The notes under the pieces were generated by a model. It made no database searches and was not told where the DNA came from. It saw only the letters and a list, made by a program, of their open reading frames with translations. A program made the position numbers and the translations under genes. From positions 5,855,314 through 5,919,313 of the forward strand of contig MU056146.1 in assembly GCA_013239625.1 (NCBI GenBank): DNA of 64,000 bases. The letters are read 5' to 3'. This DNA comes from Lama guanicoe. Taxonomy: Eukaryota. Positions 1 to 64,000 of the stretch are shown here, one piece after another. How positions within the stretch are numbered: position 1 is the stretch's first letter; every line of letters begins with the position of its first letter.

Positions 1-1184
1 TGTTTAGTTGCGAGTGTGTGTTTATTTGTCATAGCGTTTTTCTTTCTTCACTCTAACACATTTAAAAAAATCACAGCAAGACAGGATGCATGTTCTGCCA
101 TGTTCCTACTACTTAGAATCAACTGTTAACATTTTAACATTGGCTTTGAGAGTTTTATTTCTTCTTTCCTTATTTGTAGCTATTGTGGTTACAGATGTAG
201 CTAAACCCCTCTTTAACCAACTGTCTTCATTATTTCCCTCCTCCCCTCCCCAGAGGTAACAACCACCTAATGCATGTTACGTCTGTTGTAAACATTCATG
301 CATCCAAAAAGAACAGGCAGCATTGCTCTGGGGGTGTCCTTTTTCATCTGATTCCCAGTTGATAAACATTCAGGTTGTTTGGTGTTCTGTTTTGCGTTTG
401 CTGAAACAGACGCACTGCTGTGACCATCCTTGTCTGTTTCTCCTGATGCAGATCTGAGGTTTCTCCCTCCCTATATCCAGAAATGTAATAAGGAAGCTTA
501 TTTGCACGCGTATCTAAATGGAACAAACACCTCATCATTTTCTTGGACGATCCACAGTTAATCTTTCAAGGATCATATAAGAAGTGGCCCACCTCTCTGT
601 GACTCAGAATATGGGTGCTTGGTGTGGGGCACACACTAAGGGAAGGAAAAGATTAGAGAAAGAGGGGTTGATGGCGTGAAAAAACACTGTTGAGTCTATA
701 AATTCATTCCTGGGGCAGCCTGGTCTCCGATCTGAGTGCTGTGAAGAAGTTCGCTGCTCAGTGGCAATAGCCTCTATTATAGAACTGATCTGGAAAATTA
801 GACCCAAACCACACACTGATTTCATATTGTTAGACATTGCTTACAATTCAGAGCGTCCGCAGGCCCAGCCAACTTCTCCCTCCACTGACATTTCCCAGAA
901 CTAGAAAGTTAGTGTTCGGAGGCTGGTGCTCCTGACAGGCTGGCCCACCGCTCCAGCAGGAGCTGGCAATGGCTGAGAGCTTTGTCAAGGCTGAAGCAAC
1001 CCCTGAATCCTGCGAGTGCTGTGGGGTGGATGACTGGGTCTATTTCCAGGGCACATTTATCCAAGCTAGCTTGGGTGCCTTCACGGTGGAGGAAGTGCCT
1101 TGGAACAGTGGTTATTTTTCAATTAAAAAACAAAACGAAAAAACAACTCACCTAACTTTAGCTGTCTTCTGTGATTTCTCCCAG

Positions 1185-1260
1185 GAAACACAGCAAGATT
1201 CATTCCATCAGAAGCCTTGCTACGCAGCCTACAGAGCCGAATTCAGAAGTGCCAAAACAA
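1185..1260 (+). CDS. FARP1: FARP1 coding exon (~exon 12), end of FERM-adjacent region: (R)KHSKIHSIRSLATQPTEPNSEVPKQ
   Basis: Pyrimidine tract + ccag acceptor, gtcagt donor; 76 nt (phase 2 to 0); matches recalled FARP1 KHSKIHSIRSLASQPTE. Confidence 0.93.
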
Positions 1261-2354
1261 GTCAGTGATGATGGTGTTCAGTATTACAGCTCTGTCTGTC
1301 ACCAGACTTCCTCTACTGAGCCCTGTGTCGCCTAGCATGCTCTTGGGTTCTCTGTCCTTCCCCTCGGGGGTGTTGTATGGAGGAGAGCCAGACACAGCCT
1401 GAGCTCTGGGTCCTTCCCCAGCTGACTCCCTCTCCCGTGCTCTCGCCCCAGGGAAGTTGGCTCTGTTGGCCTGAACTCAGCTTAGGGCTGGAACCACCCA
1501 TGGGAGCCAGAGCTGAGCCCACCCTCCAGCTAAAGGGCTGCGCTTGTGCGAAGAGGTCAGGACCTACTTCGCGAGTGCTGGGTGCAGCTCCCCTTGGGTG
1601 CCAGGGTCAGAACCTTGTGCTGGCACTGGACTGGGCGGTGAGTTCCCAGGGCTCAGATTACAGGGCAGCAGCCACAGTGGCAGCGAGACACATGATCACT
1701 CTTGCCCAGCGGGTGGCCCGAGCTCGTTTTCCCTGGGGTTGGTATCTGGATGAGTTTTCAGGGTTTTCTCTGTGGTAGAATAAGAACTTTGTTGGAGAAG
1801 AACACGAAGGTGATTTCATTGTGTGAATCTGAAGTAAGTCCTTAACCTGCCCATCGTACCCTTAGGAATCCAGTCAAAGAAATCTTTGTCATTTGTCTGA
1901 AGTCCATGTCAGCCGGCCTTGGCGGGGGTGGGGAGCGGTCCGTGATATCTTCTTTTCCTCCCCCTGCCGGCGCCTCCTCAGGAAGCCCCCTGTGGGCTGG
2001 AAGGGCTCCCTTGTTGCACAGAAACTTTAGAAACCCAAGGTGAGACTGAGTCCCGGAAATGAGAGGCGCTGCCTCACCTGTGCTGCTGGGGACTCCGCAG
2101 TATCGGCTTCCACACCGTGAAAGAATATTCTGGATCCTGACCAGACACCCCGGGGAGTGCCCTGGGGGTTGCCCACTTACTGCCAGGGTGCCTTGTTCTA
2201 CGCCGGTGGAGGGCGGGCTTTATGCGGCAGTCGTTTGGGCCGCTTGATGCTGAAGGAGGTGCTGTTAAATTAGCCCCTGCGTCTCTCTCTAACCCTCTCC
2301 CTTTTCTCTTCATCTCCCCGCTCCTTTTCTTGCACCACCCCACCCCCGCCCCAG

Positions 2355-2604
2355 TCTCAGCAGAGTGCCAGCCTTACCCTCGGAGAAGGTGCTGAATCCC
2401 CAGGCAGCCAGAGCTGCCAGCCAGGAAAGGAACTGAATGTTTCCGCCCAGGAGAGCGGGCCGCCACGCAGCCCCGCTGCACAGAAGAGCCCGGCAGGGAG
2501 CACGCCGGCCGACGGAGCCGTCAGGGCGACGGTGGAGGAAGAGGAGGAGGTCGTTAAGGACAGGACCCAGCAGAGTAGACCTCAGCCCCCGCAGCCAAGC
2601 ACAG
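2355..2604 (+). CDS. FARP1: FARP1 coding exon (~exon 13), S/P-rich linker: SQQSASLTLGEGAESPG...EEEEEVVKDRTQQSRPQPPQPST(G)
   Basis: Long pyrimidine tract + ccag at 2351-2354; ends ACAG|gtccag; phase 1 joins the exon at 16318 to give PQPSTGSLTGSPHL, as in recalled FARP1. Confidence 0.93.
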
Positions 2605-3581
2605 GTCCAGCATCCAGGGCTGCTAGAGGCAGCAGCGCTTCCATTCCTTTCATTGACTGCAGTGACGTAGACAGTGAATCCGACCTTCTCAGGGAACACG
2701 CATCCCAGTCACGGTCCCAAACAAATGACAACTATGAGGGTGATTTGACCAGTGGTGTTTATCTGCTCTCCCGGGAGGAGAGGCGAATAGAAGCTAGGCA
2801 TTCTAGGGCTTCCCCGCACTCTGTGAAGTCCTCCCGGCCTCCTTCCAGAGAATTCCTTGACGATGATTCGGCAGACATATCCTTTGATGTGAGCGGGAGC
2901 CCCAGACTCCCAAGACATAGCTCTCTGATAGATGAGATGTTCGGGGGCTCAGGCAGCCACAGTCCCTTGGCCACCCCCTTATCTCCCAGCAGCAGAAGCT
3001 CAAGTCCAAATATGCCTTGGGGCCGGACCAGGTCTCAAGGCTATGTTTCCGAAAACGGACATGACCCTAGAGAGAGAAGTGTGGGAGAAGGTACTCTCCT
3101 AAGCCCGGGTCCTCATTACGAAAACTGTTCTCCCGTCTCACAAAGGCCGTATTTAAAGAGTCTTCCCGGTGGATACAATAAGTCAGAGACAGATCCACTC
3201 ATTCTTAGCCGGGGAGCATCAACCCCAGAGGCAGCAGGTAGGCTTGACGGCCCCGGAGAGGGAGGAGTGGTCGGCCCGGCTGGCTTGGAAGGCAGGACGC
3301 TGGCTAATGGGACCCCTCTCGTGGGTCCAGCCTCCAAGACCCTCACTGCGCAGGCAGCCCATACCAGTCGCCTGGGAGACCAGCTGGCCCCCCTGCAGGT
3401 GACCGAGGGCTCCACCAGCAGTGGGACTGAATCCAGCGATTCAGACTCTGAGATGGTGAGCCCTCTGAACCAGCCCCTCGTGTTTGGTAATCCAGCCGTG
3501 CTGGGTTCCCCCTGCGTGGAGAGGAATAAGAAGTCCCTGAGTGGCCTGCGTGTGAAGGAGGAGAGGGAGGAGAATGAGTGA
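2605..3581 (+). CDS. FARP1: Putative alternative terminal extension of FARP1 exon 13: in-frame read-through of 324 extra aa, Ser/Pro/acidic, FRMD7-like C-terminus
   Basis: Frame is open from 2355 to TGA 3579-3581 across a very weak donor; GC/CpG-rich up to the stop, then AT-rich; ends ESSDSDSEMVSP...SLSGLRVKEEREENE. Confidence 0.72.
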
Positions 3582-4649
3582 GGAGACTCGAAGGCATGTC
3601 TTCAAGTGTCGGGAGCCTGGGTTCCTGAGTCCCGGCTTTCGGTGGAGATGATCTGTGCTAGCGACTTGTGCATTTTTAATTGACATCTGTTAGAGGAAGT
3701 TTGGGGCAGGCACACGTTGGATAGGGCATGCCTGACTTCTCAGAGAAACCAAACTTCACAAAGCCTGACAAATTACCAAGAGCTTGTTTATCTTTCTGGT
3801 GGAAGGCTAGAAAGAAATACTTTATTACGAATCTGATCAGTGTGTAGCGTGTCGTATTTATGTGGAAATTTTCTTGTATGTTCAGTTCTGTAGGCAGATC
3901 ACCCTCCCATTTGGTTGAGTCTGGGGACTGAAATAGCACTGAGACCCCAGGAAAAGTGTTGGTTTTACTTTTAACCCCTTCTTGAAAAGGGGGGCTGCTT
4001 TTCTGTGCCTCGTAAAGTGAGAAACTGACAAAATTCAAGGCCAAATGTAAGTTGATTGCTAGTTGAGGTGAAGTGTTTGTGAAATCTTAGTTAAGACTAG
4101 TGAACATTTTAATCAGAAGCACGTGGAATTACTTCTTTGCAGACTTTGTATGAAATGATATAAAAGTCATAGAATCTTCAGGAGCTGTAAGTGACATGAG
4201 ATTGCTGGTTCGGTTTGGGTTTGGTTTGGGTTTGCTTTGGTGGGTCAAATTTGTTGGTTATGTTTGAAGAAGCTGTAACTGGTGAGCAGAACCTCTTGGT
4301 GAAGCACAGACATGCTGTCAGGCGATGGTGCAGGAGGAAGTAGGTACTGTTGTCACCGGGAGGTTGGCAGACTGAATGCTGCCTTTGAATAGTGCACAGC
4401 ACAGAGAAGGGCCGAGTCCCAGTCTCATTGCCTTGGGTTGAGTTTTACGCACATTCTTAATGTTCACTCTCTTGGGAACAGCAGCTTCTCTCAGAAGCTG
4501 ACTTACGGCTGCTTCTCTGTGCAGGAAGAAAGAAAGTGAAAGTAGCAAGAAGTCTGGCTTCTTTTTAAATCTTGACCACCTACACCAGTGCCTTTCACCC
4601 AGCACTCCTGCATTTCAGATGAAGAGCCTGGTTTGGACTTGCTTTGTGT

Positions 4650-4790
4650 CTCAGCCTTAGCTGCACCTTGGAATCACCTAGGAATTTAAAAATTGGCATT
4701 GCCCGAACCCAGACCCTAGAAATTTCGTTCTCATTGAGCTGGGGTGCCTCTTGGGCTCCCCAGATGGCTCTGCTAGGCAGCCAGGGTCAC
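4650..4790. mobile_element. MER5A-like hAT-Charlie remnant
   Basis: cttagctgcaccttggaatcacctagg...ggcagccaggg resembles MER5A. Confidence 0.55.
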
Positions 4791-5374
4791 TCCTCAGCCA
4801 AACATGATTGCCTTCTAGACTCTGGTGGAGTGTAAGGAAAGCGCTGGCTGAAATTCTGGCTTGCTTGCTGAGTAGGAAGAGGGTCACAAATGAAGTGCTT
4901 TTCTTCATGCCTGTTATTTGGTACTTTTTAGTCTTCGGTACTTTTTTAAAAAAAATAAATTGTAGAGTAAAAGTTTTAGATCCTAAGTAACCACAAAATC
5001 CTCGAGCAGAGTTGTAACAACGATACATCTGATGTCTGCCATGCCAGTGGCCTTAGTAAAACCTCATCATGTGGCTTTGTCATGCGGAGGGGCTGATCAT
5101 GGGTAGGAAACGGAGTAGAATTTGGCAGCAGTATTTCACGAACAGAAATATTGACTGACCTTGTGGTTCACAAGTGATTATCTGTCCACATGAATGTCCA
5201 GAGGTTGGTTTTAAAGATTCTGAAAACTTTAATCCATTTTTATACACACTTCTGCTCTGTCTTCCTAATCATTTGATTCAGTGCATGATTGATGAATCAA
5301 ATTGATTATCGGATAGCTTGAAAGATGTTCATTGAAGTAGTCTATTCATGTCTTGCTTTAGAATTACATATTTA

Positions 5375-5530
5375 ACAGTCACAGAATTTGAAAGCCAGAA
5401 GGGACCTTAGAGATCACCTAGGTTAAACCTCATTTTACAGATGAGAAACTTTCTTCCAGTGAAGAAGTCACAGAAGTCATACAGCTGTTGCATGACAGAG
5501 CTAGAGCCAGAAAGCTGGTCTCCGGACTTC
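5375..5530 (-). mobile_element. MIR SINE
   Basis: gggaccttagagatcacctag...cattttacagatgagaaact MIR core. Confidence 0.75.
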
Positions 5531-7807
5531 AGCATTTTACTCTATGTGACGTCTGGATGCAATAGGTCCTTTTAGATTTAATACTTTATTTTTTGAGACT
5601 CTTGTATGCATTAATAATTAAAATCATGTGGCAACTAGGAATCCTGTAGACTTGACTTAGGCAATGACAGTCCTACTAGGCAGGAAGACCGGCTGCTTTT
5701 TTATATTGCGGGGTTTTGCATTATAACACATTTTTGCATATTCTGTTTTGAACTTAGAGAAAGATGTCAATTTGCTGTAGAAAAATTTACTTAAATGGGA
5801 GTGTAGCGCAGTGACACTTGGAATCCTGTGGTTTATTTGTGAAGGTGGTCTGTTGAAATGAGTTTTCTTTTTACTTCTAATCATACAGCAGTCTGATAAT
5901 GAAATACGAATGAGCAAAAGGGTTGAACTTACCCAAAACAAAATGTGAATCATCGCATGTAAACCCCCAAAGCAAAACACGCTCCAGTAATTATTTTGTT
6001 TGGCTTTTTCCCTAAAGAAGTGATTTTTATCTGAAGTGTTTTAAAAGCAGCTGATCAACAGTGGTGTCCCCTGTCCTGCACTGACAAGATTTTCCACTGT
6101 CAGGGTCACTGGTAGAGTTTTTCTCAGGTTGGTTTCATACCAGCCACGTAACTGAATTTCTGCTTCTCAGCCAGCGTTTATGAAAGTGGCAATCCTGGTG
6201 TGGTTAATGGTGCTTAAAAGAAAGGAGGGGTGTGGTTTGTTCAAAAGCCACTTACCCTGAAGTGCTGAGAATACTCACTAATTGCTTCAGGGAGCACTTG
6301 CCGAGCGCTGGTGGGACGGTCAGCCTCCCGCCAGCATTCTTTGGTCCTGGCGGTAGAGCCAGTTGACCGAGGTGGAGAGGTCAGGGAAAGCCACGAGTGT
6401 CCACCATCCCACCTTCTGTGCCCTCTGCTTGTGAGACTCCGGTCCCGAGGTCCTTAACTGGTCGCTGGAATCTCACTGTGTGGCGTAACAAGGGCAGGCA
6501 GATCAGAGAGGGGGTCAGGTATGAGGAATAAGCAGTGGAGATGAGACACCTGTGAATTCTTGCAGATTTCTGAAGGGTTTCCTAAGACCTTCCGCCAGTT
6601 TTTCTAAGACAAGAGCTAGTGTAGGGTCTCCTGCATCAACAGGGAAGCCAAGGCTTCAGATCACGGCTGCTCTCTGAAACAGTGTCTTAGGGGCTTGGAT
6701 AGAAGACCAGCTCTATAGAGAAATAAATCTTCATGCCACTCAGGGCTACTCCAGGGCCTCCTTGCACTAATATCTTTTGTTAGATAGTGTTTCAAAATAT
6801 GTAAATTATAGAACCTTTTGGGTTGATTTTTATTGCTGCTTGTTCAAGGCAATATAAAAATGCAAGAAATTCTCTTAGCGTGAAGAAATGCGTTTAATGA
6901 GTTCCAGAACTTAAAACGGATTGCTCCAGCTCCTTCAGCAGTCATCTGTGTGACCTTGACAACCTTTTATTAGACAGGCATTTAATTAAAGGAAGTCTGT
7001 GGGCCAGATTCTTCCCCACACATGTGGTTCCTAGTTGGAAATTCCTCACAGATTTATTTTCTATGCTGCTGTGGCCTGCACTTAAAATGTGAATTCTTCC
7101 AGTTTTATTCTCGAGAATTTCTTTGAAGATTCGAACCAAGCAATGCTGCTTTAAGAAAAAAAAAAAAAAAAAGCTAGACCCTGCAAAACCAAAATGCAGC
7201 GTGAGCCTCTGGAAATTTCTACCAAGTATATGAAATCGGCCTGTCCTCAGTTGAATAGGAGCTCCATTTGCATCTTAGCTCTGGAATCATTTTGATTGTG
7301 CTGTAAAGCAGTTCCTGAAAAAAAAAAAAAAGGAAACACTGCAAATACTAAGCTGTCGTTTTAAGCTTTGTTAAAACTGTTGTGAATGTGCACAGCTCCC
7401 TTTTTTCCTAACTGTAATCAGTGTTCACATTCAAATGCTTTTAATCAACGTTTTCCACTTAAAATGCTCTTCCATATTTCAACACAGTATGGGTTTGGTG
7501 CAATTGGAATCATTAGTGAGTAACTGAGTTCCAGGTAGGACCAACCTTCAATTAGGAAATTTGGGGGCCCCTTCATCATTAGATTTATTTTGAGTTTATC
7601 TGCTTCTGTCTCGATCACTCTTCTTTACCAGGCCCTTGTTACTAGCCAGAACGTCAGAGCTTTCCAAGTTGTATCCCCAAGGAAGGCTCTTTTTCCCTGG
7701 ATTTTCTCCTTTGTAGTCTGTGAATTTCCCTCCTCTGATAATCAGGAGCTTAGTTCTCTAAGGTTGGCCTTCCTCTAGTTTCCTGGAGATGCGTCTACAG
7801 TTGATTC

Positions 7808-7912
7808 TTTTTTTTTTTTTTTTAATTTTTCTTTAACGGAGGTCCTAGGCCTTGAACCCAGGACCTCATGCATGCTGAGCATGGGCTCTACCACTGAGCT
7901 TTATCCTCCCGC
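7808..7912 (-). mobile_element. tRNA-Ala-like SINE (camelid Vic-1-like)
   Basis: ttgaacccaggacctcatgcatgctgagcatg...ccactgagct with poly-T tail; TSD cagttgattctt/cagctgactctt. Confidence 0.8.
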
Positions 7913-7916
7913 CTTT

Positions 7917-8101
7917 CAGCTGACTCTTGAACAACACAGGTTTGAACAGTGCAGGTCCACTTACACTCAGATTTTTTTCAGTAGTAAATACTGCGCAGTG
8001 CAAGGTTAGTTGAATCTGCAGATGCGGAAGTGCAGTTACACATGGAGGATGGACTATAAACTTCACGGGGACTTTCCTCTGCTCAGAGGGTCAGCGCTGT
8101 A
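7917..8101 (+). mobile_element. Tigger2-family TcMar DNA transposon remnant
   Basis: Begins cagctgactcttgaacaacacaggtttgaac...gggtccactta, like the Tigger2 left end; ends ...ctgta. Confidence 0.7.
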
Positions 8102-9417
8102 TTTTATTGCTGCCAATTTTACAAATCAAACTGCAGAAGAGTCCTTCCATGCGGTCTCTGCAATAGATTAAGTTTCTCTGAACCTGAAAGAGGTGAACAT
8201 TTCAAAACAGCCCGTCGCCGGTAGCTCTTGGATGAGTTTTACATTCAGCCGTGGTAGCCAAGTTCATAAGAACGTGTGGGACGATTGGTCCTAGTGAGTG
8301 AACGTATATAAGAAGGAAGTGATTAAAGAACTTGACTCTGGCGACATTTAAAGAATTTCCTGGCCCTGCTTCTTCCTTGTTAGTTTAATTCCATCTGTTT
8401 CTGTTTAGCTGAACAAAATGTAATACAGGGAAATGGGGTCTCTAGTGCACACCGTGCATACCTCTAACACCAGTTGCTGGTATTTAACTGAAGCCATGAC
8501 TTTTAGATCAAAATAAGGCAACCCCTTAATGTAGCAGCTCCCTTTTTATTAAAAATAACAATAATAATGAAAAGCAAAAAATATACATATCCATGATGAC
8601 TTGACCTAGCGTTGTCTGCTCAAAGATCAAAAGTGGCCTGGTTGCCACCTGTTTGGATACATACTTGAAAAGGGTTACATCGTGTTTCCTGGGGGTAACC
8701 TAGGGATTTTGAATATTTCCCCCCATGAACAAAAGTTGCAAATGCTGATTTGTGCGTCATGTATATGTTTGGGAGGAGGTGGATAGAGTCTTGTTTTTGA
8801 AAAAGGGTCTTCCTTCATAAAATTAACAACACATTAGTCCCAAAAAACAGATGAAATCTACTTCCATCCTGGGGAACTTTTTTTTTTTCTTTTCTAGCAA
8901 AAGCAGTTAAACACCCTGGTAGAAGCTAGGGTTGAATTAGAAAATTCTCCTTTTCCTGAAAGCTTTAGAAGTTGAGTAGACTGTTTGTTCAGGACGGTTT
9001 CAGTGTGGATGGCCTAAGTGATACAGACGTCACAGCTTAGCCTTGGAAACGGCCTCGGGCCGTAGTCCTGGGTTAGCACTTCTGGTAGGAGGCAGCTCAT
9101 TTGCATCTTCATGTAGGTTCTAGATCAGGTTGTTCTGATAGGTCTTGGGCTGGTTTTTATATTTGAAAGTAGGGAGAATTCAATTAACTGTTGACATGGG
9201 ATAGCTGATTTTGTATAGTTGAGAGCCCGGGTGAAAAATCAGCTGCCAGGCAAATGCTGTTAATGCATCATGGAAATGGTATGGAAGAGTCCTGAGCTTG
9301 CTGCTGGGGCCAGAAGCAATGATTTTGGAATATTGAAGAGCAGTTAGAAATCACTGCAAAATGCAACACAAACCAAGGGTACTAAGGAGGATAGGAGGGA
9401 GTGAGGACTGTGTGCAC

Positions 9418-9437
9418 GTGTGTGTGTGTGTGTGTGT
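9418..9437. repeat. (GT)n microsatellite
   Basis: Direct read. Confidence 0.9.
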
Positions 9438-11084
9438 AGAAAGCATCGAACAGTGATTAACTCTACTTTTGAGTAAGAGGTAGCGGTGGCAATGGTACTG
9501 GGAGTTTGGAGGCAGTGATTCTGCTTTATTCTAAATTGGGGTTGTTAACTGACTCTCAAATAGGAAACAGTGGAAGGGTCATTTTGGAGCCTGGTGGTGG
9601 TGCAGTGACGGGCCTGTCATTATTCACAGATGACCTTTCTGGCTCATGAAACTGGGCTGACGATTGCTTTTTCCTGGGCCTCAAAGTTCCTTTGTGAGAA
9701 ATGAAGCATTTGTCACTCTGCCTGCGGTGATTTATGGAAAGACCAAAGACAGGTTTTCCTTAGTCGAGAACACACACCCGCTGCTCTCTGCACACGCGCC
9801 TGAGTGGCCGGTGGATTCAATCCCTCACCTTCTTTCTGCCTGGAAAGTTGCCCTGAAAACCTGACTAACCCACTCGCACAAGCTTGGCCTGTATTATTAA
9901 TCCAGTTCCTTTCTGTTCTCTCTGTGTGTATATTTAATATGTTATTAAAAATTTTCTAATATGTGGAATTAATTTTAAAATAGAAAAGGCTGGGGACTTC
10001 ATTCTCATTTTTGTCATTTGTTGGATAAATTCAAAAGGACATTTTTCTGTTGTGCCATGGTATGCCCTGTTGTGTCAGCATGTACCTATCCAAGAGTAAA
10101 AGCTTTTTTTCAACATTCTGTCTTTATCCTTAAAGCATGGTGTACCTTCTGTTCCCTGCATTGTTGGAGCACTGTCTGATGTCTTTTTTTTTTTTTTAAC
10201 ACAACTGAATACCAGTTTGTACTTTGGAATACCTGTTTCCTCTAGAATACAGTGATCCTGGTCTGTAAACAGCAGGTTTTAACAGGCGGGCATCCTGGGC
10301 GGTCACACTTGGTGACACCATATTTCTCTAAAGGTGGGGAAACAGAAGGTGAACAGAAGACTTCACTTTTCTGATCTCATCTTCTACAAGCCTGCTCTTT
10401 GCACTGTGTGCCTGGAGTGGGTGGTGTTTGGACGCGAGCAGGATCACTGTAGTCTGGGAGAGGGCTCATGGAAACAGAGAGTATCTGTGGTCAGGCTTAC
10501 ATAGGGGGAGCCCGGACGGCCAAGCAGAGGATTGGCTTCTTGTTTGGAATGGGAACATCTATTCAAATGGGACTAGAAAACTGGACGTCGTTTGTAAAAG
10601 GATTTAGCTGTGTCTTCACTTTGTTGGGGAGTGCGGGTAGGTGGAAATAGAAGACCTCATCTAGCATAGCCCCAGCTGGCTTCCTCACCGCCGATAAGCT
10701 GTTTTTCAGTTTGCAGTCTACCCACGATGTAGGCTGTCACAGATACTGTCTGGTTTCATCTTCTCTCCACGGCCTAAGAGTGCAGTATCACAATAAAGCA
10801 TGGATCTCTACCACCAGGAAGGTGGCCGGCTTCTCCGATAACAATGAGCTTGGTGATTCTTTTAAGCATGGAAGGCCAAACTCATGTAACAAGTGTATGC
10901 ACGGTGTTAATATCTCTTGTTAATCTCAACTGAAGAGGCTTTTACTTGTCCTAACAGGTATCTTGCTGTAAAAACTGTCAATTGTAACTGTGCTTTCCCT
11001 CTGATGGCTGAAGCTTTATCCTGAGTACAAGATGGTATTTTTCATTGGTACGAAGCACCATGTTCCCCAATCCAAACAATGCCA

Positions 11085-11134
11085 CTGCTGCCGCCGCCGC
11101 CGCCGCCACCGCCACCACCACCACCACCACCACC
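11085..11134. repeat. Compound trinucleotide repeat (GCC)n-(ACC)n
   Basis: ctgctgccgccgccgccgccgccaccgccaccaccaccaccaccaccacc. Confidence 0.9.
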
Positions 11135-11436
11135 TTCAAACAGAGAAGAATCCTTTATCTTTTCCCCATAAGCAAGAACAAGCTAGTGCATTCCCTGTCA
11201 TTTTTCCATTAGCATTTCTCTTTATATTTTTCGGCAAGTCGCCTTGCTGTTGCTTTTCTGAATTGCTTGATGATGAGTGGTGACACTGATGTTTAGCAGC
11301 TTGTAAAACTCTTCCTAAAGGAACTTGGTCTAAGAAGTACATACCTTACCTGCAACAACCCAAGTTACCAAGAAGACCCCACTGCTATGATGGGTAATCG
11401 TATAATCTGGTTTTTCTTGTGGAAACTTGTCATTTC

Positions 11437-11442
11437 AATAAA
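11437..11442 (+). terminator. Candidate intronic poly(A) signal AATAAA
   Basis: Context ttttcttgtggaaacttgtcatttcAATAAAacagtgacagctcttttcc...tgtggtggg: U-rich upstream, U/GU-rich downstream. Confidence 0.5.
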
Positions 11443-12799
11443 ACAGTGACAGCTCTTTTCCCATATTCCACTGTGGTGGGACCCAGCTTAGTCATCAGAC
11501 TAGAGTGAATCCTGCCTTTTCTGGAGATGACCCGTAGTTAATCTATACAACACTGACCTTTTTTTTTTTTTCCATCCGATAACTGGCTTTCAAATGCAGA
11601 TGGTCTCCAGGGAGAGTTCACGGTTTTCTCTTTCAGAGGGGTATCGTGAACTTTAAAAAGAGCCTTTTAAAAATAAATGAGAACCCGCCTCTGTAATGTA
11701 TTTCCTCCGCGTGCCTTTGCAGCACCTTCTGGGTCCACAGAGATGCGATCTCCAATATTTTAGAACCAAGTAACAGGAGACAGGTCATCACAGATGAGTG
11801 GCATGTAGAAGTTTGCCACATATATAACTTCAGGGGGATACTGAGGAATCCACACAGATACTTTTTTAGTAACTGTACTTTCTAAAATTTTGAAAAGAGG
11901 ACTTGAGAAAGCAGTCAGCATCCTCATTTTCATCAGTATTCTTATTCTCAGATATTTTAATATTTAGCAGATCTCTGGATTACTATTTTTTAAATTGCCC
12001 AATTTTATAGTTCCCTCCTTAACAGGAAAAATAAAACTTATGGAATTAAAAATAGGACGTGCCAAAGAATGCAAAAAAAAAGCGGGGGGAGGCCCAGGTA
12101 AAAACATAGGGCAGGTGCAACGAAGTATTCAAAATGCCATTTTTATTACTTGAAAAATAGATAAAAATTCTCATCTCCCAGACTTGCGTGCGTCTGTTCT
12201 GCCTTTAATATTGTCAGAGGAGGTGGGTGGTTACTAGGCGCCCTGTGCCCAGTCCTAAAAGGGGAAGACATGCATGAGTTTGGCTGGTTGACTCTGTTCC
12301 TGCTGTGGATGTAGCTCTGGTGAAAAGCTGGTTAAGAGATGCTGACGTCTAGGTGAGGCTGCAAATCCAGCTTCCCCTGTGCAGCTGGGAGAGAAGAATT
12401 ATGAAGTTCTCTTACATTCTAAAGATAAAGCAGCTAAGCTAGTTTCTGGGCTGGGTGATAAATGGAAATCCATAAATATGGCAGTGCTAATTTCAAGTTG
12501 CATAGTTGTTTGTGCCATGAGACTGTGTACACTTAAAGGGGTTTTTAAAAGCAATTACCATAAATGCCTCCCTCGAGAGTAGTATGTTTAGTCCGTGGGA
12601 GCGACATAAACTCAGGCCTCTTGATACAGATTGAGGGTGGGGAGGAGGACATGGAGGTTGGCTGGCGGAGGGGGGGGAACTGTCATGACGTTATTTGGAA
12701 GAGGTGAGGAATTTGAGAGTTATTAATCAGAAATACAGCTGAATGCCTAAAAAATGCAGAGCATTTTCTGAAAAGGGGGAAAAAGTTTTTTAAGCCAGC

Positions 12800-12955
12800 A
12801 TTTTGTTTTATTTAGGTTTTGTTTGTTGGTTGGTTTTCTTGGGGGGAGGTGGAAGTAATTAGGTTTATTTATTTATAGAGGAGGTACTGGGGATTGAACC
12901 CAGGACCTCATGCATGCTAAGCATGCACTCTGCCACTTGAGCTATACCCTCCCCC
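12800..12955 (-). mobile_element. tRNA-Ala-like SINE (Vic-1-like)
   Basis: gaggtactggggattgaacccaggacctcatgcatgctaagcatgcactctgccacttgagctataccctcccc; imperfect flanking TSD gggaaaaa..tttttaag. Confidence 0.85.
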
Positions 12956-15900
12956 ACAGGGAAAAAATTTTAAGAATCAAAAGCTTCCAGACTTTTAGGC
13001 TATAACTGATCTTTTTCTAATTCTCTTGAAACTTCTTTCCACCTCTTGCCTTGATATCCTGGTGCTTTCTCAGGAGGTTCCTCCAAATTACTCACCTAGA
13101 GCTCTTCACTGAAATTCCTTTGTGCCCATTTTGACCCCAAGGAGCAAAATGATCAAATTCTGAGGCGTTAGTAAGTTCATTGAGCAGCAGTGAACACCAG
13201 TCACCATTTCTCCTCCTCCAGGGCTGTGCCTTCCAGGCAGGTGACGGACTATGCGGGGTGAACAGGCTTCATAGGGCTGCACAAGTCGAGTGTGGACTCA
13301 TTTCATCCAATGATACACCCGCGTGTGTTTGCTATTTTGCAAAATAGACTACTTCAGTGAAAATTGGTTACAAGTAGTGCTAATAACTGTAACCTTAGCT
13401 ACTGACCATCTTTAAGACATAGCTCTTAACATGTGCCCGAGGGTGAGCCCTGCGTGGACACCAGTTTGTACAGACCTTTGGCATCCACTGGCTCAAAGTC
13501 AAAAGAGAATTGTAATTACTCATCCAGCTGCCAAATTCTACCGATGACCCTTGTCAGCAATATCCCATTGATGGCTGAGTGGTCAGTGAGCTACCTATTT
13601 TTGTCAGGAACCATGTCAGCTGTAAATTTTCAAAGCCTTGGGTAGTTTGTCTTGCAAGGGAGAAAGGGGGCTGTTCTCTGTGGATGCAGCTCAAATTAGT
13701 AAAATCAAACCTGAGTTTTGGACCTTTCCCTTTGTTAGCACTGCTGATAGATTTCTAGAACAAGCTGCTTGGTATTTATTGACTTATTGGTCTTACTGTT
13801 TAAATACACTCATCACCTTGGGTTTCTTAGGCCCCATAAGTAGACGCTAAGCCTGCTCTGGAAACAGGAATAGGCTACCCTGATATGGTCATTTTCCGAG
13901 GTTGTGTGGTTCACGTGTAACGTCAGTGTCACCCATCTTTAGGCTATATGAGTGAGAACGTAGCTGATTCTTACCCAACAACCCAGAACTGTCCCTGACT
14001 CTACCCAGGAGCATGGTTGTCATTGAGTTCACTTTCAGTGTCCCACTTTCTGAGTCGTCTCTCCAATGTGGTCCAGTGGGGATTCTTCTAGATTGCTATC
14101 TTCTTGGCAATGGGTCCTGCCTTCTTGGCAGGTTGGCACCTCTTCTGGATCTGTTAGCGAGTCTTCCCAGCCCATCAAGTCTACAGAACAGAAGTGGCCC
14201 CTGGGAATTCACAAGGGCAACAGCTTTCGACCTTTGGAGGGTAGACATGGTGGTACTTGAACTGGTTCACCCTTACTTCCTCCCTTGCCCTGTGGCAGCT
14301 GGTTTTTTATCTGCTGCTGGATGCTGACCAGGGCCTGACTGGTACGGCTGCCCCACCCCTTTACTCTTCCTTCAAGCTAGCCTTTTTTGTTCTTGGCTCC
14401 AACTCTTTCAGTGATGAGGCCCACGCTTTCTCTGTTCCACATCGCTGAAAATTCAAGGCCCAGCATGTTCTCCCTTACACCTGCCTCACCTGGTCTCACA
14501 CACAGTGTGTGAGCTGAAGGTAAGCCCCCAGATTCTGCCAGATGATGGCGGACAAATACAAAGTGACTCTTGAACAGTGACTCACAAATGCATGAAATGT
14601 TTTGATCTCCAGACTGCCAGAATTTCTCTTTTCTAATTCCTATTTGTAGTGATAACATTTTTTTCTTTTTGTGATTCTTAAAAAAAAAAATAGTGTAGTA
14701 CCTGAATCAATTGCAGTTATAATTGTTGTCACTATTTCTATCTGACAAATTCCAGTTCTCTCAAAATTATTGTATCCAGTTGTGCACTAGTGTCAATAAA
14801 ATTGACATTTGTGAAGCAATTTCTGGCCTTTTTCTCCGGGTTTCACTGGGTCTGATGGTGTGTGGGGTGACTGGGTCTTGTCTAACATCAGGACTTTGTT
14901 TTAATGATGTGTCTGAAAATGCAAGGAATTTAAATGGAGGGTTTTTGTTTCTTTTTTTAACGCGCACTTCTTCAACCTGACTTTTCCTGACATTTCCTAA
15001 TCTTGTTCTTCAGTGGGCAGGATGTCTGCTTTTCGTCGTTTTTGTGGGTGTGGTGGCTTTTCCCCCATGTGTTGGTGACACAGCTAGTGGATCAACCTGG
15101 GACCCGATGGGAGCTGGTGGTGGTCTCTGCGTGGTTCATTCATGCGGGGATGAAGTTCACTATCCAGCATCATCAGCTCCATTCTAGGCTGACCTATCTT
15201 GTAATTTCTGTGGACATGAATGAATCCAGAGAGAGAGGGTAGAGGTCAAGAAAATGAAGGGTATGCCCAGAAAACAGAACTTTTCCTTTCTCAATGAGAT
15301 CCTTGATTGTGTGCGGAGTAGCAACGAGCATGAATCTGTATATAGGAAAACGGAGAAAGCACGCGTGTAGTCTTTCCCGATGACAGTAACTCACCCAACT
15401 GCGGGCTACGTGAACTTTGACCCTAATCCTAGTTTTTGCGAATCTGCATATAAATCCGTTAGGCAGAAACATTTGGTTTAGAAGTAGATTTTGAAACATC
15501 CCATTTAGTTTCAATAAGTTGAGATATCTGTATTTGCAAAAGGCTGTTGGCAAAGAGTTTCAGGTGCACGTCGTCTCGTTTGGCTGACTCATCATGGGTA
15601 ATTATGCATTTTCATATTATTTATTATAGTATCCTTTGCAGAGGAATAATTAATTGCCTTTCATTTTTTGACTCATCAAGGGGAATTGTGATCATGTAAT
15701 GACCTCCAGCTTTGTGTTTTTAAATGATCACCTTTGCCTGTAAATGTGATGCTAGTGTTTCTGTCCCAAACAGTGAGAGAGACATGGAGTGACATCACCA
15801 GGTATAACGAGCTTGCTTCTGTTCTTCGTAGAAGGGGAGGTAGCTGCTTTCCCTTTAGCTGAGCCCCACTGCTCTGAGCCGTAGTCTGTCCTGGGTGTCC

Positions 15901-16317
15901 CAGTCCTTTAGTCTTCTATTAGAATAGCTCTGTTTTCTAGTCCTTTCCCACGTCTCCTTGTGATATAGACACTGTGTCTTTCTCGAGTAATTCTTAGAAG
16001 CTAAGGCAGTAGTTAGGAGGTGATGACTCTATTGGGGGATACACGATGCTTTTAAACTATAGTAATTATTCTCAAAGCAGAGTTCTCCAACTTATCATTA
16101 ATGATGTAACTGTGGCTCCACTGAATGGTATTTTTAATATGAAGGCAGCTGCAACTTAGGACGGAAAAAAAACTAGAAAATCATGAAGTGCATTAAGTAT
16201 GTCATAAGGTGGTCAGGGTTCTTAAAGATTTGAAAAGGTAAAAGTTGTAAGTAGAAACCAGGTCCCAGAAGGAATTACTTTTTTTTTTCTTCTTTAATAC
16301 TTCTCATCCCCAAACAG

Positions 16318-16505
16318 GCTCCCTGACTGGTAGCCCTCACCTTTCAGAGCTGTCCATCAACTCGCAGGGAGGAGCCGCCCCTGCCAACGCCATCCTGTCC
16401 CCCAACCTGAGCCCCGACACCAAGCAGGCATCTCCCTTGGTCAGCCCACTGCTCAACGACCAGGCGGGCCCTCGGACGGACGACGAGGAGGACAGCCGGA
16501 GAAAG
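16318..16505 (+). CDS. FARP1: FARP1 coding exon (~14): GSLTGSPHLSELSINSQGG...DDEEDSRRK
   Basis: T-rich tract + acag acceptor, AAG|gtgtga donor, 188 nt (phase 1 to 0), matches recalled FARP1. Confidence 0.95.
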
Positions 16506-16539
16506 GTGTGAGGATGGGTGTGGGCTTATCTGCTCATCT

Positions 16540-17080
16540 TTTTTTTTTTAATTTCAGTAATATGCATAACATAAAATTTGCCATTGTAACCATTCCTAAG
16601 CATCCCATTCAGTGGCATTAAGTGCATTCACAGTGTTGTATAACCCTCATCACGATTCATTTCTAGAACTTTGTCAGCCTTCCAAGCTGCAGCTCCATGC
16701 ACATTGAACACTAGCTCGCCACACCGCCCCCAGCCCCCGCCAGCCACCATTCTGCTTTCTGTCTCTGTGAATTGATGACGCTAGGAATGAACCTCCTGTG
16801 AGTAGAATCAGACAGTACCTGTCCCTTTGTGATGGGCTTATGTCCTTGAGCATAATGTCCTCAAGCTTGATCCATGCTGTAGCCTGGGTTGAAATTTCCT
16901 TTAAAGGTTGAACGGTATTCCATTGTATGGAGATACCACGTTTGGTTGATCCACCCATCCATGGATGGACAGCTGGGCCGTCTCCTCCTATTGGCTATTT
17001 TGTATCAGGTGCTGGAAGTGTGTTCACAAGCACCTGCTCTCATCTCTACTTCGTGTGTATCCCCAGGGGTGGAATCTCAT
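16540..17080 (-). mobile_element. Old L1 (L1MB-like) 3' end
   Basis: acataaaatttgccattgtaaccatt...cagtggcattaagtgcattcacagtgttg; ORF2-like remnant QWNTVQPLK...WIKLEDIML in the ORF track. Confidence 0.8.
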
Positions 17081-17703
17081 GGACTCTTGTGGGAAGAGAG
17101 CAAAATGGTTAACAATGAGGGATTTCCTCTTACTCTTTGGTCAAAAAGAAAGCGAAACTGATGGCTGGCCGGCTCTAGAGCGGAGCTGCCTGCCCACCTA
17201 ACCCATGGACTCCTGCTTCCACCACCCTGGTCCCTTGGGATCCACCACCCTCCATGCTCCCACGAAGAACGTAGCTTCCATTTCCTGAACACCAGCGTCA
17301 TCCACGGCACCCAGGCCAAAGGCTGCTGTGGTTTCTGCTTCATTCCTTTCCTTGAAGGCTGCATCACTTTGATATTTTACTAAGTAGATTTTCAGACGCC
17401 CATTTCTGAATGACTTAGTCCTGAGTGGTGGCTCGTACGCCCAGCCGGGACCTTTCACTGCGGGTGGTATTCACATGGAAGGAAACATTCCTAGACTATT
17501 TTCTCATCTTGGAAATCCATTCTTGTACCCTCATTCCTCTCACACAAAAAGGAGAATAAATAGGAGTTTATTTAGCCTTGATAGTGGTCAACGAAAGATC
17601 AGAAGTTAGCAATGTAGCACTTTAATGAGGACTTTCTTATAATCAGGACATCCTTAGAGACTGAGACTCAAAAATATCTTTTTTCTTTTTATGGATTTCG
17701 CAG

Positions 17704-17793
17704 AGATTCCCAACGGACAAAGCATACTTCATCGCCAAGGAAGTCTCCACCACCGAGAGAACGTATCTGAAGGACCTTGAAGTCATCACTTCG
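17704..17793 (+). CDS. FARP1: FARP1 coding exon (~15), DH domain start: RFPTDKAYFIAKEVSTTERTYLKDLEVITS
   Basis: gcag acceptor, gtatgt donor, 90 nt; DH CR1 motif TERTYLKDL. Confidence 0.97.
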
Positions 17794-18813
17794 GTATGTG
17801 TGTTCCCCTCAAGCATTAAATTACATAATTTATCTCGACTAATACTCAGCTTGAGGAGAAAAGCTGGATCTAATGAAGTGTTGGGTTCTCTGACTCCAAT
17901 TAAAAGGATTTGGCTCCTGGGTTGGAGAAATGAGGCAGTGACAGTGTGTTTAATTTGGAATACGCTCTATAAAAGTTGTATCATTGTGATTTTTTAAGTG
18001 CAAAAGGAAAGAAGTTTCTCAAGTGGAGAAATTTAAAAGTAAGCATTTTACCGTCAGCCTGCACCGATGCAGAACAGCAGAACATCTCATGTTTTGCTCA
18101 TAATTTTTGCCAGAGGGAGACCTCAGAGGTAAATTAGAAGCCTCATTTTATCTTTGATAACAAATCGAGCCATGTCGGCAAAAGCTGCCAAAAAGACTGC
18201 CTTTTATTATTTTAATCAGTCCTGTTCAGTCTTGGAAAGGAATTCAAAGCCTTGTGGATATCCTTATAACCCTGGATTCTGAGAGGGCTCTAGCCCACCA
18301 GAATCGCTGGGTTTCTGTGCCCCTGGGGCGGGCACTCACGTGGGGCCTGGCCTCCGCTCAGCGAGGTGAGTGATGTGTGCGAAGGCAGAGGCTTCACCTC
18401 TCCGGTTCAGCCACCTCCCTGCTTAGCCTTTCAACAAAGAGGCAGAGATGGAAGTTTCTCAAGGGCTGAACCAGGTCATGTTCAGTGGTTTGAGTCCGTG
18501 ATGACCAAGTGAGTTGGCCACGATGGAGGCTTTGATTTGAGCAGCTACCCACTTGAGAGATTTATCCTGACTCCAACAGTCAATTGACAACAAATTCCAG
18601 GGAACAGTCGTAAAGTGCTGGGTGCTTCTCACCCAACTGGATGAAAGCAGGGAAAGCAGTGAGGCCCAGAGGCCTGAAGCCCTCGAAACGCCACAGGTGC
18701 AGCGGGAAAGGCCACTAGCCTCCCTGCGTGGCCTCCTGCCGCGGCACCTCGGAAGAATTGCAAACCTTCACCCTCCACCTTTACCTCTGAGTGTGTCCTC
18801 TTTTTATCCCCAG

Positions 18814-18947
18814 TGGTTTCAGAGCACAGTGAGCAAAGAGGACTCCATGCCCGAAACCTTGAAAAGTCTCATATTCCCGAATTTTGAACCTTTGCACAAA
18901 TTCCATACGAATTTTCTCAAGGAAATTGAGCAGCGACTCGCTCTGTG
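18814..18947 (+). CDS. FARP1: FARP1 coding exon (~16), DH: WFQSTVSKEDSMPETLKSLIFPNFEPLHKFHTNFLKEIEQRLAL(W)
   Basis: ccag acceptor, gtgagt donor, 134 nt. Confidence 0.97.
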
Positions 18948-19353
18948 GTGAGTACAGCGGCTGGGCGTGACCATCCTGTCTCGCCCCCACGGCCCTCCTC
19001 TGTCTTCCTCTCTCTCTCTTTCCGATATTACTTATGTGTGGTTCCTTATCAGCAGCAGCCGTGAGCAAAGACAAAGCGAGAAGCTGGCTGAGAATAAGCC
19101 AAGCTTACAGTGATTTCCGGTTAAATCTACCTGGACTGGAGCTCATCTTGAATTTCTTTTTTTTTCCCTTTGGCTTACAATTCTTCAGAATGCATGTCTT
19201 CTGCCAGGGGTGGAGGGAGGGAATGAATTGCAGAGGTGGCCCCGGGCAGTTCTGGGGATGATGGAGTTGTTCTGTATATTTATATATAATCTATATTATA
19301 TATATAAAATCTGTATCATGATATGAAAGTGGTGACATGCTATATACCATACG

Positions 19354-19547
19354 CAGTTGACTGGGGGCGGTTAGAGGCACCGACCCTCCATGCAGTCAAA
19401 AATCTGAGTGTAACTTTACAGTTGGCCCTCCTTATTAGCCTCAGAATCAACCAACCGCCAATCGTGTACAAGTGTACAAATTTAGTGAAAAAAACCTGCA
19501 GTGGGTGGTCCCACACCGGTCAAACCCGTGATGTTCGAGGTCAGCTG
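19354..19547 (+). mobile_element. MER8/Tigger2-like MITE among degraded L1M fragments (19200-20150)
   Basis: cagttga...ggttagaggcaccgaccctccatgcagtcaaaaatc...caaacccgtgatgttcgaggtcagctgta. Confidence 0.65.
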
Positions 19548-21259
19548 TACACTTATTCACTGTTACTATATGTAAATTCTGTTTCAATAAAGCGGATTTT
19601 TAAGATGCTATAAGCATATTTAGTACAAGTTTTGAAAAAGTCTAGAAGAATATACATTAAATTGTTAACAATGGAGATGAGATTACCAAAAAAAAAAAAA
19701 ACAAACATGTTCTCTGATGATAATTAAAGGAACGCCACAAAATAGAGATAGTAATTACTTCTGGAAGGACAATGAGGGTTTTATGGAGTAGAGGCATATA
19801 TGACAGACCTTTAGGGGTGTTGGTGATATTTTACTGGGTTTTGCTTTATTGTCATTGAAGTAGTATGTGTCTGAGTACTAAATATTTCAGTATTATATTT
19901 CACAGTGTTTAAAGAGTGCTTTGAAAAATAGAGCCCTGTGCACCACACACACGCACACACATACTTTTACCTTGAATCCCACTGCCAGGAATTTATTTTA
20001 AGGATATATTCTAATGTGAAATGACAAATGGCAAAGATACCCATGGCAGACTTAAAAGATGGGAAATAACCTAAATATCCATGAATAGCAGGCAGATTAA
20101 AACTCGTATTAAGTCTGTGTATTGAACATCATATAATATATTAATCTGTGGGTGCAAAAACTCAGGAAACATTTTGTATACTGTAGAATGTAGAAAGTCT
20201 AATATTCTCTTGCCTAAAATGGAATCTTTAACAGAAAATTCTCATGGGGTTTTTTTTAAAGATAGTTTTATACGTAGACATAGGAGGTGATGGTCTCCTA
20301 AACATGCATTTGAAAAATGCCAGGAGATAATAGCGAAAATTTGCTACTGTGTTTTGGGCAGAAATGAAACCCGCCATGGAGTGTGTCATCATCACTAGAG
20401 GTGGGAGTTTGGTTCCCAGTGGTGTCAGGGGCACTGAGTGACTGCGGGAGCCCTGGATCAGGCGGTGTTACCCCAGGCGATCCCAACCATGGGACTCAAG
20501 CATCAGGTCACAGATTCACAGAGCTGCTCCCTGGGTCCTGAAGCAAATATGCTTGGACGTTCGTCCTTGTTTTTTAACCTGGAGATAATTCGTGTGAAGT
20601 TCTCTCTCCTGTGATAGAAGGAGGTGGGAGTTTCACTAAGATGCCCCAGGGAGGAGGGCACAGCCAGGATGGAGAAATAACAGGTACCGAGTCAGCCCCA
20701 CTGAAGTGGGAAGAGACTGAAGATGCCAGTTTAAAGTCTTACTCTAGCTTCACGCTGTGAAGGCAAGAGAAGGACCACTTCTCAAAATTTTAACAAACAA
20801 AAAAAATCTACAGAATCTAACTTTATTTTACCCTCCCCAAATTTACCTGAAAACTTCCAGGTGTGGCCCGCCATACGGCCTCCTCATTCACACAAAGCTG
20901 AATGATGCTTTCGTAATGGAGTCAAAAACCTCACAGTTCTGAAGAAATCAATTAACTGTTGGTTTTCTGGCCAACGAGATGTGTGTTCATGGCGTCTTCC
21001 CATCGGCTCAGAGCATCTCAAGCTGGTGTCGCTAGAGCAGTGTCAGTCCCCCTGGCAGTTGATTTAAATAACATTGGGGAGGTCACGCACAGGGAGTGTC
21101 CTCAGTTGGCAGTCCCCTGGCAGCCCCGCGTGGTGGCCTCAGCTCCTGCCGCCAGGGAACTTGGGAGAACTGTAGGAAACCCTCGGGGTTTCTTGAGCTG
21201 AGGTTCTCCATTTCCAGAAGGTACTTACCTGTTGGGTGAAACCCCACTCCTGGCTCCGC

Positions 21260-21410
21260 ATCAGGGTCACCTGGGGTTGGTGGGTCAGGGGAGTTTTGAA
21301 AAAAATTCAGATTGCCAGGCCCCACCTGGCCCTCCTCAATCAGAACATTGGAATGAAACCCAGAAATGTGTATTTTTAAAGTGTTTCTTGGGATGATGGT
21401 AATGAATAAC
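21260..21410. mobile_element. MER5A-like remnant
   Basis: aaaattcagattgccaggccccacc...aatcagaacattggaatgaaacccagaaatgtgtatttttaa. Confidence 0.55.
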
Positions 21411-22234
21411 TTTTCCGGAACAGATGTTGTGGAGTGCCTGTGACAAACTGAAGACCCTGTGATTCTTTCGCTTGCATTTTGTTTATAATTCTTGTTTCTT
21501 CTATAAGCAGTGAGTGAATGAATGCATGTGAGGGTGAGTGAGTGAGCGAGTGGGCACCAGGCTCTGCCCGCTGGGGACCTGCTGTCTCTGGGAGGAGGCA
21601 GGCTCGTGGTGCAAGGAAGGCCAGGCCCTCTGGTGGACTCACAGCGACGAGTGGGCCACATCCAGTGTGGGCGGAGGGCGTCCCTGGCCAGTTCTGTCTT
21701 GGAGGACACGTGCGCCATTAATGCCCGCAGACAAGAGGCAACTCGGAAGTGACTGTGTTCAGTGCAAAGAATGGATCACAGGGAAGTTTATTAAGAAACG
21801 GCTTTGCTCAGGGTTACTGATGGACCGTGCCTGTGTGTGTGTGTTTGTATGTGACTTCACACCTTGAGATGGAAGACACGGACAGTCTCATGTCCAGGGG
21901 GATGGCTGCGTCTGCCTCCACCGTCACCCGTCAGGACCAGGACCTGAGGTCCACGTCCAGCTGTCCGTGGCCTTGGACGGTCTCGTCTCCTCACCTGTAA
22001 GACGTGGGTACCTCGTAGGCTGTCACATGACCTGAATGAGTCAGTGTTTGTAAGGGGCTTCCTGTTCGCCCCACACATAGAAAGAGAGGAAGGCTGACCA
22101 TGTGTTTATATCAACTTTATTTTGAAGTTTTAGAGAGAAGCTGCTGTGACAGAGGAGTTTCTGCACACACACACCCCCTCCCATCCCCTGAGGCCAACTT
22201 CTGTCACTGTGCACTAAGAACCCAGTGTTGGTTC

Positions 22235-22647
22235 TGTTAGAAACCAAAATTCAATTGTGCAAGTGCTAAAGACCTAACTGGTTTTATTGAATGATTCGTG
22301 AGTGGGTGGCACCCCATCTAGCAAGTAGAGGGGGGCTCCAGGAAGCTCCAGAAAAGGAAAAAAAAGGTTTTTACAGGCAAAACAAGGAATAAACAAAAAA
22401 CATAATTTCAGGCTTAGGTAACCTACCCGGAGGATGAAGGGGTCTGTGTGGCCGATGGCTTCATCTTCCTCTGGGGATTAGAGGGGCCCGTGTGACAGAT
22501 GACCTCATTGGTGCTGACCAGAAAATTCCGGACTAACTGGTTAGGAGAACATTCCTGGGGGAGGTTGTAACTGCAGTGAGGTTAGGTATTAAGTCTTGAT
22601 TTTAGCCCAGGTGACTCCATATTGGGCCTGTCCTTTTTCTTTTAATA
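22235..22647 (-). mobile_element. ERV1-type solo LTR remnant
   Basis: Starts tgttagaaaccaaaa; minus-strand AATAAA (ttttatt near 22282); ends ...ttgggcctgtcctttttcttttaata. Confidence 0.5.
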
Positions 22648-24344
22648 GCATATTATTATCGACTTTATTCAGTGATAATATTTTAAATTATTTTTGTGAA
22701 TAGAAAGAAAGCTGAAGTTCACAATGCTTGGGGTCCACCAGATTTGGTGCTTAAGTGACACAGCCGCCGCGCTCTGCCTTTGCAGTCCTGCGTTAGGCTG
22801 TCACGTACTTCCATCAGCAGTGGGAAATTACAGGGCAGAAAAAGTCCCGGGAAAAGACTTCCTAAGCGGTTAAGCTGAGCCCCAGCTTAGCACACACACC
22901 CGGCCCTGGCCCTGGCCCTGGCCCCAGCCCCACAGCTCAAGCTCCTAAGTCAACACACCTGAGAAGGGGATGGAGCATTTCGTTCTGGCGCAAACCCATG
23001 TTACCCTGTTCCTTCAAAAACAAGGAGACAGGTTTGGTGACTTGTGAAAACGTGAAGCATGCTTCTCCTTTTGAGAGCAAAGATGTTTTTACTGAGCTGT
23101 TCAAATGCATGCAGAGACAGGCACTAACAACCTTTGGCCTTCAGTCAGAAGCCCTGAGTTCCAGCCCTGAAATGGCCTGCAGGTGCAGAGTCCAGGCTGG
23201 TCAGGTCCGTCCCCAGGGATGGATGCAGACCTGGCCCGGTACAGGGCGCCTTGGCTCTGCTGGGTACAGAACTCGGCTGGCTGCCAGGGAGCTGGAATCC
23301 GAGGGGAGCGGGGGGCAGGCAAGGAGGCACTCAGGGTCGGCTTCCAAGAGGGATCAGCTGAGTTTTTGTTGGATTTTTTTTTAAGATCCTTGAGGTCGAG
23401 CCCCTTGGAAGGGGTAGAGAAGTGCAGCTGGAAGGGCTGGAAAGACGGGATGCCGAGATTCACCAAGTCGGCTCGTGGGACAAAGGAGAAGCGAAGGGGA
23501 AGCCCTGGAGCTTTGAGCCTGGTTAACTGGGAAGGTGGTCGTGAAATTTAAGACAGGCATTAAGAAAGAAAGGGGAAAAGCAAGTAAAATGGAGGGAAGA
23601 TGAGCTTGCTTTGGGGCACATCAATTTTGAGGGGTCAGTGATGAAATCGTACAGGCAGGTGGAAACCCCAGTCTCAGACATGGGGAGACTGACTGACTAG
23701 GCGCAGTGGTGTAGGCGTGGAAATTATCCACGAGAATCAGGTCTTTAAGGAAGGGAATAATTGAGACAAAAGAGAGCCGGGGGCAGAATCTTCCTGAATA
23801 CACTTTGGGGGCAACTTTCCATAATCATAGCTTAGGGCAGAGCACGAGCCAGCAAAGGAAGCTTGAAGAAGCCACCAGATATGGGAAGAGAGAACAAGAG
23901 AGCAGGGGTGGAGGGTCCCAGAGGAGAGCGTGACTTGGGGACTGATGCCCAGGAGGGCAGAGATGGTTCAAGGTGGTGCAGGGATGCAGGAGTAGGCTTA
24001 GGGTGCCGGGAGCTCTGCAGGGAGCAGACACATGGTCGGTGTCTGTGGGGGATCACGTGCCCATCCAGAGCGGGAAGGAGGCTCCTCTCTCAGGGTAGTG
24101 ACGTTCTTGCAACCTGTGATTAGGAATTTCGTAGGTGGAGTGGCTTTGTCTCACCATTAGGCTCCAGGGGCTGAGCTTGAAGTGGAGCAGAAATGACTGA
24201 GTGGGTGAGAAAACTGTTGGTATTACCCCCGGAAAGTGGGGCATCTTAACAGTGGCGCCCGTGAACCATCATAGAACAAAATGAATAAAATCTTTTTCTT
24301 AACCTACCAGCTGTGGGTGTCATTGAAAGGTCACAGGGATTCCT

Positions 24345-25065
24345 CAAGAGTCACTATAGAATTACTATACAATCCAGCAGTTCCACTGTTAGGGATATAC
24401 CCAAAAGAAGCGAAAGAAAGGACTGGAACAGGTAACTTGTAGTCAGTGTTCATAGCAGCGTTATTCACAGGAGCCGAATGGTTGAAACAAGCTCCTATCC
24501 ATTGACATGTGAATGGATAAACCGAGTGTGGTCTATCCATGCAATGGAACGTGATTCAGCCTTTAAAAGGAAGGGCAGGGAGGTGGGTAAAGCTCAGTGG
24601 TAGGGTGCATCCTTGACATGTGCTAGATCCTGGGTTCAATCCCCAGTACCTCCATTTTAAAAATGAATTAAAGTTTTTTTTTAAAACTAATAATAAAAAA
24701 CAAAAGGAAGTTCAGCCTGACACCTGCTACAACGTGGGTGAAACTTAAAGGCATGATACTAAGTGAAGGAGAAGTCAAGACCAATATGATTCCACTTATA
24801 TGAGGTACCGAGAATACTCGGGTTCAGAGAGACAGAAGAGGGGATGATGGCTGCCAGGGGCTGGGAAGAGGGAACTGGGGGGTTAGTGTTCAGGGGATAT
24901 GAAATTTCGGTTTGGGAAGACGAAAAGGTTCTAGAGGAGGATGGTGCTGGGGGCTGCACAACAAAATGAATGTATTTAATGCCACTGAACCGAATAGTTT
25001 AAAAAAAATGGTTAAGAAGGTAAAATTTAGGTTCTATATATTTTGCCACAATTTTTTAAGAAAAG
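24345..25065 (+). mobile_element. Old L1 (L1MB-like) 3' end interrupted by a SINE
   Basis: atagaattactatacaatccagcagttccactgttagggatatacccaaaaga...tatattttgccacaattttttaa. Confidence 0.8.
24574..24701 (+). mobile_element. tRNA-Ala-like SINE (Vic-1-like) nested in L1
   Basis: agctcagtggtag (A box)...ctgggttcaatcccc (B box); TSD AAAAGGAAG at 24565-24573 and 24702-24710. Confidence 0.85.
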
Positions 25066-25676
25066 AAAAAAAAAGTCATAGGGAATCCAGTGCAGGAAAA
25101 GACAAGAGGCTTCAAACCAGTGCCTTGTGTGTGAGGGCCACCATGCCTGCGGGGTTCTCTGAGGGGCTCTGCCCAAGTGCTCTCCGGGATTAACTCATTG
25201 GAACCTCACGGAGGGGGCAGGTGAGCCTCAGGTGGCAGGTGTGTTTGCGGATCAAATTGCCTCCATTCAGACCCAGTCAGCATTCACAGCCAGGCCTTGA
25301 TGGCTTAAGGTGAACGTAGGACCCCAGCTGAAAGCTAAAATGATAGCTAAGCTGAGAGCGAGCTCAGCTCTTATCATCCTACTGACTGAGGACACTGTTG
25401 CTGGTGGGCGGGGCTCACCTTTCCAGATGCTTTTCTGTCTGAATGCAGAACTCCAATGCATCTCCCTTCTCCTCACCTTCCTCGTTCTTGGAGGCTCTTT
25501 TCATCCCCCACTGCTGTTTCACTGTATTGCGCTACAGCTCTGAGATCCAGGGGCTTGCTTTTAAACAGATGGGGAAGTGAAAACAGGCTTTTTACCCTCT
25601 TATGTGACCCGGTGAGGGGTATGGCGAACAATCATCCCAGGTGGTCAGATGCCGCACTTTTCTATCAAGGTGGAGA

Positions 25677-26377
25677 TTTTTTTCTTCTTCTTTTCTTTTT
25701 TTTGTGGAGACTTTTTTTTATTGAAGTATAGTCGGTTTACAATGTTGTGTTAACTTCTGGTGTATAGCACAGTGATTCAGTTACACATATATATGTTATT
25801 TTCATATTCTTTTTCATTATAGGCTATTACAAGATACTGACTACAATTCCCTGTGCTACACAGGAGGACCTTGTTGTTTTTCTATTTTATGTATAGTAGT
25901 TAGTATCTGCAAATCCTAAACTCCCAGTTTATCCCTCCACTTGCCCGCTTTTCCCCCTGGTAACCATAAGTTTTTTTTCTATGTGTTTGTTTCTGTTTTG
26001 TAAAGAAGTTCATTTGTCTCTTTTTTTTTTTTTTGATTCCAGATATAAGTGATATCATGTGGTGTTTTTCTTTCTCTTTCTGGCTTACTTCATTAAGTAT
26101 GATAAAATCTCCAGGTCCATTCATATTACTGCAAATGGCATTATTTTGTTCTCTTTAAGGCTGAGTAGTGTTTCATTGTATATATACCCCAACTTCTTTA
26201 TCCAGCCATCTGTTGATGAACATTTAGGTGGCTTCCATGTCTTGGCTATTGTATATAGTGCTGCTATGAACACTGGGGTGCATGTATCTTTTTGACTTAG
26301 AGTTCTCTCCAGATATATACCCAGGAGTGGGATTGCTAGACCATATGGTAACTCTGTTTTTAGTTTTTCAAGGAATT
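25677..26377 (-). mobile_element. Younger cetartiodactyl-type L1, 5'-truncated (ORF2 C-terminus + 3' UTR + poly-A)
   Basis: ORF track KLKTELPYGLAIPLLGIY...DTCTPVFIAALYTIAKTWKPPKCSSTDGWIKK; tail ttttttattgaagtatagtcggtttacaatgttgtg. Confidence 0.9.
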
Positions 26378-27736
26378 CCGAGGTTGAAAATTTTGATGTT
26401 AATAAACTCATCTTCTCTGGCCTGAGCTTGAACTTGGGATCATTCCAGGAAATGTAGAAAGGAGCCATGTGGCTGGACAGCCTGTGAGCTTGCCGCACCC
26501 CTGAGGGTCCTGTAAGCAGGGTAGGCAGGGACACTGTTCTTTTTTCTGGCCCCTGAGGTGGCCACCATTCCCAAAGGCAGCCACCTCGACCTTCCATCAG
26601 AAGCAGTTTCTCGTAACATCCTCTCTCAGTCGGGACAGCATCCCTTGTGGTGGAGGCAGGAGCACACACCATGTACTGCCCACGCATGCCCACCCCTCCC
26701 CTCCTCTCAGCTCTGAGAGTCAGCACCACCACACTTCATCTCTGAATCACCGAGAGTGGATCGAATCCCTGGTACTGTACTTCTGAGAGGTCACCGGTGG
26801 CTGACGGCTGCTGCCCTACAGTGAAGCAGCAGCTGTCTCTGCCCCTGCGGATAGTTTATACGGTCCCCCACAAAGGGGATGTCTGTGGACTGTTTCCCAC
26901 ATCCACCTAAGCATAGGATCTGATTATTATTTTGTTGTTGCCCACGATGAAAACATTCATAGAGGCTGACTGTGGGAAATCCCTGTAAGTTATTCCACGG
27001 AGTAATCATTTGTGCCCCACACCCTTTGCTCCTGGCCGGCTGATTCTCACAGTGCAGCGGTCTCCTGTCTGACCGTACTTTCACTACTGGCAATGCAAAC
27101 TTGACTCAGAGTAAAATCAGCTGCAGGGCTGATTTTTCTTGTGGAACTTCCTCCCGCTGCCTCACCAGCTTGAAGCGCTCCCAGCACGCCAGCAGTCATG
27201 AATTTTGTCGTGAGTAGGAGGTTGGGGTTATGACCCCCGCATGTCAGAAATCCTGAGTCACTCTGTAATCCGGCAAAGTCAGTTAACCGCATTGATTTTT
27301 TCACCTGTAAAACTGAGTTAGCCCGGTTCAGAAGCCATGAGTCCTCCCTCCCTCCCCAGCCAACCTCCGTCCCTCCTCCTCTGAACTCCCAGGGTAGTTA
27401 CTAGCCTTCCTGGGTTGACCCCACCAGTCAGGGCTCGCCTGGAATCTCGGTTCCTGGTATGCGTGTCTTAGCATCTGCCAAGACTGTAGTCTTCTTGGGG
27501 GTGGGGGTGGGCTCCCCCGTGCCTCTTACTGTAGGGTGGCACTCCTGATAAGGGCTGCTTGTTGGAACAGATGGAAACTGTACCTCGTCTCTTGTTCAGG
27601 CCCATTTTTATTACGGTTCTAAATCCTATGCCTCATCTTCCACAAAGATTCTGAGACAGTTAACAAATGAAAAACAGTGTAAGAAAAAGAGAAACGAAGA
27701 CATCTAAAGCTGCCCTGTCCCAGATGGTAGCCGCTA

Positions 27737-27865
27737 NNNNNNNNNNNNNNNNNNNNNNNNNNNNNNNNNNNNNNNNNNNNNNNNNNNNNNNNNNNNNNNN
27801 NNNNNNNNNNNNNNNNNNNNNNNNNNNNNNNNNNNNNNNNNNNNNNNNNNNNNNNNNNNNNNNNN
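27737..27865. other. Assembly gap (129 N), inside a MER3/MER33-like element (27705-27910)
   Basis: N run; flanks gctgccctgtcccagatggtagcc / atttccatcatcatagaaagttct. Confidence 0.95.
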
Positions 27866-28280
27866 AAAAAATATTTCCATCATCATAGAAAGTTCTCTTT
27901 CACAGCATTGGGAGTAAGTAATTTCACAAACTGTAGATTGGGTGTAAGATAGACTGCAGAACTATATGTACAACATGGGGCACAGTGCTAATATTTTGTA
28001 ATAACTATAAATGGAGTGTAACCTTTACAGATTGTATTAAAAAATGAATAGTATGCATTACAACAAACACAGGGCCCACCACACAGTAGTTGCTCAAAAT
28101 ACTCAACAAATTCATGAAAATGTCTTGGCTCCCTCCAAGGTTAAATCGTGAAGCATATTAAGTCTGCCTGTTGTGTTTCAAAGGCTCAAAGCAAAAGGGG
28201 CCCGGGCAAATGAGGATGGACAGTGCTTTTATACTTACAAAACTAATATTCACATGCATTTTCCACGTGATCTTAAAAAC

Positions 28281-28487
28281 CAGGGGTTGGCCCACAGCCA
28301 GATCTGCCACCTGTGTGTGTTAATAAAGTTTTATTGGAGCACAGCCATGTCCATCCTTTTCCCCGTCGTCCCTGGTTGCTTTGGTGCTGAATCCGCCGAG
28401 TTGAATAGTTGTGGCAGAGCTTGGATGGCCTGCAAAGCCCGAAATACTGACCCTCTGGCTCTTTACCGAGAAGCCTGCTGACCCCTG
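28281..28487. mobile_element. MER58A-like hAT-Charlie
   Basis: caggggttggc...taataaagttttattggagcacagccatg...gctgacccctg with terminal inverted repeats. Confidence 0.8.
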
Positions 28488-28514
28488 GTGAAGAACTTCT
28501 CCAGGAGGAGGTGT

Positions 28515-28630
28515 CATTGTTCCCATTTTGTGATTGAGAAAATGAGACTCACAGAGGTCAAACCCCCTGCCCAGGGCCACGCAGCTCTTAAGTGACAGAG
28601 GTTTGACTTGGACTTAAGTCTGAGCTGATC
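28515..28630 (-). mobile_element. MIR SINE
   Basis: cccattttgtgattgagaaaatgagactcacagaggt...gcccagggccacgcagct. Confidence 0.7.
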
Positions 28631-29144
28631 TGTAGCTTGTGTCTTTGAAGCTGTGCCGTTGAAGTAGCGGGTTTTACACCTGCAAGGGGGCTGGGGCAGC
28701 GTCTGCCATGACTGCTTACTCTTCAGAGGAGAAAATGAGAGAGCAGCCGGCCCTGGGCCACACAGCAGACGCCCGCAGAGCCCCATCCAGCACCCGGGTC
28801 TCTAGACTTGCGTCGTTTGTCCCCACTCCCGGCTCCAGGAGGTCAGCGCTGCTGGTGGACAGGCCCTTCTGCTGCGAACACCCTCTAGTGGTGTCTGTCC
28901 TCTCGGAAGTGGCAGGAAGCGCATGGCATCTGGTCAACACTCGCCTGTGGTGACTTTGTGGAAGTATCACCTTTAGGCCTGGAGTCTGAGGAAATGAATT
29001 TGAATTTTTTTCTAATCTACTAAGAGTTTCTGTGGCGAGGTGGCCACCGCCGGGATAGTAACCCGAGTGACTCCTGTAGAATTTGACCTTCCACTTGCCC
29101 TGGGAGCCTGTCTGTCCGCTCCCAACCGATTGTGATAAAAACAG

Positions 29145-29320
29145 CAGTAATAACAGTGCCCGCCAGGCACTGCTCCAAGCACGTACACACCGTGTCTAGT
29201 TTAATCCTCACCACGCTAAGATGTGGGTCCCGTTAAGGAAACTGAGGCTCAGTGAGACGAAATGCCTGCCAAAGGTTGCAGAGTTAACCCTGGACTTGAA
29301 CCAGGCGGGGTGGCTTCCCC
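29145..29320 (-). mobile_element. MIR SINE
   Basis: gccaggcactgctccaagcac...tttaatcctcac...aaggaaactgaggctcag. Confidence 0.7.
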
Positions 29321-30011
29321 GTCCTTGCTGTTCACATGGCTCTGTGCCGCCTCTTAACCCTCCCGTTTGATTTCCTGACACAGCCTCTTCTCTCCCTGTG
29401 GCATTTCTTCCAGGGCCTTAGCTGTAAAACCATATGTACAGACTTTTTGCTAAAAGAACAAAAGGAAGAAGGAAAGTTAGCTCCCTCCACTCACTAAGTT
29501 TCTCCAAACCACGTTAGCTGTTGGACGTTTTTCTGGTTAGCAGGCGTAAACTACAGGCTGTGTCCCCTCCCCTGTGAGTCTTTGGGAAGCTCTTGTGCTA
29601 GTTTGTTTTCTAGCACGTCTATGACGTCTTAAGAACTTTTGAAAACCCATATTTTGTGTCTGTTTTTTTTTACTTCCCGTAGTGTCTGGGGAATCCTGGA
29701 GCAGTGATATCTTTTGCTCTGGCTGAATCAGGCAGGAGGTGAGGCGTGGACGACAGAGGGATGTCTCCTGGGCTCTCATTGGCTCTTGTTGAGGTCAAGA
29801 GAGGTGCTAAGACCTTACATCTCCTTATGGGGTGTTACTGCTGGAGGAGGACTTCAATCTGCTCAATTTTGGAAGAAGAGTTGCTTTAGGATCTTGGTGG
29901 TGGTAGCCTTTGCTCACTTGAGTTGAATGTTTCTGATACTCCAGATGCTGTTAAACCCTGTTCATGTATCTTGTCATTTAATCTTTACAAGAACATCGTT
30001 AGGTAGATGTT

Positions 30012-30124
30012 GGGGTTTTGTTTGGATTTTTTGTTTGCTTTTTTTAAATGGAGATACTGGGGATTGAACCCAGGACCTCGTGTGTGTAAGCATGTGCTCT
30101 ACCACTGAGCTGTGTTCCTCCTCC
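30012..30124 (-). mobile_element. tRNA-Ala-like SINE (Vic-1-like) inserted into a MIR (29945-30250)
   Basis: ggggattgaacccaggacctcg...accactgagctg; TSD tagatgtt at 30004-30011 and 30125-30132. Confidence 0.85.
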
Positions 30125-30624
30125 TAGATGTTATTTTTGTTGTTGTTCTCCCAGAGGAGGAAAGGAGGCACAGAGAGGGTGAGTATCTTGGCAAATGTCA
30201 CACAGCTAGTTCGGACCACAACTGGTTTTTGAAACTGGGTGGTCTGGCTGTCGTGATGCCTTTAGTTCTAGAAAGTTTAGGCGTAACTAACATTTGGACG
30301 GAAAGAACTCCCAGCAGCAACTCCATGGCTGTTCACTTATAACATGAGAGCAACCTCCTGGCTCCCAGGAAACTGCAGCCCGATGCGGGATCTAAAATAG
30401 TCACTTCCCCTCCTGCTCACCTGCGCTGCACACACAGCCCACGCCGCGCCCACGAGAGTACACCCAGGCACACAGCCTGCCAGCACGGGGACATGGATGG
30501 GACACTTTTCCTTCCTGGTTACACACTCGGGATTCTGGTGGCAGGAGCCATGTCTGCCCTGCAAGGCCTTGAGCTGTGGCCTGTGTGTTTATACTGTTGG
30601 TTTTAGGCCTTGTCGAGAGTTAAG

Positions 30625-30830
30625 AGAAAACAGGCCTTGGAGTCCCACAGACCTGAATTCTAATCCCAGTCCCGCCCCCACTGACAACTGTGTGTCCTTG
30701 GGCAGATTCCTGAACCTTTCTAACATCCATGTCTTGAACTGTAAAGTGGAAATAACCTCTTGTCTGTGAGGGATGAAGGAGTTGGTAAAGCATTTGGCAT
30801 AGCTTCTAGAATGTTCAACACATAGTGGCT
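30625..30830 (+). mobile_element. MIR SINE
   Basis: ggagtcccacagacctgaattctaatcccag...tgtgtccttgggcag...ctgtaaagtggaaataa. Confidence 0.7.
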
Positions 30831-31624
30831 GTAACCCTCCCCAACAAAAAATCTGCAGCTTTTCCTCTCCGCCACCCCCCCAACTCTGGCGCTGTCCCGA
30901 GAGCTCCGCCTTCCTTTGATAATAATGCCATCAACCAATGAAACAGCCCGGGTCCTTTGGCTTTTTCTTTTGTTCATGGCAGTGGGGTCCGTGCAAATCC
31001 TCAGATGAGCAAGCTTGACCGGTGTAAACTTCTTTTGTTTGTTTAGCAAATACTGGCTGCGCCTGTACTGTACGTTAGTCACTTGTCTCAGTGTTCAGGG
31101 AACAAAACAGGCCACGGTTGCGTTCTGCTGGAGCTTGCGTTCCGGTGACGTCTCTCGCTCTGCTGTGCACGGAGGAGGCAGCCGGACCCAGCCTGGCGAG
31201 AGCGGAGTGGAGCCTGGGGAGGGCGCAAGAGCTCCCGTTCTGTTTTCTATTCATGCCAAGCCGGGAGGCCAGTGGGTGTCTGACCCCTTTCTCAGAACAG
31301 AAATCCTCGTCTGTATTCTCGATGTGTTAAAAGAAAATCATAGCTTCAGGGCCAGAAGTATGTAGACAGTAAAGCACTTTGCATCTCTGCGGTATCTTTT
31401 CGTTCTCCTTAAACTATCTCCTTTGACAATCAAAACAATCTTGGGGATGTATCGCCATCTGTCCCCCTGTGGCAAGTGAGGCTCTGAGAGGGAGAGTGCC
31501 TTGCGAGATCGTTGTTCAGGACAAAGCTAGGAAGGACCACAGCCCATTTCTTACTTTCCCTGGAGCCCGTGAGCCTGGGGCAGGAGAGGTAGCTGTCAAC
31601 GTGACTGGTTCTCCGGTTCTATCT

Positions 31625-31820
31625 AGAGCAATGCTTTCCTACAGACCTGCAGTGGTGGGAATATTCTGTGGCCACATTGTTCAGTATAATAGCCACTAGC
31701 CACAGGTGGCCATTGAGCCTTTGAAATATGGCTGAGGAATTGACATTTTCAGTGTCATTTCATTTGATGTAAAATTAAAATTTGAATAATTGTACATGGA
31801 TACTGTATTGGATGGCACAG
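31625..31820. mobile_element. MER3-like hAT-Charlie
   Basis: tagccactagccacaggtggccattgagcctttgaaatatggct...tactgtattggatggcacag. Confidence 0.7.
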
Positions 31821-34800
31821 TTTTGGAAACTTAAAGAGAAGGACTTCTGAGTGGAAAAAAGACAGTGGACACAGTCTGCCTTTCCTACCGTGACCCAGTG
31901 CCCCACCATCCACTTGCTTAGAATCCACAGTCATTGAGGTCGTATTCAAACATGCAACTCAAGGGCGGTTCTCCAAGCCCTCCGTTCCCTGCTTCAGTCA
32001 GAGAGATCAGGGCTGCTTCTCTTGTGCAAAAGCTTTTTTTGAAGATTGTCATTGGTTTTTAAAACAAGACTGCAAAAAGGATTTAAAATCATTACACTCA
32101 AACAACAATGAACTGAATTGCTTTGCTGTACCCCTGAAACTAACATTGTCAAATGACTACATTTCAATGAAAAATAAGAATTAAAATAACAGTGCAACTC
32201 CTTGGAGACAAGGCAGTGCAAAACCAGCTTGGAAAAGTACACAGCGGAGGCAGGATGGCGGGAAGCCACGGCAAGATACAGATCACGGGTAAACCCTGAG
32301 GGGGAACTGTTTGTACATGTACTTTTTTTTAATATAAACTTATTTAAAATTTCATCTTTGTTTCAAAGGCAAGAGAGACGTGTCAAGGACACCGTGGTCT
32401 CCTGACTGTATTCTGCAGCTGCTCGGCTGTGCACTGTCCACCTAGGGTTCCAGGGGCAGCGGCTGTTGGTGACTGCTTCATTTTAACATGAGTAACAGCG
32501 CGTGTTCTCACGCGTATTCGGGAGCTGTTCTTCGCACGTTACCTGCCTTATTCCTGACTGTATAACCCCCTGTGCTTTAAGAGCAAGTTACTTTTATTTT
32601 AGCAAAATGAAAATGACTTTTCCAGTGGCCTGAGTTGCAGGTGGGTTTCTGCTGGAAAGCACTTGAGAGAGCACTCTCTCCAGGCCACGGATGAATTGGA
32701 AATGGCCCTTCTGTTCTGCTGCTTTTTAATACATGGCCCATTAACAGCACTGAACCCACCTCTCATCTGGATGCTACCAAGGCTGACCGGGAGCGGGCTG
32801 TCACTTCTGCACCTCTTGTTAGACTAGACCTGGTGTTAAACCTCAGAAGAACAAAAGTCGTAGCTGTAAGCAGCCCAGTAGTGTAATTGATAGAGGTGAG
32901 ACGCTGAGATCAGAGGCTGTCCTGTCCCTGGCGCTGAGGGGCAGGATGGATCCCTTCCCCACCCCTGCAGGAGAGAAACCCGTGCATCCCGGCCCAGGGA
33001 GGACGCCTCAGGCACAAACGCCTTCCTCACAAGTGAGGAGGTGAATTAATGTTCAAATGAATGCGATTTTCCTCTCCAGGGATTTCAGAGGATGTTGAAA
33101 TTCATCAAAGAATATTGAGATCCACATATATTACATGCAGCTAATATATATATTAATCTAATCTATTACTGTGGCTAATTTGTTTGCTTTTTGAACCCAG
33201 CCACCCTTCCCACCCTACATATTAATGGAAAATTTGTCTTGATTCATTTGCTCATTTATGTGCTATTCTTTTATTTGCATAGCTACCCAAACACACATTT
33301 AGAGTCACAGGATCCACAAGGAATAGTAAGAATTAGGGTATGATGTTTGTTTTGCAAATGAGGCCTAAAAATGAGACTTCACAGTTTAATCTATTTTCCC
33401 AGGGTCAGAGAGTGCCCCAACACAAAGCCAGGTTAAAAAAGTCAGCCCTCTAGCTCTGAGCTGCTCGGCTCACCTCTGGGTTTTAATCTGAGGAGATGAG
33501 TCTTCACTTCATTGTGAGAAGGGGAAGCCTGAACCTCGGTCTTTCTGCTGCTGAGTTGCTGACCAGCTCACGGAGCGGTGAATGAAGTGTTTGCAGAGGG
33601 TCTGGAAGACTCAGATTGTGTGTGTGTGTTTAAACCTGTGCTGAGATAACATGTGGCTGCTCCTGGAAGCACATTAATCATGGTGCAAGGGTCAGAATTT
33701 AGCATCTGGGAGGCTGCTTTGGTACATGGGTCCAAAGTAAAACTGTCAAGAGAATTTTCAGCTGTGTGGCCTTGCGGTAATTACACAGACAACAAGTATG
33801 TGGCCCTATCTTCCAAACAAGGACCCTTTTCTTGTGAGGTTAACGTCCGGAGGCTGTTCCGGAAGAGTTATAATTACTTTTTCATGTTCCCCACAATAAA
33901 GTGACCTTTTAGCTCTTTACAATAAAGCAAATGCTTTAGACTCGTGGGTTTGCTGGCATTAACGTCTAGGAAGTATAAACACGACAGTAAGTCTATACAG
34001 GGCAGTGAGAGCACTGGGTCTTGTCCCCTTTCTCATGCGCTGAGTCCATATTCTGGAACCAAGCAGGGCGGCACGTGCCCTGTCTCGGTGGGGAGGGGAC
34101 AGACCTGCCAGTACTGGCTGCACGAACTCCCAGGGCCCCAGCCTGGTTTCACTGCATCACCTAGAGCTGCTCCCTTGAATGGATTGACATCAGTGTCTTC
34201 CCTGCACACAGGGGACTGGCAGTACTGCCCCAGAGCAGTTTCTAAAATGAAAGTGAAGATGCTAAAGACTCCGAGAAACAATAAGGTTCTGCTAGCGAGC
34301 CAGTGCAGGAGAGAAGGGCCCCTCGCGTCTGGGGTTTTAACATCAGTACATTTTCTTCTAGTAAATAGTTGGCGAAAGAAGAAAGGAAGTGAAGTCAATG
34401 AAGTTTGGTCCCCTCTGCCGCTCCCCACCCCTCCTCCCAGTCTGCGTTCCTGCTTTTCATTTCCCTTGGGTGGGGGCACGCTCCGTGAGAGGGGAAAGGC
34501 TGCTCGTTATTAATGGAAGCGGAGACTCCTGTTTCTCCCCTTGCCCACTCAGTCCAGAAGATTCTCGCTAAAATGTCTAAATTACATCCTTTAGATTAAC
34601 TAGACCTTTCTCAAGTGGCATGCCCATTTGAAGGTTTGGAGGTCACTGATTTAAGTTCCAGATAATAGCTGCCTTCCCAGAAATCAACTGTAAATTGTGT
34701 CTTGCCTCTGTTTATTGATGTGTGGCATGTAGTCAACCTCAGGCCCTTCTGCCTCAGCAGTTGGGTCCTCCTTTGTTGTTCAGACGTGGGGAAAAGGGAA

Positions 34801-36319
34801 GGAGAGCTTCCCAACCCCTAAGAGCTTCCTGTGATGCTGAAGGTGAGGTGGGGTGGAGGGTGGTTCTGAATAGCAGAAAACCTCTGTTTCGGGCTGAAGC
34901 TCCTTTTTGTCCCAAGTGTAAGGTGAAGAACAACCAGTAAGTTTAGGTCTACACCCAGATGCACACAGGAGCAACAGAATGGCCAAATGATAAACGTCTC
35001 CATTGTGACTTCATTAATAATCATTTGCCAAAAATCCAGAGATGCCACAACCCTGTAGCTGACAGGCTGGAATAACACATGATTGTTAGCAGAGGGCTGA
35101 GGACTGTCTCAGAGGAGAGCCTGGTCCAAGGCAGATGCCTGAGCATTCTCCGGTGACCTCATTTGGGGGGAGAACGGGATCTGATGGATAAGAGAGACAG
35201 ACAAGTGAGGGTAACAGACGCTTCTAGCCTGAGACTGAGGCCGAACGGTGAAGGAAATGGAGGAAGAAGACTGGGTTTTGGCAGCAAGATAACTAATTCT
35301 GCGCGGAACATCTTGAGTTTGACATACCTGTGGGGTCACTTGAGCAGTTCCTTCAGGAAGGTATGAACTGCGGTGCCTGAGTCGGTAGCTACACAGAACA
35401 CTGGGGTACAGATTTGGCATCGTGAATCAAAACCACGGAGAGTAGAAGGGGTTGCTTAGGAAGAAGTGAAAACTTAGGAGAGAAGCAAGTAGTAATTATT
35501 ACCATCATCCAACACGTCTATTTTGGCCGCTAAGAGGAAGCAGAGGAGTTGAGGGACTGTGTCGGTGGGAGAGAACAGAATAGGTAAAGAAAGACAGCCC
35601 CAGGGGAGCTGCTGAAGACCCGGCAGGGCTGGGAGCGTAATGGGTACCCCGGCTCCTTTTATTTTCGAGAAGCTTGAATTACCTAATGGGTCTGGGTGCT
35701 CATCTCCCCTGTGATGTAATTCACAATGTATGCCCAGTTAGAACTGAGCTAGTGGAATATGCGGTGTTCGTGCTGCCTGGTGGGGGCGGCCAGGGGCTAG
35801 GTGAGGAGCCGGCCTCCTCCCGCTCCCCCACCCCATTTCTGTCTGTCCCACCCTTGACTTTTCTACCCCCTGATGTGTTTCATCAAGTTCGTACATGTCT
35901 CTCTGCCCTCTTCTCCCCATTCTGGGATCCCTGATGAATCAGAGATGGAGCCAGGAGTTGTGGAAGGCTCCGAATGCCGAGAGGGGAGTCACTTCTCCCG
36001 GTGCTGGAGGTGTTGGAGTGGGGCATCTGTGGAGTGTCTGTCACTGCCCCATCCCCCTGGGGCCTCGGGTTTTATTCCACTCTGAGCGCCCCTCACCTCT
36101 GACGGGGAGCCTTGTGCCCAGATTTTTACCTTTTTTTTCCCCCCAATTCATTCCTTTCCCTTTAAGTTGGCAGAATTCTAACTATCCTGAATGGTTGGTT
36201 TGAAGACAGTAGCCAGGTTCATTGTTGCAAATCGTGTTATAATCGTCACTGGGAAATTCTTTTCTTATCAGCAGGTAGATTTGCAGATATGCACAGGTAT
36301 CCAAGTGAGAGGAGTGTAG

Positions 36320-36490
36320 ACCTGGCTCCTGGGCTCACTGCCTCATGATCACTGACATGAGACAAGTTGCTTAGTTTCTTGGTGCCTCAGTCGTGAGCAT
36401 GGGAGTGATGGTGGTACCTGCTCGTAAGGCTGCCATGAGGATCGAGTGAGGTGATGCCTGCCATGCGCTCAGCACTGTGGTCAGTACTCA
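36320..36490 (+). mobile_element. MIR SINE
   Basis: acaagttgcttagtttcttggtgcctcag...gtacctgctcgtaaggctgccatgaggatcgagtgag. Confidence 0.55.
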
Positions 36491-37213
36491 GCCACTGCTG
36501 GCTACCAGTATCCTATTATTTTTCTCACTGCTGTCTAAGTCCCAGATTATCAACATCTGATATAACCAGGAGCCAGAAGAAATAGGAATATATACCCAAG
36601 TACTCGGCTGAAAGTGCCCACATCTTGGTCACCTACCCCCACCTTGTCTAGGGGACCCCGACCCATCTCCATACCTGGGACACCCATCCCGCTTTCTTCC
36701 GGGTCATTCTCCCCACACCCCTCTCTGTGCCTGAGTTTCTTGTACTTTCTCAGTTAGATTTTTCTCTTCCCAGGGGCTCTTCACACAGCCCTTTGTCCAC
36801 TTCAGACTAAGGGCTCTTGGGAGCAGACACCTTGATTTTGAGGCTCAGTCTTGCTTCTTAAAATGTCTGTTAGTTCCGATCTGTAAGATGGAATCAGTTT
36901 CAGGAGCTTGTTCCTGCAAGTCATCTCCACGCTGTTCTAACACTGAGAAAATCACCCAAATGTGGATGGAAAGGAAAAATAAAAAGTAAAACGAGACCAA
37001 TTTAAAATGTCTTTCAAAGCCGAATTCTTTGCAGAAGGAGTGGGGTCACTTCAGAGTCTCCTTCTGGTGCTGACATTCTGTGACACGCAGAGGGGTGTCT
37101 AAATGTGGTTGGAAAGGCAGGCATCAACGTTGATACCTTGTCATCGGGGGCGGGAACGCCATCCGGTGGTGTGTTCACTGCTAAGGCTCTGCTCTCCAAC
37201 CCTCTGCTCTCAG

Positions 37214-37295
37214 GGAAGGCCGCTCGAATGCCCACCTCAGAGGGGATTACCAAAGAATCGGGGACGTCATGCTGAAGAACATTCAGGACATGAAG
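37214..37295 (+). CDS. FARP1: FARP1 coding exon (~17), DH: EGRSNAHLRGDYQRIGDVMLKNIQDMK
   Basis: ctcag acceptor, AAG|gtgggc donor, 82 nt; completes the Trp codon begun at 18946. Confidence 0.96.
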
Positions 37296-38470
37296 GTGGG
37301 CTGCTCGGGGGCTTGGGGAGTGGGGGTCCCCCGGGGGACATGCCGCTGGGGCTGCCCGAGGCCGTGGCCGCGGTCCCCCTCCCACGAACACCTGATTTGG
37401 CAGTCTGCATGCAACACGCCCCTGGGGATGCTCTCTGCCCCGTCCAGATAACTTTATTTGGCAGCATCAAGGAAAATCCAGTCACCCCGCGTAAGCACCG
37501 TCAGTATTTTCCTCTTCGCAAGCTCCCTGTTGTAACCAAAACAACAGGTACTTTCTGTGTCTGAGTTGTTCAACACTCTTGAAAAATTACGTAGGCAAAA
37601 CATGGGTTGCCTGAACATTTCACTTTCAGTCCGTTCTTTTGGCTTCTTGTGAGTGTGAAAAAATGTTGGATTCAGGGCTATGTAGGAATTCCAGTCAGTT
37701 CTGTGACTTGAAGCCAGCTTATCAGGTAAGTGTATTTTTAACCATCCAGCAGTATTGACAACGGTACAGGAGAGTGAAAGTCCGTGCAGAGAGCTCAGGA
37801 TTCCACCTCATGTTTGAAATCTGCCCCAGCTCTTCCATCTGAAATGTTCATTTCTGCATTTTCATTTTAATCCATAAATAATTCCTTTAATATGTACTAT
37901 CTTGATTCACACAATCTGTCTTTTGAATATGAAGACAGCCTGTATTTGCATTTTAAAGCAATCTTCCTGCCCAGAGCCTGCCTAATAACCTTAACTAATA
38001 ACTAAGAACAACCTTGTAACCCCCTAAAGAAGGCAGGTCACTTGCATGCCACCATTTCAGTCCACCCAGCCATCAGTCCATCCACCCAGCACTGGCTGAG
38101 CACCTAGAACGTCTAAGGTACCCGTAGAGTAAAAGTTATTGTTGAGGTTTGAATTAATTCCCAAGAGTCTAACTGGTGTTGAATTTGTTCCCCTTAGAAT
38201 GATGTATCTCATGAGAGAGGACAGTCGGGGCAGAGCAGGGGGCAGGGGACACAGAAGACATAGGATCTGAAGCTAGTCAAGGGATTTCCTGTTTCTCTCA
38301 ATGAAGTTCAAGGTTATTATTTAAGAGACCCTGAGCCTACTGCTCACTTTTTCACGGTGTTCAGAAAGCAACAGCCCCCTCTTCGGGGGATATCAGAGAG
38401 AGTCCCCAAAAGCCATCAGGATGGCAGAATCCTATGCAAAAAAAAAAAAAAAAAAAAACAGCAAAAAAAT

Positions 38471-38588
38471 NNNNNNNNNNNNNNNNNNNNNNNNNNNNNN
38501 NNNNNNNNNNNNNNNNNNNNNNNNNNNNNNNNNNNNNNNNNNNNNNNNNNNNNNNNNNNNNNNNNNNNNNNNNNNNNNNNNNNNNNNN
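38471..38588. other. Assembly gap (118 N) with duplicated flanks
   Basis: N run; gagagtcccc..gccatcaggatggcagaatcctatgc(A)n appears on both sides. Confidence 0.95.
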
Positions 38589-38774
38589 GAGAGTCCCCAA
38601 AGCCATCAGGATGGCAGAATCCTATGCAAAAAAAAAAAAAAAAAAGCAGCAGCAAAGAGTTATCTCCAGTGTTCCGCAACTGCAGTATTTTTAATGCCAT
38701 AAGTAAGGTGGATTACAAAACTCACACGTAACGGTAACCGACATCTTTTCACTTTCCTTAGTGTTTCCTATTAA

Positions 38775-39220
38775 TGTATCTTATTTTTAGAGCCATTTTA
38801 GGTTTCCAGAAAAATTGGGCAGAAAGCTCACACTGAGTTCCCGTATTCTTGGCACCCCGCCACTTGTCCGTCTCCTGTTAGTGACATCCTGCATTGCTGT
38901 GGTTGGTTGGTTACAACTGATGAACCAGTATCGCTACGTTATTGTTATTAGCTAAAGCCACAGGGTGCAGTAGGGCTCACCCCTGATGTCCTGTGTTCTG
39001 TGGGCTTTGCCAAGGGCATGATGTCCTGGACCCACCGTGACGGCAGTCACACAGGGTGATGTCACTGCCCTAAAACATCCTGCTCTCCACGCATTCATCC
39101 CTCCCCTCCCCCAGCCCCTGGTAACCACTCATCTTTCACTGTCTCCGCCATTTTTTACAGAACGTCATACAGTTGAAATCACACCGTGTAGCCCCTTCAG
39201 ACTGGCTTCTGTCACTTGCT
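38775..39220 (-). mobile_element. Old L1 (L1MC-like) 3' UTR fragment
   Basis: ttatttttagagccattttaggtttccagaaaaattgggcagaaag...ttacaactgatgaacca...cagactggcttctgtcactt. Confidence 0.75.
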
Positions 39221-40681
39221 AAAAGCGTCTTCTCTCTCTTCTCTAACATGTGTCTGTGACTGGTGTTCTTCCCGGTTACTTTCCTCGTAGGAAGCCTCTT
39301 TTCCCACGTGGTGCCCCTTTTCTTGACCCAGTTTTGTTTTTACCTTTTTTGATGGTGCTCCCTGCACCTGAGATTACCAGGGCGGGCGCCATCACAGGCC
39401 TCGGGGGACAGTGGCGGAGACCTGCCAGCTTGCTCCCTATCTCCTCAGGGACAGCCTGAGATTGTCCTGTCTCCCAGCTCTCGTGTCCCTCCCACGGAGG
39501 CCTGACGTGCAGTGGGCATCCTCCCTCCTGTTCCCCGAGCACCCAGGACCTCCTAGAATACACCTGATGTCCACCCCTGGCGAGTCTTCCTCTCGTCCAG
39601 CGAGCTGGCATTTTTGCATGTAGCCGGCTGCTTCGGCTGGGCTGGTGTCTTGGTTACTGTGCCGATGCCACGAGCATTTACAGCGTGGAGCTCTGGGCAA
39701 GCAGCATAAAAACAGATGGAGAGGCTCAGAGTCTCTGGCAGCCTTTTGGAGAAACGTGTTTAGTTTTGTTTTGTTTTTTAATTGTGGTTGTTAGAATTAG
39801 TTTTAAATAATTTTTGTAAAGTGTGGAGGGGCGCAGCAGGAGGTTCTAGAGATGCAGAAGCCCTGGTTAGTACTTTCATCCAAGATGCTTAGGGTGAAAT
39901 CCAGCTTGCAGTGTCTCCCCGTCTGAACCATGCACTGACCGGCGCGCAGGGCTCAGCAAGGATGCTGACATTCCCCTGCGGCTGTTCCCAGACCCTCCAC
40001 ACAGGACTGAGGGAGCCGGGCCAGGGGCTCCAAACCCTGCCTAAAAGTCAGAGAGAGCCTGCTCGTGATCGCTAGCCTGGGCTGTGAACTTCCAACTGGA
40101 AACGTCTGCCCAGATGCCCAAAGGCATTCCAGACTCCGCACAAGCAAAGGATACCGTTGCCTTTCGTCTTGACCCTTCACCGGCCGTCCAGGCTGTGACC
40201 CTCACTCCTGGGCCCTGTCTCCTGAAGCCTCCAGGTCCTGCCCCTTCTCCTTCTTAAACTCCTACCACTTTATTCCCTCTAGGTCTCAGTTCTCTCTGTC
40301 CACGATGACTCCCCCAGCTGCCTCCCAACCACACATCATCCACCATTTATATCACAGCCAGACTGACTAGGCTCAAAACTGTCCTTGTCTCTATGTGGTT
40401 TAGAGAATACAGTCCAAACGCTAAACCTGACAAAGAAAGCCTTCCCTAGACGATCTTTCCAGAGCCCTTACCACCCCCACCGTTCACATTCTACTCTGTG
40501 TTCTGACAGCCTTGAACTCACCTCTCCAGGCACTCAGGGCTTGACAAGACCCCTGCCTCGGTGGGGAGCAGGCGTTGGTTCATTTGTTCATTTAACACGT
40601 GCAGCCAGCAGACATCTGTGGAGACCTACTGTGTGTTTCAGGCCCTGAGGATGTAGGACAGGACAGACTGCACGTGTAAAA

Positions 40682-40773
40682 ACATGCACAGAGCTAACAC
40701 ATGCACACACACACTTTACACACACACACTTACACACACTTACACATACACACGCACATGCACACACACACAC
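40682..40773. repeat. Imperfect (CA)n tract followed by an L1MC-like tail (40800-40956)
   Basis: Direct read. Confidence 0.8.
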
Positions 40774-41829
40774 AAGCGAGGGCATGTATGAGTGGCGGAA
40801 TCCAAATAAACTCTGGATTGTCCCAGTGTCAGTTCCCTGGCTTTGATGTTGGGCTGTTAGACAAGATGTGAGCATTAGGGGAGGCCGAGTGAAGGGTGCC
40901 TAGAACCCCGTCTACCTGTCTTTGCAACTTTCTGTGAAACCATATTTCAAAAAATAGGTCACAAAAGAAACTCAACAGGGAGACCATGTGATAAGGGTTA
41001 AGATGGACAAATGCAGCGGAAGTACAGGAGGAAGAGGAGGCACCAAGTTCAGGGAAGGGCTAGAGCTGACCCTGAACGTGGGCCGGGGCTTAGGGGGTGT
41101 CTCGGAACGGGGGTCTCGTGTGCGGAGGCTCTGGGCACGAGGGCCTGGCACATTCAAGTGCAGGTGGTTCAGCAGGTGGCCCGGCTGAGTGGTAAGAGGT
41201 GATGATGGAGGGCGGAGGATTTACACGATGAGGGCTCCGTGTGCCCTGAGACCCTGCAGGTTGTCCTGACATGGTGGGAGTTCTTGTCCCAGTCCAAGCA
41301 AGAGGTGACATTCTCAACTGCAATTGATGGAAGTTCTGACAGACGTCAAAGTCAGGGGTCAGGTGTGCAGGCAGAGACCCTGATTCAGACACCACTTCAG
41401 TGGCCGAAACGAGGGCAGTGACCATGGGGTGAAAACAGGAGCAGGCTTGCTGTTTTTAGGAGGTCAAACTGGTAGGACTTGGTGAAGGATTTAAAAAATG
41501 AGGGCATCTGGAGTCGTCTCCAGGTCTTCCTGTCCTGAGGAGCGGGCTGGTGGCGGCACCAGCCTGGGGTTAGTGAGTCACAGGCAGCCGCAGTTGAGCA
41601 GGGGGTGTCGGCTTGGTGTCTGGCCTCACTGCGTTTCCAGCTCTTTATGAGCCTGGGGGTAGAGATGCTGGACTTAGGAGTCCAGACAAGGGAGTCGGCT
41701 GCACGCAGTGAGCCCACTTCTGGGATGTGACGATGGAAGACTTGAGGACCACAGCTGTTGTGAGGGATGAATTCCTTCTTGAATGCTCTGTCACCAAAAT
41801 TCTTACCCCGCATCTGTCTCCACCACCCC

Positions 41830-42320
41830 GTTAAAGGAAAAAGATCTGTAACAACACTTGTTACAGGTGGCAGAGCACACTTCATTCAGGACCATCACAG
41901 TAGGTGTGGGGACGCCACAGGGCATTTTACAGTGGGGGAGAGACTGGGCTTAACTCCAAGTGCAGCCGCGGCCAGTGGGAATCTACAGCCAAGGACAGGG
42001 CGGGGCCGGAGGATGGAAAATTACTGTGAGGGGACGTCACAGATGAGGGGGGATTCCGGCTGAGCCAACTTAGCAGGATTCTTTGCTGAAGACAAGCCGG
42101 GTGCTCAGACATCCCTTGGGGGTGGTTGGGGCTGCAGACCCCAATGTCGAGAGTAAACAGATATCCAGGGTGGGAGGTGCTGGTGAAGTGACTTGGCAGG
42201 GTTCTCACTAAAACTGGGTTGTATGGGGAAGTGCACAGATGGGTCTGGGAGAAAGTTCAGGAGCCTGGTGGAAGTTTGCTCAAGCAGAGGACCTTGGTCA
42301 GAGCCCGGTAGAGATGGACG
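41830..42320. mobile_element. ERV1-type LTR remnant (MER31-like)
   Basis: gttaaaggaaaaa...acacttgttacaggtggcagagcacacttcattcaggaccatcacagtagg...ttctcactaaaactgg. Confidence 0.55.
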
Positions 42321-42819
42321 GAGTCTTCGTCCCGTCCGCTCCCCGGAGTCCTGCAGGTGGTTCATGGCAAATGCTCGGTCATTATATGAGCAGAGTGGGG
42401 CAGTTGAGCAGAAATATGTACTTTTTAACTATGTGATGTTTATTGAGTGGCCCTGGCCTAATTTGTCACTTTTTGACATTTAGGAGAAAACCCCAAGCCC
42501 CCTGAAGGAGCTCCCATTCGTTTGTTTCCCCTCAGTTTTGCCAGCCTCCTTTTTAAAAGAACACTCACATGTCTAATGTTATGCATACATCTCTAGTATC
42601 TTACAATCCCTGCGTTATTTTAAACTGCTCAGTGCATTAAGAGCTTTTGATTTCGTCCTGAGAATTTAATTTGTGAAATATTAAACTTCAAATTAAATAA
42701 ATGGGATGAAGTAATGAATGCAAAGGGGAGCTTTACTTCTGAGAGTCACGCTGGGTGGACCACGTGGCTGAGTGGGACTCTCCTCCTCCTCGCCCCCTCC
42801 CCTGTCTTCTGCCCACCAG

Positions 42820-43057
42820 CAACTGGCAGCTCATCTGTGGAAGCACAGCGAAGCTTTGGAGGCGCTGGAGACCAGCATCAGGGGCTCCCGGCGGCTGGAG
42901 AGCTTGTGCAGAGACTTCGAGCTGCAGAAGGTGTGCTACCTGCCGCTCAACACCTTCCTCCTGCGCCCGCTGCACCGGCTCATGCACTACAAGCAGGTCC
43001 TGGAGCGGCTGTGCAAGCACCACCCGCCCAGCCATGCCGACTTCCGGGACTGCCGCG
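42820..43057 (+). CDS. FARP1: FARP1 coding exon (~18), DH: QLAAHLWKHSEALE...FELQKVCYLPLNTFLLRPLHRLMHYKQVLERLCKHHPPSHADFRDCR
   Basis: ccag acceptor, gtgagc donor, 238 nt; DH CR3 motif LLRPLHRLMHY. Confidence 0.97.
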
Positions 43058-43409
43058 GTGAGCGTCCTTCGGGGCGGCGCGGGGATACTGTGTCCCCGGG
43101 TTCCATAATGACCCGGGGCCGATACTTTTTAGGACCTGGTCCAGTAGTTTCTGTTTTCTCTTGGTCGTCCCCATAAAGTAAGCAGTGATGATCATGACGG
43201 CTTCTCTTTTCCATCCCCTCTCGCATGCATTTTCTCCTTCCATCCTGAATGGTTTAGGACCAAGAACCCTGGAGAAGCTCCACTTAGAGTCAGCCCCCTC
43301 CAGGAAGCTTTCCTCTACCTACACGGTGGAACCTTGGACAGGCCTTGGAAAATGATTTGTAACAAGTACTACCGCTCATTGCTGTGGGGCGTTTGTAAGG
43401 TCGCCACCA

Positions 43410-43790
43410 CAAGCACTTCACCTGTATTAGCTCTCAATCTTCACCAGAAGCCGACAAGACAGGGGTGAACTCATTTTACGTATGGGGGCTGTTGAAACCA
43501 GAGAGGTTAAGGAATCTGCCCAGAGTCACACAGCGGGAAAGTAATTGACTTGTAACATGAACCAGTGTTCTTGACAATCCTTATCCTCCTGGCTCCTGAT
43601 ATTATTATCCTCTGTCCCTCGCTCAGCACCTGGGCCAGGTACTCTGCCAGGCATCTTACTTACATAAATGCTTTTTTACTCCTTTAACAACCCCATGAGT
43701 GTTGTTAGCCCATTTTACAGATAAGAAAACTGAGGCTCAGAGTGGGTAAAGGGCTTGGGAGTGTTGGCAAAAGATCAGAGCTGGCATTCC
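43410..43790 (-). mobile_element. Two tandem MIR copies
   Basis: gagaggttaaggaatctgcccagagtcacacagc; cccattttacagataagaaaactgaggctcagag. Confidence 0.75.
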
Positions 43791-45260
43791 AGACTATGCT
43801 TTCCCCACCGTACCTCGTGTTGTCTTTCTGACCTGTGTCATCAGTCTTGTGTTGTATATGGTCTTCTGATGTTTGAGCTCCCTGGCCTGGACTGCAGGTC
43901 CCTCGAAGGCCAGGCTTGAGGCCTGTTGCTGGGGCCCCTACACTCTCCAGCTCGTCTGTGCGCAGAGTGCGCCCTCAGCAGGTGGCTCGACAGATTACAT
44001 GAAATCGCACACCTGTTAGTATGTCAAGGCCTGCCTCTTGCCTAAAGTACCGTACACTTAATCTTTGTTTTTAGAAAGACCACCTAGAAGATTTGGCAAG
44101 ATAACTGAGACGTTGGCAGTTATGGAAGGAGAACAGAAATGCCTCGTGACGGGATTTTGGTTTGCTTTAGACGGCAGTCTTTAAAACAAACCCTGCTGCC
44201 TTGTGTCTCGGCATATTCTGTTCCTTCTGCTTGGACTCCTGGCCACCAGCTCCTGGTCCTTTCCCCGGTGCAGTCCTCCTCCTCCTTTAAGGCTCTGTCT
44301 GTGCCTAAACCTCCAGGCTTGGTGACCCTCCCTGCCTGCCAAACTGTTGACTGGACTAAGTCAGCTGATCATGTCTGAAGACAGAGCACGCTCTGGGTTT
44401 GTCACTCTGGCTGAGACGAGGAGCACTCTGTGATAAGCAGCTGGAGGCATTCCATTTGCACCCTCAGGAGAAGCAGGAGAAAGGAGTGTCTCCCAGCCAG
44501 GCTGGAGGTGCGGGGGGAGGGGGTGTTCAGGGTCCTGAAGATCGCAGGTCCATGGACAGACGTTTCTTGCTTTCCCTTGACAAGCTGACCAAAATGCTCA
44601 GCTACTGTGGATTGGCGTGCCACCCAAACTCGCACCAGCTGGGCACTAGCTCCTTTTCCATATTGGATGCCCCTGGGTAGGGGGAGATGTGCCCACAGCG
44701 GAGAATTGAGTTTGCAGTTGTTCTTTAAACCGTCTTGGTAACCATGTCTGCAGAAGGAGGAACTGGGGTGTGCTGGAACGTTCGTTACCCGAAGGTGCTG
44801 CATTATCAGACCTTTTGCCAGAAAGACCCTTCCTTTGCCCTAGATTTTCCCGTGGTCTCGCTGCTTTCTGTGCTCACTCTGCTCTGTTCTTCCCAGGTAA
44901 CAGGGAGGAGAGAAAAATCTCTGTCCTGGGAACTAACTCTAGGCACTCCTATTCCTCTACTGCTGCCCTTGGATACCAACGAGAGATTCTCACTGAAGGA
45001 CGGCTGTCCACCCAGAGCCAGGCAGGGGGCGTTAACATTGTCAGGATGGTTTAGGGGAAACTGAAGCAAAGCAAATCAATACATAATGTAAATCACTCAC
45101 TTCGTGTTGCTGAGAAACAGCAGTATTTTCTCTGGAAGAGGATGGTTTCTGACAGTTCAGCTGTGGGAGGACTTTACCCTGCAGAACTGAGCGCAAAGAC
45201 GATGGGGCAAACGACCCTTCTCCGCCGTTAATGCTGAACTTTCTGTGTTTCCTTCCGTAG

Positions 45261-45391
45261 CTGCTTTGGCGGAGATCACGGAAATGGCTGCACAGCTTCA
45301 TGGTACGATGATCAAGATGGAGAACTTCCAGAAGCTGCATGAACTCAAGAAAGATTTGATTGGCGTTGACAATCTTGTGATTCCAGGAAGG
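45261..45391 (+). CDS. FARP1: FARP1 coding exon (~19), DH end: AALAEITEMAAQLHGTMIKMENFQKLHELKKDLIGVDNLVIPGR
   Basis: gtag acceptor, gtaagt donor, 131 nt. Confidence 0.97.
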
Positions 45392-45984
45392 GTAAGTGGC
45401 CATGCTCTCTGCAGGCTTTGGAGGTAAAGCCAGAAAGGCAACACTGAAGTGACTTAAATGGGAACCTTTTGAATGTGGACATCCCGAGTTAAAATAGCCT
45501 CCTTCCTAAGGGACAGCTGGGAAAATGCCTTGAACATTTCAGTGTCAATTTAAAAATCTTGTGTTAGGAGGTAAATCCACCCTTTGGCCTCATATTCTGC
45601 TCTTTCTCCTTCTTGGCTGACTTGCTTATTTACTTTTTCCCTCACCATTTTCTGAGGGGATTTGAGACTGCTTACTTTTAGTTTAGGGAAATGAAAATGG
45701 AAGATAAACCATTTTCTTCAGAATTGGGTAAAATGGTGCTAGAAAGCAGAGTGTGTGAAAGCAGGCTGTCAATTTCCACGTAAATAAGAAGAGTATTTTT
45801 TAAAGACGCAACTTTCTCTTAGTAATTAAAATACCATTTTAGCCAGAACACGATTCTGGGAGAGGCACACCCACTTCTTACTGACCTCACCTCCCCGGCA
45901 TCCTTCATGACATGTAGGTGATTCACAGTTAAGGAAGGAAGCCTGGCTGCCAGATGTGCTCCCTCCAGGCCAATAGGCATTTTA

Positions 45985-46098
45985 CGGTTTTGTTTGTAGT
46001 TGTTTTTTTTTTAATGGAGGTCCTGGGGATTGAACCCAGGACCTCATGTGTGCTAAGCATGTGCTCTACCACTGAGCTGTATACTTCTCCCACCCCCA
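45985..46098 (-). mobile_element. tRNA-Ala-like SINE (Vic-1-like)
   Basis: ggggattgaacccaggacctcatgtgtgctaagcatgtgctctaccactgagctgtata; TSD GGCATTTTA at 45976-45984 and 46101-46109. Confidence 0.85.
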
Positions 46099-47987
46099 TG
46101 GGCATTTTAAAAATCGAAGGTAACCTGCCTTTCTCCAGGTCTCACCCTAGGAAGCAGTCACTGCCCAGGAACTAAAAATATGAGTCGGTTGCTGCGTCTC
46201 ATCAAATCTCTTTGTGGGCTCTTTCTCCAGTAGCGCCTCTTCTCGAACGACACCTCACCCTGGTTCAGAAGGCAATTTCCGCCTCTTTGATCCGCCGCAT
46301 ACCTTCCTTGGTCTTCAGACCAGCATCCAGTTGTCCGGGGCTTCTAGTCGTAGCTGACAGGTCGCCTCCCTGGAAACTTTCACCCTGTGTAACTCAGGGA
46401 AGATGCAGGAACGCCCCTCGTCTTCTGGATATTTGGGTGTTTCTGTTGGGAAGCCTAGTTACAAACTGACCAGAATACCGGCTATCCAGGCTTGTCAGAA
46501 GGGTTACAAGGTCAGTGCCGGGTAGAAGTTAAAGCTGGGATTTACCTCAGCTCTGCCGGGGAGCAGACTCTGCCAGGCCCCAGCCCGTAACAGTCACGCT
46601 GACCCGTCTACATGGGGGCCTTAGTCAAGCTTTGTGGAATCAGTGAAATTTTCCCTTAACTTTGGATGTTATAAAATATTTAGCATATTATGCCATGTGG
46701 CAAACAGAGCATTTGTGAAGAACTGCTTACCCTGAGGCATAGTTTCCATGGGGCTATGAAAAGACCAGTGGATTGGAGTAGGTGGCCCTGGGTTCAATTT
46801 CAAGTTAAACTGGGGTGCTGGTTATGCACTGCAGACCCGCCTTATCTCTGTATTCTTCTGTTTGTCAACCCGCCTGATGGCCCTTCACGGTTTCAAGTCA
46901 ACCCTGAAGGAAATGGGAAGGAGAGACTGAGGCCCGCAGAGGGGCAAGTTCTAAGATGCCGCGCACCACACACGGAAGCTAATTGAGTCACTTTCATTTA
47001 AATGATCGAATAACCTGATGAGCGGTAAGACGGCTCTGAGAGATTTATCTCCTTGTGGAATTTGAAAAATTGAGACAGAAAGGTTAGCAGATGATGTCAG
47101 AGCTCCCTGCAGTCCAGTTCCTACCCTAGCTCCCAGCCGTAATGCCATGGCCCTCAGGGTTACCCTGCGGGCAGACTGAGTCACACCCTGCCAGGCGGAA
47201 GGCCCCAGCACACCCTGGCCTGAGCCAGGCCCCAGGCTGTGGTCTTCCGTCCTCGGAGTTCTGTGCCTGAGACCTGTTCCCCGAGGGTAGTTGGGGTCCG
47301 CTTGATTAAAACTCAGAGGCCTGGACACTGAACTTCCTTCCAGAAGGAAGCAGCCTGAGCTTAAGGATATCAGGGGCCTTTTCTTTTTCTGTTTCATGTT
47401 TTTCTTAAAAAACAAAACAAAAACAAACATCATTCTGGGCAAGAGACATTTCTGTCTCCAACCCTCAGGCATTGATCCAAACCCATCGCCCTTCTGGGGA
47501 GGCCCCTGCCCCTCGGACTGAGCCCACCTGCCCTTTTGCAGTGAGTGACTCATGCCAGCCGTCCTCCCCATCCCACATCCCTAAGATCCGTTAAGAAAGC
47601 ACATGTGTAACGTCAGCTGTGTGGGCTGGGAACAGGAGTGACGGCACCTTAAGGTCACCCCTCTTTGTCCCAGATCCCCTACTTTGATGAAAGCAGGCCC
47701 TTAGACACCATCTCTTCACACCAAATTGTTACTATCTGTTTAGCATCCATCCCATGGACCAGCGAGTATTTGTTTTCCATCACTTTGCTGAACTCCAAAA
47801 TATGTCAGTTAAATCACTAGCAGATATAGTCTTTGATCGCCATTTCATAAAGGACCAAAGGAAGAGTTGAGTCAGGCTGTGCAGAAAGTCTATAGAATCA
47901 AAATGAACTGGATGAGTCCCTCTTCTTGGCTCGTGAGCTGCAATGGGCACAGGGAACCTGTGGCAGGTGTTCAGGGACCTACCGGCA

Positions 47988-48405
47988 CATAACAAACTAC
48001 CCACGGTCTTAGTGGTTGAAAACAACCTTTGAGTATGTTATGGTTTTGAGGGTCAGGAATGGGGCAGGGCTCAGCCCGGGGATTCTTCTGCTCCAAGTGG
48101 CAGTGACAGAGGGTCAGCTGGAGGCTGGGCTCGTTGGGGACCACGTATGAGAGAGCACACGAGGGGCCTCCTGAGCCTGGACTCAAGGGGGTCTCGCTGC
48201 TTACGTGCAGCTCAGGGTTCCCAAGCACGTGTTCGCAGGGACAAAGCAGAGGCTCCGTGTAGCTTTATGACCTAGTCGTCAAGGTCACATAGCGTCACTT
48301 CCATACTCAGTCAAATCGGTCACCAGTCCACCTACATCTAGGGAAGGGGACAGAGACTGGCCGCTATGGAAAGACAGTCAAAGAACTTGCAGCTGTGTTT
48401 TAAAA
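47988..48405 (-). mobile_element. MLT1 (MaLR) LTR
   Basis: ataacaaactaccc...ttagtggttgaaaacaac...gggtcaggaatggggcagggctcagc...gtcacatagcgtcacttcc. Confidence 0.7.
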
Positions 48406-48410
48406 GCAGT

Positions 48411-48948
48411 CCTGGGGAAACATAGTTGGGCAGTCCCTTTATACGTTAACCACAGAACTTCCATATGACCCAGCAATCCCACTCTGTACCCAGAACAGAA
48501 AATAGGTGTCAAACAGAAACTTGCACATGAACATCTAGAGCAGCACAGGAGCCAGAAGGGGAGACAACACCCGTGTCCATCACCAGGTGAGAGGACAGTG
48601 TGGTCTGCCCGTGCCACAGACCGCTCAGCCGCAGGAAGGACGTTCTGACAGACACTACAGTGTGGATGAACTGACTGCTCAGTGAAATAAGCCAGTCACA
48701 GGAGGCCACGTATTACATGTGTGACTTCTCTGAAATACTCAGACTAGCTAAATCCATAGAGACGTAAGACAGATTGGTGGCTGCCAGGTGCTGGGGGAGG
48801 GGAAATGGGAGTGACCACTTCACGGGCACGGATTTCCTTGTGGATGAGGACAAATTCTGCACTTAGGTGGTAGGGATGAGTGCGCACTGGGAACGCACTG
48901 AATGTCATGCAGTCTAAATTTTATATGTATTTTGCCACAATTTTTTAA
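48411..48948 (+). mobile_element. Old L1 (L1MB-like) 3' end
   Basis: ccatatgacccagcaatcccactc...aaatccatagagac...tatgtattttgccacaatttttt. Confidence 0.8.
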
Positions 48949-49522
48949 ATGATAGTCTTGTGGTTTTTTCTTTTTAAGTGCCCCCAAATGGTCCTTGCCC
49001 TCAAGAGTGTACAGTCAGAAGGAAGAGCTCTTCAGACACATTTGCTTCTGGTTCTTTAATTCTGGAACACAGCTACTAGTTTTTGAGAACCAGATTATAA
49101 GTCATGGAGACAATTCTTCTGTTCAGTTCTCTCCTGGGGCCCGTCCTCCCTATCCCCTGCTGCCACTTTGTATCTGTTGGGGGGTCCTTATCGCCTCCTC
49201 GCAGCCAGCAATGCACAGGGCCTAAGGGTTAAGCATAAGCCCGAGTGTAACCCAGCCCCACCGCCTGGGCCGTTGGACCTCTGACCGCCAGCTTCCTCTC
49301 TGGTGGTGGAGCCGAAGGTGGCCCCTGCCTTGCAGGTGGCGGGGAAGGACACGAGCTTAGAGAGGGCATGGCACAGCATTCAGTAAACTGGAGCTATGGT
49401 CGCTGTGGTTTTTAGTGGGAAAGGGACCACGGTGTGCGCAGGCATCCCACACAGAGCTGAGTCTCCGCGTGGCCGAGGGGTCACAGGCCCCCTGCCAGCT
49501 CACGGGTCTCTCTTCCCTGCAG

Positions 49523-49591
49523 GAGTTCATCCGCCTGGGCAGCCTGAGCAAGCTCTCCGGGAAGGGGCTCCAGCAGCGCATGTTCTTCCTG
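49523..49591 (+). CDS. FARP1: FARP1 coding exon (~20), PH1 start: EFIRLGSLSKLSGKGLQQRMFFL
   Basis: gcag acceptor, gtaagt donor, 69 nt. Confidence 0.97.
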
Positions 49592-49845
49592 GTAAGTGGC
49601 GAGAGCTGTTTGTCGTCACCACGACCAGTGACTGGGGCTGTGGAACCAGCACAGGGCATGGGGCTAGGCCTCCACCACCCCAGAGAGGGGACCCGGGAGG
49701 CAGGAGAAGCAGCCAGAACTGCTCAGGCTGGAGTTGCTGAGATCCACGGACTGTCTCACGTGGGATTTTGAAAGCGCAGTTTCCGCACTTGTGCATTTCA
49801 AACGAGGCCCTTTCATCTCAGCCGCACTTGTCCTTGTTGTTCCAG

Positions 49846-49935
49846 TTCAACGATGTCTTGCTGTACACGAGCAGGGGGCTGACGGCTTCAAACCAGTTTA
49901 AAGTTCACGGGCAGCTCCCACTCTATGGCATGACC
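49846..49935 (+). CDS. FARP1: FARP1 coding exon (~21), PH1: FNDVLLYTSRGLTASNQFKVHGQLPLYGMT
   Basis: ccag acceptor, gtgagt donor, 90 nt. Confidence 0.97.
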
Positions 49936-50620
49936 GTGAGTATGCGTCCTGGGCTCGGGACTGGGGCCTGTGCCTCCGGGCTGCCTGCAGGGTACAGACC
50001 TGGCTAAAGGAAGCAAGAGCCAGTGACCATGACACGAGGAAGGAAAAGAGGGACTTGACGAGGAAATGAGAACGTCACAGGCACCAGGAGAAACCTGGGT
50101 CTTGTTAGGGCCCCTGGAGGGTCTCTGGGACCTCAGCCCTCCTCCTGCATGTGGGATACACGGCGATGTTCCTTCTGCAATCTAGTGAACAGGCAAGCTG
50201 CCGTGGCCACGTGGTGTGAACTTGCCTCTCACTGCCGGGGGCCTGGCCCCAGGGCCCTGAGGGGCCGTCCTCACCATTCCTGTGCAGTAAAGACCAGGAA
50301 GCTGCCTGTCCTCCTCCCAGCATGTCCAGTGGACGGGTCTCCATCTTCTGCAGCCCTTGGGTGGCAGAGACAGATGGGGCACCAGTGCGCACGGGATTAT
50401 TTGCCTGGATTATCCCCACACTCTCCTCACTGGTCAGCTAGAGGGAAGTTTATGGCTCAGCCAAAAAAATTCAATGCGCTTTGACCTTACTTTCACCCTT
50501 CCAACTGGGAATTTTCCAATGGGGTTCCTCCGACCTGTAACCAGTTGGGTGAACGTTTGAAAACACACTGAGTGTCCCGCTCCCTGCTTGGCAGTAATGT
50601 TACGAACACTCGCCCCACAG

Positions 50621-50703
50621 ATCGAGGAAAGTGAAGACGAGTGGGGCGTGCCCCACTGCCTCACCCTGCGGGGCCAGCGCCAGTCCATTATCGTGGCTGC
50701 CAG
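50621..50703 (+). CDS. FARP1: FARP1 coding exon (~22), PH1: IEESEDEWGVPHCLTLRGQRQSIIVAA(S)
   Basis: acag acceptor, gtaact donor, 83 nt. Confidence 0.96.
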
Positions 50704-50788
50704 GTAACTCAGGAAGCCGGACTGTCTACTTCGGTACCCCACACCCCACCTGCTGTGCCCTGAAAACCTGACCATCCTCTCTCCTCAG

Positions 50789-50901
50789 TTCTCGGTCGGA
50801 GATGGAAAAGTGGGTGGAGGACATACAGATGGCCATTGACTTGGCAGAGAAGAGCAGCGGCCCCGCCCCCGAGTTCCTGGCCAGCAGCCCCCCCGACAAC
50901 A
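50789..50901 (+). CDS. FARP1: FARP1 coding exon (~23), PH1 helix: SRSEMEKWVEDIQMAIDLAEKSSGPAPEFLASSPPDN(K)
   Basis: tcag acceptor after an 85-nt intron, gtaagt donor, 113 nt; PH C-terminal Trp. Confidence 0.96.
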
Positions 50902-51330
50902 GTAAGTGCCCCGCACAAGCCCAGGGATCGGCCAGGGGGAGGCGGACCACTCTGGCCGTGGAAGGGGATCCCACTGCATTGAAAATCACTTTTCCCCGTG
51001 CACCCCGATCTGCAGTCTAAGTGTGTGTTTCAAGCTAAAAATCAAGGAAGTTATTTTTTATAAGTTTATTTTTTAAAAAGCCTTAAAACAATATGAGAAA
51101 GTGGGGGAATCCTGGTTTCTGGGCCAGCACTGCCACGTGTTGGCGTCCAGGGGGAGAAAGCTCTTGGGGCTCCCTGGCATGGGGCCCTGGCCAGGCCCTC
51201 GGCTGTGAGTGTGACTTCCTGCTCAGTGGGTACCTGGGGTTCCCCAACTTCCCGTTCGGCTCCGGGGAGCAGGTGGGAAACGGGCCCTTCTTCGGGCACA
51301 CAGAGATGGCAGTGCTGCCTCTTGCCGCAG

Positions 51331-51494
51331 AGTCCCCCGAGGAGGCGGCGGGCGACCAGGAGTCGGAGGACGACCTCAGCGCCTCGCGCACCTCGCTGGA
51401 GCGCCAGGCCCCGCACCGCGGCAACACCATGGTGCACGTGTGCTGGCACCGCAACACCAGCGTCTCCATGGTGGACTTCAGCGTGGCCGTGGAG
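51331..51494 (+). CDS. FARP1: FARP1 coding exon (~24), PH1-PH2 linker: SPEEAAGDQESEDDLSASRTSLERQAPHRGNTMVHVCWHRNTSVSMVDFSVAVE
   Basis: gcag acceptor, gtaggg donor, 164 nt; FARP-family motif HVCWHRNTSVS. Confidence 0.97.
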
Positions 51495-52934
51495 GTAGGG
51501 CGGGACCCGGCGGGGCGGGGCCGCGGGTGCCCCGCTTCCGAGCATGCGCGGCTGATGAGCTGGCCTGGACCTTCACGGTTTCTGGCCTCCATCTGGCCCC
51601 AGGCTGCCTATGTTGTTTTCTCTCGTTCTCCGGGCCATCTCCCCCATGTCCTCGTCTCTGGTGGAGTCAGCCTTAGAGTAGAGGCCGTCTCTGGGTGTCC
51701 GCGCAGAGAATTCTGGACGGACCGCCCAGGTGCTGTGCTTACCACGCCCTGGAGCAGCCCCTGGAATCGGGTGCCAGGAGGCGGTGTGGTCTGAAAGTTG
51801 GTGCCAGCCAGGGCCACAGGGGATCTGGGTCATGGGAGAACCTGCGAGAAGCTGGCTCTGGGAGTTCCCTCAGAGTTGGCTTTGATTGGCTTCCCCCGTA
51901 TCGCCACTGTGAACTTTCCAGAACTCTCCAAACCCCATCCCCTAAGCGGCCTCCAGTCCAGGTCCATAATCCCTTCCCTTTCCGAACATGCCAAGCTCAG
52001 AAAGCTCTAAAACCACAAAGTTCTCTTCATATCTCATTGGCAGCAGAATGTGACCTGACCAGTAAGGGGGCTGTCAGCTGGTTTTGTGAGTGTCGTGTTT
52101 TAAACTACAGAATCACTGTGTTTGATTCTGAGCTGTGGCCTCAGACCACTGTACCTGGGGTGACAGAGTGCAGGCACAGGATTATCTTTCTGAAATGTTC
52201 GAATTCCTGAATATGCCTGGCCCCAGAAATGTCATGTAAGAGACTGGGAGCCAAGAACAGTAGTTTGTTTGCTTTTTGGACCAGCAGTCTTGGAAACGGG
52301 CCAGTTTTGTGATGGATAGTTGATCGGGATTCTCTGAGCTGCTTCTCTGGAAGTGACCTTCATCGTTCCACAGAACTGCTTTTGTTGAGTTTCCCTGCTG
52401 CAGATAATGATCTGAAACCCCTGCTTCTTCCTGAAAACATCTTTATCCTCAGGGGCCGTGTCCCTGCCGTGGTGGTGGGGCTCCGCCTGCCGTGAGCCTT
52501 CCCTCTCTTCCATCCCCGGCAGGGATGGACTTTCTCTCCCCGAGGGGCGCGCTGTCCTCAGATTCTCCCTCCCTTCACACTTCCACTGCATCCGTTGGCA
52601 AAGTTGGCCAACTGGAGATTCCTTCCAGGAAGGCCATAAGCCTCAAGGTGTCAGGGGATCTTTCCAGCAAGAGGGAGCAGGGAAGAAGCAGTGACCATCT
52701 GATCCCCCCCCACCGCAAAAAACCTTATCAGAGCTGTTCTGTCCAGTCGAGCCCAGGGAAGCCAGGGGGCAGGGCAAGGTATGGGAATTTGGTGGGCTTA
52801 AAACCCTCATCATGCAGGCCCTTCAAGAATGCGGCCCAGACACAGCTTCTCAAGCCCGGCTCTTTGGGCGGACAGGCTGGCACAGGGGAGCCTCTGGGCG
52901 GGGTGGGTCAGCTGCGTGTCAGGGACCGGCCTGC

Positions 52935-53105
52935 ACACCGTGGCCCACAGGTCAAATCCTGCCTGCCCCGACTGGTTACGGCCCGTCCACTAAGAACCAG
53001 GTTTTACATTTTTGAATGGTTGCTACAAGCATCTGACTTTATTTCTTAGCCCAAAGAAACCTAAAATATTTGCTGTATGTGGCCCTTTGAGGAAGTTTGC
53101 TGGGA
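52935..53105. mobile_element. MER58B-like remnant
   Basis: ggcccacaggtcaaatcc...ctaagaaccaggttttacatttttgaatggttg...cctaaaatatttgctg. Confidence 0.6.
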
Positions 53106-53299
53106 GCTGCCGCACAGGAGAGCAACCCCCTGGGCATGTGTGGTCTGAAGATGGCAATGACATAACCGCTTTCTCTCTTTCTCTCTCCGATTCTGCCTCT
53201 GTTGGGACTTGTGTGGGTAGATATATGAGTAATGGGGATGATTGGGGGGAGGGTGGAGCTGAGCTGGCCTCCACAAAGTTCCTGGGCCAGCCGACGTGC

Positions 53300-53705
53300 G
53301 GGCTCTTGGTTCCTGTGGCTGCTCTCACAGTCTCACCAACTGCTTAACAATAGAAATTCACAGGGCTGGAGGCCTTAAGTCCAAGGTCAAGGTGGAGGCA
53401 GGGTTGGCTCCCGCTGGAGGCCATGAACAAAGATCTGTCGCAGGCCTCTCCTGGCTTCTGCCATGCTCAGCCTTCCCTCAGCTTGTGGACATATCACTCC
53501 AGTCTCTGCCTCCACCTCCCTGTGCATCTGTTAGAAAGTCCTCTTCCTATGAGGATGCCCGTCATTGGGATTGGGACCTACCCTGCTCAAGTATGACCTC
53601 ATCTTAACTTGATGACAGCTGCAGAGACCCTATTTCTAAATAAGGCATTCACAGGTACTCTGGACTTGAATATAGCTTTTGGAGTGGGACATAAGTCCGT
53701 CCACA
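53300..53705 (-). mobile_element. MLT1 (MaLR) LTR
   Basis: ctggaggccttaagtccaaggtcaaggtg...cagggttggctcc...gaccctatttctaaataagg. Confidence 0.75.
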
Positions 53706-55031
53706 GTAGGGATGGAGCAGCTGGGAACCAAGCAGAGGGAAGAGCAAAGGCTGTCCTCCAAGAAGGGAGTCCAGGTGAGGGGGCTGCTGACCTCCCCTAT
53801 CCAGGCAGCAGATGGAGAACTAGTCCAGGCTGGGGACTGACCCAAGGGTCATCCGCATAGACAAAAGGTTCAGGTTCTTGAGAGCACTGCTGACGGGGGG
53901 GGGGGGGGGGAAGAGCTCAGGGGCCATGGCACCTGAGTAGGAGACTGAAGTGTATATGGGAATGAAGCCCAGGGGAGCAGGGGTTCAGTGAGGGTGGCAA
54001 CTTTGGAGGCCGCTAGGACAATGGGGAGCACGGAAGGACTAGTGGATGCAATTATTAAGAACCAAATGGTCTCTAAAGATGGCAAGGCCAGAAGGACTTA
54101 ATCAGAGTCCATACATACCCTGGCATGTTCCAGCATTTAAGGAGGCTGGCGTTAAGAGCCTCCTCATGAAAGTGCCTTGGGAAGAACACTGGCCTGGAAC
54201 CTGACTCATTGGTAAATTGTGTCAACCACCCTGTGGGACAGACTGTCTCTTGTTCCAGAGGTAACTGCGTCTGAGAGAAAGGTTTTTTGGACTATCTGGA
54301 AGGATTTATTTGATTCGGTGTAAAACTATGAAGTAAACTATGAAGTAAAAGGAAAGGAGGATGTGCTACTGTCCTTCCCACCATACTAAACTCGCAGTCT
54401 TGCGTGCTGGTGCAAAAACATCAACCCCAACTCTGGCTGCCACCGTCCCCTGCTGGAACTCACCTCACCAGCTGCCTCTTGGAAAGGCACAAGAAAACAG
54501 GGCGCTCCATCTGCAGCACCACCAGCCCACAGTCTCCCCATCAGACCGTGAGCAGCTCGAGGCTGGAGCCCTTTAGACTCAACTCTTGGCAGAGGGGGAC
54601 TCCTTGAGAAAGCTTACTGGAGTAAATACGAGTTACTGGAGAGGTCCCAAAGGGGCAGAGTAGATAATTGTGGCGGATTTGCCTGTTTAACCATTTTGAA
54701 GTGAACGATTTAGTGGCAATAATTACACTCACAAGGCTGTGTGACCACCACCGTCCATTTCTCTCTTCTTTGGGGCTTCCTGGTAATGAGCTCCTGGCAT
54801 GCCGAGGACATACATGAAGGAGCCTTCATGTCCTCTGAGAGGTGACACTGAGGGGGATTTACAGCATCCGCAAGGATATGCATGCTCCACTCTGGGCATC
54901 CTTGCTCAGGAGCCCACAGGAGCTCTGGAGTTAAACGAGAATGCCCGCTTCTACCAGCATTCTCTCCTGGATGAAGTCCCTTTGGTGCAGGGGAGAGGGC
55001 AGTCTGGAGGTACCGCGCTGACATCCAGCTG

Positions 55032-55050
55032 CGGCCACTAGGTGGCAGTT
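55032..55050 (+). promoter_or_regulatory. CTCF-like motif CGGCCACTAGGTGGCAGTT
   Basis: Fits the CTCF core consensus CCASYAGRKGGCRS at every position. Confidence 0.6.
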
Positions 55051-55124
55051 GGGAGCTGCTGGCACAGGGCTCACCCTCAGGAGGGCATGCAGTTGAGGGT
55101 AATGGACTTGGAGACCTGAACCAT

Positions 55125-55420
55125 CTGCCTCGCTGTTCAGGAGGGCAGAAGTCTGGAAATCAAGGTGGCAAGAGGGCCAAGCTCCCTCTGAAACCTGCGT
55201 GGAAGGCTGCTACGTCACTGCCGTGTGCCTCCAACATCTCTCTCCCTCTTTTTTCATACAAGTGCATTAGTCATAGGGGATGACCGGCCTCTCTCCCTCC
55301 AGCATGGCCTCCTCACCGGTTACACGTGTGATGACCCCCGTCTCCAAACACAGTCACATTCTGAGGCACTAGGGGGTTGGGACTTCAAGGTATCTTTCAG
55401 GGACTGTAACTGAACCCATA
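55125..55420 (-). mobile_element. MLT1 (MaLR) LTR fragment
   Basis: gaagtctggaaatcaaggtggcaagagggcc...ctccaaacacagtcacattctgaggcactagggggttgggacttcaa. Confidence 0.7.
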
Positions 55421-55647
55421 CCCGGTGACAAAAGTCAAAGCAGCTCCCCTCAGTCCACTTCCCAGGGGCTTCTCCCCTTACCAGGAAGAAAGGCATCTCA
55501 GTCACTCTCAGGAAGCCTGTTCTCAGACCCCCCAGCCCCGGCCTGGGGGCCTAGTGCAGGGGGGCTGCCCAGCAACGCCACCAAGGGCCCCCAGGACTGT
55601 GACCAGGTTCTCCACCTGTGCTCCTCACCTGCCTGCTTGTCTTGCAG

Positions 55648-55755
55648 AATCAGCTGTCGGGGAACCTGCTGAGGAAATTCAAGAACAGCAATGGGTGGCA
55701 GAAGCTGTGGGTGGTGTTCACAAACTTCTGCCTGTTTTTCTACAAGTCACACCAG
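55648..55755 (+). CDS. FARP1: FARP1 coding exon (~25), PH2: NQLSGNLLRKFKNSNGWQKLWVVFTNFCLFFYKSHQ
   Basis: gcag acceptor, gtgcgt donor, 108 nt. Confidence 0.98.
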
Positions 55756-56079
55756 GTGCGTGCCCAGGGTGGGGGAGAGCCTCACGGGCCCTCACACACC
55801 TCTGGAAGGAGGAAGACCTTCACCCCTGAGCCGCCCCACCAGGTGTGGAGGGCCACGGCCATCAGGACCCTCCACTCTAAGTGAAGGCTAACTGCTTCCA
55901 CCGGGAGCGGGGCCGCGTGTCCGCTGGCGGGACAGGGAGGGGGGTGGATTCACCGATGGCTGAAGCGCAGCAGGCCCACTACCGCATTCAGGCCCACAGC
56001 AGGTGGCCTTGGCTCCCAGAGTGGCTGCAGGCGGGAGGCTGCAGCCAGACTCAGCACCCCCTCCTGTGCCCCCTTCCAG

Positions 56080-56231
56080 GACAATCACCCCCTTGCCAGC
56101 CTGCCTCTGCTGGGATACTCACTGACTGTCCCCTCGGAGGCCGAGGACATCCACAAAGACCACGTGTTCAAGCTGCACTTCAAGTCCCACGTGTACTACT
56201 TCAGGGCTGAAAGTGAATACACGTTCGCAAG
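56080..56231 (+). CDS. FARP1: FARP1 coding exon (~26), PH2: DNHPLASLPLLGYSLTVPSEAEDIHKDHVFKLHFKSHVYYFRAESEYTFA(R)
   Basis: ccag acceptor, gtaact donor, 152 nt. Confidence 0.97.
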
Positions 56232-56694
56232 GTAACTGTCCCCCTGCACGGGGCACCTGCAGGAAAAGGACACCCCTCTTCTGGGCAAAAGGCTTTCTCC
56301 CAAGCGAGTGAGTGGGTCGGGCCCCGCCCTGTCTTTACTGCCTTCCAGGATGGGCTTGTCACCCCACCCTGCCCGTTCTGAGCTGGCACAGATTAGTTCG
56401 CTGGGAACAGCACCAAGGTTTGAAACCAGGTCGGACGCCTCCCCCAACCCCTAGAGCAGCGGTCCCTCAGCTCCACTGGTGCGAAGTGAGCCCAGGGCAC
56501 AGCACTTCTCAAATGTGACCCAGGCTGGAAAACAGCTGGGCAGGCTGAACTTGAGGGCTGGATTTACTGAAGCTGGGATCCTGTTGTGGTGCAGCAAGGG
56601 TCACATGCCATTGCCGGGGCAGAGCCTGGCAGTAGGGAATTTCAAAAGTGCTGCTCTAAGCACCACGAAGGCAGGGAGCTGGGCCCACCCAGCA

Positions 56695-56790
56695 CTACTG
56701 ACATTCTGGCTCAGATCATGCGTTGCTGGTGGGGCACCAGCTGTACCCCTCCGTTGTGACAACCAGAAATGTCTCTGGATGGCCCCAGGG
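56695..56790. mobile_element. MER20-like fragment
   Basis: cactactgacattctggctcagatca...gttgtgacaaccagaaatgtctctgga. Confidence 0.55.
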
Positions 56791-57132
56791 TATTTGAAAG
56801 TCACTGGTTACACATGCTCAAGTATATAAAATGGAGCTCCCACACAGCAGGGCGGGCCGCACCCTCCGGTCCTGAGAAGGACATAGCTCAGTAGCCAACA
56901 GCACCCCCACTCCGGGAACTTCTGCCAGGTCAGTGGTTCTCAAAGTGCAGTCCTCTGATGAACCCGGAGGAACCCTTGGCCCTGCTTTCATTCACTTGGG
57001 TGCTGGGCCTTCCTCTCAGATCTCTTCTGCTGAAACGGCAGGACCATGTGTCAGGAAGCGGCTACAAGCAGTAGGCTCTCAGGGACATGGGTTTCTGAAC
57101 AGTGGTCCCTGATCGTCATGTTCTTGACTTAG

Positions 57133-57214
57133 GTGGATGGAGGTGATCCGAAGTGCCACCAGCTCTGCCTCCCGGGCCCACGTGCTGAGTCACAAAGAAT
57201 CTCACGTGTATTGA
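57133..57214 (+). CDS. FARP1: FARP1 last coding exon (~27): WMEVIRSATSSASRAHVLSHKESHVY*
   Basis: ttag acceptor; TGA at 57212-57214; matches the recalled FARP1 C-terminus. Confidence 0.97.
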
Positions 57215-58590
57215 TGGCAGGACACGTCTGTCGGTTTGTTCCGGCAGCGGCGCCTTTCCTGGAAGAAACCTTCTCCTGTATTAATGAAGCCTAGTAAAAT
57301 TAACACCTGTCTGGAAAACAAAAACGTGGTTTCCCAGCAACTCTCATCTGTCTCTGCAGAGCCGTTTTTCACCTTGTCTTTTCAGCTGTTAATCTCTCAT
57401 CTGAATGGGACCTCAGCCGTCATTCTCTGGGTGGGCTGTCTTGAGCTTGTGCCAGTATTAAAACACTGTCATTAATAGAGTGCCAAATGACATTTTTCCC
57501 TCCACAACTGCACCTTAAAAGCAGTGTCAACACATCCATTCAACCAAAAGACAGGGCAAGTGCTCTTTTTCTTAGAAGATAAACACTTGATTTCTAGGCT
57601 GCTGCATTTTAAAAAAATGGATTTTCCAGTGTTTGTGATACATGTGGCACAGTCTTAAGCAAATGAGATCATTTTCAGATTTCGTGTTTTTCTTCCCAAT
57701 CTTTCTACTTTTATAAATGATAGAACGTTAGTAAGGTTTACATCTTTGATTAACAAGCAATTTGCAGGACCCCCACATTCCACTCGGGGCTTGTGCTCCG
57801 GTGAAACGCTGGTTCCCAGACCTGCTGCTTGGCACAAGTTGACCAAATTGTGTGATGACTATTTACAAGCTATAGCGGGCTGTCTTCCTGTCACGGGAGG
57901 CAGGCGGCCGGCGCACCCTTGGGACCGTCAGTGTACTGTGCGTGGTGTGTCCGGTGAAGGTAGTAGCTGTGCTGTTTTGCTGTCTGTTTCATGAGCACCT
58001 CTGTGTCAGTGACCGGCCGTTTGTGAGCTGTGACGTCCACGCGGGTCTGGGAGCCTCCGGCGGCCGCAACTGCACCATGGGGCGGCGTCCTCCGGCTCCC
58101 GTCCCCGTCCCTCGAGCTCCCGTGACTGTGGTTTGGAACTGCACCCTCCGTAGTGGTAGATACCGTGCCCGTCTCCAGAACTGTTCTTTTCTCCTTACAC
58201 TCATTCCCCCGGGCCTGGGGTATGGACCGTAGGACACTGCACATCCTTAATAGTCGGACAACACAGGGAACAGGGTTCATTAACCGCTGGGCCCGCCAGT
58301 CAAAATCCATTTGCCTCTTCTCTGTGGGGAGTGGGTGGCTGCTGGTCCCTGCGTCTTGTTAAGCCCTTTCTGATGCAGACCCCAGAGGGGGTGACCCCCC
58401 CACCACACTTCCCTTCCCCGAGACACACAGGGCAACCCCGACTGTGGAGCCGTGACCGGCGCACGTGGAAACGGCAACACACAAATGGATGAGTAGCTTG
58501 AGATGTGTTAATCATTTGCCTTACAATATGTACCAGATGGTTCTACGTACTAACAAAAGGGAATAAAAATACCTCACGCCACAATCCAGC
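57215..58590 (+). other. FARP1: FARP1 3' UTR (full-length isoform)
   Basis: Follows the stop codon; ends just after AATAAA 58562-58567, with an upstream TGTA. Confidence 0.75.
58562..58567 (+). terminator. FARP1: FARP1 poly(A) signal AATAAA
   Basis: Canonical hexamer ~1.35 kb after the stop; U-rich tract at 58622-58636. Confidence 0.75.
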
Positions 58591-59138
58591 ATATTGAAGT
58601 TTTAAGGCAAAACCACCAACCTTGTCTCTTGTCTTTAATCGCATCTAATGCGGGTGTGTCAGGGAGGGGCAGTGGGCTGGTCACTGCTGGGCGAGTGTCA
58701 AAGAACAGACGCAGCTGCTCAGGGAGACCGACAACGTGTCTGGGAAACTTGCATTTTAGTTCCCCTGCTGCTTCAGCCTGGGGAAGCAGAACTAGGAGGC
58801 TGACCGTCCAAGGGGACAGAAGACAAGGGGAGAGCCCAGTGGGCAGCGAGGGGCTCCCTCTGCTTTCTGAAAAGGGCCCTGAGGCTCCTCCCACACCTGG
58901 GGGCCGGAGCCCTGGGGCTGGGAAGCATCTGTCCCCAGTCCCCAAACAGCTGAAATGGCAAAATCAAATTCTCCCTGCAGAAGTCACACCTGTCACACAA
59001 CTTACTACAAGACCCCGTCTGCTGCTCCCGTCCGTGACTCATACCCATGTTCCCCTGCAACTTCAAAGAAAACCTAAGTCCAAATCATGTGGGTAATGTA
59101 GACTAAGCTGCCAGAAACACAGAGTTTTAGCGATACCC

Positions 59139-59470
59139 TGTCTCAGTCCATGCAGGCTGCTGTAACAAAAATACCATCGATTGGGTGACTTATAAACAAC
59201 CAGGTTCTCTCTCAGTTTGGGAAGTCCAAGATCAGGGTGGCAGATTCAGTGTCTGGTGAGGGTCCACTTCCCGGTTCATAGACGGCCATCTTCTCTCTGT
59301 GTCCTCATGTGGCGTAAGGGATGAGGGGTCTCTGTGAGATCAGGGCGCTAATCCTAGTCCTGAGAGCTCTACCCTCACGACTTCACCCCAAAGACTCCCA
59401 CCTCCTGACAACAGCACACAGGGGCTTAGGGTTTCAACATATAAATCGGGGTGGGGGGCGCGGGACACGA
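59139..59470 (-). mobile_element. MLT1A/MST-like (MaLR) LTR between the FARP1 and STK24 3' ends
   Basis: tgtctcagtccatgcaggctgctgtaacaaaaatacca...gaagtccaagatcagggtg...tctggtgagggtccacttcc. Confidence 0.8.
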
Positions 59471-59594
59471 CACCACAAGACACCTATTCCCTCAACACAC
59501 AGAAGTAATTGTTTCTGGGAACTTTACTGACCCCTGCATGATAGACCCTGTGCCTAAGAACACACCTTGCAGCACGCCTCAGTTATCGCCATAT

Positions 59595-59600
59595 TTTATA
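59595..59600 (-). terminator. STK24: Candidate STK24 distal poly(A) signal (TATAAA variant)
   Basis: Minus reads ggTGTATGTAtttctgcTATAAAatatggcgataac...ggtgtgttctt: two UGUA upstream, GU-rich downstream. Confidence 0.5.
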
Positions 59601-61460
59601 GCAGAAATACATACACCATGTTCTCAAGGAAGAAAGTATAAAAATGCTGATAAACAGACCATATGTTTTGCCAAAAGATAAAATGCTGCATAAAAGAACC
59701 GAACCAAACACTTTGAAAGACCAACTGGAAAATAAAACCATCCAATTCAGAAAGTGTGTGGCACTTGGGTACAGGGAGACCATCACAAGACTGAGGTGTT
59801 GCAGAGCCAGGGCCCCCAGACCACACCGGTAGCCACCTCGCTTCGTGCAGCCAGCCAGACACGAAAAGACAACTTCAAAGAGGTGTAAACAGCCAGTCAG
59901 CCCAATGCCTCCGCTTCCAAGAGGCCGTCATGCCTGACTGAAGCCCCCCGCCACCTGAAGTGGAGGCAGATAAGGCACGATCTACTGGGGTTTAGCATCG
60001 GAGGCTTCCGAGTGTGAGTCAACTCCCCTTGAATGCCAAGTTCACAGGTCTGGCTGCACACCAACAGTGGTTCAATTGCCCACAGTGGGTGCTGTTGTAG
60101 CCCTGGTACCTGGTCTGTCTTTTAAGAAAGGACCCGGAGTGGACAAATGCTAGCCTCCTTGGCTAAACAAGATGCCCTTAAAAACACATCAGCTGATTCT
60201 GTTTGTCTACAGCAAGTAACAAACCAGGAGAGACTGTATGCGGCGGTGCTCCACTTTCAAACACCATTCAAACCACATCTTCCCCAAGAAGCTTCATCAA
60301 CAGAAGCCATTTCCATAAACTCAGTAACGTGCCGCTGTGTCAGACAGCGCCGCGTGCTCTCACTGCCCAGCCGATGCACAGCATCTATTAAGCGTTCACA
60401 CCACTGTGTGGTTGGAATCCAGTCTACCGTCCGTGTAACCACTCCTCCTGCTTGAGGCTGGCATCGGCATCAGGTCTGGACACTGCTGCCCACGCGCACA
60501 TCTGGAACGGAAAGCTGCCGTCCACGTGGGCTCTGCAGGACGAGCTGCACGTGCGGGGAAATCAGCTGCTTTTCCCTGAGGGAGTCTTTCTCCAGCCACA
60601 GGCAGAACTCACCTTTGGCTTCTGCTCACACAGGGACACAAACAGCTCCCTCACACGGAATACTCTCCCAAACACAACACGAAACATTCTCAGTTTTTAC
60701 CATTCAACTTGAACAGTCCTGCTGCAAAAAAACATGCACAGGAATGAGCAGTTCGGTTCTATTTCCTCTAAGCAAAATGTATCCCTTATAGAAATTAATG
60801 CCAACCCAAATCTACTTGCAATTTAAAAAGCACAGCTTACTTTAAGAGTTTAAAAACTAGACTCCATTCCAGTAACAATCTCAGCAAAAACCACCCAAAA
60901 ACATCTCTGGCTCAGGCCTTGGTCCTCCCCCATCACTGAGCCAGATGACTGACCTTCTGTCCCCAGTAACTTCCCTGTTTCCAAAAATCCTTTCTTTGTA
61001 TTCCCCGTCAGGAACTACTACTCCAACAAGTCATGACAGTGGTTCACATCAACAAATATGAGAGGCTGCCACACGTACTCGAGTCAGGGCAGAACTGCCT
61101 CGAGAACTCTTATTTCCCCTCCCAGGGACCACCAACCCCCGTGTCAGGCAAGCAAGACCCTGCCACAAGCCAAGAAAAATACAGACCCTGAGCTGACAAA
61201 CCAGCGGACAACAAAGCAGCCCTCCAGCGAGGTCCCTGGGAAGACAGAGCAGTTTCACAAAAATCAGCAAAATTCACCCATTCCTTCTCAGGACCATTTT
61301 TTAAAGTTGCAGAGCGAGCTGACCGGGACACGGAGCACTGTGAACGTAGGCACTCCTTCCTGGTGCCACACAAACACACACACACACTCACTCGGCAGGT
61401 ACACTGCCCTCACAAGAGTCACATTCCAAGAAGAGGGTGCAAAATAAGTGTGTTACAAAA

Positions 61461-61466
61461 TTTATT
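61461..61466 (-). terminator. STK24: STK24 proximal poly(A) signal AATAAA
   Basis: + strand tttatt; minus reads cacAAATAAAttttgtaacacactta, followed by GU-rich sequence (TG repeat 61368-61387). Confidence 0.75.
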
Positions 61467-62450
61467 TGTGTAAGCATTCAGACATTTTTAGGTGGGAAAG
61501 ATGATATGCAGATTTCACTACAAGGTGCAACAGAAAATCATACTGAAAGGACGCACAGCTGGCGCAGGACTGGCAGTGGCACGATTCCAAACAAATGTCA
61601 GACGAGAGAGAGAACGCTTCGTCGGGGAGAAATTTAAAAATAATAATTTAAAGCTTCATGAGGCAAGGTATGTTCCAATTTAAAACACTAAGAAATAGTA
61701 CCATCGATGAAAAAAGAAATCAACTTCTAAGTGTACCAAAAGGGCAAACAAGAGGAAAATTTGCATCGGCTGAGGTACAAATATAGGAGTGTTCCACGAG
61801 AGGGGCATTAATTATTATTAATGGCAAACCCTGCAAATACAAAATAAAATCCAAATCACTGGTCACATAATTCAAAATTTACATGTAATAAAGGCAAGGC
61901 AATAGACTCAAGTCATGGCCTGTCGAATATTTACTCCACTGACATTATCTACAGAAGCACTTGGCCAATTTGTACACAGTGATTCCTATGCACGCCAAAA
62001 GGGGTTCCGTAAAAATGACACTATATACAATCTGTACACTGACCCACCAGAGCGGTTCTCCGTCTCCCGGGGAGGGGGAGTCATCAACTTAAAGCAGGAT
62101 ACCTGAGGTTTCATTTCTTCAGTTGCCTTATCATAATCCCAAATATACATTTCAGGGCTTACTTTTTGTTTTTAAAGACACTTTCCTTGATATGTGCACT
62201 ACGGTTAAAATTAAAAACAAGAAAAATAAAATAATCGCTGGAAGGAGCTGCCCCTCCCCGCCCCACCCGGAGACGTCGTCAGGCCGAGGCCAGCGAGGGG
62301 CCACGTGGCCGGGCCTGGCGACCTCGCCGGGCGCACGGCCCCCCGAGGGCGCGCCTCTTCAGCGGAGTCAGCAAAGGCTCTCATTGACTTTTAAGAAGGA
62401 GGATGAAGAGGAAAACAAGGAAAAACAAAACCCCAAACGCCAAAGGAATT

Positions 62451-62487
62451 TCAGTGGGACGAAGTTCCTCCACCACTGAGAGAGTAT
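62451..62487 (-). CDS. STK24: STK24 (MST3) last coding exon: (R)YSLSGGGTSSH*
   Basis: Minus strand reads ttctgtctgttttttcctag|A TAC TCT CTC AGT GGT GGA GGA ACT TCG TCC CAC TGA; matches the recalled STK24 C-terminus; STK24 is the known convergent neighbour of FARP1. Confidence 0.94.
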
Positions 62488-64000
62488 CTAGGAAAAAACA
62501 GACAGAAGGAAATAAATGTCATTTCTCTAAATTAAAAATATTAACTTGCAAAACTTCAAACAATAACTGAAATCCTACTTTCTATAGGCAACCCCAAGTC
62601 GCAAACAAATTAAATATAAGCAGCACAAGTCCAGTTATTGCATAAAGAATTCATAAAAATTAAGAAAATCATGATTCCAGCGCTAAAAACTTCTCACAGA
62701 TAAGTTAACAAAAACTGACAATGTGCGATGCCTCCCAAGAGAGAGGAAAAAAGAGAGGTGAGTAAAGTAGTTACTGATATACCTTTACTTACAATCAGTT
62801 TTTAAAAACCAGAAAATCAGTAACACCCAATGACCCGTAAGATCCCAGGGAGGCGCGCCATGCCGGTTTGAGGATCTGTGCGAGAGACCCTTTGTGACCA
62901 CAGAAACAGTGGTGCTTAGCAGTTCACGTAATTCGCTTCCTAGAACCGTTTCCTACATTTTTTGTAATTATAATAAGTAAGAAGCAATTCCGATGTCCAA
63001 CAATAGAGAAATGGTTAAGTAAATTAAGCAAGCTCAGTGAAATAACACAACTGCAGACATGTTTAAGTCTAATGAACAATACACACGGATAAGAAGTGAA
63101 CACAAGATCACACATGTGCAGGTTCACCCGGTGACCTGTCCACAGCAATGGAAGGCCGCCCACCAACACGACGACGACGGCCATGGGGCTAGAGGGGTGG
63201 GACGGGCATGCTCTTCCGCTCCACAGTATCTCCACACAACTATCTTTGGAATATAAAAAAATGCGGGGAAGGTCCCTTCATGGCCAAATTCCCTGAGTCA
63301 CAGGAGACGGCTGAGGACGAGTTTCTGGAAACTCACTGCAGACAGTCCAAACTAGAGCTCCTCTTTGAAGGTGTTTAAAGTACGGGGCACTCGTCCAGAG
63401 AACAGACCAGAAAAGCACTTCAGCCACAGACGCCGAGACTCATCTTTCAAGAAATGCAAATGTCTAAGTCACAGGAGGAGCTGGTGCCACACACAGGGAC
63501 CCACATGTCAGTTCAAACTAAGACACACATGAACCTCTGAAAACGCATCCGACAAAAGCTGGTGCTCCCGTTTCCGAGGCGTCCCCGGGAGAGACGCATC
63601 TGGGAGCAAAGCGGGTGTGAGGTGCGAGCAGCAGCCCCTGTGGACGGGGACACACGGGGAGAGCTCGGAGGGCCTGAAAGGGACCAGACGGGGACAAACC
63701 CCCCGGAGCACAGTCGTCTGGTGGCTGAGGAGACGGCCACATGTCCTGAAGGACAAGAGAGAACTGGAGAGAATGGGAAGCAGAGTGTGAACAGCGAGCC
63801 GACGGCGGGCAGCTTGTCTGTGTCCCGTGGAAAACGCGACACCCGGGAAGTGGCGCGTTCACAGCGACTCGGGCGGCTGACTGTGAAACACACCGACTGC
63901 AAAGACTGAGCCCCACAATGGAGGCCAAAGGCCTGACTGGTGACCGTCTACGCTGATGGCATTCTGAGATAAGATTCTGACGCAGTGGGTTAAGAAATCT

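Follow-up and report, generated by a model that had tools for sequence, protein, structure and literature searches.

The question raised by this locus is whether a FARP1 exon that ends in a very weak splice donor, the bases of which can also be read as protein, has two uses, and what is made when the donor is bypassed. The window, i.e. the whole 64,000-nt stretch of Lama guanicoe DNA to which coordinates refer, carries the 3′ part of FARP1 on its + strand. Sixteen FARP1 exons, from position 1185 to a stop near 57214, give a single open frame when spliced, and the order FERM, FA, DH, PH, PH, together with the FARP1 sequence, identifies the gene as the FARP1 orthologue. In the animal's own genome the FARP1 coding exons up to the tail described below span ~167 kb. 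The exon numbers 12 and 13 follow the numbering of human FARP1. The features of the composite exon and its surroundings are the following:

1185..1260, + strand: the exon preceding the composite exon (exon 12), which ends after K-Q in phase 0
2355..2604, + strand: the internal form of the composite exon, 250 nt (exon 13)
2602..2610, + strand: the weak dual-coded donor CAG|GTCCAG, also read as T-G-P-A
2604..3581, + strand: the read-through coding tail, 325 codons plus the stop (3579-3581)
2604..2681, + strand: the first of the conserved tail blocks, GPASRAAxGSSxSIP[FY]IDCSD, with the donor glycine as its first residue
3235..3243, + strand: an in-frame donor-like site, CAG|GTAGGC, within the tail, at residues that are not conserved
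3408..3563, + strand: the last conserved block of the tail, of the type STSSGTESSDSDSE...FGNP...GSLQLDEE
3484..3492, + strand: a further donor-like site in frame, TTG|GTAATC, which coincides with the tail-to-GEF junction of three gene models, two from bats and one from armadillo
3582..16317, + strand: the remainder of the intron, where the short form's 3′ UTR and poly(A) site would lie
16318..16505, + strand: the next exon (SLTGSPH...), the entry to the DH-PH-PH half

Simple repeats, namely (CCG/CCA)n, a GGTTTG-type array and a degenerate (CA)n, lie at 11091-11134, 4207-4240 and 40704-40774, and two similar short interspersed repeat-like copies were noticed by eye in the long FARP1 intron (~7830-7915 and 12870-12960). 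Past the stop, and in another frame, positions 3572-3610 read SEETRRHVFKC, which resembles the SDEDGxxVF[SG]C end seen in birds, lizards, frogs and fish.

The donor at 2604|2605 is joined in phase 1 to the acceptor at 16318, which gives PSTG|SLTG, a join found in the database protein P0127. The intron, 2605-16317, measures 13,713 nt, in agreement with the 13.7 kb given by an earlier reading of this DNA made from its letters (the sequence-only reading). That reading had reported mismatches at +3, +4, +5 and +6, and GTCCAG indeed has 0/4 consensus bases at these positions; the 14 other donors of the window are exactly the hexamers it had listed, each with two to four matches, and the eight FARP1 donors further upstream in the own genome have three or four. 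The dual coding it described is also present, as the donor bases read T-G-P-A in a frame that stays open for 325 codons. Scored with a first frequency table, the donor obtains 0.96 bits vs 4.7-11.5 for all 22 other FARP1 donors; on a second, data-built table, for which 35 donors were taken from FARP1 and FARP2 in the own genome (one FARP2 donor was left out), it obtains 0.1, vs 3.7-10.2 when each of the 35 is left out in turn. It is the lowest of the 23 FARP1 donors on both tables, and 261 of the 723 ordinary GT sites at 4400-16200 score at least as high. By the energy of the U1 duplex it is not the weakest (-5.6 kcal/mol, vs -2.3 for the donor at 1261 and -5.7 for that at 16506). A weak donor before a long intron, typical of composite terminal exons, is found here, with U1 duplex energy as the one measure that disagrees.

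The tail that follows the donor is old. A protein search with the tail alone gave 41 matches, from elephant shark, sturgeon, teleosts, frogs, lizards, birds, a marsupial and placentals, including human; 29 of them have FERM domains without a RhoGEF domain, and 12 combine part of the tail with RhoGEF. Many of the GEF-less database proteins are gene models, which may copy one another. The tail of Lama guanicoe is 72% identical to that of human, 67% to that of mouse and 40% to that of elephant shark, with 67-78% as the range across other mammals. The human protein A0A1B0GV68 (801 aa) is the GEF-less read-through form, and complete short products of 761-801 aa are found on contigs of 4.1-6.6 kb; as the coding exons span ~167 kb, those contigs must be spliced mRNAs. 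The last ~20 residues, kept by birds, frogs, fish and lizards, seem to have been lost in therian mammals. Concerning structure, Pfam has no family on the FARP1 tail, the ESM Atlas gave no match at 0.9 or above, and the AlphaFold model of a bird FARP1 tail has a pLDDT of 44.6 and no fold, which fits disorder without proving it.

The protein itself has been seen in mouse. According to the passages of Li et al. 2021 (PMC8248162) that concern it, mass spectrometry of mouse brain yielded nine non-nested peptides and 244 spectra for an 800-aa Farp1 in 132 of 270 samples, and the product was termed intron retention, for which a loss or a gain of function was considered possible; a review repeats this report. 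In supplement 4 of that paper one peptide spans the unspliced donor and another is formed by the last nine residues of the 800-aa form. Eight of the nine peptides are also contained in a 1278-aa GEF-bearing form, and only the C-terminal peptide is specific to the short one. In orthologues, the donor is accordingly seen both used (the join of P0127) and bypassed (the mouse peptide), as expected of a composite exon. The GEF-less protein, shown in mouse, would by extension be made in Lama guanicoe too. The sequence-only reading had proposed a switch between GEF-bearing and GEF-less FARP1: its GEF-less product is real in mouse brain, but the choice is not binary, given the 1278-aa form. The short isoform itself is already on record, and the splicing mechanism is of a known kind.

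The same layout is found in the paralogue FARP2, which the sequence-only reading had missed. In the own genome its donor, AAG|GTGTTG, has the same exon and phase and is followed by a 9.5-kb intron and a read-through:

L005 5330-6535, minus strand: the read-through tail of FARP2, 304 codons

A search with this tail gave 131 matching proteins; among the 120 matches listed, 76 are GEF-less, from shark to human. The mouse protein D3Z4C0 (795 aa) is the GEF-less read-through form of FARP2, and of the FARP2 products one from mouse is found on 81 contigs and one from a primate cluster on 237. The FARP2 donor scores 4.3 bits, the lowest of the 14 scored in that gene with the first table, and is third lowest on the data-built table, where 2/35 donors are lower. 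The FARP1 and FARP2 tails are matched by HHalign at 97.2% over 244 columns.

A second relative, likewise missed by that reading, is FRMD7, the last exon of which is homologous to the FARP1 tail:

L002 5166-6356, minus strand: the last exon of FRMD7

A phmmer search with the tail only (no FERM domain in the query) against 1.84 billion proteins gave 45 matches, including FRMD7 of coelacanth (E 2.8e-12), an FRMD7-like protein from a shark (7.2e-8) and two further relatives. In HHalign the FARP1 tail and the last exon of FRMD7 are matched at 99.3% (E 1.1e-20) over 277 columns in order, with a score of 151 vs at most 30 in 60 block shuffles; the FRMD7 profile consists of cut rows, from which two rows without the anchor were dropped. 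The first block of the FARP1 tail aligns to DPxxxxxSxSSSSFP of FRMD7, and the last block is the strongest FRMD7 match and is partly matched in FARP2. Taken singly, the own-genome FRMD7 and FARP2 sequences score no more than 22 and 20 bits against the FARP1 profile, though above all of the 454-491 scored shuffles per set, and the profile comparison of the FARP2 tail with the FRMD7 tail gave no direct match (0.2%). In all three genes the intron before the tail exon lies in phase 0 after K-Q (FARP1, FRMD7) or R-Q (FARP2). The FARP1 tail has two traits of a last exon of the FRMD7 type, homology in order and the same upstream intron position and phase.

The FARP1–FRMD7 alignment starts at the donor and pairs the FARP1 glycine with an aspartate of FRMD7, a register that comes from a profile alignment of low-complexity sequence. 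The own FRMD7, which is 99% identical to an alpaca record, has GAT at the donor codon (CGG|ATCCCA at the site), and glycine is found there in 0/109 scored FRMD7 proteins. From these sequences, FRMD7 looks like a fixed short form of its ancestor, in which the G|GT of the donor is now G|AT; by parsimony, rather than from a rooted tree, the ancestor would have had both forms and FRMD7 would have lost the donor and the GEF exons. The last exon of FRMD7 is described as being without homologues in the FRMD7 literature consulted (passages of PMC3633374, PMC3163398 and PMC12811896), and the last of these papers reports, in the part concerned, that frameshifts in this exon cause nystagmus. The export signal of FRMD7, at 344-356, lies before the part held in common with the FARP1 tail. 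Binding of CASK was considered as a function of the tail and rejected, since CASK binds the FERM-FA part of FRMD7 and not its tail; such binding would for this reason not be specific to the short FARP1. Our literature search, mostly of journals outside subscription, found no paper on the FARP1 donor or on the kinship of its tail with FRMD7.

Based on these results, we consider it probable that 2604|2605 is a real, if very weak, FARP1 donor at the start of a conserved 325-codon tail, and likely the border of an ancient composite terminal exon. Where the donor is used, the exon would be joined to the DH-PH-PH exons and give the full GEF protein; where it is bypassed, translation would run to 3581 and give a FERM-FA protein of ~796 aa with a motif-bearing tail that is predicted to be disordered. 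The short mRNA would likely end at an intronic poly(A) site. The donor probably depends on its exonic CAG, whereas the Pro-Ala in the first motif of the tail likely dictates its weak intronic bases. As FARP2 has the layout, it would predate the vertebrate duplications, and FRMD7 would be a permanent version of the short form, having lost the GT as well as the GEF exons. Short FARP1 would act as a membrane scaffold like FRMD7 (and FRM-3A of C. elegans), without a GEF domain of its own.

The residues around the junction bear on why the donor is weak. The donor glycine is kept in 55/55 aligned FARP1 rows, and the residue before it is only T, A, P or S in all 55, each compatible with MAG|G, a behaviour shared by 8/340 variable columns; in FARP2 the residue before the glycine is only Q, P, S or K in 71/71 rows (6/292 such columns). 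The exonic MAG|G thus appears, from the rows of both paralogues, to be kept by selection, in line with the reliance on an exonic CAG that the sequence-only reading had proposed. Nor do orthologues have the strong donor that it had named as evidence against its view: G-P-A forces GTCCNG in 42 of 56 scored FARP1 proteins, 16 of 72 having lacked the anchor and remained unscored, as did 14 of 123 FRMD7 proteins. On the intronic side, testing whether selection keeps +3/+4 weak gave a negative result: FARP1 has no K, N, D or E after the glycine, and these residues are lacking in 84/340 variable FARP1 columns and in 91/292 of FARP2, where the lone row with Glu after Gly comes after a 48-column gap. 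Conservation in FARP1 rises from at most 0.67 before the donor to 0.84-1.0 for most of the 25 residues that follow it, a step that is partly circular because the rows were picked by the motif SIP[FY]ID, which inflates conservation near the donor. Since the donor marks the beginning of a conserved protein motif, and since the proline is retained in 97/109 scored FRMD7 proteins, which have no donor, the weak intronic bases need no cause in splicing; protein coding is enough to explain them, and selection on splicing is compatible with this. A metagenome scan for orthologous DNA gave 599 pattern matches and zero relatives.

It is against this background that the switch of the sequence-only reading must be judged, in which selection on splicing would maintain the weakness of the donor, and the site would serve an actively regulated choice between U1 and polyadenylation. 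This would be compatible with the composite terminal exon, and we give it somewhat less than an even chance. Both paralogues have weak donors with different letters, and the residue after the glycine varies (P, L, Q, V, A, F) and yet does not yield the consensus bases R-A at +3/+4; the absence of K, N, D and E is, however, not unusual among variable columns, the proline of FRMD7 is kept without any donor, and the FARP2 donor is not the lowest on the data-built table. Of the weak donor as a switch, which was the central idea of the sequence-only reading, the apparently selected MAG|G is retained, whereas the weak intronic bases are sufficiently explained by coding.

Hints of regulation come from two published rows, one for FARP2 in cancer and one for FARP1 in Alzheimer's disease, which, by row label and coordinates, would be these introns; read in this way, both would favour the switch. 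In the rows available from the IPAFinder survey, a composite site of FARP2 is up in 6/6 cancers (PMC8559711), and passages of Li et al. (PMC8248162) report that a 3,809-nt piece of the FARP1 intron is up in Alzheimer cortex (logFC 0.49, gene unchanged) and correlates with Braak stage (r 0.34). The human piece, which may have its counterpart at ~2605-6400 of the window, is much shorter than the 13,713-nt intron. FARP1 is absent from the searched supplements of two surveys of intronic polyadenylation, the second of which (PMC8559711) was covered in part, and no U1 data on FARP1 were found in the literature or in the covered parts of these two supplements. The FARP1 splicing variant rs677031 was set aside, as it concerns exon 20 and a different event. 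The intron has seven AATAAA and six ATTAAA hexamers (the first at 4954, 5617 and 6722); they are not enriched, with 7/6 sense vs 16/15 antisense, and single out no site.

An alternative which we consider unlikely is that the tail is mainly an alternative extension of the exon, spliced from later donors into longer GEF proteins, with the GEF-less form a minor product. Bypass of the donor can indeed still yield GEF-bearing FARP1 through later in-frame donors: mouse isoform 2 (NP_001412704.1, 1278 aa, GEF-bearing) is also found on a 5.9-kb ENA contig, the 12 tail matches with RhoGEF are of this kind, and the in-frame site at 3238, 633 nt downstream of the donor, scores 9.0 on the data-built table, far above 2605. 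Use of the 3238 site would insert 211 residues into GEF-bearing FARP1. Against this, the short form's own C-terminal peptide was detected in mouse (PMC8248162, supplement 4). The tail-to-GEF joins vary by species over ~ten places, that at 3487 among them, and most come from automatic models; moreover, the block of the tail with the highest conservation is located past the majority of these joins and ends in a conserved stop region.

An mRNA whose stop codon is followed, over 12 kb further on, by 13 more junctions would be expected to undergo nonsense-mediated decay. This, and the shortness of the contigs, is why the short mRNA would end within the intron, and it makes it quite improbable that the read-through product is due to retention of the 13.7-kb intron in its entirety. 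Retention is the term used in the relevant passages of PMC8248162, and the hexamer counts located no poly(A) site; decay would be expected, yet the protein is present in about half of the samples reported there, and the short-form contigs reach only 4.1-6.6 kb, though contigs can be broken. That the donor is spliced in nearly all transcripts of Lama guanicoe and the open tail is a fading remnant is very improbable, since a neutral intron would not keep a 325-codon frame intact at 67-78% identity to other mammals, even if the therian tail has lost the ~20 residues at its end.

The composite terminal exon, as the preferred explanation, has consequences for work on these genes. FARP1 is treated in studies as one GEF protein, yet brain has a second, ancient product that differs in its C-terminal third, so that knockdown, antibody and variant work on FARP1 may mix two proteins. 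Variants in the "intronic" kilobase after the donor are coding. The orphan C-terminus of FRMD7 gains two relatives and motifs kept since sharks, which may offer a route to the function of the tail, and the three genes together provide a clean example in which one isoform of an ancestral gene seems to have become fixed in a descendant. More speculatively, and with rather more doubt than confidence, FARP1 and FARP2 might each hide an FRMD7-like protein behind a single weak donor with dual coding, and FRMD7 might be a duplicate from which this GT was lost and in which the short form alone was retained; neurons might adjust the use of the donor and with it the balance between Rac GEF and GEF-less scaffold, and short FARP1 might share the partners of FRMD7 and be able to replace it or to compete with full-length FARP1.

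The layout can be compared with several known systems. In C. elegans, according to the parts of PMC7260190 that deal with it, frm-3b is made by splicing inside the last exon of frm-3a, and FRM-3A has no GEF domain; the worm gene is thus like FARP1 in that the choice between GEF-less and GEF-bearing forms is made inside the last exon of the short form. FERM-FA alone rescues receptor clustering there, as stated in passages of PMC7260190 and PMC9632837, the latter of which does not distinguish the frm-3 isoforms in those passages. The likeness is one of layout; the tail searches identified no invertebrate match. The composite terminal exons described in the consulted parts of the IPAFinder survey (PMC8559711) share with FARP1 a weak donor, a long intron and an exon that is extended into it, but the extension in FARP1 is a long conserved coding tail and not a short truncation. 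The 800-aa mouse isoform of Li et al. and the human A0A1B0GV68 are the same read-through at the same donor, with peptides in the orthologous tail; the donor, the deep conservation, FARP2 and FRMD7 are not discussed in the passages of PMC8248162 concerned. The read-through form of FARP2 has the same exon, the same phase, a weak donor and a homologous tail, and differs in its donor letters, its less extreme score and its first motif after the donor, which is not shared; unlike the FARP1 tail, that of FARP2 has no direct match to FRMD7. FRMD7, the nystagmus gene, has like short FARP1 a FERM-FA part and a tail in a single last exon behind the same upstream intron position, and is unlike FARP1 in that it is a gene of its own, reads GAT where FARP1 has the donor and has no GEF exons.

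What the first reader, a model, noticed from the sequence alone, without database searches (positions are those of the whole stretch)
2355..3581. Hidden GEF-less FARP1 isoform: exon 13 reads through its donor into a 324-codon alternative terminal exon
Seen: the exon-13 frame stays open for 324 codons past the donor at 2604/2605, to TGA 3579-3581. It is the longest ORF in the window, free of repeats and GC/CpG-rich like the true exons, and composition turns AT-rich soon after the stop. At ~3.5% stops per codon, a run this long in one specified frame has a chance of order 1e-5 (rough estimate). Known: canonical FARP1 is FERM-FA-linker-DH-PH-PH, and all DH/PH exons lie downstream (17704 onward). 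Inference: skipping this donor gives a FERM-FA protein with a disordered tail and no GEF module. It could act as a scaffold or compete with full-length FARP1 for FERM partners (e.g. SynCAM1, plexins). I do not recall it among the standard human isoforms, though predicted gene models may include it.
Basis: partly seen in the sequence, partly recalled or inferred. Interest (0 to 1): 0.9.

Follow-up and report, generated by a model that had tools for sequence, protein, structure and literature searches.

The report
Known FARP1 read-through coding tail
The long open frame that runs on past FARP1 exon 13 is a real coding sequence kept from sharks to mammals, but the exchange-factor-less protein it makes is already in gene annotations and was detected as protein in mouse brain in 2021.

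Summary
The exon-13 frame stays open past the donor at 2604|2605 to TGA 3579-3581. Stop to stop this is 435 codons, the longest open stretch in the window (next 235). Chance from local composition is about 5e-6.

The tail (325 codons from 2604) is real coding sequence. Its protein is conserved over its full length from elephant shark to mammals, with invariant short motifs. The stop sits at the same position in about 20 mammalian lineages.

FERM-FA-tail proteins of about 750-820 aa without DH/PH are annotated in fish, frog, birds, a marsupial, bats, pig, hamster, lemur, orangutan ("FARP1 isoform 12") and, by name, human. Six such proteins sit on contigs of only 2.7-4.5 kb, so they come from spliced mRNA.

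Li et al. 2021 (PMC8248162) reported this 800-aa intron-retained Farp1 isoform in mouse brain with nine intron-specific peptides.

One addition: the same frame also serves as an internal extension through downstream donors, as in mouse "isoform 2" (1278 aa) and a bat model. C. elegans frm-3a/b has the same gene design.

The scan's earlier notes on this come from this same window only.

The parts
1185..1260 (+). Preceding FARP1 coding exon (end of the FA region, ...RKHSKIHSIRSLATQPTEPNSEVPKQ), followed by donor CAA|GTCAGT
   Evidence: Its translation matches the lemur model P0154 just before SQQSAS. The start coordinate is approximate, placed at the acceptor cccag|G.
2355..2604 (+).
   Evidence: It joins in frame to exon 14 at 16318 (G + GC = Gly).
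2602..2610 (+). Weak canonical donor CAG|GTCCAG, which also encodes Gly-Pro of the tail
   Evidence: A simple position-weight score gives -3.5 bits, against +4.6 to +4.9 for GT sites inside the tail. Gly-Pro-Ala at this point is kept in nearly all vertebrates in A1, which forces GTCCNG.
2605..3578 (+). Read-through coding tail (325 codons counted from 2604), intrinsically disordered, Ser/Gly/Pro-rich
   Evidence: HMMER against 1.84 billion proteins found 26 hits, 9 below 1e-30, most covering residues 1-325. Alignments A1 and A2 cover it. AlphaFold2 gives mean pLDDT 48 and no secondary structure. Ser is 17%, Gly 10%, Pro 9%.
2640..2678 (+). Invariant motif SIPFIDCSDVDSE (SIP[FY]IDCSD in all vertebrates compared)
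   Evidence: Invariant columns S6-S17/E18 in A1, from shark to mammals.
2910..2942 (+). Conserved motif PRHSSLIDEMF
   Evidence: H98 and S99 are invariant; L101, E104 and F106 are near invariant.
3177..3209 (+). Conserved motif NKSETDPLILS
   Evidence: N185, S187, T189, D190, P191, L194 and S195 are invariant.
3234..3243 (+). Candidate alternative donor cag|GTAGGC (exon end 3237), in the phase that joins exon 14 in frame
   Evidence: It has the highest score among phase-1 GT sites in the tail, 4.6 bits. Its use in this species was not tested.
3408..3452 (+). Conserved acidic serine cluster GSTSSGTESSDSDSE
   Evidence: T264, S265, S266, G267 and D272 are invariant from shark to mammals.
3477..3494 (+). 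Motif LVFGNP containing a candidate alternative donor ttg|GTAATC (exon end 3486, phase 1)
   Evidence: The bat model P0177 (1338 aa, with RhoGEF and PH) joins ...HPLMFG directly to SLTGSPHLSE.
3579..3581 (+). Stop codon TGA of the GEF-less reading
   Evidence: The distance from the SSDS motif to the C-terminus is 49 aa in 18 of 22 mammalian sequences and 48-51 in the rest. All end in an acidic ...EE.EE.E.
3595..3609 (+). Possible relic of the ancestral C-terminus (HVFKC) in the +1 frame just after the stop
   Evidence: Non-mammals end in ...SDEDG.HVF[SGR]C. The window reads EETRRHVFKC in the frame starting at 3580. It may be chance.
16318..16506 (+). Next canonical exon (GSLTGSPHLSELSINSQGG...DSRRK), acceptor aacag|GC, donor AAG|GTGTGA

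Best explanation
This is a real, ancient, already annotated alternative coding extension of a FARP1 exon.

When the weak donor at 2604|2605 is not used, translation runs on in frame for 325 codons to TGA 3579-3581. The transcript presumably ends at a poly(A) site further into the intron. The product is a protein of about 790-800 aa: FERM and FA domains plus a disordered tail with conserved short motifs, and no DH-PH-PH module.

By analogy with C. elegans FRM-3A and with FRMD7, it most likely acts as a GEF-independent membrane scaffold through its FERM-FA part. The tail motifs would add partners or regulation.

The same open frame can also be left through downstream donors that are in phase with exon 14. 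That gives long FARP1 forms which carry part of the tail and keep the GEF.

Shown: the frame, its conservation, the fixed stop, gene models, and spliced mRNA-like contigs in other species. From a paper: peptides in mouse. Inferred: that this species makes the isoform, where its 3' end lies, and what the protein does.
For: Frame and chance.

Conservation: 26 HMMER hits cover the tail, from teleosts, sturgeon, a dolphin and a camel. In the 13-species alignment 39 columns are invariant from Callorhinchus to mammals.

Architecture: FERM_N, FERM_M, FERM_C and FA, then the tail, without RhoGEF or PH. Examples are P0012, P0013, P0075, P0080, P0081, P0154, P0164, P0168, P0169, P0184, P0181 and P0175, and many more.

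Spliced mRNA: the whole FERM-to-tail protein lies on contigs far too short to be genomic. These are P0173 (793 aa on 3695 nt), P0187 (786 aa on 2974 nt), P0090 (813 aa on 2720 nt), P0109, P0116 and P0144. In this window exon 13 to exon 14 alone spans 13.7 kb.

Fixed stop and length in mammals. A conserved C-terminal ...VF[SGR]C in shark, sturgeon, teleosts, frog, gecko and birds makes sense only as a true C-terminus.

Protein evidence: PMC8248162 reports nine intron-specific peptides, 244 spectrum matches and 132 mouse brain samples. It also says the sequence is an exon of a human Ensembl transcript.

Same design in worms: frm-3b arises by splicing inside the last frm-3a exon, and FERM-FA alone rescues the mutant (PMC7260190).

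Weak evidence in this genome: five runs recorded as RNA-Seq, from two studies, hold 0.38 of the sampled words.

Within placentals the tail evolves fast, 65-80% amino-acid identity, and the last 30 residues are loosely conserved in sequence.

The mouse peptides could in part come from the long isoform that keeps the GEF. The paper does not separate the two.

Many gene models are automatic predictions.
Confidence: 0.9

Rival explanations
1. The frame is kept mainly for long FARP1 isoforms that retain the GEF. In these, exon 13 is extended to a downstream donor and then joined to exon 14. Reading on to the stop would be a minor by-product.
For: Mouse 'isoform 2' (P0186, 1278 aa) carries about two thirds of the tail plus RhoGEF and PH. 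The bat model P0177 joins LMFG to SLTG. Fish isoform X2/X6 models of 1360-1420 aa have almost the whole tail in an internal position. The window has phase-1 GT sites at 3237 and 3486.
Against: The stop position and the length after LVFG are fixed in about 20 mammalian lineages. A conserved true C-terminus ...VFSC exists in non-mammals. cDNA-like contigs end with the tail's stop. The junction points of the long models differ between mouse, elephant shrew, aardvark/elephant and bat, so several may be pipeline artefacts. The two uses do not exclude each other.
Confidence: 0.15
2. The tail is translated from a separate transcript that starts inside the GC-rich intron upstream of exon 13, giving a tail-only protein without FERM.
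For: Intron 12 (1261-2354) is GC-rich, 0.55-0.63. Some automatic models start inside exon 13, such as P0030 (356 aa) and P0003 (209 aa).
Against: Those short models look like ab initio fragments. Full FERM-FA-tail proteins occur on single short contigs. No promoter evidence was obtained.
Confidence: 0.04
3. It is a chance open frame in a GC-rich intron with no coding role.
For: High GC lowers the stop frequency. No Pfam or PDB match was found. There is no predicted fold.
Against: P is about 5e-6 by composition. Homology runs the full length across more than 400 million years with invariant motifs. The stop is fixed. Peptides were reported in mouse.
Confidence: 0.005

Closest known systems
Intron-retained 800-aa Farp1 isoform of mouse brain (Li et al. 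2021, PMC8248162) and the matching Ensembl/NCBI FERM-FA-tail models (e.g. Prolemur 783 aa, Sus scrofa 788 aa, Pongo 'FARP1 isoform 12')
   Same: The exon is the same and the read-through frame is the same. The tail is 65-80% identical over its full length, the stop is at the same position, and there are no DH/PH domains.
   Different: Nothing of substance differs. This is the orthologue in another mammal; the closest named relative is Camelus ferus at 96%. Expression in this species was not shown here.
Mouse FARP1 'isoform 2' (P0186, 1278 aa) and similar long models
   Same: They use the same open frame beyond the exon-13 donor.
   Different: They leave the frame through a downstream donor and keep RhoGEF and PH. 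The mouse junction (after ...ATPQG) has no GT at the matching place in the window. The window's own candidates are 3237 and 3486.
C. elegans FRM-3A / FRM-3B (PMC7260190)
   Same: One gene gives two forms: FERM-FA plus a C-terminal part without a recognisable domain (A), and FERM-FA plus GEF (B). The B form arises by splicing inside the last exon of the A form. FERM-FA alone is sufficient for the synaptic scaffold role.
   Different: Sequence homology between the worm and vertebrate tails was not tested. The worm function (UNC-40/DCC and LIN-2/CASK binding) is only an analogy for FARP1.
FRMD7 (FERM-FA plus a long C-terminal domain, binds CASK; PMC3633374)
   Same: It is the closest paralogue of FARP1/2 and has the same overall layout as the GEF-less isoform. 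From my memory only, the end of FRMD7 carries an acidic serine cluster and an ...SLQLDEE...-like stretch resembling the non-mammalian FARP1 tail end.
   Different: [quoted passage not shown] I could not obtain a named non-human FRMD7 sequence, so homology of the tails is untested (one search came back nearly blank).

Membership tests
GEF-less FARP1 isoform (FERM-FA-tail, about 780-820 aa) | The frame of the FA-linker exon continues past its donor without a stop | tested here: met
GEF-less FARP1 isoform (FERM-FA-tail, about 780-820 aa) | The tail is homologous over its full length to the C-terminal part of annotated FERM-FA-tail proteins | tested here: met
   Identity is 77% to Prolemur, 72% to pig, 61% to Sarcophilus and 39% to Callorhinchus.
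GEF-less FARP1 isoform (FERM-FA-tail, about 780-820 aa) | The stop codon is at the family's conserved position | tested here: met
   There are 49 aa after the SSDS motif, as in 18 of 22 mammalian sequences.
GEF-less FARP1 isoform (FERM-FA-tail, about 780-820 aa) | An mRNA of this species joins the FERM/FA exons to the unspliced tail | not testable with these tools
Only one upstream exon lies in the window.
GEF-less FARP1 isoform (FERM-FA-tail, about 780-820 aa) | The protein is detected | not tested
   Reported for mouse only, in PMC8248162.
Composite terminal exon made by intronic polyadenylation | A used cleavage/poly(A) site lies in the intron downstream of the stop | not testable with these tools
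   AATAAA/ATTAAA hexamers occur at 4954, 5617, 6722, 10792, 11437 and elsewhere, but no 3' end data could be laid.
Extended-exon long FARP1 isoform (tail part plus GEF) | A downstream GT lies in phase with the next exon | tested here: met
   Phase-1 GT sites lie at 3237 (4.6 bits) and 3486 (matching the bat junction LMFG|SLTG). Their use was not tested.
FRMD7-type C-terminal domain | Significant sequence or profile similarity to the FRMD7 C-terminal domain | not tested
   No named FRMD7 sequence was obtained. One weak unnamed hit, P0026 (E 8.5e-4), was left alone because its cluster may come from human DNA.

The most novel reading that the evidence does not exclude
The tail may be the ancestral 'A-isoform' module of the whole FARP/FRMD7 family. 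The ancestor would already have made a GEF-less and a GEF form from one gene, as C. elegans frm-3 still does. FARP1 kept both, and FRMD7 would be the paralogue that kept only the GEF-less form, so that its 'orphan' C-terminal domain descends from this tail.

The invariant motifs would then give a GEF-independent scaffold function. One of them, SIP[FY]IDCSD, looks from memory like a FFAT-type VAP-binding motif. Placental mammals would have lost the ancestral ...VFSC end through a frame change just after 3578.
Probability: 0.3. Interest if true: 0.5.

Novelty: already known. Interest (0 to 1): 0.2.

Why it matters
FARP1 is studied almost only as a Rac GEF in dendrite and synapse formation. An abundant, conserved isoform without the GEF module would change how knock-downs, antibodies and FERM-partner experiments are read. 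This point is already in the literature and in annotation, so the present window adds only an orthologue.

What this check adds:
- the depth of conservation, from shark to mammals;
- the fixed stop position in mammals;
- the double use of the frame, as a terminal exon and as an internal extension;
- a set of invariant short motifs that could guide experiments on what the tail does.

Tried and rejected
- Pfam and PDB sequence searches of the exon plus tail found nothing.
After that, no letters of 2533-2623 were sent to any search tool; queries started at 2624 or 2625.
I therefore had no orthologous DNA, no dN/dS, and no look at the UTRs of the cDNA-like contigs.
- A search for named FRMD7 proteins with an 81-residue piece of the sturgeon tail returned only sturgeon and paddlefish FARP1.
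- The ESM Atlas look-up gave only generic disordered vertebrate fragments, with scores of 0.84 or less.
- A paper search for the motif GSLQLDEE, for 'intronic polyadenylation' with FARP1, and for short/long-isoform wording gave nothing useful.
- A downstream mini-exon encoding the ancestral ...VFSC end was looked for in all three forward frames and not found.
- The strong GT sites at 3455, 3398 and 3577 are in the wrong phase to join exon 14.
- The record named Homo sapiens (P0167) was noted by name only and not compared.
- The unnamed cluster of P0026 may derive from human DNA. Its contigs were not fetched and it was not used as a query.
- The N runs at 27737-27865 and 38471-38588 were left as they are.

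Full report
**Observation.**
- Translation of 2355-3581 gives 408 codons and then TGA.
- The acceptor is ccccag|TCTCAG at 2354|2355. The donor is CAG|GTCCAG at 2604|2605, where the exon ends on the first base of a Gly codon.
- Stop to stop, the open stretch is 2274-3581, 435 codons. It is the longest on either strand of the window; the next is 235.
- With the tail's own base composition the stop probability is 0.037 per codon. That gives 4.8e-6 for 325 open codons. The other five frames of the same stretch hold 6 to 26 stops.
- There is no tandem repeat. GC is 0.54-0.64 inside and drops to about 0.40 soon after the stop.
- CpG enrichment is slight: 0.45 in the tail against 0.40 for the window.

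**Gene context.**
- The preceding exon (...RKHSKIHSIRSLATQPTEPNSEVPKQ) is at about 1185-1260.
- The next canonical exon (GSLTGSPHLSELS...) is at 16318-16506 and joins the base at 2604 in frame.
- FPTDKAYFIAKEV..., which precedes the RhoGEF domain in the related proteins, starts near 17704.
- The closest named relative of the tail is a Camelus ferus hypothetical protein at 96% identity. The window therefore comes from a camelid-like mammal, not from human.

**Is the tail coding?** The evidence says yes.
- A full HMMER scan of 1.84 billion representative proteins with the 325-residue tail gave 26 hits, nine below 1e-30. Most cover the tail from end to end and finish at the hit's own C-terminus. 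Their names include teleosts, sturgeon, a dolphin and a camel.
- A 13-species alignment from elephant shark to mammals has 39 invariant columns. They group into short motifs: SIP[FY]IDCSD, PRHSS-LIDEMF, SSP, NKSETDPLILS, GSTSSGTESSDS and LVFGNP. A 31-sequence alignment agrees.
- In mammals the distance from the SSDS motif to the C-terminus is 49 residues in 18 of 22 sequences and 48-51 in the others. All end in an acidic EE.EE.E. The frame and the stop are therefore kept, including the 31 codons after the last in-phase internal GT site.
- AlphaFold2 on the alignment gives mean pLDDT 48 and no secondary structure. The composition is Ser/Gly/Pro-rich. This is a disordered region carrying short linear motifs, which fits the absence of Pfam or PDB matches.

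**Is the GEF-less protein real?**
- Proteins with FERM_N, FERM_M, FERM_C and FA followed by this tail, and without RhoGEF or PH, are modelled widely. The list covers Callorhinchus, sturgeon, many teleosts, Xenopus tropicalis, a gecko, birds, Sarcophilus, bats, pig, hamster, Prolemur, Saimiri and Pongo ('FARP1 isoform 12'). There is also a record named Homo sapiens, which I noted by name only.
- Six of these proteins lie on contigs of 2.7-4.5 kb: P0173, P0187, P0090, P0109, P0116 and P0144. In this window the single intron after exon 13 already spans 13.7 kb. Such contigs must therefore be spliced mRNA that ends its reading frame at the tail's stop. P0173 and P0187 are mammalian and are only 80-85% identical to the orangutan protein, so they are not human.
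- Non-mammals end in a conserved ...SDEDG.HVF[SGR]C, which makes sense only as a true C-terminus.
- Li et al. 2021 (PMC8248162) report an 800-residue intron-retained Farp1 isoform in mouse brain. It is supported by nine intron-specific peptides, 244 spectrum matches and 132 samples. They also state that the same sequence is an exon of a human Ensembl transcript. A 2025 review repeats this.

The same frame is also used internally.
- Mouse 'isoform 2' (P0186, 1278 aa) has about two thirds of the tail followed by RhoGEF and PH.
- The bat model P0177 joins ...LMFG directly to SLTGSPHLSE.
- Fish models of 1360-1420 aa carry almost the whole tail before the GEF.
- In the window, GT sites in the required phase lie at 3237 (cag|GTAGGC, 4.6 bits) and 3486 (ttg|GTAATC, inside LVFGNP).
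- The stronger GT sites at 3455, 3398 and 3577 are out of phase.
- The junctions differ between the mammalian long models, so some may be artefacts.
- The published mouse peptides do not separate the two isoform classes unless they come from the last 31 residues.

**Mechanism.**
- The canonical donor scores -3.5 bits on a simple weight matrix. Because the tail begins Gly-Pro-Ala in nearly all vertebrates, the donor is held at GTCCNG. It appears to be weak because it also has to code.
- When it is skipped, translation runs to 3579-3581.
- The 3' end is unknown. Poly(A) hexamers occur at 4954, 5617, 6722, 10792, 11437 and elsewhere.
- The function is inferred. In C. elegans the FARP orthologue frm-3 gives FRM-3A (FERM-FA plus a featureless C-terminal part) and FRM-3B (with GEF). 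The B form arises by splicing inside the last frm-3a exon, and FERM-FA alone rescues the synaptic defect by binding UNC-40/DCC and LIN-2/CASK (PMC7260190).
- FRMD7, the closest paralogue, has the same layout and binds CASK (PMC3633374).
- A GEF-independent scaffold role is therefore the most likely one.

**Limits.**
- The only evidence from this genome's relatives at RNA level is weak. Five runs recorded as RNA-Seq, from two studies, hold 0.38 of the sampled words of the stretch. That could also be pre-mRNA or a related species.
- I built and searched no joined exon model.
- The FRMD7 tail homology remains untested. The resemblance I recall is from memory only.

**Verdict.** Interest is low as a discovery. 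Some open points remain: the function of the tail, the double use of the frame, the possible FRMD7 link, and the loss of the ancestral C-terminus in placentals.

Noticed in passing
window 3580-3609: Just after the stop, the +1 frame reads EETRRHVFKC. This resembles the ...DEDG.HVF[SGR]C C-terminus kept in shark, fish, frog, gecko and birds. Placental sequences all stop before it. It may be a relic of a frame change that removed the ancestral end, or it may be chance.
   Followed up: partly
window 7838-7908 (-): A tRNA-like match to Rfam RF00005 (31.3 bits, just above the gathering score) lies inside the stretch that another first-stage note calls repeat-poor and UTR-like. It is probably a tRNA-derived SINE.
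   Followed up: no
window 1261-2354: The intron between the two exons upstream of the tail is short (about 1.1 kb) and GC-rich (0.55-0.63). It holds a 133-codon ATG open frame at 1377-1778. Whether it carries an internal promoter was not tested.
   Followed up: no
P0026 and its cluster: This is an unnamed 542-aa open frame with weak similarity to the tail (E 8.5e-4). It has motifs such as EEFIDDDPAEISFFAGG that resemble the sturgeon FARP1 tail. It might be the matching exon of a paralogue. Its cluster occurs on many Logan/ENA contigs and may be human-derived, so it was left alone.
   Followed up: no
window 2640-2678: The invariant SIP[FY]IDCSD core, with serines before it and acidic residues after it, looks from memory like a FFAT-type motif for VAP proteins. 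No VAP sequence was available to test binding.
   Followed up: no
window 27737-27865 and 38471-38588: There are two runs of N (129 and 118 bases). They were left as they are.
   Followed up: no
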